A program made the position numbers and the translations under genes. Shown one piece after another: positions 1-64,000 of a stretch of 64,000 nucleotides of DNA. The notes under the pieces were generated by a model. That model was given only the letters and a program-made list of their open reading frames with translations. It ran no database searches and was not told where the DNA came from. How positions within the stretch are numbered: position 1 is the first letter of the stretch; each line of letters opens with the position of its first letter. Source of the stretch: Sphyrna mokarran (taxonomy: Eukaryota); the NCBI GenBank assembly GCA_024679065.1, contig JAGIQG010000003.1:105586001-105650000 (forward strand), written 5' to 3'.

Positions 1-170
1 GTCCCGAATCCTGCCTGAACATCTGAGCTTAATTTAAAGCATACATTCAACTACAACACAAATCCAACATTAACACCGGAGAGAGACCAGAATGACGCCA
101 AGTGGCAGGAAATTACAGACCTATTCATTTCCAGTTGTGCCTCTGTGGCCAACTGAAAATTCAGTCCATA
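1..170. mobile_element. End of a probable Harbinger-type MITE
   Basis: Ends in GAAAATTCAGTCCA, the same terminal motif as GGAAATTTCACTCCA (~18167-18181) and GTAAAATTCACCCCA (~33497-33511). Confidence 0.4.
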
Positions 171-499
171 GAATCTAAACCAAGAAATATAAATTTGAAT
201 ACCAAATTAATTGTAAAATCATGCAGATTTCTGTATTTACTTAGGTTTTGTTGACAATGGAGCCTGTAGTCTGATTTACTCCTTAAAGCACATAGCTTCA
301 CTATTATTTTACCACAAAACCTACACCATTGTATTTATCCATTCTTAATGTCATAAACCAATTTTCTATCCTAGCATTAAATTTTCTGAAAACATTTGCA
401 AAATAATAATTATACTGTTGACTTATTGAACCTTCCCAATCAATTTTGCGTCACATAAAACCTTGAAAATCTCACTAATTTATTTAAAGTTGTGCAGTC

Positions 500-1368
500 A
501 CAATCAGTAAGGATAGGCAATAATACCTCCTTCACCATCATCCTCAACCCTGGTGTCCCACAAGGCTGTGTTCTCAGCCCCCTACTGTACCCCTTATACA
601 CCTATGACTGTGTGGACAAATTCCTCTCCACTTCAATTTTCAAGTTGACGCCACCGAAGTGAGTCGGATCTTAAACAATGATGAGACAGAAATCAGATAA
701 ACGATCTGGTGAACTGGTGCTGCTGCAACAATAATCTCTCCTTCAATGTCAACAAAATGAAAGAGATTGTTATCTATTTCAGGAAGTGTAGAAGAGAACA
801 TGCCCCTGTCTACATCAATGGACAAAGCAGAAAGGGTTGAGATCATCAAGTTTTTAGGTGTCCAGATCACTAACAACATATCCTGGTCCCTCCATGCTGA
901 AACTGTTATTAAGAAAATCCACCAATGCCTCTACTTTCTCAGAAGACAAAGGAAATTTGCTATGCTAGCTATGACTCTCACCAACATTTACAGATGCACC
1001 ATAGGAAACATTCTTTCTGGTTGTGTCACAGCTTGGTATGGCTTCTACCATACAACAAAGGGTCGCCTGGACTCAAAACATCAACTCTTTTCTCTCGTTA
1101 CGTATGCTGCCAGACCTGCTGAGATTTTCTAGCATTTTCTGTTTGAGTTCAAGAACAATTTCTTCCCTGTTGCTGTCAGACTTTTGAATGGATTTACCTT
1201 GCATTAAGTTGATCTTTCTCTACATCCTAGCTATGACTGTAACAATACATTCTGAACTCTCTCATTTCCTTCTCTATGAATGGTATGTTTTGTCTGCATA
1301 GCGCACAAGAAACAATTCTTTTCACTATATTTCATACATGTGACAATAATAAATCAAATCAAATCAAA
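500..1368 (+). mobile_element. Rex/Babar-type LINE, 3' part of RT plus tail (degraded)
   Basis: Decayed GVPQGCVLSPLLY motif near 550-600; ORF 767-1132 has KFLGVQITNNISWSLH...LYFLRR...YRCTIGNILSGCVTAWYG; ends GTGACAATAATAAATC(AAATC)n. Confidence 0.85.
1050..1147 (+). mobile_element. Penelope-like pseudo-LTR fragment inserted in the Rex/Babar LINE
   Basis: AAGGGTC-GCCTG-GACTC-AAAAC...ATGCTGCCAGACCTGCTGAGATTTTCTAGCATTTTCTGTTT matches the right half of the 36571-36770 element. Confidence 0.7.
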
Positions 1369-1399
1369 TGATGTTTCTACGTGTGGGCACTGTTTCTCT

Positions 1400-3300
1400 T
1401 TCAACCATTTCCCTAATATCGTGTAAAAACTTCCAGAAGTTTTAAGTACAAATTGATGCAAATTGTGTTTTCACGATCCTTTGCTCTAGTTATGAAATCA
1501 TTACATCGAAGAAAGTCTTGCCTGGTCTTGAAATGGGCCAAGGCCCCAGGGTGAAATCATCATTGGTAGTTTCTGCTAACTATACTTGTTTACAGTCCTT
1601 CGAGCAGTCTTTAAACTTTAAGCTGGAACATTTCAGTGCAAAGACACTGTTCAATACATTTTCAAAAATTAAAGATTTTTAAATGTAATTTCAAAAAAAT
1701 ACAAAGGAACTCATTACTGCCAGAAAATACCAAGAAAATAGTTTTGTATATTTTTAAAAAGTAGTTTCCAATAAAATAAAATAAAGTTAGTGGTGGACTG
1801 ATACTGTCTAAAATTTTTTGTATTTTGGCGATGCACTTTTTTTCCACTGCATTAATTAAACTATACCAAACACTGTTAAGTATATCAGGAACATTTGTTG
1901 AGGTTTTTTTTTTAAAAAAATTGCATTTTAAAACACTTGTGCTCATTCCTGGCAGATTTTGCATTCAGGTGATATTCCAAATCGAGCTTGAGCAAAAACC
2001 TGAGAAGAAACCACTTTGCAAAATGAGAGAAATTTTGAATACAAGTTATGCTAGAAAAGTTGAGTTCCTTCAAAGCAGAAACATTTCCTCATTATCTTTA
2101 ATGATAACCAGTTAATTATGCAATTGTTCACATTCTCATAAGACTTTGTGTTGACATAAATATAGAGGTTAATCAAGAGAGATCTAATGTTCTATGCAAA
2201 TACGGCTTAAGTTTTATATTGAAATTCAATATTATGATAATATAAAGTTTTTATTGCTCAGGCTCAGAAGAGCTGGTACAACATAGAAGAAGGAGATTGA
2301 TGGGGATGAAAAGCTTGACCAACCCGTAAATGAGAAGCTCTGCTAAAATTGTCACAGAGAAGACTGATTATCGGTCAAATCTAATCAGGCCAGATATAAA
2401 AATCCCAGATCCTAATAATAGACAGAAGATAACTTTGCATGGTTATAATTATAATTAGACTCATTATATTAGACGAAGAAAGGTGCTCACAACATCAGTG
2501 TCTTGAACTGACAGACATGACCATAATTCCACCAACCTTTTCTAATGAATGGATGACAAACTTTGGTAACTTTCAAGATTAGCAACAAACACATCTCTAC
2601 CAGTTTTCCAATATTTGATGAGTGAGGCTTCATTTACGTTATGATATGCAAGAATATATCCCAATCCATGTGGCAAGAGGAGCAACATTATAATAATAAT
2701 TTATCACTGACTACGATCAACAAACCACAGTGTTTCACAAGGCCTTATCCACACAAACTCACGACAAACACAATTTGGAGCATAAGACTTGGCCCTTCGA
2801 TCTGCTCCGCCAATAATTAAATAACTAATCATTAAATTGGGTTAGTTTTGCATTGTTGTACACAAAGAAACTTAAAAACTTGACTGCGATTTTTAAAACC
2901 ATCAGGATACTTTCAACTCTTCTCTCATATTGAGAAGGGCAACATAGTAAGCTGGATTTGTTCTGGAAATCATTTTGTCCAGAGGCACAGCAAATTCAGC
3001 AATCTTCACTGCACAAATGAAGCAATTTACCATGATACCAATTGAGCCAACATGTTATCTCCATCCTGCAATTCAATCCAGTACATTGTCACCTTTTTCC
3101 AATCCAATTGACTTCAATATCTCCTATTATTTTTACCTGATATCAATCATGCTGACTGTCACAAATAACAAAAGTTGCTGGCCAAATATAATCATCCACT
3201 TTTCACACCAATCAGACACTGAGGTGTCCGTCAATGAACAATGTGATCAAAGTTTTAAGAAAAACATAACAGCAAATCCATCACTGGAAGAAAAAAGTGA
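1400..3300 (-). pseudogene. Possible very old hAT-type transposase remnant
   Basis: Weak minus-strand similarity only: EILKSIGLEK / DGDNMLA near 3050-3125 and a PIS...FF.VM segment near 1490-1540; many stops. Confidence 0.2.
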
Positions 3301-4569
3301 TAGATATTTATTACTCAGGTTATTACAACGGTTTATCTTGTATATTTCACTCAAGAATCACATTATACTGCAGTGAAGCCTTGTCATTTCACAATTAGTC
3401 ACATTTCTGGCTGGCAAAATGCCCATAGCTTGATTCCGTTGTATAGTTTTCAAAGTTATAAGGGTAACATTGCTAAAGATTGTGAAGGTCCCACATTTAA
3501 AGATATGCAAACATGTTTTCCTCTGGCCAATGGATTCAACAAAGCTTGATGGTGAAACCTGGGTGGAGCTGGGGAAGAAAACAGGACAGGGAACACCCTG
3601 CTAGCAAACATTGCATCAGGGATTTTTCAATGACTGTGATACAAGTATCAAATATGGGCAGGTATAATAATAGGAAGCAAGTGACGAGATGGCAAATGAT
3701 GCATTTTGTATAAAGTATGCTATAGCCATACTGGGCGCAAAGGATTAAGCAAAGCGTGATTCTAAAAAGATCCTGTCAACTATATCAGCTGACCCTGATA
3801 CACTTGATGCATCTGTCAATGACCTGTCATTTGCATTGCTCTGTCACTTGCATGCACCAAGAATTCCTTTTCCCTTCATTTTTCCTGGCTCTTTGTAGTC
3901 CCTTGTTCTTCAGCTTTGGCAGAGAAAGTGGGTTGAGATGCCTTTTGACATTTAAAAGCTTTCAGATATTAAGGCACTCCCTTTGTTTGTCCCCGTCCTT
4001 TTAAAGTCCCTTAATTTTCAATTACATGCAACTTTCCACTCGCACCACAATTCTAACATCTGTCTAAAACTGCACCTGAAGCTATGCTAATGAGTTGACA
4101 AGGGTAAATTCTCACACTTCCATTTAGAGCTATCAGAAATCCAGCATTATGCCAAAAGCAGGGTAGCTAGCTCATAGAATCTAAAGCAGCGAAGCAGCAA
4201 ATAGTCAGTTCTATCTGGATATTAATATGTTTCTTTGTTGAAAGGATTATTAAAAACATACATTTTTGATTGTGTCCATCACAAACATATCAGTGACAGG
4301 GCATAAAAGGAGAGCTAAACATAACATCTTGTGGAAGTAAGGTAACCAAGTGTAACAGGAAATAGGACTTTTTGTGCCTTAAAGGAAATTACAAAGAGGC
4401 ACATATGCATTGTCCATAGGTAGAGCTAAATACAGTAAAAATCCTATTGTGTCTTGACAAAGCAATAAGATATGAAGCATAAGCAATTACTAAGTGATGC
4501 TAAAGGCCATGGTTCCCTACTGGAATTCATGTGGAATAAATAAATTAAATGACACAGAATCAGAACAAT

Positions 4570-5150
4570 AATAACTTGCAGTTATAAATTGCATCTAACA
4601 TAGCATGATGTCTTAAGATATGTCACAGAAGCATAATCAGTCAAGGATGGATGTCAAGCCAAAGGAACAAATATTAGGAGCAGCAACAGAAGGCTTGGCA
4701 AGAGACATGGGTTTTAAGAGAGATCTTAAAGGGGCAGAGGAAAGTGAAGGAAGTGGAGAGACTGAGACAAATAGAGACTAAGTAGCTGAAGCATGCCATC
4801 AAAACTGAAAGAGTGAAGAGATCAGGGAGAGATGAAGCTGATTGCTGGGATGAGGGGATTTAGGGGTGGGGTGCAAGACAATGAAGAAATTTAAACTCAA
4901 TTATACAAATTTTGTCATTTGAAATATTTGGGGGCCGGATAATATAAATCCGCAAGAAGGGACAAGATGGGTGAGGAGGGTTTGATGCTGGGTTGGGGAT
5001 GCTGGCAGAATTTTGGACAACCTAAATTTACAGGGGTGAAGGATAGAAAAGTAGCCAGGAGATAACTGAAATGGTTAAATCTAGAGGTGACAAAGATGTG
5101 GATAAGGGTTTCAGTTGCAGATGAGCTAAAACAGAATGAAGACAAATACT
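4570..5150 (-). mobile_element. L2 LINE 3' fragment
   Basis: ORF 4915-5145 SSSATETLIHIFVTSRFNHFSYLLA resembles the L2 ETLIHAFVTSRLDYSNALL motif; L2-like 3' UTR near 4570-4640. Confidence 0.75.
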
Positions 5151-6479
5151 ATTACAAACGTGTTCATCAGTTTAATATGAAAAACGCAAACATTGAGTAT
5201 GTTAAATACAGTTCATATTGTACTGGGTTATTTAGCAAATAGAAAAGGAAACAGTCTTCTGCACAATAGCTATGGGTGGGACTCTGTTGAGCAACCAAGC
5301 ATCTCATTCGCTGGTCAGAGAACAAGTAAGGAAGCCCTATTAATTCCGTGGGAGGTGCTTGACAGAATCAAGTGTCCTTCAGGCACTTAAGCAATCACTA
5401 TTCAACCCTGCTCCAATTGTAATCCCCAGCAGTGGAAGTCCTTTAATTGAAAGCTTCTAATCGATCAGAGAGGAGGAGCTCCTTATATCACTAGTGCCAA
5501 CAATGGTGCCAGCTGGTGCTATAAGTCCAAGAACTTGTGGACACTGTAAGTCCAAGGTCATCGTGGGACCCCAGAGCAAAGGTGAGTGAGTGAAGATGGG
5601 ATGGGGATTGGGGGCTGGGATTTGCAGGGGAGAATGGGGGTGGGAGACTTTAGAGAGCTGTCCCACTCCTGCCTTCTCAACTTGAGGGGATTTGCAAGAT
5701 GGCCCGCAGAAGGCATAGGAAAGCTATGCAACCCCCATTTTCTCTCTGAGGCATCACTAAACTGCAGTGGACAGAAAGATAATGATAGTCCATTGGCTTA
5801 GACATCCCGATGTCAGCAATCAGAATCCTGTGCCAGCACCTTCCACCTTGCAACTTAGTGAGGGGAGGTTTCACTGCCATCCTAGACTGACTCAGAGCCT
5901 CTCCCACAATTAATAAACTATTGTTTGTTATAATAAACACAAGCCTTTAGAAATCTAACACATCTAGACTGCTGTGTCTCACTGAGAGATCTGGTGGTTT
6001 GCATTGTTGCAAACAACTCATATACTTATGAGTTACATAACAACTCATATACTTTATATACATCTCCAAGATCTAGCCCTACGTGACTGTTGTCTTCATG
6101 CTGACTGCTTCCAGATTCTTCAACCCACAGTCTACTATCATGTGACTCTCTACATCATTCCATGTATAGTACTGTTCCCCCAGTCCCACATTAACCCTTG
6201 CTTTGTCCAAAAACCTATACACTAAAATTAGTGTTTTGGAGAGTACTCGCTAGAGCTGCAAAAAGTGCTTTTGCCCCATCTATCATCACCGAGTTAGACA
6301 GCGGCAGCAAACAGCAATGTTCTTGAGTTTACAAACCATAGAATAATGAGCCTCACCTCTATTGTAGAAACCTTTCAAAAACGTTCATGTAAATGTAGAA
6401 TTTCCTTGTTTCTTCTGAAGCAACGATTATTGGTTACTAAGCAACTGTGGGCCAGTGCGACTTCAAATAATTCCTAAAA

Positions 6480-6905
6480 GCCATTATGTAGCCTACATCA
6501 TCCATAGGAGACATAAACACAGCACTTTATATAGCCTCCCATCCACTGACTCTGTCTACACTTCCTGCTGCCTTGGAAAAGCAGACAATATAATCAAGGA
6601 CCCTATGCATCTCGGAGATACTCTTTCAATTGGAGAAAAGATACAAAAGCCTGAGATCACATACCAATAGACTCAAGAACAGTTTCTTCCCTTCTGCCAT
6701 CAGACTTTTGCATGAAACTATCATATTAAGCTGATTTTTCTCTACACCCTTGCTATGAATGTAACACTACATTCTGCATCCTCTCCTTTCCTGCTCTCCT
6801 ATGTACTCTATGAACATTATTTTTTGTCTACATAGCACACAAGAAACAATACTTCCCACTGTATCCCAATACGTGACAATAATAAATCAAATCAAATCGA
6901 AATCA
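6480..6905 (+). mobile_element. Rex/Babar-type LINE 3' fragment
   Basis: 3' UTR nearly parallel to 1150-1368; tail GTGACAATAATAAATCAAATCAAATCGAAATC. Confidence 0.85.
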
Positions 6906-7049
6906 AGCTATGTTTGTTTTAAACATTTCAGGTATCCTGTAATCTTATCTGATAGAGATTTATTAAATCAGGAAATGAAGCGATGGTTTGAGTCAGGATT
7001 GCTGTATGAATGAATGCTTTCTAATTGACTGGAAATTACAAAACATGAG

Positions 7050-7340
7050 GGAAGCTTTTATGGTGCAGTGGGTAACATCCCTGCCTCTTAGCTAGGAGCT
7101 CTGGCTTCAAGCCCCAGCTCAGGACTTGATGGTCGAGGATGAGGCATTCATAATGGTCAAACAGGTCGAGCGTCAACCTGCAAAATTTTTCTAACATGCG
7201 CAGGTGGTAAAAGCGGGAGAGACTCCTGGTCAGCCATGCTTGATGTGGAGTGATGCCCCTCAAGCTGTAGGCCCCTGACGAACAGCTAATGATCTACTCC
7301 AAGAAAAATCTCCCTATGGAAAAAGATGAAAATCTGCTTT
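7050..7340 (+). mobile_element. tRNA-derived SINE (family distinct from HE1)
   Basis: A-box-like TGGTGCAGTGG and B-box-like GCTTCAAGCCC; body AGGACTTGATGG...CATTCATAATG..CAAACAGG shared with 47555-47757 and 42098-42195. Confidence 0.7.
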
Positions 7341-8119
7341 GTGCACTACTAATTGCAGGAAGAGAAACAATAAGGAGCCGCAATTTCATACACTGGATGA
7401 AACAGCAGAACCTGGTCGGTGTCTGGTGTTAATTTGAAAGGTGGAATGCCCCACCTAGTGGTTTAACCATGAAATAAACATGAAAAGTATTGCTATTATT
7501 AAACTTCCCAAATTCAAAGTCACAATCAGAGAGAAATAGAACGCAAGCGGCATCGATGCTACTAAGTCAAAAATCACTAAAATTGAAATTATAGATCATT
7601 TTCTCTTTCAGAAAACAGCCCTTTATATATAGTTAAGTACAAATGCACCCTCTGCTGATCTAAGTTGGAATGACACTACAAATGCTGTTTACAAAAGGGA
7701 TATTTTATATTGTATTAAAAATCTAGGACAAAAGCAAGGATGGTTTAGCAAGATAATGCCTGTAATTTCCACTCATTATTTTTGCACAACATCCATAAAG
7801 AACTTGGCAGTGTGTTTCTGTAATAATGGCATGGAAGTATGGTTTGATGAAAGGAAAAATTGCAAAGGTAGTTTTCTGATTACACATTCTTGGAGTTACT
7901 TATTAGAGATTTTGGGCATTAACTCAACTTAAATACTGAGGAAACATGTGCTGCATATACCAAAAACTTCAAGAGGAACTCCTAGCAGGCAGGGTTGTAA
8001 ACGCTGCAGTGCACAGCATTTGGTAAAGGAATATTTTCCTTTTCACTGTAACTTTTCGTTAGGCTGCAGACCACCCGTGCTATGCCCCACCTCCATCCTT
8101 TCTGCTGGCTTTGTGCAGA

Positions 8120-8995
8120 GTTACAGTCCAAGATGAGTGTGATTATTTAAACCACCCATGACTCTTTCTTGCCCTTACACCACCACCCGTTCAGGTGACG
8201 GCACTCGGGAATTTGAAAGGAGAAAGGCACAAAGGTAGGGTTGTGATGAAGGGAAAAGAGGAAAGGCAGAGTTTCCTGCTTGCATCAAATGCAGCTTGCT
8301 GATGTGAAATATATGTGGGATGAGGAAAAGTGGGATATGGGAGGGAACAGTATGAGAATACCGTCACCCTCTATTGGTTTTAGCTCCACTGCTGGTCTCA
8401 GCAATGGCTGCTCCAATTATGGTGAGCATCATCTTCTCAATGGGGTGATGGACATACAGCCATGTCCGTCCCTCACCTGTGAGAACTGCTACCATTTTGT
8501 CTGAAGTATGTCATGTGCATGGTGCAATGTTGTCGTTGAATAGCTGTCAATGTGCACAAGTTGAGGGTATGTGTGTGTGTGAGGTTTACAGCAGAGGTAA
8601 GTGTGTGAGGGTGAGGTGAAGCAATGAGTATTAGGCATGAAATGTGATTGAGAATGATTATTGCAAGGTGAGTGATGGGTGTGGTGCACCGAGCACTGTG
8701 TGCGACTGGTGGTGCAGTGGTGTAAAATATGGCATTTAGATACGTTCACTGATCCTGACCACTTACGTCAGAACCTGTTACAGCATTGCATCCAAGTCCT
8801 TGGGGTTTGATTTCTTGCAGTGATTGCCACAGGTCCCATTGCCTTGCATGTTTGTCTGGAGGGCCTCCTGGCTCACTGAGGACAGATCACACCTCTCCCC
8901 TCTCTATCCACCTCTCCCCTCTCCCCTCTCCATCTCCTGCATCGAAGCCTCTGGTACAACAGTGGAAAATCTTGGAGCCCAGTCTCTGCCATGTT
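8120..8995 (-). mobile_element. Harbinger-type element remnant with Myb/SANT-like ORF fragment
   Basis: Minus strand 8995-8770 reads GRDWAPRFSTVVPEASMQEMER...ARNQTPRTWMQCCNRF, resembling the APRFS...PRTW.QCRK.FNDL Myb/SANT-like motif of Harbinger accessory proteins. Confidence 0.65.
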
Positions 8996-9242
8996 GTACT
9001 ATTTTGTGTTCCCTACAATAAGATCATTTCAGAATAACTTCCAGCACCTTCTCAGGCCAGAATGTTCCTCCCATGTAAAAAGTATTACCATCACTAAATG
9101 TGCCAAGGTCCTGGGAGTTCCCACTGAGCAGAACTTTAATTGGACTAGCCATTTAAATGTGTGGCTACTCACACAAGTCAGAGATTGAGAATCTTGTGAC
9201 CAGAAACTCAACTCCTACTTCTCAAAATTTGTCCAGTCTACA

Positions 9243-9548
9243 TTTTATTATTTATTTTATTATTTGGCGTCACAAGTAGTCTTATATTAACACTGCAATG
9301 AAATTACAGTGAAAATCCCTAGTTGCCAGTCTCTGGTGCCAACTTGGGTACGCTGAGGGTGAATTTAGCATGACCAACGCACCTAGCTAGCACGTCTTTT
9401 GGGCTTGGGAGGAAACTGAAACACCCAGAACAACCCCGTGCAGACACGGAGAACTTGCAGACTCAGAACAGACAGTGACCCAAGCCAGGAATCAATCCTG
9501 GGGCCCTGTGAGGCAGCAGTGCTAACCACTATGCCATCATGCTGCCCA
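9243..9548 (-). mobile_element. V-SINE (HE1-related head and core, alternative 3' tail)
   Basis: tRNA head GGGCAGCATGATGGCATAGTGGTTAGCACTGCTGCCTCACAG, V-type core, tail ...GCAGTGTTAATATAAGACTACTTGTGAC followed by A-rich repeats. Confidence 0.85.
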
Positions 9549-10067
9549 ATAGAATACTGACTTGTCTGAATGAATACAGCTCCAACAACAGATAAGTAGT
9601 TCAACACCAGCTGTCATTCACTCCCTCCATCACAGTGCAGCATGGCTTTCCTCTGACCCAGATATCTAGCAGACATTTAGGGCAGTATTTTCTGCTTGTG
9701 TTAATTTGACCTGTGTGAACTGATATGTAGGACAGGTAGAAAGGATTTCCTTTGTTATTTTTGCTGTTGAGTTTCACTAAATTAAAAATAAATTCTGTTT
9801 AACCAGCTATGAATAGTTGAAATCATAAGCAGCTCCATCTTGTAAAACTATGGTTTGTGTGAAGTGCAGGAACTGAAAATTTGGATTCCCTAACAGAGAA
9901 TTTAAGCAATGACATGATAATACTTCTAACCTTTTCATAATAATGTTTAAAAAATTCTAAGATGTTAGCATGTGAGGATAGGTATTCCAATGCCAGCTAT
10001 GTTTCTCATTTAACAGGATATAGAGAGTAGCGTCTAAGATTTGATACACTCATCAACAAAAATTGAG

Positions 10068-10262
10068 CGCAGTAAGAAGTCTCACAATACCAGGTTAAAA
10101 TCCAACAGGTTTATTTTGTATTATGAGCTTTCGGAAAGCCGCTCCTCCACTTGATGAAAGAGCAGCGCTCTAAAAGCTTGTGACACCGATATACCAGTTG
10201 GACTTTAACCTGGTGTTGTGAGACTTCTTACTTAGTCCAACACCGGCAATCCAACATTTTGG
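10068..10262 (+). mobile_element. Short palindromic Penelope-derived insertion with decayed hammerhead core
   Basis: Inverted arms AGTAAGAAGTCTCACAATACCAGGTTAAAATCCAAC / GTTGGACTTTAACCTGGTGTTGTGAGACTTCTTACT; core TTGATGA-A-AGAGC-AGC-GCTCT-AAAA-GCTT; degenerate 14-bp flanking direct repeat (10054-10067 / 10263-10276). Confidence 0.8.
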
Positions 10263-10533
10263 CAGCAAAAGTTGAGAACTGGCGTTTCACAAGGATCGAC
10301 ACTGGACTCAATAATCAGAATTAAAACTTCAATATTTGTGAGCAATGCCAAATTGTGTCTGGGGTGGGGGGGAGGGGCAAGGTTTAGTAACTCAGAAAGA
10401 ATAAGACATTGTTTATCTGTGTTTCCTTATACTTTCAAAATTGCCATTTAATCAGCAAATCAGCTTAAATGTAAATAAGTACGAAGTGATACACTTTGAT
10501 AAGAAAAACGAAAATGCCGCAGACTGGTCATTA

Positions 10534-10864
10534 ACATAGAACATAAAACATTACAGCACAGTACAGGCCCTTCGGCCCTCAATGTTGCGCCAATTTGTGA
10601 AACCAAATTAAAGCCCATCTAACCTACACTATTCCAGTATCATCCATATGTTTATCCAATGACTATTTAAATACTCTTAATATTGGCGAGTCCACGATTG
10701 TTGCAGGCAGGACATTTCACGCTCTTACTGCTATCTGAGTAAAGAACCTATCTCTGACATCTGATCTATATACATCACCCCTCAATTTAAAGTTATGTCC
10801 CCTCATGCTAGCCATTGCCACCTGAGGAAAAACATCCTAACTATCCATCCTATCTAATCTTGTG
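10534..10864 (-). mobile_element. CR1 LINE 3' end (older copy, continues at 12560)
   Basis: CR1 3' motif GGGCCGAAGGGCCTGTACTGTGCTGTAATG plus TTCTATG-type tail on the minus strand. Confidence 0.85.
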
Positions 10865-12555
10865 ATAGAACATAGAACATTACAGTGCAGAACAGGCCCT
10901 TCGGCCTTCGATGTTGCGCCGACTAATTGTGAAAAAAGCAATATCCCTCCAAACTAAACCATTCCCTTCTCTTCCATAAACTTATCAACTAACCTCTTAA
11001 ACGCCACCAAACTTGGTGCATCTACAAATGCCGCAGGCAGGGCATTCCACTCCCTAACCACCCTCTGGGTAAAGAACCTACCTCTGATATCCGTCCTATA
11101 ACTATCACCCCTTATTTTAAAGCTGTGTCCCCTCGTGCTAGCTTTCTCCATCCTAGGAAAAAGGCTATCACTGTCCACCCTATCTAAACCTCTAATCATC
11201 TTATATGTTTCAATAAGATCCCCTCTTAGCCGCCTCCTTTTTAACGAAAACAACCTCAAATCCTTCAACCTCTCTTCATAGGACCTGCCCTCCATACCAG
11301 GCAACATCCTGGTAAACCTCCTCTGTACCCTCTCCAATGCGTCCACATCTTTCTTATAATGTGGGGACCAGAACTGCACACAATACTCCAAGTGCGGCCG
11401 CACTAGAGTTTTGTACAGTTGCAACATGACGTTGCGGCTCCGAAATTCAATCCCCTACCAATAAAAGCTAAGACTCCATATGCCTTCTTAACAACCTTAT
11501 CGACTTGACTGCCTAGTTTCAGGGATCTATGCACAAATACACCAAGATCCCTCTGTTCATCAACACTATTAAGAATCCTACCATTAGCCCTATACTCTAC
11601 ACATTTATTATTCCTGCCAAAGTGCATTACCTCACACTTTTCCACAGTAAACTCCATTTGCCACCTCTCGGCCCAGCTCTGCAACTTGTCCAAGTCACTC
11701 TGTAAACTATAACACCCCTCTTCACTATCTACCACTCCACCGAATTTAGTGTCATCTGCAAATTTACTGATCCATCCCTCAATACCCTCATCCAGATCAT
11801 TTATAAAATTACAAACAGCAGGGGCCCCAAAACAGACCCCTGAGGCACACCACTCGTCACCGAACTCCACGATGAATATCTCCCATCAACCACCACCCTC
11901 TGTCTTCTATCTGCCAGCCAATTCCTAATCCAATTAGCTAAAACACCCTCTATCCCACACATCTGCATTTTCTGCAGAAGCCTTCCATGGGACACCTTAT
12001 CGAACGCCTTACTAAACTCCATATATACCACATCAACCGCCTTACCCCCATCCACCTCTTTGGTCACTTTTTCAAAAAACTCAATAAGGTTAGTAAGGCA
12101 CGACCTACCCTTCACAAAACCATGCTGGCTATCCCCAATCAATTCATTTCTCTCTAAATAACTAAGTCCTGTCCCTAATAATTCTCTCCAATACTTTGCC
12201 CACAACAGAAGTAAGACTCACTGGCCTATAATTCCCTAGAAAGTCTCTCTTCCCCTTCTTGAACAATGGGACCACATTCGCTATCCTCCAGTCCTCCGGA
12301 ACCACACCCGTAACCAACGACGACCTGAAGATCAGAGCCAGAGGCTCTGCAATCGCCTCTCTTGCCTCCCAGAGAATCCTAGGGTAAATCCCGTCCGGCC
12401 CAGGGGACTTATCTAACTTCAAACCCTCAAGAATATCTAGCACATCCTCCCTATCTACTTCAATACTTTCCAGTTTGCAACCCTGTACCCCAGTGTTCTC
12501 CACAACTACGTTTACATCTCCCTGCATGAATACCAAAGAGAAATATTTGTTCAGT
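10865..12555 (-). mobile_element. Young 5'-truncated CR1 LINE (ORF2 RT, frameshifted), nested in an older CR1
   Basis: Overlapping ORFs 12536-10954 carry [53 protein letters not shown]; intact tail. Confidence 0.95.
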
Positions 12556-12559
12556 GCCT

Positions 12560-15520
12560 CTCTCTCTCTTGATCATCTTGTATGCCTCTATTAAGTCACC
12601 TCTTAACCTTCTTCTCACTAATGAAAGTAGCCTCAAGTCCCTCAGCCTTTCCTCATAAGATCTTCCCACCATACCAGAAACATCCTGGTAAATCTCTTTT
12701 GCACCCTTTCCATTGCTTCCACATCCTTCCTATAATGCAGAACTGTATGCAATACTCTAAGTATGGCCGCACCAAAGTTTTGTACAGCTGCAATATGACT
12801 TCATGGCTCCAAAGTGCAATCCCTCTACCAATAAAAGCTAACACACTGTACACCTTCTTAACAACTCTATCAACCTGGGTGCCAACTTTCAGGGATCTAT
12901 GCACATGAACACCAAGATCTCTCTGCTCAGCCACACTACCAAGTATCTTACCATTAGCCCAGTACTCTCTATTTCTGTTACTCCTTCCAAGTGAATCATC
13001 TCACACTTTTCCACATTAACCTCAATTTGCCACCTCTCAGCTCAGCTCTGCAGCTTAGTTATATCCCTCTGTAGCCTACAACATCCGTCCGCACTATCCA
13101 CAACTCTATCAGCTTTAGTATCATGCTCAAATTTACTAACCCATTCTTCTATTCCCTCATTCAGATCATTTATAAAAATGATAAACAGCAATGGCCTCCA
13201 ATCAGATCCTTGCAGTACACCACTAGTAACTGAACTCCAGGATGAACATTTTCCATCAACCACCACCCTCTGTCTTCTTCCAGCTAGCCAATTTCTGATC
13301 TAAATCATGCTCAATCCCATGCCTCCATATTTTCTGCAATAGCTGACCATGGGGGAATCTTAAGAAATGCTTTACTGAAATCCATATACATCACATCAAC
13401 TGCTTTACCTTCATCCACCTCTTTGATCACTTTCTCACACAACTCAATAAGGGTTGTTAGGCATGACATACCCTCACAAAACCATGTTGACTATCCCTAA
13501 ACAGATTATTCCTTTCTAGATGATTATAAATCCTATCTCTTATAATCCTTTCCAAAACTTTGCCATTACAGAAGTAAGGCTCACTGGTCTATAATTATCA
13601 GGGTTGCTTCTACTCCCCTTCTTGAACAAGGGGGCAACTTTTGCCATCCTCCAGTCTTCTGGCACTATTCCTGTAGACAATTACGACATAAAGTGCAGAG
13701 CCTTTGGCTTTGATATTTCCTCCCTTGTTTCCCAAAGAATCCTAGGATAAATCCCATCTGCTCCAAGGGATTTATCTATTTTCACACTTTCCAGAAATGC
13801 TAACACCACCTCCTTATGAACCTCAATCCTGTGTAATCTAATACCCTGTATCTCAGTATTCTCCTCGACAACATTGTCTTTTTCCTGTGCGAATACTGAC
13901 GAAAAATATTCATTTAGCACCTCTCCTATCTCTTTGGACTCCATGCACGACTTCCCACTACTGTCCTTGACAGGCCTTAATCTTACCGTAGTGATTCTTT
14001 TATTCCTGACATACCTATAGAAAGCTTTAGGGTTTTTCTTGAGCCTAATTGCCAAAGACTTCTCATGTCCCCTCCTGGCTCTTCTTAGCTCTCTCTTTAG
14101 ATCCTTCCTGGCTACCTTGTAACTGTCAGGCACCTTAACTGAGCCTTCACATCTCATCTTTACATAAGTCTCCTTCTTCCTCTTCACAAGAGATTCAACT
14201 TCTTTAGTAAACCATGGTTCCCTTGCTTGATTACTTCCTCCCTGCCTGACAGGTACAAACTTATCAAGGACACGCTGTAACTGTTCCTTGAACAAGCTCC
14301 ACATTTAAATTGTCCCCTGCAGTTTCCTTCCACATTCTATGCATCCTAAATCTCACCTAATTGCATCATAATTTCCTATCCCTCAGCTATAACTCTTGCC
14401 TTGCGGTATATATCTATCTCCTTTCATCACTAATGTAAACGTAACCGAATTGCGTCACCGTCACCAAAGTGCTCACCTATTCCCAAATCTCTCACTGGGC
14501 TGGTTCATTTCCCAGTCCCAAATCTACTGTTGGCCTATGAACATACTGTGTCAGGAAACCCTCTTGCACACTTGAACAAAAACTAAAGTACTAGAAGTAC
14601 AGCATTTCCAGTCAATATTTGTAAATTTAAAGTCCCCCATAACAACTATCCTGTTACTTTCGTTCCTATTCAGAATCATCTTTGCAATCCTTTCCTCTAC
14701 ATCTCTGGAATTTTTCAGAAAACTCCCAATAGTGTGACCTCTCCTTTCCTGTTTCTAATCTCAGCCCATACTACCTCAGTCCCTCATCAAACATTCTTTC
14801 TGGCAATGTAATACTATCCTTGACTAACAATGCCACAACTTCCCTTCTTTTACCACCTTCCCTGATATTACTGAAACATCTAAATCCTTGAACGTGCAAC
14901 GACCATTCCCGTCCTGTTCTATCCATGTTGTTGAAATTGCCACAACACTGAAGTTCCAGATACCAACCCACACTGCAAGTTCACCCACCTTATTCCGGAA
15001 GCTCCTGGCATTGAAGTAGGCACACTTCCAACCACCTTCCTGCCTGCCGGTATATTCCTGTGACCTTAAAACCTTATTGACCTCACTACTCTCAACCTCC
15101 CCTACACTGGAGTTACAATTCAGATTCCCATTCCCCTGCTGAATTAGTTTAAACCTTCATGAAGATCATTAGCAAACTTCCCCCCAGGATATTGGTATCC
15201 CTTGGTTCAGCTGTAGACCATCCCTTTTGTAGAAGCACACCTACCCCAGAATGAGCCCTAATTATCCAGGTATTTGAATCCCTCCCTCACCATCCCTGCA
15301 CCATCACTATAGCCATGTGTTCAACTGCTCTCGCTCCTAGCACGTGGCACAGGTAACAAACCAGAGATAACAACTCTGTTTGTTCTAGCTCTAAGCTTCC
15401 ACCCTAACTCCCTGAATTTCTGTCTTACATCCCCATCCCTTTTCTGATCAATGTCATTAGTACCTATGTGCACCATGACTTGGGGGAGGTCGCCCTTCCC
15501 CTTAAGGATCTCGAAAACAC
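12560..15520 (-). mobile_element. Older near-complete CR1 ORF2 (endonuclease, tether, RT), degraded
   Basis: ORFs 14771-14971 (EN: REGGKRREVVALLVKDSI), 13681-14304 (PWFTKEV, KNPKAFYRYV), 13042-13266, 12653-12934. Confidence 0.9.
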
Positions 15521-15529
15521 ATTAACAGA

Positions 15530-16125
15530 GTAAATGAAATAGAGAAGCAAAGGGATGTAAGGTAGTGATATGATAGTGACACAGGTCAACAAGACCATCA
15601 AAAAAAGTAAAGAGTTCATTTTTGGTGGCATGTAACTGAAAAGATATAAGTTTTGTTGAGCCTATCTCAAATGTTGTTTAGGTTACATTTGGAGTACAGC
15701 ACATCTTTCTGACCTTGCAGAAGATGCAACAAATCCTCAAGAGTAATGCCAAAAACAGACAGGATGCAACCTGTTGGAAAGACAAGGAGTCTTTTCTTTC
15801 AAATAGTCTGAGAATAGATTAGACAGAGAAAATATTTCCCCTTCATTAAATCCAAGACTAGGGAGCATAAAAACAAGATTATCACTACTAAGTATAATAA
15901 AGAAATTAAGGCAAAATTCATTTACCTAGAGAGAAGGTGGAACATGGAATATACTACCACAAAGATGGTGAAGGCAAACAGCAGAAATGATGAATTAAAG
16001 GGAAAAGAAGGATATGGTGAAAGGGTTAGGCAAAGAAAGGTGGGAGGAGACTCTTATAGAACATAAATGCTGATATAAATTAAATGGGCCAAATGGCCTG
16101 ATTCTGGGTATAGACTCAATGGAAC
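15530..16125 (+). mobile_element. Old CR1 3' fragment
   Basis: Decayed LVR.HLEY region (~15675-15700) and GGGCCAAATGGCCTG 3' motif at ~16086. Confidence 0.6.
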
Positions 16126-16751
16126 ATGATGTAAATATTAATAATCGTGTATCTGTGATGACAGAATGAATAAATATTTATCTGAAATCCAGTGTATGGG
16201 ATACAAGGGCTACATTTCATTATATGCTTAGGCATCATGTAGAAAAGGGTGAATGCCATAGTAGAAGCTTTCTGGTGTCCTGTAAGCAACATATTTATAG
16301 CAATAGAGCTTAATTATCCTGTACCATCTGGTGATCACTGTCTGTTGCGAATAGATAACTCTCTACTGACATGGAATCAAAATACTGCATGGTTTAAGCC
16401 ATTGCTTTTTCCTCAGCCACTATTATTTTTAATACAGAGAATGCAGCCCAGTCTTGTGTTTATTCACTCATAGATATAGGCATTTCTGACAAGGTTGGCA
16501 TTTATTGCCCATGACTATTCAACTACTGCAGTCCATGTGGTATAGGCAAACCTATAATACAGTTAAGAAAGGAGTTCAATGGTTTTGAAGGAATGGTGAT
16601 ATATTTCCAATGTCAGGATGAAATGCAACAAGGTGGGAAATGTTCACGTGTCTGCTGCCCTGGTTCTACTTGGTAAAAGGGAGAAGTGAAGGGTTTGGAA
16701 AGTGCTATTGAAGAGGCCTTTGCAAGTTACTAAGGCATAGCTTGTCGCTGG

Positions 16752-17089
16752 TATAGAATCATAGAAACATACAGTGCAGGAGGAGGCCATTCGGCCCATC
16801 AAGTCTTTACCAGCTCTCTGACAGAACATCTTACCTAGGTCCTATCCCCATAATCCCACATATTTAACTCTGACGTATACTGGGACACTAAGGGACAATT
16901 TAGCATGGCTGATCTACCTAACCTGCACAACTTTAGACTGTAGGAGGAAATTGGAGCACGTGGAGGAAACCCATACGGGCATGGAGAGAATATGCAACCT
17001 CCACACAAACGGTCACTCAAGATCCAAATTGTACCTGGGTCCCTGGTGCTGCAAGGCAGCAGTGCTAACCACTGTACCACTATGCCATC
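16752..17089 (-). mobile_element. HE1-type V-SINE
   Basis: tRNA head, V core, CR1-like tail GGGCCGAATGGCCTCCTCCTGCACTGTATGTTTCTATGATTCTAT. Confidence 0.9.
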
Positions 17090-17361
17090 TGGTATACACT
17101 GCTGCCACTGCATTAGAGGAATTCAGATTCAGGTTTACATCACAGAGACTCTTCATCATGCTGGAAGTGGCCAAAAAATGAAAGTCTCAACCCCAAAAAA
17201 AGCTATTTCCCATTTTCCAGAGGCGGCAGTTCAGCTTTCACACTCGCACAGTTCATAAAGATGGCTGACAATTTAGAACTGTCTCCACTGAAATCAGGTA
17301 TTGATAGTTCAAGAGGGTGAAACCAGAAGCGTTCAGAATAAACCCATTAAGAGCAGCTCTG

Positions 17362-17705
17362 AGTCATAGAGTCACAGAGGTTTACAGCTTAGAAACAGGC
17401 CCTTCTGCCCAACTTGTCCATGCTGCCCTTTTTTTTTTGAATGTCTAAGTTAATTCCAGTTGTCTGCATTTGGCACATGGCTGTCTATACCCACCCTACC
17501 CATGTAACTACCTAACTGCTTTTCGAAAGACAAAATTGTACTGCCTTTATTAATACCTCAGTTAGCTTGTTCCAGACACTCACCATGCTCTGTGTGGAAA
17601 AAATTGCTCTTCTGTATCTCTCCCCTCTCAGCTTAAACTCATGCCCTCTAGTTTTAGACTCCCTCATCTTTGGGAAAAGATATTGACTATCTAGCTGATC
17701 TGTGC
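17362..17705 (-). mobile_element. CR1 3' fragment
   Basis: ORF 17512-17724 ESKTRGHEFKLRGERY...VWNKL; CR1 tail. Confidence 0.85.
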
Positions 17706-17899
17706 CCCAAATTTCTGGATTCATTTGGACAACTAGTTAGGTTTCTGGTTAATAGTAGCCCTCAATGTCGATAGCAGGGATTCGGTGAAGGTAATCCAAT
17801 ATCAGAGGGAGATGATTAACCTCTCACTTCTTGGAGACTGTCATTGCCGAGCACTTGAGTGGCAACAACAACCATTTCCAACAAAAGGTAAATCATAAC

Positions 17900-19405
17900 A
17901 AGAACAGAGGATGTTAGAAAAACTCAGCAGGGCGAGCAGCATCTGTTTTGAGTCCTTTTAGTTGTTCATCAGAACTGAAGAGAGAGAAAATGTGTTAGAT
18001 ATTAAAGTGTAGATATGAGAAATCACAACAAAAAGTAGAACCAAAGATAGTTGGGGCTGAATTTTCCAGCTGTGCTTACCCCAAAACTGGAAAATCTTGC
18101 CCAAGGTCAACAGACGTTTTCATGGTCAGCCCTTTGCCATCTACAATTTCCATAGTGGGCGGAACAGGAAATTTCACTCCATGGTGTGAAAGCATGGAAG
18201 AAGTAAGATGGGGGTTTACAATGGGGCAATGCATGTATGGGATATTTTTAAAAAGGTGTTTAAGTTGGGGGCAAAAAGTCACAATCTAAAGTATTCAAAA
18301 CTCAATGTTGAGTCTCAAGGGCTGCAACATGCCCAATCAGAAGATGAGACTTTGCTCCTCCAGTTTGTGTTGGGCTTCACTGGAGCATTGCAATAGGCCA
18401 AGGGCTGACATGTGAGCATGAGAACAAGGTGCTGAATTAAAATGGCAAAGAACAGGAAGATGGGAGTCACACTTGCAGACTGAATGAAAGTGTTCCACAA
18501 AGTAGTCATTCAGTCTGTGTTTAGTCTCCTCAAGGTAGAGGAGATTGCGTTAGGAGCAGTGAATACTATAGACTAAATTGAAGGAAGTACAAGTGAAATG
18601 TTGTTTAACTGGAAAAGAATGTTTGGGGCCTTGAATGATGAGGAGGGAGGAAATAAAGGGGCAGGTATTACACCTGCTGTAATTGTGAGTGAAGGTGTGG
18701 TGTGAAAGGGATGGGGAGTTAAGAGCAATGAAGGAGTGGACCAGAGTGTCATAGAAGGAGTGGCTCAAATGTAATGCTGATTGACAGGAGTAGGTGTTTG
18801 GGGGCGCAGTGGGGTGAAAATGTGTTTTGTGGTAGCATCATGCTGGAGTTGGCGGAAATAGTGGAGAATGATCCTTTGAATACAAGACTGGTGGGGTGGG
18901 AAGTGAGGACAAGGAGAAGCCTATCATTGTTCTGAGAGAACAGGGAAAGGGTGAGGGCAAAGCTGCAGGAAATGGGCTGAACACAGAGAGGAAGAGCTTC
19001 AGTTAAGGAAAAGTACAGAAATGTCAGAAGCACCATTTCCAAAGATGGCATCACAGAACAGGTGTGATGGGGGCGGAGAAGCAGTGAGAAGGGGATGAGG
19101 TCCTTACTGGGAGAAGTGTGAGGGTAGCTGTAGGAGTCTGGAGTGATGATCAATCTATCACTAGAAATAGAGACAGAAGTCAAGGAAGGGAAGTATTGGA
19201 GGTGGACCATGTGAAGGTGAGGTGAGGGGCAGGTGGAAACTGTAAGAAAAAAGAATTGATAAATTGGTCCATGTCTGGACAATAGCATGAAGCAGCATCA
19301 ATGTAATGGAAAAAGAGTTACGGGAGCAGGCCTGAGTAAGACTAGAACAAGGAATGATCCCCACAAAAGACAGACTTAACTGGGGCCTATGTGGGTACCT
19401 ATAGC
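17900..19405 (-). mobile_element. Penelope-like element (RT C-terminus, GIY-YIG endonuclease, pseudo-LTR), degraded
   Basis: ORF 18550-18768 RCNTCPFISSLLIIQGPKHSFPVKQHFTCTSFNLVYSIHCS is the Zn-knuckle/GIY-YIG junction; LVLTSHP motif in ORF 18749-19288; 3' end has CTGATGA...GACTCAAAACAGATGCTGCTCGCCCTGCTGAG. Confidence 0.85.
18053..18181. mobile_element. Small MITE (Harbinger-type TIRs) inside the Penelope element
   Basis: Imperfect terminal inverted repeats GGGGCTGAATTTTCC / GGAAATTTCACTCC. Confidence 0.6.
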
Positions 19406-20124
19406 TAAATTATAACTTTGCACAGAAATTGGATAGAGATATTATGCCACCAGAATAGAGATATATATTTATCAGGAACAAAAATATCATTTCACTATAT
19501 TGTTTTTCATTGCCCCTCTTCAAATATAAAAGTATATAAAATATAAATGTATAATCAAAAATGACTAAAGATGTAGATAAAGGGCTAATAGGTAGTTAAT
19601 AAAACATTCAAAATACAGCAGAAGTATTGTAATGTGGGACGTCCATAAGCAACACCTTGTCAATCCTCATCAGAACCCCATCTAAATCAAAGGGAGGTGA
19701 TTAGTTGAATGTAAGAGGAAGGTACCCACGCTAGCACCCACAGAACCAGCGAGATTTCAGACGGTTGAGTGGCTCTGCCAGTGTGGGTGGATACAAGTTA
19801 AAGTCCGAACCAGTTTAACAGGAAGAAATTTCTCCAAAGGCATCTCTTCACATATCTCACCAAATCCAAGTGGTAACCAATGCATTTTAGATTGATTGAT
19901 TGCTATTGGAAAATGGCACATGCAAATACATCTGCTGTATTTTAGTTTGCTTCATTGATGTTGTACAGTATTGTACATTCTTGTAACCACTAGTTTCATC
20001 TTCTTTATTTTAGTTCAATAATAGCCTCTTTCTGCACTGCATAGATCTTATGATTATCACACAAAGTAATTTCCAACATAATAATAATTTTCCTGCCATT
20101 ACAATGAAGTCAATACCTTTTTTG

Positions 20125-20143
20125 AATCACCAGAGGGCACTGT
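20125..20143 (+). promoter_or_regulatory. Candidate CTCF site
   Basis: TCACCAGAGGGCACTG matches the CCASYAGRKGGCRS core apart from its first base; lies in a TE-poor stretch. Motif match only. Confidence 0.4.
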
Positions 20144-20970
20144 CACCTTTGTTACTGTATGAAAAGGTCAAGTGAATAAACAATCTGGTGGTGATCGAGC
20201 CAAGAAATTGTGCTGCAGATATATCAAGGGCAAGAATCCAGAACACAAATCTTTAACAGGAGAAAAACAATTTATTTCTCTGCAAATCATTTAATTTGAT
20301 CGTATGTTAAACTCCTTGCTGTTTCGCAGAATTGGAAGCAGAGTAACCTGAAGGGAACAGGAGCAACCGGTGAGTTGCTTCCCTTCGAGCAACGCTGAAG
20401 CTACCTTCTTGTTTCTGTTCCTGCTCTCAGCTCATCATCCTACCAGAATTTGGATTGGCCTGTGCTAATGTCCCACTATATCAAATGTGAATGATCCTGT
20501 AATCTTTAACTGAGGAAGAAGAGCATAGCAGATTGCCTGAGTCAGTTGCATGTTCATAAGGGATTGGTCGTAAATACCCTGAGTGATCAGATATTGAGAA
20601 TTTCCTCAGTGTCCCTCCTATTGATTCACACCATTTCCCCATGCTGCCACTTTTGCTTTATTGACAGCAGACGAATAGGTGAAAATCATTAATGTTCATT
20701 CCCATTGTTTATTAATTTGTCAAAATCTTTGTGTTTCTATATACAGAAGAATCAAGTGCACATCCAGCACTGTAATGTTGCCAACAGTGAGGAGTGACTA
20801 GCACTCGATTTGAAGGCCTGTTGTTACTGTTCAGTTTTTCTAATTCATAAGTTGGAAAGTGAATATCCGTTGTGTCTCTTGCAGATGCTGAACACTTACA
20901 GAAAAAAGCAATGAAAATTCGACTGACAGGTTGCAGAGGGGCTCTTCATCCAATGGTTCACTTACTCAGA

Positions 20971-21254
20971 TTTTTTTTTCCAATTCAATCAAACGAAGTC
21001 CAATTCAGAGTCTCAACAAGTGAATCATTCCTGATCCAAGCTGACAAGACAGGGCTCTCACCCACTGTCTTGGGCTTGATCTACATGATCCAAGCTGATT
21101 GGAGTAGGCACTGTGCTTCCTCCAAGGCTTGATCTCATTCGCATCTTAACCAAAAGGCTGAGATCCCAATTTTGAAAATTGCTTCAAATGAAGCTAAAAT
21201 GACTTCCACTAAGTCATACTACACTTGATCTTAGATAAAAGGCCGAAAAGCGAT
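20971..21254 (-). mobile_element. Putative U2-headed, multi-hairpin, A-tailed retroposon
   Basis: U2(1-39), three small hairpins, second U2 stem-loop I, two related long hairpins, tail ending GG(A)9. No TSD seen. Confidence 0.55.
21216..21254 (-). ncRNA. RNU2: U2 snRNA 5' fragment (nt 1-39), pseudogene or element head
   Basis: Minus strand ATCGCTTTTCGGCCTTTTATCTAAGATCAAGTGTAGTAT versus U2 ATCGCTTCTCGGCCTTTTGGCTAAGATCAAGTGTAGTAT: 36 of 39 identical. Confidence 0.9.
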
Positions 21255-22689
21255 AGTCTCCTATCTCCTGTTGTGTAAATCTTGAAGGAATCCACAATCC
21301 AGATTGAGAATAAATGTAACTAGTACAACATAATGTGAAGAACATCTTGGTGACTGTGGCTGCCCAGATCAACTCAGGTTCAAAATATCAGGAAGTGGCT
21401 CTGTAGGAGCATTTTCTGTTTCTGGAGTGACTAAAGTTACTGTTTCCGCACAAAGTCTGAAAAGCCCCTTAGCTTAAGGTATTCGAGGCTTAATTGAGAT
21501 GATGCAGATGATCATATGCAGATCATTAAACAAAATGAGCCTGTGCCAATGCTGATGGTCAGAGGGAGTGAGTGCAGATGTGGCTTCTCCTAACATTGCC
21601 AGTAAATTCTGCATCAATACAGAACACCTGTCTGATACAAACAAATTTATTTGAATGTTCCAGTGTCATGACACTAGCAGATCCTCGAGGGCACCAACTT
21701 CACTGAAACAAGTGCAACTTAAGTCTTTTAAGAGCTCCATTGGTACAATCATACCATAGACTCCAAAATCTGTTGCCACTAATGTGGGGGTGAAAAGGTA
21801 AAAATTATTTTGGTTAAATGCTCCTTAGCAAAATAAAGTACCAAGCAGGAAGAAGACAAAAGTAATAGTAGAAGGTGTGGACAGAGTAAGAAATGGGACA
21901 GAACACAAGGTGAGGGTGAGATATGGGATCTACATGGGTGTGAACAATGCCTATTGCATATACTCATGGGAAGTAAGTAATCAGAGACTGAGATATATGT
22001 TTTGCACATGACTTTAAGTGACAAAGTTAGAAGTGGATAATGAAAGGTGCATGTGACCAGCTGTGCATAGAGATATGACTTTGTTATAAGCCTTCAAAGT
22101 CAGTCTTGGAGGGCCTGACTGTTTCTCCCTTCGTATGATTGGAATAAAGCTTTGAAACCTGTTTCTGAGTTTTCTCTGGTGGCGATTGAGCTGTCTCAAA
22201 ACAAGGGGGTTATTGAGCACAATGAAGGGATAAGATGGTAATACACATACTGAATTGGACCTCATAAAAGCAGCTCACAAAGATCCAGCTGTCTCTTTCA
22301 CACATTTCCCTGTGTTAAATCCAAAGTCAAGCCAAGGCGATTGCAGGTGAGATATCCAGAAAGTGACAATGTCAAATGCATTGAAACCCCTCACTTTTAA
22401 TTAAAATTTACAGAAATCAAAATTAATGACTGAGATACATAGCTGGAATTACAGGGAAAATTGAAAAAGCACAAACAAACTTTAAAAATGCTTGCTTATA
22501 AATTGTGGATGTTTGTATCATAAGAGAAATATAACATTCAAGAAACATAAAATAGTTTTCCAAGAAATGTGAAGATGTTTAGGACTCATTATGAAACTTA
22601 GTACACCTCATTCAAAAGATGTAACTTTTAGAAATGTATTTATACCAAGAGCATAAAAGAACACATCCTCATCAATTCCCTAACTTTTA

Positions 22690-22830
22690 ATTTTTTAAAA
22701 ATCTTTCATGAGATGTGAGCATTGCTGGCTGGGCCAACATTTCTTGCCCATCGCTAACTGCCCTTGAGAATGTGGTGAGCTGCCTTCTTGAACCTCTGAA
22801 ATCATGTACTGTAAGTGCACCCTCAGTTGA
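22690..22830 (-). mobile_element. 3' end of CR1-group LINE / DeuSINE-like tail
   Basis: Minus strand GGGCAAGAAATGTTGGCCCAGCCAGCAATGCTCACATCTCATGAAAG matches the tail at 54555-54600. Confidence 0.7.
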
Positions 22831-22897
22831 TTGATTGATTTGTGGATTGTGGTCAGGGTAACTTCAAACATGTACCCTGAAGATTAACATGGAATTG

Positions 22898-23114
22898 CTA
22901 ACCACAACGACAGGATTTCCACCTTTAATTGCATATGCGCAGATTCCAGAAAGAGAAGTTGATGGTGAATTCCTGTGTGATCACACAGGAATACTGCTAT
23001 GTGGGCAGAATTGAGCAAATTGCTCTCATTGTGCCTGTGGGTGGTGGGCCTCTATTAAGCTCATTCAGCTGCTGCTAATGGTTTTTTATCAGATACATTG
23101 AGTGCCATTGCCAA
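22898..23114. repeat. Unclassified ~220-bp interspersed element, copy 1
   Basis: Aligns over its length with 24915-25124. Confidence 0.85.
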
Positions 23115-23625
23115 GATATAATGCTTTTCAGTTTACAGTAACATCTGTGTGCTGTTTATTTTCAGTAAAACATCAATTTAATGTAAAAGATCATTTAAAA
23201 GTGTAAATGTAATTGGGGAAAATATTAAAATGCTATGAAAGTAACTGTAATAAAATACTGAAATATTAATAGACACCAGCAAAACATTTGTGGTGCAATT
23301 AGTATCTTTATTGCACAGTGTCTTAAATTCCATCCTGCCTTTGCCACTATCCCTCTCAAGCTACGCCCATCTCATTATTTTCATCGTCCTCAACTCAACC
23401 CTTCTTTCTATAGCATCTTCAGCCTCATTCATACCTCCCATGCCATGCTGTCCCCTCCCCAATGCTATTACCCCAACTCCATGCCCTCCTGTTCGGCTGC
23501 AGTTGCTACACTGTTGGGATCACCTTATCTTCCACATTCCATTTTAGTTTTTCTCCATCCCACATCTAACCCATCTCTACCTGTGCACACTCCAGTCATC
23601 AACACATAAAACAGATATGCTTTAA

Positions 23626-23982
23626 GGGTAGTGTGGTGGCACAGTGGTTAGCCTAAGCTGCCTCATAGTATCAGGGACCCAGGTTCAATTCCAGCCTTGG
23701 GTGACTGTCTTTTCGGAGTTTGCACATTCTCTCCGTGTCTGTATGGGTTTCTTCCCAGGTGCTCTAATTTCCTCCCACAGTCTAAAGATGTGTAATTAAG
23801 TGGATTGGCTATGCTGATTGTTGCTTCATGTCTTAAGACATGTAGATTAGGTGGATTTGTGGGGTAAATACATTGGGTAATGGGGGATAGGACCTGGCCA
23901 AGATGCTCTGTCTGTTTGTAAGATATATCAGTGTAGACATGATGGGCCGAATGGCCTTCAACATTGTAGGAATTCTATGATT
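23626..23982 (+). mobile_element. HE1-type V-SINE
   Basis: GTGGCACAGTGGTTAG...GGGACCCAGGTTCAATTCC head, GGAGTTTGCACATTCTC core, tail ATTCTATGATTC. Confidence 0.9.
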
Positions 23983-24911
23983 CAATGCAGCAACTATGGA
24001 TGAGAAAACACCAAGAAACAAAACTCCAGGGTGGAGGAGTGTGGTGGGTGGTAAAGAATATTAACAAACACATTTACGAGTCCTATTCATTCTAATTTCT
24101 CAGTCTACATTCATCAGACTCAGTTGAAATGTCTCCCATGTGTTGTTACATTCATTATATACAGTCCCTTTGTGTTGCACTAAAATGTTACAATTTCTGT
24201 TTAGCCAACTCTTACCCCATGAATGCAAAGTTTAATTGGATCAACTTACAATCAATCCATAGAACATTACAGCACAGAAACAGGTCTTTTAGCCTTTCTT
24301 GGCTGTGCCACACCATTTTTCTGACAAGTCCCACTGACCTGCACCTGGGCCGTATCCCTCCACAACCCTCTCATCCATATGCCTCTCAAAGTTTTTCTTA
24401 AATGTTGAAGGTGAGTCCACATTTATCACTTCATCTGGCAGCTCATTCCACACTCCCATCACTCTGTGTGAAGATTCCCCCCCCTCCAAATATTCCTTTT
24501 AAAAACTTTTCCCCCTTCACCCTTAAGCTATGTCTTCGAGTATTTTTCTTCCCAAGCCGCAGTGGAAAAAGCCTACTTGCATTCACTCTATCAATACCTA
24601 TCATAATTTTATATACCTATATCAAATCTCCCCTCATTCTTCTATGCTCCAGGGAATAAAGTCCTAACCTATTCAACCTTTCTCTGTAACTCAGTTTCTC
24701 AAGTCCCAGCAACATCCCTGCAAACCTTCTCTGCACTCTTTCAACCTTATTAATATCCTTCCTATAATTAGGTGACCAAAATTGCACACAATACTCTAAA
24801 GTTGGCCTCACTGATGTTTTATACAACCTCACTACAACATTCCAACTCTTATATTCAATACTTTGATAAAGGCCAATGATCCAAAATCACTCTTTACGAC
24901 CCTATCTACCT

Positions 24912-25142
24912 AACCTAATCACAACGACTAGATTTCCACCTTTAATTGTGTATGCGCAGATTCCAGAAGGAAAAGTTGATGGTGAATTTCTGTGTGATCA
25001 CATTCTGCTGGTGGGCAAAACTGAGCACATTGCTCTCATTGTCCCTGTGAGTGATGGGCCTCTATTAAGCCCATTCAACTGCTGCTAATGATCTTTTATA
25101 AAATACATTGAATACCATTGCCAAAATCAGTAGTTGCTGCAG
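24912..25142. repeat. Unclassified ~220-bp interspersed element, copy 2, inserted in CR1
   Basis: Interrupts CR1 sequence CCTATCTACCT|...|TGACGCCACT; homologous to 22898-23114. Confidence 0.85.
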
Positions 25143-25525
25143 TGACGCCACTGTTGTTAGGGAATTATGTATCTGTATTCCCAGATCCTTCTGTTCCACT
25201 AGTCTTCAGTTTCTTACATTTACCTTGTATGTTCTACCTTGGTTTATCCTTCCAAAGTGCAAAACCTCACACTTACCTGCATTAAACTCCATCTGCTATT
25301 TTTCAGCCCATTTTTCTAGCTGATCCAAATCCCTCTGCAAGCTTTGAAAACCTTCCTCACTGTCCACTACACCTCCAATCTTTATATCATCAGCAATTCA
25401 TCACATTATCATCCAGATCACTGATACAGATGACAAGCAACAATGAACCCAACACTGATCCCTGTAGCACACAACTAGTCTCAGAGAAGCAATTCGCCAC
25501 TACCACTCTCTGGCTTCTTCCATTG

Positions 25526-25720
25526 AACTCAGTAAGAATTTAGCAACACTGCACTTAGTTCTGGTCTCAGACCAGAACACTGCACTTGCCTGATGAAGAC
25601 ACGGGAGTGTTGAAAGCTCGCTATTTTACTATCAAATAAATCGGTTTGATTAATAATTGGTGTTGCTAAATTCTTACTGAGTTCTTACCACTCCAATCCA
25701 ACGCCGGCATCTTTACATCA
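25526..25720 (+). mobile_element. Short palindromic Penelope-derived insertion with target-site duplication
   Basis: Perfect 25-bp inverted repeat (25525-25549 / 25660-25684); TSD TTCTTCCATTG (25515-25525 / 25721-25731); tail TCCAACGCCGGCATCTTTACATCA related to the 10068 copy. Confidence 0.9.
25588..25621 (+). ncRNA. Minimal type I hammerhead ribozyme motif
   Basis: GC-CTGATGA-A-GACAC-GGGA-GTGTT-GAAA-GCTC-GC: intact core, 5-bp stem II with GNRA loop, palindromic AGCT in place of stem III. Confidence 0.7.
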
Positions 25721-27339
25721 TTCTTCCATTGAGCCAATGTCTAATTCCAATTTATTACCTCTCCATGTATACCTAGCGACTGAACCTTCCTAACTAACTT
25801 CCTATGCGGGACCTTGTCAAAGGCCTTACTGAAGTCCATGTAGACAACATCCACTGCCTTCCCTTCATCTATTTTCCTGGTAATTAAAACAATCCAGATA
25901 GCCAAAAACACAAGTTATTAATAGAGATTCTGCAAAAGAGGAAAAATCATGTCTTCAAAAGTGCAATGGAGCAATAAACTGGAGAAAAGCAGGACAAACT
26001 GAAAGTGAAATTAAACTTTGATGAGTGCACAAATCTTGTGGATCAGCCACCCATTATACACTCTTGCCTGCTCATTTCCCCACCCCAATATTCTTCCTAG
26101 TGTCTTTGCTGTCTTAAGATAACAGATGCACGTTTTAAAGAGTGCAAAAAGGTGGCAGGGAAGAGTGAGAGAATGGGAATGTTACATTTCAGGTTTTACA
26201 ATAGGTGGCAGTGTGTTTTTGAGAATGGAAGAAACGGACCAGGAGATTCAGTAGACATATAGTGTCAACATATCAGGAACAGAGGAAGAGCAGTTTTCTG
26301 AAAGAAAACTTTGAACTTGGCAACTTAACCAAATGGCTGGAAGAACAATGTGGAGAACACAGAGTGGAGAGAAGGAAATTAAAAGTATGTTCAGATAGGA
26401 GCCACAACCTTGGCTGTAAGTATATTAATTTAAGATTGAAAAGCTCAATTATCCATAATTCAGACCCAATTCTCCACCCCCTCCTCTATGAATGAAGCCC
26501 ACACCACCATCACTAACACTACAAATGTTAGCAAACCCAGTCTCAGGAAAACACAAATACTCCACAGCATTAAATGGTTGTTAGTTAAAATATTTTAATT
26601 AACTTTAAGAAAAGACAGGCCATACATCTGTACATATGGCACTTGCCATGTAGTACACAGATGGACAAAGCTATGACAGATGTAAAATGGAAAATGCCTA
26701 TCACAATTGCACCACCAAGTGTAAGATTCTACAAATACCTGAATGGGTTCCAATAAGGTCAAACTTTACATGATTTTTTGGGAAAAAAAAACAAATATTC
26801 ATCCCACATATCAAATTTAATATATACTCAGATATGTATTTTTATCTGAGGATTATATTACTAGGTGGATTTATCACATTGCTACCAACGAGTGTTAGGA
26901 TTGTATCACAGCATGGCACAAAGAAAGAAAATCTAATAAATACTTTTAATTTGAAGCACTGCTTAATAATAAACATCTTCTATTGGAAACAAGATCATAA
27001 AAGCAGTTGACCTAAAATCTCTATGTGAAGCACATATACTTGGTTCAATGCTTGCACAGTGATGCAGACTGATGAAGATTACTATCCATGAAGCTGTCAC
27101 TTACATCAATGCAATTGTGACATTTAACTGACATTTTAGAAATCATAAAATATAGTTAAAAGTCAAAAATTGCATTCTAACTGTTGATTGTGGCTAGTTA
27201 AGGAATGATTTCTGAGACATAGATTTGTCAGAAGAATAAGTTCTGTTTATTGGATAAACATAACTATCCTGATATACTTGACTAAGTGTTACTTAGTCCA
27301 AGCCATAAGCATTCTCCCTCTCAACTCTTGATTACGTGT

Positions 27340-27830
27340 CTAAACATAAAAAATAGAAGCAGGAACAGGCCTTTGATTCTTCTCTGACATTCATTTTGAT
27401 CATGGCTGATCATTAAATTCAATATCCTGAAACCATCTTTCCCTCCCATGTCCCTTGATCCACTTAGTCCAAAGAGCTATATGTAATTTCTTCTTGAAAT
27501 CACACAACATTTTGACCTTAATTACATTTTGTGGTAGTGAATTCCACACATTTACCACTCTCTGGGTGAAGAAATTTCTCCTCACCTCAGTCCTAAAAGT
27601 TCATCCCCTCACCCTCAAACAATGACCCCTAGCTCTGGCTCCTCCACCATTGGGAGCGTTCTTTCTGAATCCACCTCCTCACAGCTCACCCTCCCACCTA
27701 ACTATGTATCGTTGGCAAATTTGGAGATAAATTTAGTTCTGTCTTCCAAATCATTAATGTATAATGTGAACAGTCAGAGTCCTGGAACAGATCCCTGAGG
27801 TACCCCACTCGTCACTGCCTGCCAATCATG
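27340..27830 (-). mobile_element. CR1 fragment
   Basis: ORF 27400-27585 RRNFFTQRVVNVWNSLP; GVPQGSV motif at ~27790-27810. Confidence 0.85.
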
Positions 27831-28544
27831 TCTCTTACATTACCACGAGGGCAGTCCTCTTTCCACAGTCCTACAGATTAACTGTTCCTCAATCATTGCT
27901 AGGTTCTCTGATTCCATCGCTGCATTCAGATTTTTCCCTTATCCCACTATGTGTTATGGTGCAGATCTTACCGAGTTGAACAGTTGATCTTCTGTCTATA
28001 CCTATCTCCACTTTTTCCATGAAGCAGCTTTTGAAGTTCTTCAACCATTTTCAGGTTCCACTGCAAGCCCCCAAACTCTACCTTGCGTCTGGCTCCTGGC
28101 TCTCCTTTGCTGAATGCAGTTCCAGCAGTGGTCGCTCAATTCCAGTCGTGCTGCTCAGGCCAGAGAGCCCCTGGCCAATCATGTGATCAGCAGCTCTCAA
28201 ACATGAGCCTTCCTGGCCAGATAGGGATGGAGACCCTACTTCCAGCTAATCACATTCATCAGGAGGAAGAGTTCCTCATTTTCTCAACAAGAAATCCCAC
28301 AACAGCAGCCCTTGGATACCAGTACCACTCTTCGCCCTTCACAAATCTCATCTATTGACATGTCTTCACTACCCGCTCTGACCATCTCCTTTCTGACCTG
28401 AAACAACTGCCCCTTAGCAATGGCCTCAGTTTCATCCATGTACACAACCCACTCAATAAGCAAGGCACATGTTGAACTCTTCCTCTGTTGCCTTCCCCTA
28501 TACAGTCTGCACCACTGTGCCCACTTCTTTAAGTAGAAAACTTA

Positions 28545-29066
28545 TTGAAGGGGTTAAAAATCATTGAATACAGCCGAGTTTCCCTGTGAATTAAATACAG
28601 CACAATTCCCCAGGAAGCATTGAAATACAGTTTCCACATTTGCAGATTGGCAGTACAAACAAGCTGACCAAAGGTGAGAACTCTGATAACCACAAGCTGT
28701 AACAACTGATGTGGATGTTTGGATGGTGTAGCCTTCTAAGTGCACCTCTTTAGTAATTAATCATTATAGTTAGACAAGCAAACAGAGGCTGTGTTAATTA
28801 TATTCACCTGACATAACTCAAGTAATCAAAACTATTAGTTGTGATTGGATACCAATGATTTCAGAACCTGTGATTGGTATTATTTTGTAAGATAATTGTT
28901 CATGCTATGTAACACTCAACATGTCTGTACACCACCTTCTGGAAGGCAAACTTCCCACTACAGCTTAAATAAAAGACCGATTTAAAACTCTGAAAGCTTT
29001 GTCTAGTCTATTGAGTGTGTAACGTACGTGGTTGCCAGATAGTAGGAAAATTCCAGTCCACTTGCA
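28545..29066 (+). mobile_element. Possible solo LTR inserted in the Penelope remnant
   Basis: About 520 bp of unrelated sequence between Penelope segments; TG...CA-like ends, two GTGATTGG (CCAAT) boxes, AATAAA at 28968. No TSD found. Confidence 0.35.
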
Positions 29067-29494
29067 TCCCCCCCATCATCAGAAATTTTATTTCACCTGG
29101 ATCTACTCCTTTGGGTCTCTTCGTGACTCCAGATTTTGTGATTGAGAACTGCCAGTGTAACATTGGCAGTTTTAATTTTTCTATCTGCTCATTCACTTTA
29201 ATCTATTTCTCCCTGAACTTGCTGCTCTCCATTCCCTTAAATCGAACCCTAACATTGTCATTAAACTAAGTGACAAGGGACTCTGTTGGTGAATGAACCT
29301 TCATTTTGCAGAGGCCAAATGCCAACTATCTAATACCTCCTCCCACCACCTTCAGACCATGACCCTATATGGAATACCAGTTATCGTTTTCACCTCATCT
29401 TCTTTGAAGATCTTCCTTCCATGGTCTTTAACATCAGTTTCCAAATCCTACAAAGCCAAGATCCTGCCCAAGAATTACAAACACGACTACTACT

Positions 29495-30815
29495 CCTTGG
29501 AAGAGGGAGTAGGTGGTGTGATCAACAAGTTTGCTGATGCCACAAAGATGGCTGGGCTTGCAGATAATGAGGAGCAGTGACGGGCGATACAGCAGGACAT
29601 AGATTGGCTGGTAGATTGGTCAGATAGATGGCAGATGGAATTTAATCCTGATAAATGCGAAATGGTGCATTTCGGGAGAAAGCATGTAGGGGGAAGTTAT
29701 ATGATAAAGGGTAGACCTATTAAGAGTACAGAAACACAGAGAGACCTGGCGGTGCAGGTGCACAAGTCTTTGAAGGTGGTAGAATAGATGGAGAATGTTG
29801 TGAAGAAAGCTTATGGTATACTAATCTTTATAGGAAGGGGTATAGAGCACAAGAGCTGGCCTTTAATGTTGCAGTTGTATAAAATGTTGGTTAGACTTCA
29901 TTTGGAATACTGCATCCAGTTCTGATCGCCTTACTACTGGAAGGACGTGGAGACCCTGGAGACAGTGCAGAGGAGGTTTACCAGGATGCTGCCTGGTATG
30001 GAAGGATTGGGTTACGAGGAAAGGTTAGGTAAATTGGGGCTGTTTTCTTTAGAAAGACGGAGATTGAGAGGAGATCTAATAGAGGTGTACAAGATTATGA
30101 AGGGTAAACAGTGGTACATTTTTTCCCAGGTTGGAATCAAATATCGCGAGGGGTCACGGGCTTAGGGTGAGGGGGGCAAGGTATAATTTGGATGTTAGAA
30201 GAAGGTTTTTCACACAGAGGATTGTGGGGGTATGGAATGCACTGCCAATTAAGATGGTGGAGGCAGGCACGCTGGAGTTATTTAACAGATACTTAGATAA
30301 GCATCGTGGGATCATGAGCCTTGGGACGTTCTTGGGAATTGCATAAGTTGTGCATGTTGTTGACGTATTTCTCTTTTATCCTGCAGGTACTTCAGTCCAC
30401 CTTGTTGTCCAAATTGGGGCATATACGTGATAGGTCTTAGTTTTTTTCGAGAGTAGCTTCATATCGTTAGTGTATGCTTAAACTGGACCAATTAATGGGC
30501 AACATGACAGCTCAGTGACTATCAATGTTGTTGAGCAGATTTGGACCGGTATCTGTGGGAGTTTGCGCATTCTCCCCGTGCTTGCATGGGTTTTCTCAGG
30601 GTGCTCCAGTTTCCTCCCACACTCCAAAGGTGTGCTCTTAGGCTGATTGGTGAAACAAATTGTCCCTAAATTGTCTCCCCAAACTGGCTTCAATGCAGGT
30701 TTCCGTAAACATAGACAAGGGTCTATGGAAGTGGAAGTGGGAATGTTAAAATGGCGGCACGGGCTTGTTGAGTCGAAGGGCCTGTTTCCCGTGCTGTTTT
30801 GTTCTTTGTTCTTTG
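29495..30815 (+). mobile_element. CR1 LINE with extended 3' UTR containing a V-SINE core (copy 1)
   Basis: INKFADATK, RRFTRMLPGMEG, FFTQRIVGVWNALP; UTR 30315-30815 matches 62093-62632; tail (GTTCTTT)n. Confidence 0.85.
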
Positions 30816-32189
30816 CATTCATTTGACCTAAATCTTCCTATCCGACTTGTCACTCCCATGGGTGGGATGGAGAATTTGACAAATGAGCAAAAAGTCTGCT
30901 GAATTAGGTGGGAATTTCTGGAGTAGGTGGGACTATAAAATCTCACCCACAGTTTCAGCTAGATCTTGACCTCATACTTCTTCCTTTCTCAACTCTACTT
31001 TCCTCTCCTTGTACAATCTTTCCATTTACAGCTCTTACAACTTTAAAAATTTCTGGTTTTCTGACCTTAACCATGTATATCAAATCACACTATCCCTCCA
31101 ACCTCTATCAGGATGGAGTAATGTCCTACTTGACTCAGCTACACTCCATCTCTCCAGAGACTGCTAAGGGTCTAGAGCTGGCAGCATGCAGAGCCTGCCT
31201 GATATCCTGAATAGTTTGGAAACGAGGAGGGGATGGAGGCAAACAGCTGATGGTCTTCCCTGTTGTGAATTGGGGAAAAAATTTTGGTCATTGAGAATGC
31301 TTCTCATCTATTTTTTTCCAGTTCCCAACAATATGCAGTCCAACCGATAGTGAGGTACGGCAGAGAAACATCCAGATCATACAATTAAATTACTAAATGG
31401 GAATGTGTCCCTGTCACAGCAACAATAGAGGGCTTTCATTATCTAAAATTGAATCCTGAAAAATGGTCCCTTGCAATTTAAAGTTGCCAGTGAGAGGGAG
31501 ATCTCTTAAACTGCTCATTACCAAGGATTTGCTCTATCGTTCAATACTTAATATCCAGCCTTTTATGTTTCCTAATAACCAAAAGACATCAAAAAATGGA
31601 AATGAATTATTAAAGAAAAGGCGAGGATGTAAGTGGATATCTTCACTAATTAATCTGCATTGACTAATATCTTATCAAAATAAAGCTGACAGTCCAACTA
31701 TTACTTTCTTTGATCACTTTAAGTAATTTATGAGTAATGAAAGTTCAAATATTTTTGAGGTAAACTCCAGTAAAATGGTAATCTTTTGCAAACAGGATTT
31801 TGTTTTAGCAATAACATTAAATTTTGAGGGCATACAATTATCATCAACTTCCAGAAGCTCATTATCACTCATCAGGATATTGGGGCAGGTATGGTTGGGA
31901 CCTGAGAAGTTCTGTCTTGAGAACCTCTGTTCTGACAGATAGTCTTGGGTCTGGCAGGATCATGGGTCAAGATAAGTGACTTAGGTTTAACTATGGCAAA
32001 CTACACTATTAGACCAACCAGTTTGTATAAGTCATTGTTTAGTTAGCATCAGGTTTTTGTACACACGCAAACTTCATTTCAACCCAAGAGAAGCACAATC
32101 CTCCTAAGTAGGTGGGCAGACATATGACAGAACAGTTTCAATACAACAGCAGTAAAATGTTCAAAAATATATCAGCTCACCTATAGTCA

Positions 32190-32840
32190 ATCTATAGGTC
32201 TACAGCGCTGTCGTACTCACTACCCTCCTGTATGCCTGTGAAACATGGACTGTGTATTGAAGGCATGCAAGACAGCTCGGTCATTTCCACATGACTTGTT
32301 TTCACAGAATATTACGCATCAGATGGCAAGACAAAGTACCAGACACTGAAGTTTTCTCTAGAGCAAGTTTACCATCAGTCCACACACTGCTGATGGGAGC
32401 GCAGACCTGGTGGGCAGGTCATATCATCTGTATAACCAAGCAGCTCCTTTTTGAGGAACTCTCTGCTGGAAGATGCTTGCATGGAGGACAGAAGAAATAT
32501 TTCAAAGGCACACTCAAGGCCTTCCTGAAGTCACCTGACATTGACACGACCACTTGGGAAATGCTGACACAAAACCACTCTAACTGGCATTGCCTCATCC
32601 ACAAAGGCTGTCAAGCTGACAAAGCAAGGTGTATTGCTGAATTACAACTCAAGCGCAAGCTGCGCAAGTCCAGAGCCACCAGCGCAAGAACTACAGTGTT
32701 TACACAAGTCTATCCAATATGTGCCAGGACATTCCATGCCCGAATTAGCCTGATCAGTCATCTTCAGACACACCTCAACCAGCCTCAGAATGACTAATGG
32801 TGTTGAGGTCCTCATCGATGATGATCGACGACCAACATAG
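32190..32840 (+). mobile_element. RTE (BovB-like) LINE 3' fragment
   Basis: VYSAVVLTTLLYACETWTVY; ORF 32291-32797 ILRIRWQDKVPDTEV...GGQKKYFK..LK...ICARTFHARISLISHLQTH. Confidence 0.9.
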
Positions 32841-33249
32841 TCTGCCACTCAAGCAGCGACAAATCATCAACCCAGCTTCAATAACAGCTCACACTGATCA
32901 GCAGCTAAGGATTATTGATCTCAGTCTGTTTGATATTCCATCCTAATTTGCAGCCTGCAAAGCAAGCTCAGAATTTAATTTGCCCAATCTCCTCTAAATA
33001 AGCTGAGGTTTTGTTCACTTCTATTATTTCTATTTTCTTTCTGTCAACGTGGTTTTGTCCATTTTATTGGCACCATGCTAATTCGGAGCAGAGATCCCAT
33101 TATGATGATAACAGCTTTCAGTTTCAAGAAGAAATGGCCCTTAAGAAGAAAGGAGCATTCATTCCTTTGATAATGTTCTAAGAAATGGTAAAGATAGTGC
33201 TTGGGTCCAACGAGTGACCTGAAATACCCTCATCATTCCAACCTATCTG

Positions 33250-33512
33250 GTGATCAAGTGGAGTTTTACAAATCCTGGACTGGTATATATGAATGTGGGA
33301 GAGGATCAAGTAAAGCGGGTGGCTAGCCCAGCACCTTCCTGCCCACTCCTGACCCACCTTCCATATTATGGTGAGTGGGTAAAATGTCAGCCAGCCAGCA
33401 TGCCAATTAAAGGCCACTTAAAGGGCCAATCCATCTTAAAAAGTCAGCAAGCTTCCAACAGTCTTTCTTACTAGGAGAATGAGTATTAAGCCCCCCGTAA
33501 AATTCACCCCAT
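33250..33512. mobile_element. Probable Harbinger-type MITE
   Basis: Ends GTGGAGTTTTAC / GTAAAATTCACCCC. Confidence 0.45.
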
Positions 33513-35134
33513 GAATGAAGCATCCATGTTTGTAGATTTACACTGTGGGGCAAATGTGACTAGCTTGATTGGCAAGGAGAAAGAAGCTTGTAGAGTGGGG
33601 AAGCATGGAAGCCAGTTCCCTGCATGGTATTATGTGTGTGTTACATCACCAATTGGTTCCCTGTCTTAACGCCAGATTGACAGATAGGCTAGGCTTCCAG
33701 TCACAATGGTGCAAAGATGCAGTGAGTGGGGTTGTCCAGTTCAGGGAATCCAATCCCAGGTGTCGAAGTGGATTTGATTCTGGAGTGATGGGATCAGAGG
33801 TTAAACTGGGGGGAGTCACGGGGTGATGGTGGGGGAGCTGGTCAGGCAGTTAAGTGGAGAGGCAATTACTTACTGAAATAATTGTCCCTTGTTTTGGCTC
33901 AGCTGACAGGTTTCACCAGGACTGTCAGCCAAGGCTACATTTCAGATGGTGAATTAAAAGAAGACATGCAGCCTCACTATAATATTTAAAATACCAAACT
34001 ACTTCCTTGGAGCAATTTGGTCATCTGTCCTCCCACCTTACTTACTTCCATAGATATCCTTCCTGTCTCTGTTCAAGGCAAAGTTGACAAGTTGGGTCGG
34101 GATTCAAATTTATAATACAGAAACTGCACCCTCGCCCTCCCAATAAAACCCATCATTTTGGAGGTTAAAATTCCACTGCCCCTCCTCCCATTTAAAATGC
34201 AGCAATGTATAGAAGCCACTAGTGAAAATGTAAGCACTTACTGATTACTTAAGTTAACAGAACAAGTCGTGGCTTAACTTTCATGAGTGCTAAGTTCCAG
34301 TATTTCTTGTCCATCCTAGACAATGTGTTCTACAGAATAAGCAAGTTAACTTCTAATCAATCAAGAATCAAGTGCTGAAGAAAGGTCAGCAATCTGAAAT
34401 ATTGGGCATAAAATGCAATGACGTCTTTTTTGGAGTATAGGGTGATGCTTTGAAATTACTCCGCGTTCCAGCCTGTTGAAACAGACAGCATATAAATTTC
34501 ATGCATCCTCCTCATTCTAATGATTTCAATATTCAACCATATGTCGTATGAGCTACTGACTGGCTGCAAGCTCAACAGGAAATGCAGCAGCAAACCTGGC
34601 TAGCGCATGTTTCAGCTCACCTGCAATCTTCAAGGCACCTCTTAAAAGATAGGTCACACATTCTGCAGAAGATGCTGCTGACTGGCTATGCAGAGTTTGG
34701 CTGCAAGGAGAAGCACAGGAAATAAGGCAACAGACTCTCAATTTTTTAACTCAATAATGAAGAGGATGGAAAGGAGGAGAGCAGCAATGTTGCTGCAGGG
34801 AACCAGAAATCTCTCAAAGCGTACCCAGGAAAGTATGGGAGCAAGTGTATATCACACAAACAGATCGCAACACAGTTGCTGACTTTCTTCCTTCTTTCTT
34901 ACAAGACAATGTTGCCCAGAACAGGAGGGGATGAAAATAATCTAGAAGAGGACAGGCACATCTGCATCACCAGAGTACACTGGAGGAAGGGGGTTCCAAT
35001 TTTTTGACCTAGTGACAATGAAAGAAAGGCAGCAATCGGTTCCATGTCAGGATAGTGAGTGGACTGGAGTAGATCTTGGTACTGCTGTTGAATAACGAAA
35101 GAATTTAGATAGATTCTCGCCTCTTCAAGAGCGC

Positions 35135-36030
35135 TAAGATGAGTGGTAGAGCAAAGTGTGCAAAGGGCATTGAAATTCTGCAGAGGGATATAGATAATTT
35201 AAGTGAGTGGACATGAGTCTGATAGATGGAGTACAATGTTGGTAAATGTGAGATCATCCATTTTGGTAGGAATAACAGCAAAATGCGTTATTATTTAAAT
35301 GGTAAAAGATTGCAAGCATGCTGCTGTGCAAAGGGACCTGGGTGTCCTTGTGCCTGAATTGCAAAAAGTTGATTTGCAGATGCAGCAACTAATTAAGAAA
35401 GCAAATTGAATTGTGTCCTTCATTGCTAGAAGGATGGAGTTTAAAAACAGGGAGGTTAAGTTGCAACTATATAAGGTGCTGGTGAGGCCACACCTGGAAT
35501 ACTGTGTACAGTTTTGGTCTCCTTACTTGATAAAGGATAGATTGGCATTGGAGTGGGTATAGAGGAGATGCATTAGGTCAATTCTGGAGTTGGCTTATGA
35601 GGACAGAGTGACTAGACTGGGACGAGATTCATTGCAATTTAGAAGAATGAGAGGAAATGTTATAGAAACATATAAAATTATGAAAGGAATAGATAAAATA
35701 GAAGCAGAGATTGTTTCTACTGGCAGGCAAAACTAGATCTAAGGGGCATAGCCTCAAAATAAGGGAGAGCAGATTTAGGACTGAGCTAAGAGGAACTTCT
35801 TCACCCAAAATCTGTGAAATTCCCTGCCTAATAAGGAGTTGAGGCTACCTTATTGAATATTTTTAAGGTAAAGACACATTTTTGAACAGTAGGTGAATAA
35901 AGGACTATGGTGAGCAGATGGGTAAGTGGAGCCGAATCCACAAAGACATCAACCATGATCTTATTGAATGGCAGAGCAGGCTCAAGGGGGCCAGATGGCC
36001 TACTCCTGCTCCTAGTTCTTATGTTGTTAT
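35135..36030 (+). mobile_element. CR1 3' fragment
   Basis: [15 protein letters not shown] at ~35480-35525; 3' motif GGCCAGATGGCCTACTCCTGCTCCTAGTTCTTATG. Confidence 0.9.
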
Positions 36031-36074
36031 TTTTGTTACCATGGACAATACCAGATGGTTTGTCCAGTTTTTAT

Positions 36075-36330
36075 TCCTTATTTAACTGTGGCTGTTGGTC
36101 AGTCCAGAGGGCAGTTAGGAGTCAGTCATGTCACTGGGGGAAGCTGTAGGCCAGACTGGGTCACAACAACAGATTTCTTTCTCTGAAGGACTTAATGAAC
36201 CAGATGTTTTTTGTGACAATCTAGTAGTTTATTAATGACTTGATTATTATTCCAGATTTACTAATTGATTAAATTTAAATCTCCCCCTCTTGCTGTCTTG
36301 GGATTCCAAACATACCCAGAGAACAGCTAC
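36075..36330 (-). mobile_element. DeuSINE-like SINE fragment
   Basis: Minus strand AAAACATCTGGTTCATTAAGTCCTTCAGAGAAAGAAATCTG matches the central domain of 54219-54609. Confidence 0.65.
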
Positions 36331-36570
36331 TGCCAACGTAAACAACGAAAATCTGCTCTTAAAGCAAATCACCTCAAATTGGACATAGATTGTGATTAAC
36401 CAGCAACTGTGATTATCAGGAATCCCAATGCACTTGCAACATATGAAATAATTTTTACAACAAGCACCTTAATGGTCTGGGATGTGCAGCAATGTCTTTC
36501 TCATTAAATAATGACTCCAGATTAAAGCTCAATAAAGCATAGTATATTCAAAATTACTTCTATCTGCTCT

Positions 36571-36770
36571 GCTACAACAAAAACAGAAAATGCTGAAAAA
36601 TCTCAGCAGATCTGACAGCATCTGTGGAGAGAGAACAAGATTCTGACGAAGGGTCATCCAGACTCTCAACATTGGCTCTGTTCTCTCTACACAGATGCTG
36701 TCAGACCTGCTGAGATTTTCCAGCATTTTTATTTTTGTTTCAGATTCCAGCATCCACAGTAATTTGCCTT
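36571..36770 (+). mobile_element. Short palindromic Penelope-derived insertion (second family) with partial hammerhead core
   Basis: About 55-bp inverted arms around CTGACGA-A-GGGTC-ATCCA-GACTC-TCAAC; degenerate flanking repeat TATCTGCTCT / TATCAGATCT. Confidence 0.8.
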
Positions 36771-37114
36771 TATCAGATCTTTTCATTGCTCATTCATCTT
36801 TTCTGACTATCCAATGACAAAAGTGTCAGTTAAATATAGATATGATGCTGCCAGCAACTCATTTGAATTGAAGCTGAAAATATTCTGTAATGACATGTGC
36901 TATAATCTTGGTAGCTATTTATATTTCCAAGCAGAGATCCCAATCAATTTACACATTTTCAGTCTATTGCTATTTTTGTGTCAGTATGACTAATTGGTTG
37001 CTCGATGAATTTGTGATAAAACAATTCAATGTTAATCTTCCTACAACATGATTTTTCTAAATAGTTCAGATCATTCAAAGACAGGCCTGAAATACACAGA
37101 AAACAATTTAGTCT

Positions 37115-38725
37115 TTCATAGAATATGGGCGTCGTTGGCTGGCCCAGTATTTATGGTCCACCCATATTTGTCCTTGAGAAGGAAACGGTGAGTCACCTTC
37201 CCAAACTGCTGCAATCCATGTGGTATAGGTACACCTACAGTGCTGTTAGGGAGGGAGTTTCAGAATTTGTGAGAAAATGGTAATATGGTGCCAAGTCAGG
37301 ATGGTGAGTGGCTTGGAGGTAAACTTGAAGCTGATGGTGTTGCCATGCACATGCTGTTTATGGCCCTCGAGGTGGTAGAGGTTGTGGGTTTGGAGGATCA
37401 AAGAAATCTTGTTGAGTTGCTAAGGAACATCTTGTAGACAGCACACACTGCAGCTAATGAATGGTGGTAGTGTAAGAAATGAATGTTTAGGGTGTGCATG
37501 AGAAGCGAGTCAAGTAGGTTGCTTTGTTCTGGATGATGTCAAGCTTCTTGAATGTTATGGTGGAGCTGAACTGTTCAGGTAAGTGGCAAGTATTCCATTA
37601 CATTCCTGATTTGTGCCATGTAGATGGTGGACAGGCTTTGGGGAGTTGGATGGTGAATTACTCTCCATAGAATTATCAACTTCTGACCTGTCTGCTCTTT
37701 TTATTTAATATGGCTGGTCCAGTTCAATTTCTGGTCAATGGTAAGCCATTATTACAGGATGTTGATAGTGGCATTCAGTGATAGTAATGCCATTGAATGT
37801 TAGGGGGAAGTGGATTTTTCTCTTTTTGAAGATGGTCATTGCCTGCCATTTGTGTGGTAAAAATGTAAATTTTCACTTGTTAGCTCAAGCCTGAATGTTG
37901 TCCAGTCTTGATGCATATGGACAAAGACTGTTAAAGTATCAGAGGAGTTGCAAGTGGTACTGAACATTATGCATTCATTAACGGGCATTTCCACTTCTGA
38001 CCATATGACGAAGGGAAGATCATTAATGAAACAGCTGAAAATGGTTGGGCCTAGGACACTACCCTGAGGAACTCTTGCAGTGACATCCTGGGACTGAGAT
38101 AATTGACCTCCAACAATCACAACCATCTTCCTTTGTGCTAGGTATCGCTCCAACCAATGCAGAGTTTTGCCCCTGGTTTCCATGGAGTCCAACTTAGCTA
38201 GGGCTCTTTGATGCCACAATTGAACAAATCATGCACTGGTGTTAAGGGCAATCACTCTTACCTCATCTCTGGATATCCATATTTGGATTAAGGCTGCAAT
38301 GAGATCAAGAACTTGGCCCTGGCTGGGCCATGTGACTACACAGATTGTGGTTGAGTACAATTTGCTGCTACTAATGACCCACCACTTCATGGATGCTCAG
38401 TTTTGAGTTACTACATCTGTTTGAAATGTACTCCATTTAGCAGAATGGTAATGCCCCACAACTCAATGGAGAGTATCCTCAATACGAAGACAGGACTTTG
38501 TTTCCACAATGACTGTGCTGTGGTCACTCCTATCAATACCATCATGGACAACTGCATCTGTAACATGTAGGTCAGTGAGCATGAGACTAAATAGTTTCTC
38601 CTTCTGTTTGTTCCCTCACCATTTGCCATAGACAAAGTATAGTAGCTATGACTCAATCAATAGTGGCACTACCAAGCCACTCATGGTGAAGGAGACCCCA
38701 CTCAGTGCATTTTGTGTCCCCGCTG
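37115..38725 (-). mobile_element. CR1-group (CR1/L2-like) LINE, degraded
   Basis: ORF 37836-38219 WHQRALAKL...WLERYLAQRKMVV...VPQGSVLGPTIFSCFINDLP. Confidence 0.85.
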
Positions 38726-38734
38726 CAAAAAAAA

Positions 38735-39150
38735 TCAGGGATAACACCAAACTGAGAGATTGTATCTACCAGGAAATATTGAACAGTCTGTGGTTCTTTT
38801 TTCTAGAAAAGAGACAGCAGATAAATGATAGAAGTCTTTGAAATTCTAAAAATGGATTGGTTTGATTGGTTAGATATAGTGAAGATAGATCTATTTATTG
38901 GAGACCACAACTAGGAACCATAAATATAACATTGTAACTAATAAATCCAATAGAGAATTCAGAAGAGACTTCTTTACTCTGAATAGTCAGAATGCGGAAC
39001 TTGCATGTATGCAGGGGTGAATGGAATGGATGTATGTCAAAGGATGTGAGATAAACACATGAAAGAGAAACGAGCAAGAGAATATGTTGAGATTGTTAAA
39101 TGAAGTAAAGCGGAAAGGGGTTGGAGCAGTTGAGTTGATATCCTATGTTA
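38735..39150 (+). mobile_element. Old CR1 3' fragment
   Basis: Decayed LFSLEKR.../TRNHKY.I/RRDFFT motifs. Confidence 0.55.
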
Positions 39151-39776
39151 CAAGAATAAATAAAATATTAGTGTTAACTTATTAATAAGCCCTGGATAAT
39201 AGGATATTCATTATCCATGCCAAATATTCAAAACACTTAATAATGAATAAACTCTTGTAAAACCATGGCAGCTCACAAGATTATATAGTAAAAATAACAA
39301 GTATGATAGATATATTTTTGGAGCTTTCTGCACTATCAGTACATTTTGTTTATATTACTATTGCAATAAATCATAAATATTTTATTCATGTGATATAACA
39401 TTGAACTAATACACTAAAATTACATTCCTAACAGAGGCAATGAAAATATAATCTAATTTTTAAAAATACATTTGATCAAATGGTTATAAGGTATCTTTGT
39501 TGTAAATCTCTACTTTGAGTGTTTACTGCTTATTTTCAAAACGTTATGGTATAATTCCCTCAATATAATTTATAGCTTTAAAAAGGGTTGCTTCTGCCAG
39601 TGGTAGCTTGGGGAAGATAAACATGGGTTTCCTATGCCTGATTTTTGAATAACCATTGGTAAAGACTTTTGGTGAAAAAATAGTGTAAGCAGCTGAACTA
39701 TCTTGAAATTTCTGTGCAATTTTTAAAGAGACAGTTTAGGTTACATTCCTCACTAATAATGTGGCAAATAAGTGAG

Positions 39777-39778
39777 AG

Positions 39779-39816
<38 letters not shown>

Positions 39817-39886
39817 GCATAGTAGGGGAGGGAGGTCGGGGAAGATGTGTGTGTTTGCGCGTAGTAGGGGAGGGAGGTCGGGGAAG
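39777..39886. repeat. (TG)n microsatellite within a two-copy tandem unit
   Basis: AGAT(GT)n-TTGCGC.TAGTAGGGGAGGGAGGTCGGGGAAGA occurs twice; the GT tract is expanded in the first copy. Confidence 0.9.
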
Positions 39887-39907
39887 AGAGAGAAGGCAAC
39901 ATTACAG

Positions 39908-40120
39908 GGAGTTGGTGATGCAGAGGTAGCATCTCTGAGCTAGTATCCAGAGGTCCAGATTTAAGTTCAAATAATAAAATCTGGAATCAAAACTAGCATT
40001 AGTAGAAGGTGACCATGAAACTATCATTGACTGTTATAATAACCCATCTGGTTCATTAATGTTCTTCAGGGAGTAAATCTGCTATCTTAACCTGCACTGA
40101 TAACTCCAAATCCACACAAT
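39908..40120 (+). mobile_element. DeuSINE-like SINE fragment
   Basis: GGTGACCATGAAACTATCATTG...AACCCATCTGGTTCATTAATGTTCTTCAGGGAG.AAATCTGC domain. Confidence 0.7.
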
Positions 40121-40679
40121 GAATTGGGAATTCTCCCATGCCTCTGCCAGCGGGTCCAATGGTGGGCTTTGGGAGAATTCAGTGGGAGGCCCAAAAAACA
40201 GTTTTATGCTGGCCTGAATGTTTTTTAGGATCTTTCACTGGGCATCAAGCATGAAATTGATTTGCACCAGCTAATGGGTTGAGTTTTTATGACAATTGAC
40301 AATGCTTTCATGGTTATTGCTGTGATGGCCTCAAAGGTCACAGGGGATCATTGGCAGACTTCCCCATGGGCTTCATGAAGTACGAGCTTCTTTATTGAGT
40401 GAGTGCAGTTTTATCCAATGAGAAACTATCATAGGGATTTTTAAATTTGCTGCTGAATCCAGACTGGTGTTGTAGATTCCACGGTGTAGATCGCCAGAGC
40501 TCTAAGCTGCAGATGCTGCCCTTCTCTTTGCTGCACACTAAAGGATGTTTGGTGTTAGAAAACTGGTATTTGGCTTAATTACTACAGTCATCATTCAACT
40601 TTTAAATCTAGATTTTTTTTTCCTATTCAAATTTTACCTAGAGTATTACTTAGGCTCTTTGGATTGCTTGCCAAATAAC

Positions 40680-41345
40680 TAGCCTTCAACTCCCCCCCCC
40701 AACTCTATCAAGACATTTCTACCTCCGTAACTTCACAGATTTCCACCCTTGCCTCAGTTCATCTGCTGCTAAAACTCTCAAACTTTGTTGCAGCCTAATA
40801 ATTTCTTCTTCTCCTGGTCATCTTCTTATCCTTTGCCTTGCATGAAATTCAATTCATCCAAACCACTCCTGCTCATATCCTGACTCCAGTCATGTCTCGT
40901 CATCCATTACCTCACATTTGTTGATCTATGCTCCCACCCTAGCAACATACCAGTTTCAAAACTCTCATCTTGTTTTCAAATTGCTCTACGGCCTCACCTT
41001 CCATCCGCCTCACATTTCTAATCTTCCACCACACCCTCTCCCCATCTGTAACCTTATCCAGTTTTACAACCTTTCGGAATCTAAATGCTCCCCCGATTCT
41101 AGTCTCTTGTACATTATTGATTTTAATTCCTCCAATATTGCTTGTTGTGTCTTCAGGTATCTAGGGCTAAAGCTCCAGAAATCCTTCCCAGCACCTCTCA
41201 CTCCTCCTTTAAAATGCTGCATAAACCCACCTCTTTTGACATTTTTATGTGATTTGGTATCAAAACATTATACTACTATGAAATGTTTTGAGACGTTTTG
41301 CTACTTTAATTGCACTATATAAAAGTGCAAACATTCTTGTTGTAA
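40680..41345 (+). mobile_element. L2 LINE 3' fragment
   Basis: SSSAAKTL...; FKTLILVFKLLYGL-like segment; L2-type tail CTATATAAAAGTGCAAACATTCTTGTTGT. Confidence 0.75.
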
Positions 41346-42097
41346 AATATGTGAATCTGGATCGTTATTGATTGGTATTAAACCAGATTGGTGCAAATAC
41401 TACATTTTTTCCCATCAGTGCGAACAGAATTTTGTTAAAAGGAATGTGTTTTTCAAAAACAGAATGAAAGGAGGGATTGGAATGTCAAATCTTAACTATT
41501 ATATTTGAGCTATTAGTTATGGTTTCTAGCAAGACGGACTGCTTGAAATTAGACAGGTAGATAATACCAGAGAATGGGACCTTGAAGATTGTGTCTTATG
41601 CTCCCAATGAAATGCAGGAATGAAATAATACATTTTCCACGTCAGTACTCAAGAGTGTTTAAATACTTACCTTGCTCAGAAGGAATGCACACATTTCAAA
41701 TGCCCAGAAGCTTGTTATATTTAATAAATGGGTGAAAACTATCATTAACATTGCAGGTGATGTGGATGAAGCAGAGGTAACCCTCAGATATCAATTTGCA
41801 AATATATTAGGAATCATAACAACTTCATAATCTATGTGATCAATATCCAAAGATTATAGAAGCAGAGTGTTTGCTTTGGATTTATAGTCTTTTTTTGCAT
41901 TTTTTAAATTACATAAATACAATGTAACAGGATGTAACAGTACTAAATTAAAAATTTTACAATTTCCTTTCAATTTTGACTTCACAAGCACAAATAAAGA
42001 CAACTTATATAGACATTTTACTTGCAATTTATCTTACCAACTGGGACCTATAATATTAGCGCAAGTTTATTTTAGAGAAGTGCTCTTGTGCAAGGGT

Positions 42098-42195
42098 CAG
42101 ATCTTTTGGCACAATGAGCAGCGTCCGTGTCTCTGAGCCGGAAGCTCCCTGTTCAAGTCCCACTGAGAAAGGTGCATTCATAACGTGGGTGCATA
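42098..42195 (+). mobile_element. tRNA-derived SINE head (family of 7050)
   Basis: TGGCACAATGAG...CTCTGAGCCGGAAGCTCCCTGTTCAAGTCCCAC...AAGGTGCATTCATAAC. Confidence 0.65.
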
Positions 42196-42452
42196 GTTTA
42201 TTAATTAATGTCACAAATAGGTTTACATTAATACTGCAGTGAAATTACTGTGAAAATCCCCGAGTTGTACATTCCAGCACTTGTTTGGATACACTGAGAG
42301 AAAAGTTAACATGACTAGCACATGTTTCGGACTGTGGGCGAAATCCAGAGCACCCAGAGGGAACCCACAAAGACATGAGGAGAATGTGCAGACTCCACAC
42401 AGTGACCCAAGCCAGGAATTGAACCCAGATGAGGCAGCAATGCTAACCACAC
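42196..42452 (-). mobile_element. V-SINE with alternative tail (as 9243-9548)
   Basis: V core plus GGGGATTTTCACAGTAATTTCACTGCAGTATTAATGTAAACCTATTTGTGAC tail. Confidence 0.85.
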
Positions 42453-42479
42453 TAAAATTGTAATGGGGTAAGCAAAATT

Positions 42480-42860
42480 AATAACAATCCAGATTCACAT
42501 ATTTTACAAGAATATTTGCACTTTTATATAATGCCATTATAGAAGTAATACATCCGAAAACTCTTCATACTAGTATAATGTTTCGATACCAAACCACATA
42601 AAAATATATTGGGTCAAAACAGGTAGATTTATGGAGGGTTTTAAAGGAGGAGTGAGAGGTGCTGGGAAGGATTTCTGGAGCTTAGGGCCTAGGTACCTAA
42701 AGACACAACAAGCAATATTGGAGGAATTGGGGGGATTCAAATCAATGATGCACAAGACACTAGAATTGCGGGAGCATTTAGCTTCCGGAAGATTGTAAAA
42801 CTGGATGAGGTTTGAGATGGGGAGAGTACAGGGTGGTGGTGGAAGGTTAGAGATGAGGGG
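42480..42860 (-). repeat. Inverted duplicate of ~41005-41370 (L2 3' end plus flank)
   Basis: ORFs 40918-41322(+) and 42570-42755(-) share SSNIACCVFRYLG.KLQKSFPAPLTPPLK; similarity runs past the L2 tail. Confidence 0.85.
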
Positions 42861-43142
42861 CAGGTGGTTAGCCCAGTCACCAGCCTGTCAGCCTCAAGCC
42901 GTAGGTGACAGGCTGGTAACTAGTTCCACAAAAATCTCGCAATGGAAACAGACAGAAATACCTGCTTTGCCTGCTTTAAATGCCATTAGGCACAGGAATG
43001 CTCTTAATCTAAGTCTTAAGCATAATACCAAATAAAAACTACTTACTTTATTCTTAAAACAATTACTCAGGCATAAAAAAAACAGTGGACATCCTACACC
43101 CAATCTACATCATCATTGTTTCCAGCAGTCAGGACCACAGTA

Positions 43143-43490
43143 TGGCGGCACAGTAGTACAGTGGTTAGCACTGCTGCTTCAGAGCTCCAGGGTCCTGGGT
43201 TCAATTCCTGGCTTGGGTCACTGTCTGTGTGGAGTTTGCACATTCTCCTCGTGTCTGCGTGGGTTTCCTCCAGGTACTCTGGCTTCCTCCCAAAGTCCAA
43301 AGATGTGTGGGTTAGGTTGATTGACCATGCTAAGAAATTGCTCATTAGTGTCTAGGGATGCGTAGGTTACAGGGATTAGTGGGTATAATATGTAGGGATA
43401 TGGGAGTAGGGCCTGGATGGTATTGTGTTTGGTGCAGACTCGATGCGTCAAAGGGCCTCTTTCTGCACTGTAGGGTTCTATGTTCTATGA
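43143..43490 (+). mobile_element. HE1-type V-SINE (well preserved)
   Basis: GGCGGCACAGTAGTACAGTGGTTAGCACTGCTGC...GGGTTCAATTCC head, V core, tail GGGTTCTATGTTCTATGA. Confidence 0.92.
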
Positions 43491-43689
43491 CCATATCATG
43501 AATGGCCCAATGCCTATTAAAGGATTTTTGTCTGATGGTTGCTGGAAGTAAGTTTCCATTAATAAAAATTAACCACCTGAGTCAAAAGGCTGGGTTTTAA
43601 TGTTCAGGAGTACATGGGTTTGGGACTGGTCAAAACTGACAGAGAACGAGTTTCAAATCTCTGATTTCCACATTTCACATTTACCTTTC

Positions 43690-45960
43690 TGAGGATCATC
43701 ACCTTGTAGTGGTGGAGAGGTTTGCGCATTCCAATGAATCCTAAAGTGATGCCATCCGGAGCACATGCTTCTGGCAGGGCTCCCCATGGTTGTCAGTCAA
43801 AGGGGAATGATCCAAGAAGTCCTCAACAGCATAACAGACAGAGGACAATAATCCCAATAGCTGCAAAGGTGGTAGAAAGATGCAATGGAAAAGGGCCCCA
43901 GTTGCCAAGCCACTGAACCTGGCCAATAACGCCAAGGCCTTGTGGAACCTGGAGGTGCATCAGGGTCCCCATACTAAATAATGTCAGGCATTAACCTCTA
44001 TCCGACAAAAATTCTGTGGTGAAGGAAAATAAGTGACAGGAGCAGGGTGGTGATAGCAGGTGATTCCACACACAGTCAGCTGATGCTTGGTGGTTTTCGG
44101 TGGTACCATTTATCCTGGCTGGAAATAAACCCTTAATGGAATCATCATCCCTACAGTTGAAACAAGAAGCTAAACTTCAGAACCTGGAATGTGAGAATGC
44201 TCATTGACAACTCTGAGTGATTGCTCAGAAAGACAAACTGCCATTGTGGTCAGGAACTTAAGATATATTGCTGGTACAATGCTGCTCTTACAGGAACATA
44301 CACCTTCTTCTGGAAAGGGAAGACAGACTGTAAACCAAGCATCCATGGATTCAGTTTGCCATAGTACCATCAACTGAAGTCTGAAATTAAGCATTGCATT
44401 TGTGACATGAAGAATAACTAGTGGGTGGAGAAGGCGTATGAGATTCAGGCCACGCCAACCAGCGTGACGTGCATAACTTCTTCAAGTCTACTAAAACGAT
44501 CTACAGATCCTGCTCGACTGGACAAAGCCCTCTTCAATCATAGGATAGCTTTCAGCTCAAGGACAATGACACCATCCAGCGGCATGGAAAGAGTACTTCA
44601 AACTGTTCTTCAACTGGCAGTCCATTATGTTGGAGGAGAGCAGTGAAGCCATCCGATGTCAATCTGCTGCGCATTGCCTTGGCAAGCACCAACCATTGAT
44701 AAGCTTAAGTAGGCTAATCAACAGATGAAAGTTGACAAAGCTTGGAGTCAGACGTTTACCATGCCAGTGATTATCAGGCCATGTCACAACTTCACAAGAT
44801 CATCCTCTACCTCTTGAATGAAGAGAACTTCTCTCAAGTTCTCAAGAATGCAACCATCATTACTTTCCACAGGAAGGGGGATAAATCTAATTGTGAAAAC
44901 TACAGGAGATGGATTTCCCTTCTATCCATTGCAAATAAGATCCTGGCTTGCATCCACCTAAACCACCTTTGTCCTGTTGTTGAAGGATTCCTTTTGGAAA
45001 CTCAGCATGACTTCTAATCCACTTAGTGTACCGCAGATATGGTCTTTCTGGCTAAACAGATTCAGGAAAAATGTCACGGGCAAACCAAGAATTGTTGTTT
45101 ACTTTACCAACCTGATAAAGACATTTGATTATTTAAATCATAATGCTTTTTGGATTGTCCTCCAATACCTTGGCTGCATGGTGAAATTTGTCACCATCCT
45201 CAGACTTCTGCATTATAGTATCAGCGCCACTGTCATGAGCGGAGGATCTGAAGTTGAATCCTTTCACATCCAGACAGGAGTTCAACTTTTCCCCCATATT
45301 TATCATAGATATCATAAAACCCTACAGTGCAAAAAGAGACCATTTGGCCCATCAAGTCTTCATCAATCACAATCCCACCCAAGGCCTATCGCCATATCCC
45401 TACACATATTATTCACTATTCCTTCTAACCTAAGCAACCTAAGCAAGGGGCAATTTTATCATGGCCAATCAACCTAACCCGTACATCTTTGGACTGTGGG
45501 AGGAAACACAGGCAGACATGGGGAGAATGTGCAAACTCCACACAGATAATGACCCAAGCCAAGAATCAAACGCAGGTCCCTGAAGCTGTGAAGCAGCAGT
45601 GCTAACCACTGTGCTACTGTGCCACCCCATTGTTAATTATTTTCATGACCATCATCGTCCACCTCATCCAAGATGACCTACCAGCCAGTGTTAGCATCCA
45701 GTTTCATTTGGATGGGATGCTTTTCAAGTTTGGTCACTTTCAGACAAAAATTAAATTGACCACCATAGACATCTATGACCTTCAGTTTGTGGATGACAGA
45801 TATGTGATGGCTCACTCTGTAAGGACATGGAAAGGAAGCTTGACTTCTTCAACACTTCCTATAAGAGGTTTGACCTTTTGTTAAACATCGCCAACGTGAA
45901 CGTTTTTTACCAATTTTCTTCAATCCAGATGAGCATCTCCTGTAGCATGTGGATGAAGTA
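43690..45960 (+). mobile_element. RTE-type LINE, degraded, including 5' region
   Basis: RTE-like 5' UTR (CACCTTGTAGTGGTGGAGAGG...); KNATIITFHRKGDKSNCENYR, ETQHDF, DLQFVDD motifs. Confidence 0.8.
45302..45628 (-). mobile_element. HE1-type V-SINE inserted in the RTE
   Basis: Head GGGGTGGCACAGTAGCACAGTGGTTAGCACTGCTGCTTCACAGC; CR1-like tail. Confidence 0.9.
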
Positions 45961-47132
45961 ACTTCAAAATTTAGCAAGCCTGACATAAATTATCCTCAAC
46001 TTCAAATGACTATAACTGATGATGATGTTAGCCTACATGTGAGCAACCCCCTTGGGAGAAGTACGTTCCTAAATGCCATTTGTTAATCACAACTAAAGAA
46101 ACATTAAGATTGGTTTTTAAATTTTTAGATCCATGGATTTCCTTGGATTCCTGGAAGTCAGTGGAAGCAGTGAAAAAAGGGCACAGTGCTAATTGAGGGG
46201 GCTGAAGCAAGGACTAAGAAAAATGTCAATAAATATTTATTATTCACAACTGTTTCCTTAATTGTTATTCAGAAAAGATTTGTTCATAGCACTTGTGCTG
46301 CGAGGTGATTTAATAATCTTTGGAGGTTTCTTCGGCACTTTGGAGGTATCATCTACAATGTGATCTGATCTGCAGTTTGCAATCTAATCTATCAAATCAG
46401 CTTTCTTAGACCAGATCTCAGATGAAAAGTAAAATCATTATCAATATCAACAGCAGAAACAAGTTTGTGGCTTTAACTCCATATGAGCGAGGGGAACATC
46501 AGAGAGCTACAGCTCACAGGGGCAATACCCAGTAACAGAGTCTTCAGGCAGAGGATAAGCTTTCCTGACATGTCATAATACAGTGTGTCACAAGGCTAAA
46601 CAACTTGAATCATTTGGTATCAATCATTTGAAGCCTTCTGGAACAAGACCTACTGCTAGCTGGGCCTATTGGCCACACCCAGCAGTGTTCATCAGCAAGG
46701 GGTTTTCCTTCCATCAATTTACAGTTAGTGTATATTCACAAAAAGCTACTTATGCAGGTGTGAACAGGATTCAAAGACTGAATCCCTGGGCTAGTGCATG
46801 TGATGGTGCACCATCAGAGCAAGTTCCTCTGAAAAGTCATTATTGCCATAGGTAACCTCCAATGGATGTGTGAAGACTGTAGGAGACAAAAGACATAACT
46901 GTGTATGTTTAAGTTATCAAAATGTCCATGATCCTATTTTATGTTGTAACATCAAGTCAATATGATCTTGTGTTGTACGTCAAGTGACTGTCTATTGTCT
47001 AATTCTATCACCACAGAGCTACCAAGCCTCACCACCTTCCCATTTCTGCTGGCCACGAATGCTGAGATTACATTGGGCTGCAGAGCTAACCCATCTTTAG
47101 TTGTTATTTGTGAGATCTGTGAAAGGTGATCT

Positions 47133-47176
47133 CTGGTTCTATGCCTCTCCCTGGTTCTATGCCTCTCCCTGGTTCT
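47133..47176. repeat. 18-bp minisatellite, about 2.4 copies
   Basis: CTGGTTCTATGCCTCTCC repeated. Confidence 0.9.
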
Positions 47177-47554
47177 GCGTTTTTTTTTCTCATAGAAAGA
47201 AAGAAGCGAATAAGTAAGAGTAATAACATGTGTCCATTTAACGTATAGACAGCATATGCTGAGGTAACTATGAGGGAAAAGCATGACATAGCAGAAGGAT
47301 GAGGATGAATGTCAGTGGTGGATGGATAGGTGGAAATGTGAGTAAGTGCGTACTTGTTTGCAAGGTAAATTGGTATGAAGAGTAAGCTGGAGAAAGCAGA
47401 GTTAAGATATTGGAGTGATACACACATCAGGGTGTGGCCTTATTTTTGACTTAGACAATTTGTCTGAGGTAAAGAAAGCACATGCTTACATCTATTTTGT
47501 GCAGCTTATTTTTCCTGCAACAGGTTGCTAGCTCTGAAATTAGAGGCTATAGCT

Positions 47555-47757
47555 CCACATCAAGCATGGCTAATCCAAAGGCCTCTGCCACTCTTATTAC
47601 ATGCCATTGACACTTCGGAAGAACTTTTAGGTTGGTTATCAATCTGTTTGGCTGCATTATGAACACACCTTCCGTGGTCATCAAGCCCTGGAGTAGGGCT
47701 TAAACCCAGATGTTCTAGCTCAGAGCCAGGGACACTAGCCACAGAGGCACAATACCT
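47555..47757 (-). mobile_element. tRNA-derived SINE (family of 7050)
   Basis: Minus strand CTCTGAGCTAGAACATCTGGGTTTAAGCCCTACTCCAGGGCTTGATGACC...GTTCATAATGCAGCCAAACAG. Confidence 0.75.
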
Positions 47758-48499
47758 CCATTGTCACCTTTGCTACCCTACTTAATTTGTTAAAGTGCTT
47801 TTGGCATTAAATCCAGAAGCATAGCATCGTGCTCCTGCTACTCAGCTACTCCATTCACTCCTATTTTGTCACAGCAACAGATTTCTTCCAGCCATTGTGA
47901 GTGAACAGGGTCTCTCTCCAGCTCCTCAAAGTCAGGGAAGCATCATTGAAGCAGAGTCCAGACATTGGTTCCCTTCCATCACTTTACCCAAGACAATGTC
48001 CACTAATCCAACTTGCCTGTTTAGGATTTTCTTTTCAATACTGCAGTGAAGATTGCTTCCTGTGGGCTGTCATCACATTGGCTGAAGCTAATTGGATGGG
48101 AAACCCAAATGTTAATGATGTGGCTACTGACAGGGTGCACAGATTTCCAGGTTTATCGTATGCATATCTAAGTAGAGAACTATGTTTGCAATATTCCTCA
48201 CCAACTAAAATTGTGACTTCTCATATTTTCAAAATTAGGATTTTTTGTTTGGGAGTCTGCATAATCTCAGCTAGTTTTTTGTAATTGGATTAAGTTTATG
48301 TTCAGCTACAGATGTTAATTTATTTTTAAATTAAGTTGGATTGTCACCTTGCTTATGATTTTAGAGATTTGTTACACATATTTATAAATTTGTTATTGTA
48401 AAGTACTGTATTTTTAATCAAGATTTTATTTAGAGAATTAATTCTTTATTATAATTCATCAAAATTATCATCATGTAGGATAAACTGATTTTGAGGGTG

Positions 48500-49195
48500 A
48501 AACTGCCCAACGTGTTAAGTCCCTGGGAACTGATGGCCTACATGCCGGAGTGTGGAGATAATGGGTGTATTGGTGAACACCTTCCAAACTTCAGTAGAAT
48601 GTGGAATGGTTCCTGTAGATTAGTAGATAGCAATTATCATTCCACAATTTTTAAGAAGGGAAGGAGAGAAAAACAGGGAACAACAGACACGTTAATCTTA
48701 CATCAGTTTAGGGAAAATGCTAGAAGTTATTATAAAGGATGCAATAAATGGACATTTGGATAATAATGAGATGATTGGGCATAGTCAACATGGATTTACG
48801 AATAGGAACTCATGCTTGATGAACCTACAAAATATTTGAAGGGATAGACAGGGTAGATACAGGTAAGATGTTTGTCCTGGTTCAGGAATCTAAAACCAAG
48901 GGACAAATTTCAAAATAGGGGTAAAGTCACTTAGAAGCAAGATGAAAGGAAATTTATTTAGTCAAAGGGTTGTGAACTGTTGGAATAGCCTACCTCAGAG
49001 TGCTTATAGGGAAACTTAATCATTAAGTATGTATAAAGCAGAGATTGACAGATTTCTAAATGCCAATGACATAAAAGGATGTGGAGATAGTGTAGGGAAA
49101 AAGACATTGAAATAAATAACCAGCCATCAACAAATTGAATGGTAGGGAAGGTTCAATGGGCTGAATGGCCTACTCCAGCTCTTATATTCCTACGT
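48500..49195 (+). mobile_element. CR1 fragment with internal deletion
   Basis: KSP..DG, FKKGRREK, SQHGF..R joined to the 3' end with GGGCTGAATGGCCTACTCC. Confidence 0.8.
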
Positions 49196-50514
49196 TAGAA
49201 GAGAATTTGCTGTCAGCAGGAATGTTATCAATGAGAATGGAGAGCGAGAAATCTTTTGATTGCAAACCCACTCAGAAGCCACAATGAAAAAAAACAAGCA
49301 ATTTTCCAACTAACGTTTAATATTAGTTTGTCAATCAGTTAATTCCCCAATCAGGCACTCCCTGGATGCAGCTGTGCTCTGACGGTGTGCTGCTCAAGAA
49401 ATCCTTGTTACACAAGCCACTGATTTTCGGTCCATTAATTTAAATGTATATAAAATCAAGTTTGGCTTACAGAATGTAAAAAAGCAATTTATGCATCCAA
49501 AATTGTGCAAATGAAGACATTAATATGCATGTGTGATTTTTTTGAGATTCTGACGAAAACCTGCACAACACTAATCCTGCTCAAAGTGCACATTAGAAAC
49601 AAACAAAATTTCCATACATGCAGAAGAAAGTTCTCAAGATCATTTACTATTGATGATGGAATTTGCTAATAAAGTGTTAAATGATAGAGCTCAAAAGCAT
49701 GCATCACACATATTAATGTGCAAAACTCAGAAAATCTGAAATCTTAAAGTATTATGTTTGGATTTAAAATGTTTTAGGATGTTCTCTTGTATGTCTCCTG
49801 TGGTCCTTTCAATGCATTATATAAGTTAAAAAGTCGAATGTACCATTGATGGGTTTTGACAATTCTATTTGCATTCTCAATAAATTAGTTTTGCCTTTTT
49901 TTAAAAACATTTTCGGAAAATTCTTAAACATGAGTTACAGCTATTCTAATCTTTTCCTTGTAATCTACCTTTTTATTCCAAATCCCCAATCCTTGAACAA
50001 CTTGTCAATGACCATGAGTAGAAATATGTAATGCAGCAGAACATTTCTCAAGCATTTCATGCTCCTTAAGCTTGTAAACTGGATTGCAGACATATTCTTA
50101 CATCATTACAATTCTTTTTAAGGCTGTTAATGTACTTGCTAGCTTTTCATATATTAGTGAAGAACTCTTTCTGAAAGATTTATTGTCTAACAGAATTGAC
50201 ACAAGCACCTTCATGAGGCCCAATGATACTTCACCCAAATGTCACATTTTACAATCAGTTTTCTTTGAAATGTAGGAGGAAATGAATATCTATAATCCTT
50301 CCTGCTACCATTATAATAAGAGTATGCCTCCCTATGGATGGAGTAGGATAACTTTCAATACAATACTCAACTCTTGACAGATGGATATCAGCGTGAGAAA
50401 TACTTGTGTGATTGAGAGTTTGAAAATGCTGACTCAAATGTTTGTGGTGGGTTAACCTAACAAAATCTAGCAGACTTTTATCTAAGATCTTCTCCAGCAA
50501 GATAAAACTTTAAA

Positions 50515-51420
50515 ATATAAGAACCAAGAGGAGTAGGCCATTTAGTATATTGAGCTTGCTACGGCATTCAACGAGATCATGGCTAACCTGATTCAGCCTT
50601 AATTCCAGTTTACTGCCTGCCATCAATAAGAATCTCATTGTCCTGAAATCCAATCAGTACAGGCCCAACCTGCACAACATTTCCTCGTAATTTAAACCCT
50701 TCATCCCAGGAATCAAGTTATCTTAACTATCTCTAATTCAAGCATATCCCTCCTTCATTGAGACCAAAACTACATAGCCCTCGAGTTGCGATTTACCAAT
50801 GCTCTGAAAGACTGCCCTACTTTTAAACTCAATCCCTCTTGCAATTGTCTTTCTAACTTCTATATCTATATACTAACCCTTTCATGCACGAAGACTCTTG
50901 GGATCACTTTTACTTCTCTATTCTGAAGCTTCTCTTCATTTAAATGATATTCTTCTTTTCCATTCTTCCTTCTAGACAACCTCACATTTTCTCACATTAC
51001 ACTTCATCTATCAATTTTTTGCTCACTCACTTTATCTATCTTTATACCTTTGCAATCTTTATATTATCAGCAAATTCTCACCATCTAAATAAATAACATA
51101 GGTTTTAAACAGTTGAGATCCCAACACTGATCTCTGTGGTCTCCACTACTTACAGTTTGCCAATCTGAAAGTGATCCATTTATCCCAACTCTCTGTTTCC
51201 TGTTCATTAGCTGCTCTTCTACAAATGCAAATATCTTTAACGTCACAAGCTCTTGTGGTATCATATCAAATACTTTTTGGAAATACAAGCACATCATTTC
51301 AACTGATTCCCATCAATCAATTCTACTTATTACATCCTCAAAGAACTCTAATAAAATTGTCCAGTATAATTTCCATTTCATAAAACCATGCTGAGTCAGT
51401 TTAATTGTATTATGATTTTT
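50515..51420 (-). mobile_element. Old CR1 fragment
   Basis: ORF 51085-51297 YFQKVFD...RKQRVGINGSLSDWQTVSSG; CR1 tail at ~50515-50545. Confidence 0.8.
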
Positions 51421-52020
51421 TAAAATAATTATGAAGGTCCTTTATAACCTTCATAGCAAGCTGAAACATTTGAAGCCCTTTGTATTGCTTTGAAAACCTT
51501 TGATCTCTTTCAATTTCATAGTGCAATGCTTTGAAATAGGCTTTCATTCCCGGCTTAATGAATGTCTACTCAGCCTCTAGTCAACTATGTTTATTGACCT
51601 TTCCCTTCATGCTTGAATGCATCTCAAGTCCCCCACTGTTCCTAACTGAAATGGTTACAAAAACTCTAAACCTGATTAACAGCTATGGTTTTTCAAAGGG
51701 AATAAGCGGTCTACAAAAGAGGAAGTAAAAACTATTTGGTTTAAAGCTCTCCTTACAATCCTACATTCACAATAGTGAATCAAATAGAATGTTACCACTG
51801 CCTCACAACTGAATTGGGGAGAAAAAATTAGTTAAGAGAGACTGAGGAAAATGGAACAGAAGAAAGTGGTCAGTGTACAAACCAGACTGAAATGTACCTA
51901 CGTCTCATTGACAAATGTAGGGCCTGCTTACTTTTAAAGGTCAGACTACTGTTGCAGTAATTTGCTTTTTATAAAGGACTTGCTTTATAAATGATGTTGT
52001 GAATCTGAATCACATTAATT

Positions 52021-52344
52021 CGGGGAGACACAGTGGTTAGCACTGTTGCTTTACAATGCCAGAGACTCAGGTTCGATTCCTGGCTTGAATCAAACCCGGA
52101 TTCCTGGCACTGTGTGGAGACTGCATGTTGTCCCCTTGTCTGCCTGGTTTCCTCCAGGTGCTCCAGTTTCCTCCCACACTCCAAAGATGTGCAGGTTAGA
52201 TGGATTGGCCATACTAAATTGCCCCTTAGTGTCAAGGGATTAGAACGGTAAATATATGGGATAGGGCCTGGGTGGAATTGTTGTCAGTGTTGGATCGATG
52301 GGCCGAATGGTCTTCTACACTTTAGAACTTCTGTGATTCTATGA
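52021..52344 (+). mobile_element. HE1-type V-SINE
   Basis: Head, V core, GGGCCGAATGG motif and GATTCTATGA tail. Confidence 0.9.
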
Positions 52345-52399
52345 ATTCCCAGTTGAAGTGAGGTGCAATCCTCCTGCTTCATAGGTAATTGGAGTGGTT

Positions 52400-53760
52400 A
52401 TCTATAGACGACTATACAACTCCAGCACAATCAGTATCTTGAAACGGGAGGGCACAACCTGTAACAGAGTCCAGGTCCATGTGGGACAGGATGCAGTCAG
52501 GACTGACATGCAACTGGTCTGGTTAACCATCAATAGTCATCCCCCAAGAGGAAATGTGATTTACCTAAACATCACAGCCTTACTACCTGCAAGTGAATTG
52601 TTCAGACTATTCACTGTCTATTTCGTCACCTCCATACACAGTTTTATAATGACATTTTCAATCATGGTGCTGCTGCTGCTGATAGCTTCCAATCATTCAC
52701 TGCTTTCTGGTAACTTCATCATATCACATGCTCGTTGAGAGGCTGTGCTAATTTGAGAATTGTTGTCATCTTATTTTAGGGCAAAAAAAGTATTACCTTT
52801 GTCTACACACTACACACCACACAAAACCTCCTCACCCAATCTGTAAGTGTGCAGAGCCCCAGTACTTAATTTACAGGTTAGCATATGGTGGAATAATCTG
52901 AGCAAGTCCAATTTTCAGCTAGGACAGCAGGCAAGAATAAACTGGACAGTTTGCTGGAGAGACAGGAGATGGCTGAATGATATGCTAAATTAAATGTTTT
53001 AAGCATTGGCAAGCTCCACCAGAAGGTCTGCATGTAATGACAGGAAGCATGGAAGATTCCAGCATTCATGACACAGGGCTTTGAACAGAACTTGGAGTCC
53101 ATTCTTTCCACAGTGGAATCAATAGCCTGTTCCATTAACACACTTGTAAAATCAATACTGTCTGATGGTCAATATTGCAGTTTCCATCTTGGCACAAACA
53201 GCAAGCTCCAAAGTCTGGCAGTTGCAGTGGAAGTCAAACTGAATTCAGCTTGTTACCATCCAAACTCAGACTGCTCCAATGAAAAGCTCAGCTTGTGACA
53301 CACACTCTGACTGTTGCTGAAAATATTACAGATACCAGTGGTCAAAGAGGCATGCAGGGTTTTAAAGTAGTTCAGCATCTTATACTTGAACAGAATACAT
53401 GGATGACTTGGGTGCTATCCTGGGAGAAGGGCAATAGATCCATACAGCATGACCCTACTGTCCCCTCTCAGGATGACAAGATTTGTTTCCTCACTCCTAC
53501 TCTTCACCACTGCCCCTATTGATGTCTGTTAGCCAGCTTATTCAGAATGCTGCCACTCATGCCAAGATGGTAATTTCAATGTTGGGCCTAATGGGACTTG
53601 GGCCACTTGTGCTTCTCCTACACGGTTATCTGCATTCTCCCTATTAAAAAATAGCAGTCATGCTGCAGTCACTGTGGTCGTGCTATGCCGGAACATTAAA
53701 ACAGGCAAAGGCACACAAAAGAAATGCAGAAGGGAACACGGTAATTAGTTGACATCTATA
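52400..53760 (+). pseudogene. Probable accessory (Myb/SANT-like) gene remnant of a Harbinger element
   Basis: Coiled-coil-like MTQGFEQNLESILSTVESIACSINTLV; lies convergent with the transposase below. Myb domain itself not recognised. Confidence 0.4.
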
Positions 53761-54218
53761 TGCCAGATGGCAAGGTTTGATTTAAACTTTGTTTGGAATG
53801 TTCATTTTATTTCAGACTTGTAGGCAAGCAAATGGTGTGATAGTTGGTGACAAAGGAAAGGTGAAGTTTGGCATTGTTGGTGAATGGGGAAATAAGGTTT
53901 ACTCTAAAATCACAGTTGGGAGAATCAATAATGGACAGCTAACCAGAAAAGGACTTTTTTAATTGTCTTCTTCTTTCACTTTCCTCCTTGCTTCCCTCTC
54001 CTTCTCTTCCTTCTGCTGATCACTTAATACCTGGTAGCAAGAGCTGTGCCCCTATAGCAAAGTTGGAAAACATTCAGCAGACCACCGCAAATCTGACCTT
54101 ATGCTTTGATAGGTACTGCATGACACCTCCAGAGCAGTCCAGACATTGTTTTAGCATTCCAATGGTCTGTTCTATTATATTTCTTGTGACAGCATGGCTT
54201 TCATCGCATGCAAGGTAA

Positions 54219-54609
54219 GATGGTGGTATAAGATTAGTAATGTTGCTAGATTAGTAACCTAGAGAGATGGGTACATGGGTTCAAATCTCACCAGAGCAGC
54301 TCACGGAATTCAAATTCAGTTAATAAATCTGGACTTTAAAGCATGTCTCAGCAATGCTGATCATGAATCTATCATTGATTGTCATAAAATACACTTCTGG
54401 TTCACTAATGACCTTTAGGAAAGGAAATCTGCCATCCTTACCCAGTCTGGCCTACACGTGACTCTAAATACATAGCAATGTTGTTAACTCTTAACAGCCT
54501 TCTGATGTGACCTAGCAAGCCATTCAGGTCAACGGTCAAGGGCAATTAAGGATGGGCAACAAATGCTGATCTTGCCAGCAATGCCTATATCTCATGAAAA
54601 GAAAAAAAA
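54219..54609 (+). mobile_element. DeuSINE-like (SacSINE1-like) SINE, near full length
   Basis: tRNA-like head (TGGGTTCAAATCTC), central CTGGTTCACTAATGACCTTTAGGAAAGGAAATCTGCCATCCTTACC domain, tail GGGCAACAAATGCTG...CATGAAAAG(A)n. Confidence 0.75.
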
Positions 54610-54614
54610 TGCTG

Positions 54615-54972
54615 TCCACACGTACAGGATGGATATGGAGCAGCTGGTCCTCTTAACTGAAGGATCAGTTACAAGGGGACAGAAGTTAAATGTGAGGGGT
54701 AGGAGATTTAGGGGAGATTTGAGGAAAAACCTTTTTTGCACAGAGGATGGTGACCATCTGGAATGCACTGCCTGGAAGGATGATAGAGGCAGGTGCTTCA
54801 CATCCTTTAAAAAGCATCTGGATGAGTACTTGGCATGCCATAACATTCAAGGCTATGGGCCAAGTGCTGGCAAGAGGAATTAGGTGGGCAGATCAAGGCC
54901 TTTCATGTATTGATGCAGATTCGATGGTCCTAATGGCCTCTTCTGCACTGTAGTATTCTGTGATTCTGTGAC
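54615..54972 (+). mobile_element. CR1 3' fragment
   Basis: SVTRGQKLNVRGRRFRGDLRKN; WNALP; tail ATTCTGTGATTCTGTGA. Confidence 0.85.
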
Positions 54973-56616
54973 TCACATATATCAGAGTATTGAGCCAAGT
55001 GATGCCTGTGGAGTGAGCAATCAATGACATCCTGCACCTCAGGAAAACCTCCAATCCTCACAAAGCAACATTATGACAAAAGAGAGTGAAATACGTTATT
55101 TTGGAATGCAGAACTTTGTGTAGTAGAGGGTGGCAAAATGGCAAATACTGCCAATTCCAGCATAGAAGGAGGCCACTGCATGAAAGTTCATGGCCCTGAT
55201 CACCTTCACAGCCACTGTCAATGTCATCCTCAGCCTTCTCTAATGTTTCAGTTGCGGCTGCAGCAGGTAGCAAATTTCAGTTAGAATGTTCTTACTGAAG
55301 CTCTGAGTACCCTCGCAAAAATATCCAGTATTTACACTGGGGACCACCAGGATTTTCACCCTCTTGTTTCCCTTGCTCATTACTAATAGATGTTCAAAGA
55401 AACAAGGTTTATTCTTTGTCAGCCACTTGCATATATCTGTGCTTGATGTCTGAGATTGTTTCCATGAACTGGACAGAGGCCCATGAGATTGCATTAACTT
55501 TCACAGTGCTGAATTATCTTCTAAGCTTGCAAAAGGCTACGACCATATTTTGATGTATGTAATACAAAATAAATATATTTCATTACCAGCAGAATATAGA
55601 TGAAGAGCTAATGATTTTAATTTCTCTCACTTCTCATCATAGCCATGATGAAAAATAATGCAATATTATGACAAGCATGATACAACGATGCATCTCCCGA
55701 ATCCTGTGGCACGGTGAAAATGCTGAAAAGCTGAAATCATTAAATGAACATTGTGAAGAATTAAATCCAGGACTTCAGACTAGCTTCCCATTGCTCAGCC
55801 AGTTGAGCTACTTACCACTCCTACAAAACAATATGTATAAAAGTAAACTCTTAACTATTTGCAAATGTTGCTCATTAAAATAATTTATAAAGCATACGGA
55901 ACAAAATAAACAGTGCTCAGTTTACAGCAATAAGTAAACATAACTCTTTTAAAATTCTAATGTAAAACATACTGACACAGTTCTGATTATGTTCTAAAAT
56001 GTAAATACTACACTTAAGAATGAGTAGAAAAGGAGAGAGAATAATCATCAAAGTCTGCTAAGTATTGTTACATACAATTTGCATCTAATGTTCCTGCTTG
56101 TAGGGCAGAAGGACCAAAATGAAATACTGAATCTGTCAAACATCTGAACCCAACGTAGCATGCTTCCACATTGCTATTTATCTCCCACTCTACTAAAGCT
56201 CACTTTTGATCACCAGAGACAATGTCTATTATGCATTGACATTTAGCTATTGTAGATAAAGATTAGACAAATAATTTGCACAAAAATATTAAACAAAACA
56301 GCTCACTTAAATACCATAACAATTGAACAACTACAACAAAGCTAATGCACAAAAGTAAAAGGCCAAGGAAAAACTAAAATTTTGGTTAAAAATCATCAGC
56401 GTTGTCTTTGAAGTTAGGAAGGAAGCCAATCACCTGTGATAATTCAGCTTTGTAAACTAAAGATTAGAAACAAAACATTTTCCTCACTCTAATTAATGAG
56501 ATATGTTTATAATTCTGAAAGAGACTTGCTTTGAACAAAAATGTATATATGTTGTATGTCTGCTGACGCTATCAGGATGAAGCATCAGCAAAGACCTGGC
56601 TTCAAGCACAGCACTC

Positions 56617-57476
56617 AGTCATAGAGGGTTACAGCTTGGAAATAGGCCCCTCAGCCCAACTTGCCCATGCTGTCCAGTTTTTACTGCTAAGCTAATCCCA
56701 ATTGCCCACATTCGGCCCATATCCTTTTATATCCATCTTACCCATGTAATCATCTAAATGCTTTTTAAAGAACAATATTGTATTGGCCTCTACTGCTGCC
56801 TTTTGCAGTTTATTCCAGACATTCATCACCCTCTGAGTGAAAAAGTTGTCCCTCTGGATTCTTTTGTATCTCTCCCCTCTTACCTTAAACCTATGCCTTC
56901 TAGTTTTAGATTCCCTACTTTTGAAAAAAGATGTTGCACGTCATTATTTTATAAACCTCTATAAGATCACCCCTTAGCCTCCTGCATTGCAAGGAAAAAA
57001 GTTCCAGTCTATCCAGTCTCTCCTTATAACTCAAGACTTGACAGCATCCTAGTTAAATCTTTTCTGCATTCTTTCTAATTTAATAATATCCTTTCTTAAT
57101 TAGGATGACCAGAACTGTACATAGTATTCCAAGTGTGGCCTTGCTAGTGTCTTGTACAACTTCAGCAAAACGTCCCAACTCCTGATTCAATGTTCTGACA
57201 ATGAAACCAAGCATGCCAAATGCCTTCTTCATCACCCTGTCCATGTGAGACTCCACTTTCAAGGAACTATACTCCTAGATCTGTACTCATAGATCTCTTT
57301 GTTCTATAACTCTCCCCAATGCCTTACCATTAACACCTGTTCTGATTTGATCTATCAAAATGCATTTACCTAAATTAAACTCCATCTGTTATTCATGGCC
57401 CACTGGCCCAATAAATCAAGATCCTGTTGCAAACCTAGATAACTTTCTTCACTGTCCACTATGCCACCAATCTTGG
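56617..57476 (-). mobile_element. CR1 3' fragment
   Basis: KVESHMDRVMKKAFGMLGFI, RPHLEY region, CR1 tail. Confidence 0.85.
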
Positions 57477-57825
57477 CGAAATCACTCATGGAATGAAATG
57501 AAATATATGTTGTAATATCTATGATATACTGTAATATTCAATGAGGCCACGTTCCATTAAGTTAATAGCTCTTTTATAATTGAAATGCAATTTTCACATT
57601 TACCTAAATTAAACTCCATCTGTTATTCATGGCCCACTGGCCCAATAAATCAAGATCCTGTTGCAAACCTAGATAACTTTCTTCACTGTCCACTATGCCA
57701 CCAATCTTGGCGAAATCACTCATGGAATGAAATGAAATATATGTTGTAATATCTATGATATACCGTAATATTCAATGAGGCCACTTTCCATTAAGTTAAT
57801 AGCTCTTTTAGAATTGAAATGCAAT
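57363..57825. repeat. Recent tandem duplication, period 234 bp
   Basis: 57363-57591 and 57597-57825 differ at three positions by eye. Confidence 0.95.
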
Positions 57826-58487
57826 ATATTTCAGGGCCATATTTTTGATTAAATTTTAATCTTATGGTGTAGCACCCCAAACCTACATAAGGTCATTGTA
57901 TTATGGCAAATGGATTGAAATCTGAAATTATCATTGTATTTTTAAACTGAAGTTTTTAAAATTGCTTTTTGTTATTAATTTTAAATGTTCCACACTCTTC
58001 ATTATTGATCAATGATAAACTTCAGCAGATTACAAAAGGTACCAATAAAACAGTTAAGCAGATTTGTATAGGATGATTCTCAATCAGCTCACATCTACAA
58101 GGGCAGAGAGATAGTAAAAGCAGAAAACAAGAAAATCAACCAATGTCACTACTCCTCATAGTCAGTATGCTTCAGAATGAGAGCATCATTGGATTTAACT
58201 ATAAACCCTTTTAGCCATAATTCATACATAAAGGATGACCAGTTAATCAGGATACTAGAAGATTGTCAGAGCTATTGAATCATATGGCATTATTATTCAC
58301 TACCCTCAGAGAAGAAGGAAGAAAAATGGCACCAATTGCTTTACCAAAATCATCAATTATAAATGTATGGCTTTAACTGTATCCCTATTCCTTGTCACAA
58401 ATTCCAAATTTTCATAAATCAGGTTTAAAGGTCACTGATTTTTCTGTTACCAGTGACACAGATATAAGTAAGGACTTGACATGATTG

Positions 58488-59948
58488 ATTGGTTACGGGT
58501 GTGGTTCCGGAGGACTGGAGGATAGCGAATGTGGTCCCGATGTTCAAGAAGGGGAAGAGAGACCTTCCAGGGAATTATAGGCCAGTGAGTCTTACTTCTG
58601 TGGTGGGCAAAGTGTTGGAGAGAATAATTAGGGATAGGATTTATAGTTATTTAGAGAGTAATGAATTGATTGGAGATAGTCAGCATGGTTTTGTGAAGGG
58701 TAGGTCGTGCCTTACTAACCTCATTGAGTTTTTTGAAAAAGTGACTAAGGAGGTGGATGGGGGTAAGGCGGTTGATGTGGTATATATGGACTTTAGTAAG
58801 GCGTTTGATAAGGTGGCCCATGGAAGACTTCTGCAGAAAATGCAGATGTATGGGATAGAGGGTGATTTAGCTAATTGGGTTAGGAATTGGCTAGCAGATA
58901 GAAGACAGAGGGTGGTGGTTGATGGGAGATATTCATCTTGGAGTTCGGTGACAAGTGGTGTACCTCAGGGGTCTGTTTTGGGGCCCCTGCTGTTTGTAAT
59001 TTTTATAAATGATCTGGATGAGGGTATTGAAGGATGGATTAGTAAATTTGCAGATGACACTAAAGTCGGTGGAGTGGTAGATAGTGAAGAGGGGTGTTAT
59101 AGTTTGCAGAGAGACTTGGACAAGTTGCAGAGCTGGGCCGAGAGGTGGCAAATGGAGTTTAATGTGGAAAAGTGTGAGGTAATGCACTATGGCAGAAATA
59201 ATAAATGTGTAGAGTATAGGGCTAATGGTAGGATTCTTAGTAGTCTTGATGAACAGAGGGATCTTGGTGTGTATGTGCATAGATCCCTGAAAGTAGGCAG
59301 TCAGGTCGAGAAGGTTGTTAGGAAGGCATATGGAGTCTTGGCTTTTATTGGTAGAGGGATTGAATTTCGGAGCCGCAACGTCATGTTGCAACTGTACAAA
59401 ACTCTAGTGCGGCCGCACTTGGAGTATTGTGTGCAGTTCTGGTCCCCACATTATAAGAAAGATGTGGAGGCATTGGAGAGGGTACAGAGGAGGTTTACCA
59501 GGATGTTGCCTGGTATGGAGGGCAGGTCTTATGAAGAGAGGCTGAGGGATTTGAGGTTGTTTTCGTTAGAAAGGAGGCGGCTAAGAGGAGACCTTATCGA
59601 AACATATAAGATGATTAGAGGTTTAGATAGGGTGGACAGTGATAGCCTTTTTCCTAGGATGGAGAAAGCTAGCACGAGGGGACACAGCTTTAAATTAAGG
59701 GGTGATAGTTATAGGACGGATATCAGAGGTAGGTTCTTTACCCAAAGGGTGGTTAGGGAGTGGAATGCCCTGCCTGCAGCAGTTGTAGATGCGCCAAGTT
59801 TGGTGGCGTTTAAGAGGTTAGTTGATAAGTATATGGAAGAGAAGGGAATGGTTTAGTTTGGAGGGGCATTGCTTTTTATATTGGTCGGCGCAACATCGAA
59901 GGCCGAAGGGCCTGTTCTGTGCTGTAATGTTCTATGTTCTATGTTCTA
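58488..59948 (+). mobile_element. Young 5'-truncated CR1 LINE
   Basis: Open frame plus 3' UTR and (GTTCTAT)n tail; same subfamily as 10865-12555. Confidence 0.95.
58489..59856 (+). CDS. CR1 LINE ORF2, reverse transcriptase and C-terminus (5'-truncated, uninterrupted frame)
   Basis: 455 codons with no stop: [56 protein letters not shown]. No endonuclease domain and no true ATG start. Confidence 0.9.
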   Translation: MVTGVVPEDWRIANVVPMFKKGKRDLPGNYRPVSLTSVVGKVLERIIRDRIYSYLESNELIGDSQHGFVKGRSCLTNLIEFFEKVTKEVDGGKAVDVVYMDFSKAFDKVAHGRLLQKMQMYGIEGDLANWVRNWLADRRQRVVVDGRYSSWSSVTSGVPQGSVLGPLLFVIFINDLDEGIEGWISKFADDTKVGGVVDSEEGCYSLQRDLDKLQSWAERWQMEFNVEKCEVMHYGRNNKCVEYRANGRILSSLDEQRDLGVYVHRSLKVGSQVEKVVRKAYGVLAFIGRGIEFRSRNVMLQLYKTLVRPHLEYCVQFWSPHYKKDVEALERVQRRFTRMLPGMEGRSYEERLRDLRLFSLERRRLRGDLIETYKMIRGLDRVDSDSLFPRMEKASTRGHSFKLRGDSYRTDIRGRFFTQRVVREWNALPAAVVDAPSLVAFKRLVDKYMEEKGMV

Positions 59949-59952
59949 AAAC

Positions 59953-60640
59953 CTTTTTTTTTCATTAAACAGTTATGTGTCTTATTTTTGGGCCAATATT
60001 AAATTCCCATTTTGAATTGCCCTTGTATTTAGCAAGCCACTCAGAGGGCATTTAAAAGTCAACTATGTTGCTGTGGTCAGATAAGATAAAGGCTGGGTAA
60101 ACTTGATAGATTTTCTTTCCTAAGAGACATTAGTGAACAAAATGGGTTTTTACAACAATGGTTTTAATGGTTATTATTAGATCTTTAATTCCAGAATTTT
60201 TTTTAAACTTACGTAACCCACGCATTATCACTGCTCTCTGGATTACTGGACTAGCGTCAATAACATGAGGCCACTACTTCTCTTTTACTAAAGTTATTTT
60301 TGTTTTAATCAGTAATGGAATTTGGACTTCACTGGCTAGGTCAGCCCAATCCCAATTGCCCATCCCAATTTACCCCTGAACTGAGCGGCTTATTAGGCCA
60401 TTTAGGCCTAACACTTCTACATTGTTGTAGGTCTGTAGTCAGATGGAGGCCTGACCAGGTAAGGATGGTAAATTTTATTCCCTGGAAGATATTAGTGAAC
60501 GAGATGAGCTTTTTCAATAATCACCAATGACTTCATAGAGATCATTAGAATTTTAATTCCAGACTTTTTTACTGACCCAGGTTGCCAGAGCATGGATCTC
60601 TGAATCATTAATTTAGTAACTGTACCAGTAAGCTACTGCA
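59953..60640 (-). mobile_element. Two adjacent decayed DeuSINE-like copies
   Basis: Domain ...TTCACTAAT(G/A)TC...GGAA...ATCT and ATTAGA.TTTTAATTCCAGA each occur twice (~60100-60200 and ~60460-60565). Confidence 0.6.
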
Positions 60641-61487
60641 CACCCCCACCACCCCCCCTTACCATTGGTTTCAGCAAGGGCAACCATTTCACACATCAAA
60701 CCCAAACTGGATCTGCAAAGACAATTTAGCTAGTCCCATTCCGCTGCCTTTCCTACACACAGCCATATTTTTTTTCTCTTTTGGGTGTTTATCTGATTCC
60801 CCTTTAAAAATTACAGTTGAATCTGCCTCCACTACCCTTTATTCTATTCCAAAGGTCAGTTGGTGAAGTATGCTATTTGAGCTAATCTTTACGCAGTCTT
60901 CCATTTATGTACAACTAAAACCATGCAAAACTACAATTCCTAACTCAACCATACCACAGTTTCAGTATGTGTCTCTTTTTATAAGCTGAAATGAAAACAC
61001 ACTTAACATCCTCCACTTGCATATAATTAAACTCAATTGATATCTAATCCCTTCTCAGCAGATTCCAGATTATAACTACTTGCTGCACTTCGGCTGAGGT
61101 AGTGAAAGAAGTGAGGTGAAGATGGTGGCATCCTGGAGGCAGGACAGCCTGAGTTATGTTCAGCATCTCCAAATCTTTGCACAAGCAGTGAATGCTGTCC
61201 TAAAATTCCAGTGCAGATGTACATGTCAAAGTCAACAAGCTGGAAGGGTAATTTGTCCCAAGCAGCTTCCACAGCCCTGAGCTTTTCAATATGAGAACTC
61301 CTGAAAGATGGAACTGCAAACCCATTTGAAGACTGTATCTGCAAAAATGACCAAACACTAATTAAAAATCCAAATCTTATTTGAATGAAAAAGAGATGTT
61401 CCTCATGTTGCCTTTGGTTCATTCAGCAATCACTTTAAATCTGTGTGGTCTGATTCTCATCACTTTCTCCAGTTGGAATCACTTCAC

Positions 61488-61932
61488 TGAGGGGAATCTT
61501 ACTAAAAACTGGCAGTATTGGTTCCGATGAGAAAAACAGTTTACTTCTCGCTGGAGAAACAGGCTGGTTTTCTCTCCAAATTTCACCACATTCTATACAA
61601 AAAACAAGTGGGCATGTTTCACACTGTTATGTAGAGGGCAAAGATTCAACATACCTTCAAAACCCAGTTGCACTGAGATTGGGGTGCCATGTTAAAGGAA
61701 TGTCATAATCAAAGCAAAAAGTAATCTCCCTTCTTCAAACTCACCACAGGGGCCTGAGAGACAGCTCCCCATCCTTCTCAATTGGACAGGCATTTATCCC
61801 ACCAACCCCTCAGATCAAAAGTGGCATTTACCCCCATCATTCACAATCGGAGCCGGCATTTGTCCTCCAGCACCCACTATGCCCTCTAGCAGTCAGTGTT
61901 GGCGGTGATGGGTACAGAGGAAAAATTCCCCT
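61488..61932. mobile_element. Probable Harbinger-type MITE
   Basis: Ends GGGGAATCTTAC / GAAAAATTCCCC. Confidence 0.45.
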
Positions 61933-62092
61933 TCCCCTCCACTTCATTCCTTTCCCTCCATTTTACACCTTTTGTCAATGACATTCTCTAGCCCACACAA
62001 AATCTGTTATTTGCTTTGAAGTTCTTCAAAAAGGAACAGATACTTTTCCTGAGTCATTGCCCCTGAATCAAATATGTCAGAACATATGCAAT

Positions 62093-63052
62093 AAAAGAAC
62101 AAAGAACAAAGAACAAAACAGCATGGGAAACAGGCCCTTCGGCCCAACGAGCCCGCGCCGCCACCTTGATGTTCCCACTTCTACACGCGATCCCTGTCCA
62201 TGTTTATAGATCTATGGATTAAAAACCAAATTTGAGACAATTTAGGGAAAAATTGTTTTGCCAATTAGCCTAAGAGCACATCTTTGGGATGTGGGAGGAA
62301 ACCGGAGCCCCCGGAGAAAACCCATGCAAGCACGGGAAGAATGCGCAAACTCCCACAGACACAGGCCCAAATCCATGTATCTGCACAGCACAGCTATAGT
62401 CACTGCGCTGTCGTGTTGCCCATCAGATGGTCCAGGTCAAGCATACACTAACGATGTGAAGCAGTAGGATACTCTCGAAAAAGATCCAAGAGCAGTCCTC
62501 TCATGACCCATCGTGTGTATGCCCCTCGTTAGACAACAAGGTGGACCAAAGCACCTGTAGGATAAAAACAAGTACATCAATATCATCATCTATTTACACA
62601 CTTCCCAGGGACTCCCAAGGCTCATGATCCCTATTTTAAATCAGTTTTCTATACCCCTCCATTCCCATTCTGTTCATGTGCCCATCTAAGTATTTCTTAA
62701 ATAACTTCAGAGTGCCTGCCTCCACCACTTTACTTGGCAGCGCATTCCATACCCCCATCATCCTCTGTGTGAAAAAACTCCCTCTAGCATCCAAATTATA
62801 CCTTACCCCCCTCACCTTAAGCCCGTGACCCCTCGTGCTATTTGAGTCCATCCTAGGAAAAAGCTTAGCCCTGTTTACTCTATCTATCCCCTTCAAAATC
62901 TTGTACACCTCTATCAGATCTCCTCTAAGTCTACATCTTTCTAAGGAAAACAGTCTCAATTTGCCTAATCTCTCCTCGTAACTCAGACCTTCCATACCAG
63001 GCAGCATCCTGGGTAAACCTCCTCTGCACTCTTTCCAGAGTCTCCACGTCCT
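62093..63052 (-). mobile_element. CR1 LINE with extended 3' UTR containing a V-SINE core (copy 2)
   Basis: ORF 62636-63007 is the CR1 C-terminus with its stop; about 540-nt UTR; tail (GTTCTTT)n. Confidence 0.88.
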
Positions 63053-63799
63053 GAAAAAAGATTTCAGTACTTTTTCAATGTTTTCTCAATTCAGGGATTT
63101 GTGTGTGTGACAACCAGTGCTTGAATTTATAAAGAGCTTTTCGTCTAGCTAAACATTACAAGGCACTTAAAGTGTACTTATGCACATGACACAGGGAAAT
63201 CTCCCCTTATGTACTATTAGCAAATGCCAAAAGAATATTTGAACATCAGCCGCAACCTCAACATTGACTTTACTTTTACACATTAAAATCAATTTTAAAA
63301 ATATACTAATGTATCATTTTTAAGCATGCTATACTTTTACTTCAAAATGCAGAGTTTTTTTTAATTATACAAATATAAAGCAGATATACACTCCTGAGGG
63401 GGGGAGTAAGGAACTGTAGTAGGCCGTCCTGGGATGCTGGCACACTGGCCTGCCAATGATTTATTCCATTGTGTTGGAAACTGCAGGTTCCTATCAGAAG
63501 GTCTTTAATTATCTTCACGGGGGCAAGGAGCCCTGCCAGCCCCAAACCCACTTCAGCACACTGGGACGGGATTGGGAAACTGATATGTAAACCAGTTGCA
63601 ATATTTTCGAGATCTCTGGGCCTCCAATCCGAACCTCAGCAGGACCTGAGAATCCTGCCTCCAGTATCCTCCCATTACATTTCTCAAAGCTAGCTAATTC
63701 TTTAATCAGTTGAACATTCTGGTCTAAACCATCTTTCCTGGCAATTTCTATGTAAATAAATATTTCCTAACTTCTATCCTGACATTTGGCCTTTGCAGA

Positions 63800-64000
63800 A
63801 CCAAACCTATGCAGATCTGCCTGAGGATGAAAAGTCCAAGTTTGTCAAGCCATTCCACAGAGCTCTCCTCTCTAACACCAAAGATTGTTGCTGACTATAA
63901 TATTGCATATGGGAATTGGATGCCTTTTTGATGTCACAATGATCAAAACTATACACAATAACCCATTTTGCAGGCTGATCAAGGCACTCCATAGCTTTCA
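63800..64000 (+). pseudogene. Possible piggyBac transposase remnant
   Basis: PKIVADYN followed, after a frameshift, by HMG, resembling the piggyBac P.IV.DYN.HMGGVD motif. Confidence 0.35.

Follow-up and report, generated by a model that had tools for sequence, protein, structure and literature searches.

A U2 snRNA-Headed, A-Tailed Element in Sphyrna mokarran, Likely a Member of a Dispersed SINEU-Type Retroposon Family

Introduction

The window analyzed here is a 64,000-nucleotide stretch of Sphyrna mokarran DNA (assembly GCA_024679065.1, contig JAGIQG010000003.1, positions 105,586,001 to 105,650,000). On its minus strand, at 21254-20971, a short element begins like U2 snRNA and ends in a run of A. 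This locus raises the question of what kind of sequence joins a piece of a spliceosomal RNA to an A-tailed body, and how such a sequence could be transcribed and copied. An initial annotation, made from the letters alone, had offered two answers: a non-autonomous retroposon that either uses a U2 head or parasitizes a U2-targeting LINE, and a template-switch chimera between U2 and a structured RNA.

Anatomy of the Element

Inspection of the minus strand from 21254 to 20971 revealed a U2-headed, A-tailed element with the modules as first described. Together with the adjoining flank, the features were as follows:

21216..21254, minus strand: head of U2 snRNA nt 1-39, with its end at the Keno/Utopia target site (36/39 identical to the same genome's U2 gene L031; site as given in the available text of PMC4640811)
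21206..21215, minus strand: remnant of the family linker, shortened here by a 10-nt deletion and possibly a relic of U1 stem-loop II (alignment to the family-A profile)
21191..21205, minus strand: putative 5' stem-loop (kink-turn) module of U4, decayed and with part of it deleted (in alignment A1 it is colinear with sister family C's U4 23-47 module)
21181..21194, minus strand: small family-wide hairpin (exact in 33/58 family-A copies)
21143..21163, minus strand: second, internal U2 stem-loop I (19/21 identical to U2 nt 7-27)
21087..21134, minus strand: long hairpin 1, which duplicates hairpin 2 in tandem (pairs 110:137 and 111:136 differ in a compensatory way between families A/B and C)
21033..21081, minus strand: long hairpin 2, its 3' part probably diverged U2 sequence as traced through family C (C profile 270-338 against U2 22-91)
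21010..21026, minus strand: hairpin 3, a remnant of U2 stem-loop IIb (about nt 68-84) preserved via one compensatory change at pair 217:228 (UA 24, CG 17)
20980..21009, minus strand: 3' tail, which in the window copy has lost the poly(A)-signal hexamer common in its relatives
20971..20979, minus strand: A9 tail
20967..20970, minus strand: 3' flank of four bases equal to U2 nt 39-42, either a degenerate target site or chance

Four modules stood as they had been claimed: the 36/39 head, the second U2 stem-loop I (at 21163-21143), the two long related hairpins, and the short tail followed by A9 (20979-20971). The long hairpins contain 13-nt and 10-nt direct repeats at a spacing of 53-54 nt, and both were present in the MFE structure. 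Three small hairpins had also been named, and only the one at 21194-21181 was retained. The window copy differs from family A by two 10-nt deletions; the 7-bp hairpin at 21217-21199 is an artifact of one of these (its 5' arm occurred in 0/58 family-A copies), and the hairpin at 21180-21168, whose loop is a single nucleotide, was not a family-wide feature. The wording "highly structured" held in part: the window copy folded better than most shuffles, at z = -2.1 with 5/200 shuffles equally good, and is thus only modestly structured. The signal for a U1 relic in the linker was weak, with 5/9 family-B and 3/36 family-A linkers above the 99th control percentile.

The window copy retained no TSD (the longest word common to both flanks was 5 nt), and its first three flank bases recurred in only 4/59 copies of the unbiased set defined below. 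No second copy of the element was found within the window, and at the gathering threshold Rfam gave no match anywhere in it. The window also contained reverse transcriptase (RT) fragments at 58489-59856, 10954-11885 and 13681-14304 (all minus strand), one with a 455-aa open frame, which we take to be of CR1/L2 type.

Family Size and Copy Structure

The body had been proposed for a copy-number check, and it was not single-copy. A genome search with the element returned 2040 first-look candidates and 41 scored matches, and one exact 23-mer had 926 genome matches (control 0). This 23-mer was carried by only 1/23 copies met as bystanders, so the total is likely of the order of ten thousand, with a wide error. 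The element belongs to a dispersed retroposon family, likely of about ten thousand copies, of which the window copy is a decayed one; for the window copy a one-off template-switch chimera is excluded.

The first 70 of the 926 23-mer matches in contig order served as an unbiased, motif-picked set, comprising 58 family-A and 12 family-B copies. Sixty-four of the 70 started within U2 nt 1-40 (15 of them at nt 1-3) and six were truncated in the body. The junction between head and body was fixed at U2 36-40 in 61/61 scored copies. A poly(A) hexamer preceded the tail in 41/70 A/B copies and 19/30 family-C copies. TSDs were tested in the 59 copies with a definable tail end against 600 mismatched-flank controls: 11/59 scored above the 99th and 20/59 above the 95th percentile of controls. 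Most TSDs were 12-19 bp long and abutted U2 nt 1 with no common 5' extension. The best copy was 95% identical to the column majority.

Thirteen sequencing runs from seven studies contained half or more of the words sampled from one copy. Setting aside the best-matching run as a possible source left six studies and four other organisms. No RNA run was listed among these; six sequencing runs presumed to be RNA contained 0.27-0.31 of the words of one copy.

Three Families and the snRNA Origin of the Body

A U1-headed sister family, C, which the initial annotation had overlooked, was first met beside the LINE described below (L302:7000-7330; L305-L334). Its search gave 2225 first-look candidates, of which 40 were scored and 30 read. 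The C profile matched three snRNAs of its own genome: U1 3-95 (41.8 bits), U4 23-47 (7.6 bits), and, over profile positions 270-338, U2 22-91 (14.3 bits). Each score was reached by 0/200 shuffles. From the U4 module to the tail, the C profile was matched by all 58 family-A copies (median 112 bits) and all 12 family-B copies (median 121 bits); the window copy scored 111.8 bits against profile positions 149-346.

Direct matches to U4, U1, and U2(40-191) in families A and B were absent or marginal, with none to U4 in the window copy, and the origins of the window copy's modules are therefore traced through family C and alignment A1. By this transitive homology the body, which had been called "non-U2," is itself probably built of diverged U2- and U4-derived pieces. 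A U4 Sm-site origin of the AT-rich segment was also considered and rejected, as no profile match was obtained. An antisense U1 loop in hairpin 1 was dropped, being present in only 4/30 C copies and 0/58 A copies.

Identity to the column majority was 0.846 for family C, 0.883 for family B and 0.916 for family A, the last biased upward by the way copies were picked. This gradient suggests three successive families in the age order C, B, A. Between families, base pairs changed on both sides in three events; as the structure was derived from the same sequences, these events are no more than suggestive. In the named structure 90.4% of cells were paired, and 99/500 shuffles had at least as many pairs with changes on both sides. 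RNAalifold on 47 copies returned three pairs without a consensus structure, a result to be expected if copies decay neutrally.

Resident Tx1-Type LINE

The resident LINE encodes RVT_1 and a separate ZCCHC3-type ORF1. Its homologues are APE-RT-zf proteins, one of them named Tx1 149 kDa, and the nearest named relatives are RTs of fish, amphibians, and lancelet. An APE domain of the resident LINE is predicted from the domains of these full-length homologues. Genome searches with the LINE gave 1595-2056 candidates.

Five clear cases of a LINE 3' end before U2 38 onward occurred among 30 pattern loci. At L300 the LINE was preceded by U2 1-38 and followed by U2 38-52. The full-length LINE L302 begins with U2 32-52 and ends elsewhere, the pattern expected if the LINE RNA also began inside U2. 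Use of the U2 site was weak, at 2/30 LINE ends (one of them the query itself) and 1/70 element copies.

The element often adjoined this LINE. A copy directly followed a LINE 3' end in 3/70 cases, and a LINE end was followed by a copy in 3/30; at L142 and L209 the copy joined the LINE 3' end with no spacer. Homology between the 3' ends of element and LINE was limited to about 9 nt at the poly(A) signal. These observations point to a likely Keno-like, Tx1-type partner LINE, and the two halves of the alternative in the initial annotation, a retroposon with a U2 head or a parasite of a U2-targeting LINE, hold together for a multi-copy element tied to such a LINE.

Two further LINE loci were recorded. 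At L173:3437-8775 a near-full-length Tx1-type LINE and a family-B copy lie beside a C2H2 zinc-finger ORF, with one TSD in common three times. At G000:C1548:102147564-102159856 (L285-L287) three tandem 5'-truncated Tx1 copies with identical flanks occur 5.9 kb apart outside U2, probably a segmental duplication.

Copies Inside U2 and Behind the U2 Promoter

Whether U2(40+) follows the tail in some copies had also been posed as a check, and in thirteen copies U2 resumed at nt 38/39 after the tail. Twelve came from targeted searches (L083, L084, L086, L090, L097, L099, L100, L102, L107, L149, L153, and L157): nine among 30 of 41 matches and three more among 30 of 81 pattern matches (control 20). 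The unbiased set added one of its 70 copies (L204). Both U2 paralog types carried inserted copies, L099 had a 10-nt duplication of U2 38-47, and L212 was a trimer in which copies were nested at the same site of earlier heads. Taken together, these three observations indicate that U2 was targeted repeatedly. Private U2 variants common to the dispersed in-U2 copies were sought and none was found, so read-through retrocopies are indistinguishable from insertions into existing U2 pseudogenes.

Three loci had U2 upstream sequence in register before nt 1, and all three were decayed. L083, in the U2 cluster, consisted of a promoter region, U2 4-37, a family-B body, the tail, U2 40-191, and the U2 3' flank; its upstream region scored 71 as U2 promoter (shuffle maximum 31). 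At C949:17313671, 22 proximal U2-upstream nucleotides were in register, scoring 40 against L083 (shuffle maximum 26) and only 20 against the current U2 gene. L356 joined a U2 promoter to a family-A head of nt 1-49 and then a LINE piece; the remainder of its element was not found within about 20 kb. Before dispersed headed copies, U2 upstream sequence occurred in 0/64 cases (best score 26; shuffle maxima 23-33), which is what retrocopies of an RNA with its start at U2 +1 should show. An intact young master was not found in a search with one U2 promoter type (eight matches). For family C, a search with one U1 promoter variant found no copy behind a U1 promoter (three matches, all U1 genes), and 0/30 C flanks carried one.

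Several neighboring features of the U2 loci were observed in passing. The U2 cluster at G000:C949:17326629-17351148 (L031-L034) is a four-gene array with genes 7.7-8.3 kb apart, and its spacer contains fixed fragments of Tx1 and other retroelements. Short tandem arrays hit by the Tx1-type LINE are formed by a second U2 gene type, diverged and with an upstream region of its own (L076:4750-4900, L300:3914-4332, L163, L149). Many dispersed U2 pseudogenes (L037-L047, L060) run 30-40 nt beyond the mature 3' end into the 3' flank and look like retrocopies of pre-U2 RNA that had not yet been processed. The U2 nt 38 site is also where other short A-tailed sequences end (L148:1305-1520, L151:1400-1560, L163:1430-1660); the one at L148 combines a U2 head with a different body and is perhaps a further family. 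Directly before the U2-headed copy at L149, positions 960-1062 hold what is presumably a 5S rRNA-like remnant.

Proposed Mechanism and Alternatives

At a probability of roughly 0.6, we favor the reading that the family is a SINEU-type retroposon of U2 and U4 pieces, copied by a Keno-like Tx1 LINE and transcribed from the host U2 promoter when a copy lies at U2 nt 37-40. Pol II would start at U2 +1, giving an RNA of U2 1-37/40 followed by the body. This RNA would be polyadenylated at the tail hexamer and reverse-transcribed by the LINE ORF2, mostly off-target with 12-19 bp TSDs, and some insertions would return to U2 genes, U2 pseudogenes, or earlier heads. Families A and B may go back to a 5'-truncated copy of family C, the older and U1-headed one, that inserted into a U2 gene and thereby acquired the promoter and first 37 nt of that gene.

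The fixed junction at U2 36-40 coincides with the LINE insertion site. Copies behind the U2 promoter inside U2 genes likely explain how promoter-less elements are transcribed: for an RNA that lacks an internal promoter and begins at U2 +1, the U2 promoter is the simplest source, and the head would then be a co-transcribed target. The window copy contains five T4 runs, the first at nt 6, which argues against Pol III. Counting against the mechanism are the decay of all three promoter-linked loci, the lack of an intact young master and of a family-C copy behind a U1 promoter in the searches above, the weak U2 targeting, and the shortness of the 3' homology between element and LINE. A wider version is more tentative, and as a whole we hold it to be possible and somewhat doubtful: a lineage consisting almost entirely of snRNA parts (U1, U4, and U2) may swap heads and promoters by riding a U2-targeting LINE into U2 genes, its head captured from the target and its promoter belonging to the host gene, with the retained U1 loop II, the U4 kink-turn, and the refolded U2 hairpins recruiting snRNP proteins, as Alu recruits SRP9/14.

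The strongest rival follows Kojima's SINEU model, proposed for the crocodilian elements in the available text of PMC4494074. The head would have been added once, by template switching onto an snRNA; masters would sit on unrelated flanking promoters, and in-U2 copies would be by-products of Tx1 target preference. The zero-spacer joins to the LINE 3' end at L142 and L209 are what template jumping would give, and decayed promoter-linked loci fit as well. TSDs that abut U2 nt 1 with no common 5' extension speak against it, as do three loci with the U2 promoter in register and a junction fixed at the Keno site, whereas the SINEU-2 template-switch junctions in that text vary by up to 22 nt. This model is unlikely and still keeps weight, mainly because the promoter of family C is unexplained: its U1 head has no known targeting site, and the one U1 promoter variant searched led to no master.

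Far less probable is that a host gene for a variant snRNA, a U1/U4/U2 mosaic with a role in the cell, gave rise to the copies as processed pseudogenes and that no selfish element is involved. The three pairs with compensatory change between families would fit such a gene, and so would the U4 tandem GA/GA motif, intact in 8/12 B and 10/30 C copies; the motif is however lost in family A (0/58 intact), and the internal U2 part has diverged in its branch-site and Sm regions. A host gene also accords poorly with a succession of three families that differ in age and replaced their heads, and no intact source was found. A last possibility, a fragment of a LINE UTR or independently formed chimeras of U2 and LINE, is largely refuted despite the element's frequent adjacency to the Tx1-type LINE: on two near-full-length copies of that LINE profiles A, B, and C reached no more than 2.9 bits, the body maps to snRNAs, and copies carry their own TSDs. 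That the whole unit might be the UTR of a known Keno, Tx1, or Utopia family had been named in the initial annotation as what would overturn its reading; for the resident LINE this is not so.

Comparison With Known Systems

The reading of a U2-promoter-driven, LINE-copied retroposon places the family beside several described systems. A classical Pol III SINE of tRNA, 5S, or 7SL type was considered and rejected, the head being U2; when four copies were scanned with Rfam by E-value, U2 was the sole match and no ribozyme appeared. Like truncated U2 processed pseudogenes, the copies start at U2 nt 1 and are retroposed. Such pseudogenes continue in U2 or end in A-runs, unlike the family, which has a fixed 260-nt composite body and thousands of copies.

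An RLE-type (Utopia) LINE was not recognized among the 30 pattern loci read. Short derivatives of R2 elements occur in 28S rDNA. Like R2 and these derivatives, the family would rely on a target-gene promoter and carry target sequence at the 5' end of its RNA. It differs from R2 in that its target is an snRNA gene transcribed by Pol II, a ribozyme was not seen, and most copies are dispersed. Co-transcription of R2 with its 28S rDNA target is noted in the available text of PMC4494074.

In Keno and Utopia the 3' flank is U2 from nt 39 onward, and reptile Utopia has weak specificity with many off-target copies, according to the accessible part of PMC4640811. The shark family shares with Keno (Tx1) and Utopia the 3' junction at U2 nt 38/39, and its weak specificity is like that described there for reptile Utopia. 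In contrast to both, the element is non-coding, 300 bp long, and not an internal deletion of the resident LINE: neither its 5' nor its 3' end showed homology to the two near-full-length copies (best 2.9 bits). The partner LINE agrees with Keno in having an ORF2 with RT and a predicted APE (from full-length homologues), a separate ORF1, and, in a minority of copies, insertion at U2 nt 38/39.

The SINEU-1, -2, and -3 families (Kojima, 2015, PMC4494074) have U1 or U2 heads, were found only in crocodilians, and target Mariner-N4_AMi, and no U4 part is described in the available text. Their transcription is left open there, snRNA promoters lying outside the RNA. The restriction to crocodilians is repeated in the accessible part of a review (PMC5381603), and the corresponding part of PMC7245038 holds nothing further on SINEU distribution. 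Searches of the openly accessible literature turned up no description of a family of this kind in any host but crocodilians.

The family resembles SINEU as described in that partial text: U1- and U2-derived heads on a common 3' body, a length below 500 bp, a poly(A) tail, oligo-T runs that rule out Pol III, tandem copies with a TSD between them, a Tx1-clade partner, and head replacement over time. With SINEU-2 and SINEU-3 it also has a U2-derived body in common. The U4 module, the duplicated and refolded U2 segment, the copies at U2 38/39, and the U2-promoter-linked loci set the shark family apart from SINEU as described there. Among the traits by which SINEU is recognized, the shark family has the U1 or U2 head, a short non-coding multi-copy sequence with common structure, and poly(A) with TSDs; the lack of Pol III transcription is argued from the sequence, by internal oligo-T, and mobilization by the Tx1 clade is indicated indirectly, by the common U2 38/39 site and adjacency. 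By these descriptive traits the family appears to fit the SINEU kind, and it is set beside SINEU-1/2/3 by description, not by sequence.

So placed, the family would extend snRNA-headed SINEs beyond crocodilians and add U4 as a source of SINE modules, and its three successive families would record U2 sequence duplicated and refolded under apparent structural constraint. To the question of how snRNA-headed SINEs are transcribed it offers a concrete answer, in fossil loci that lie behind the U2 promoter at the Keno site.
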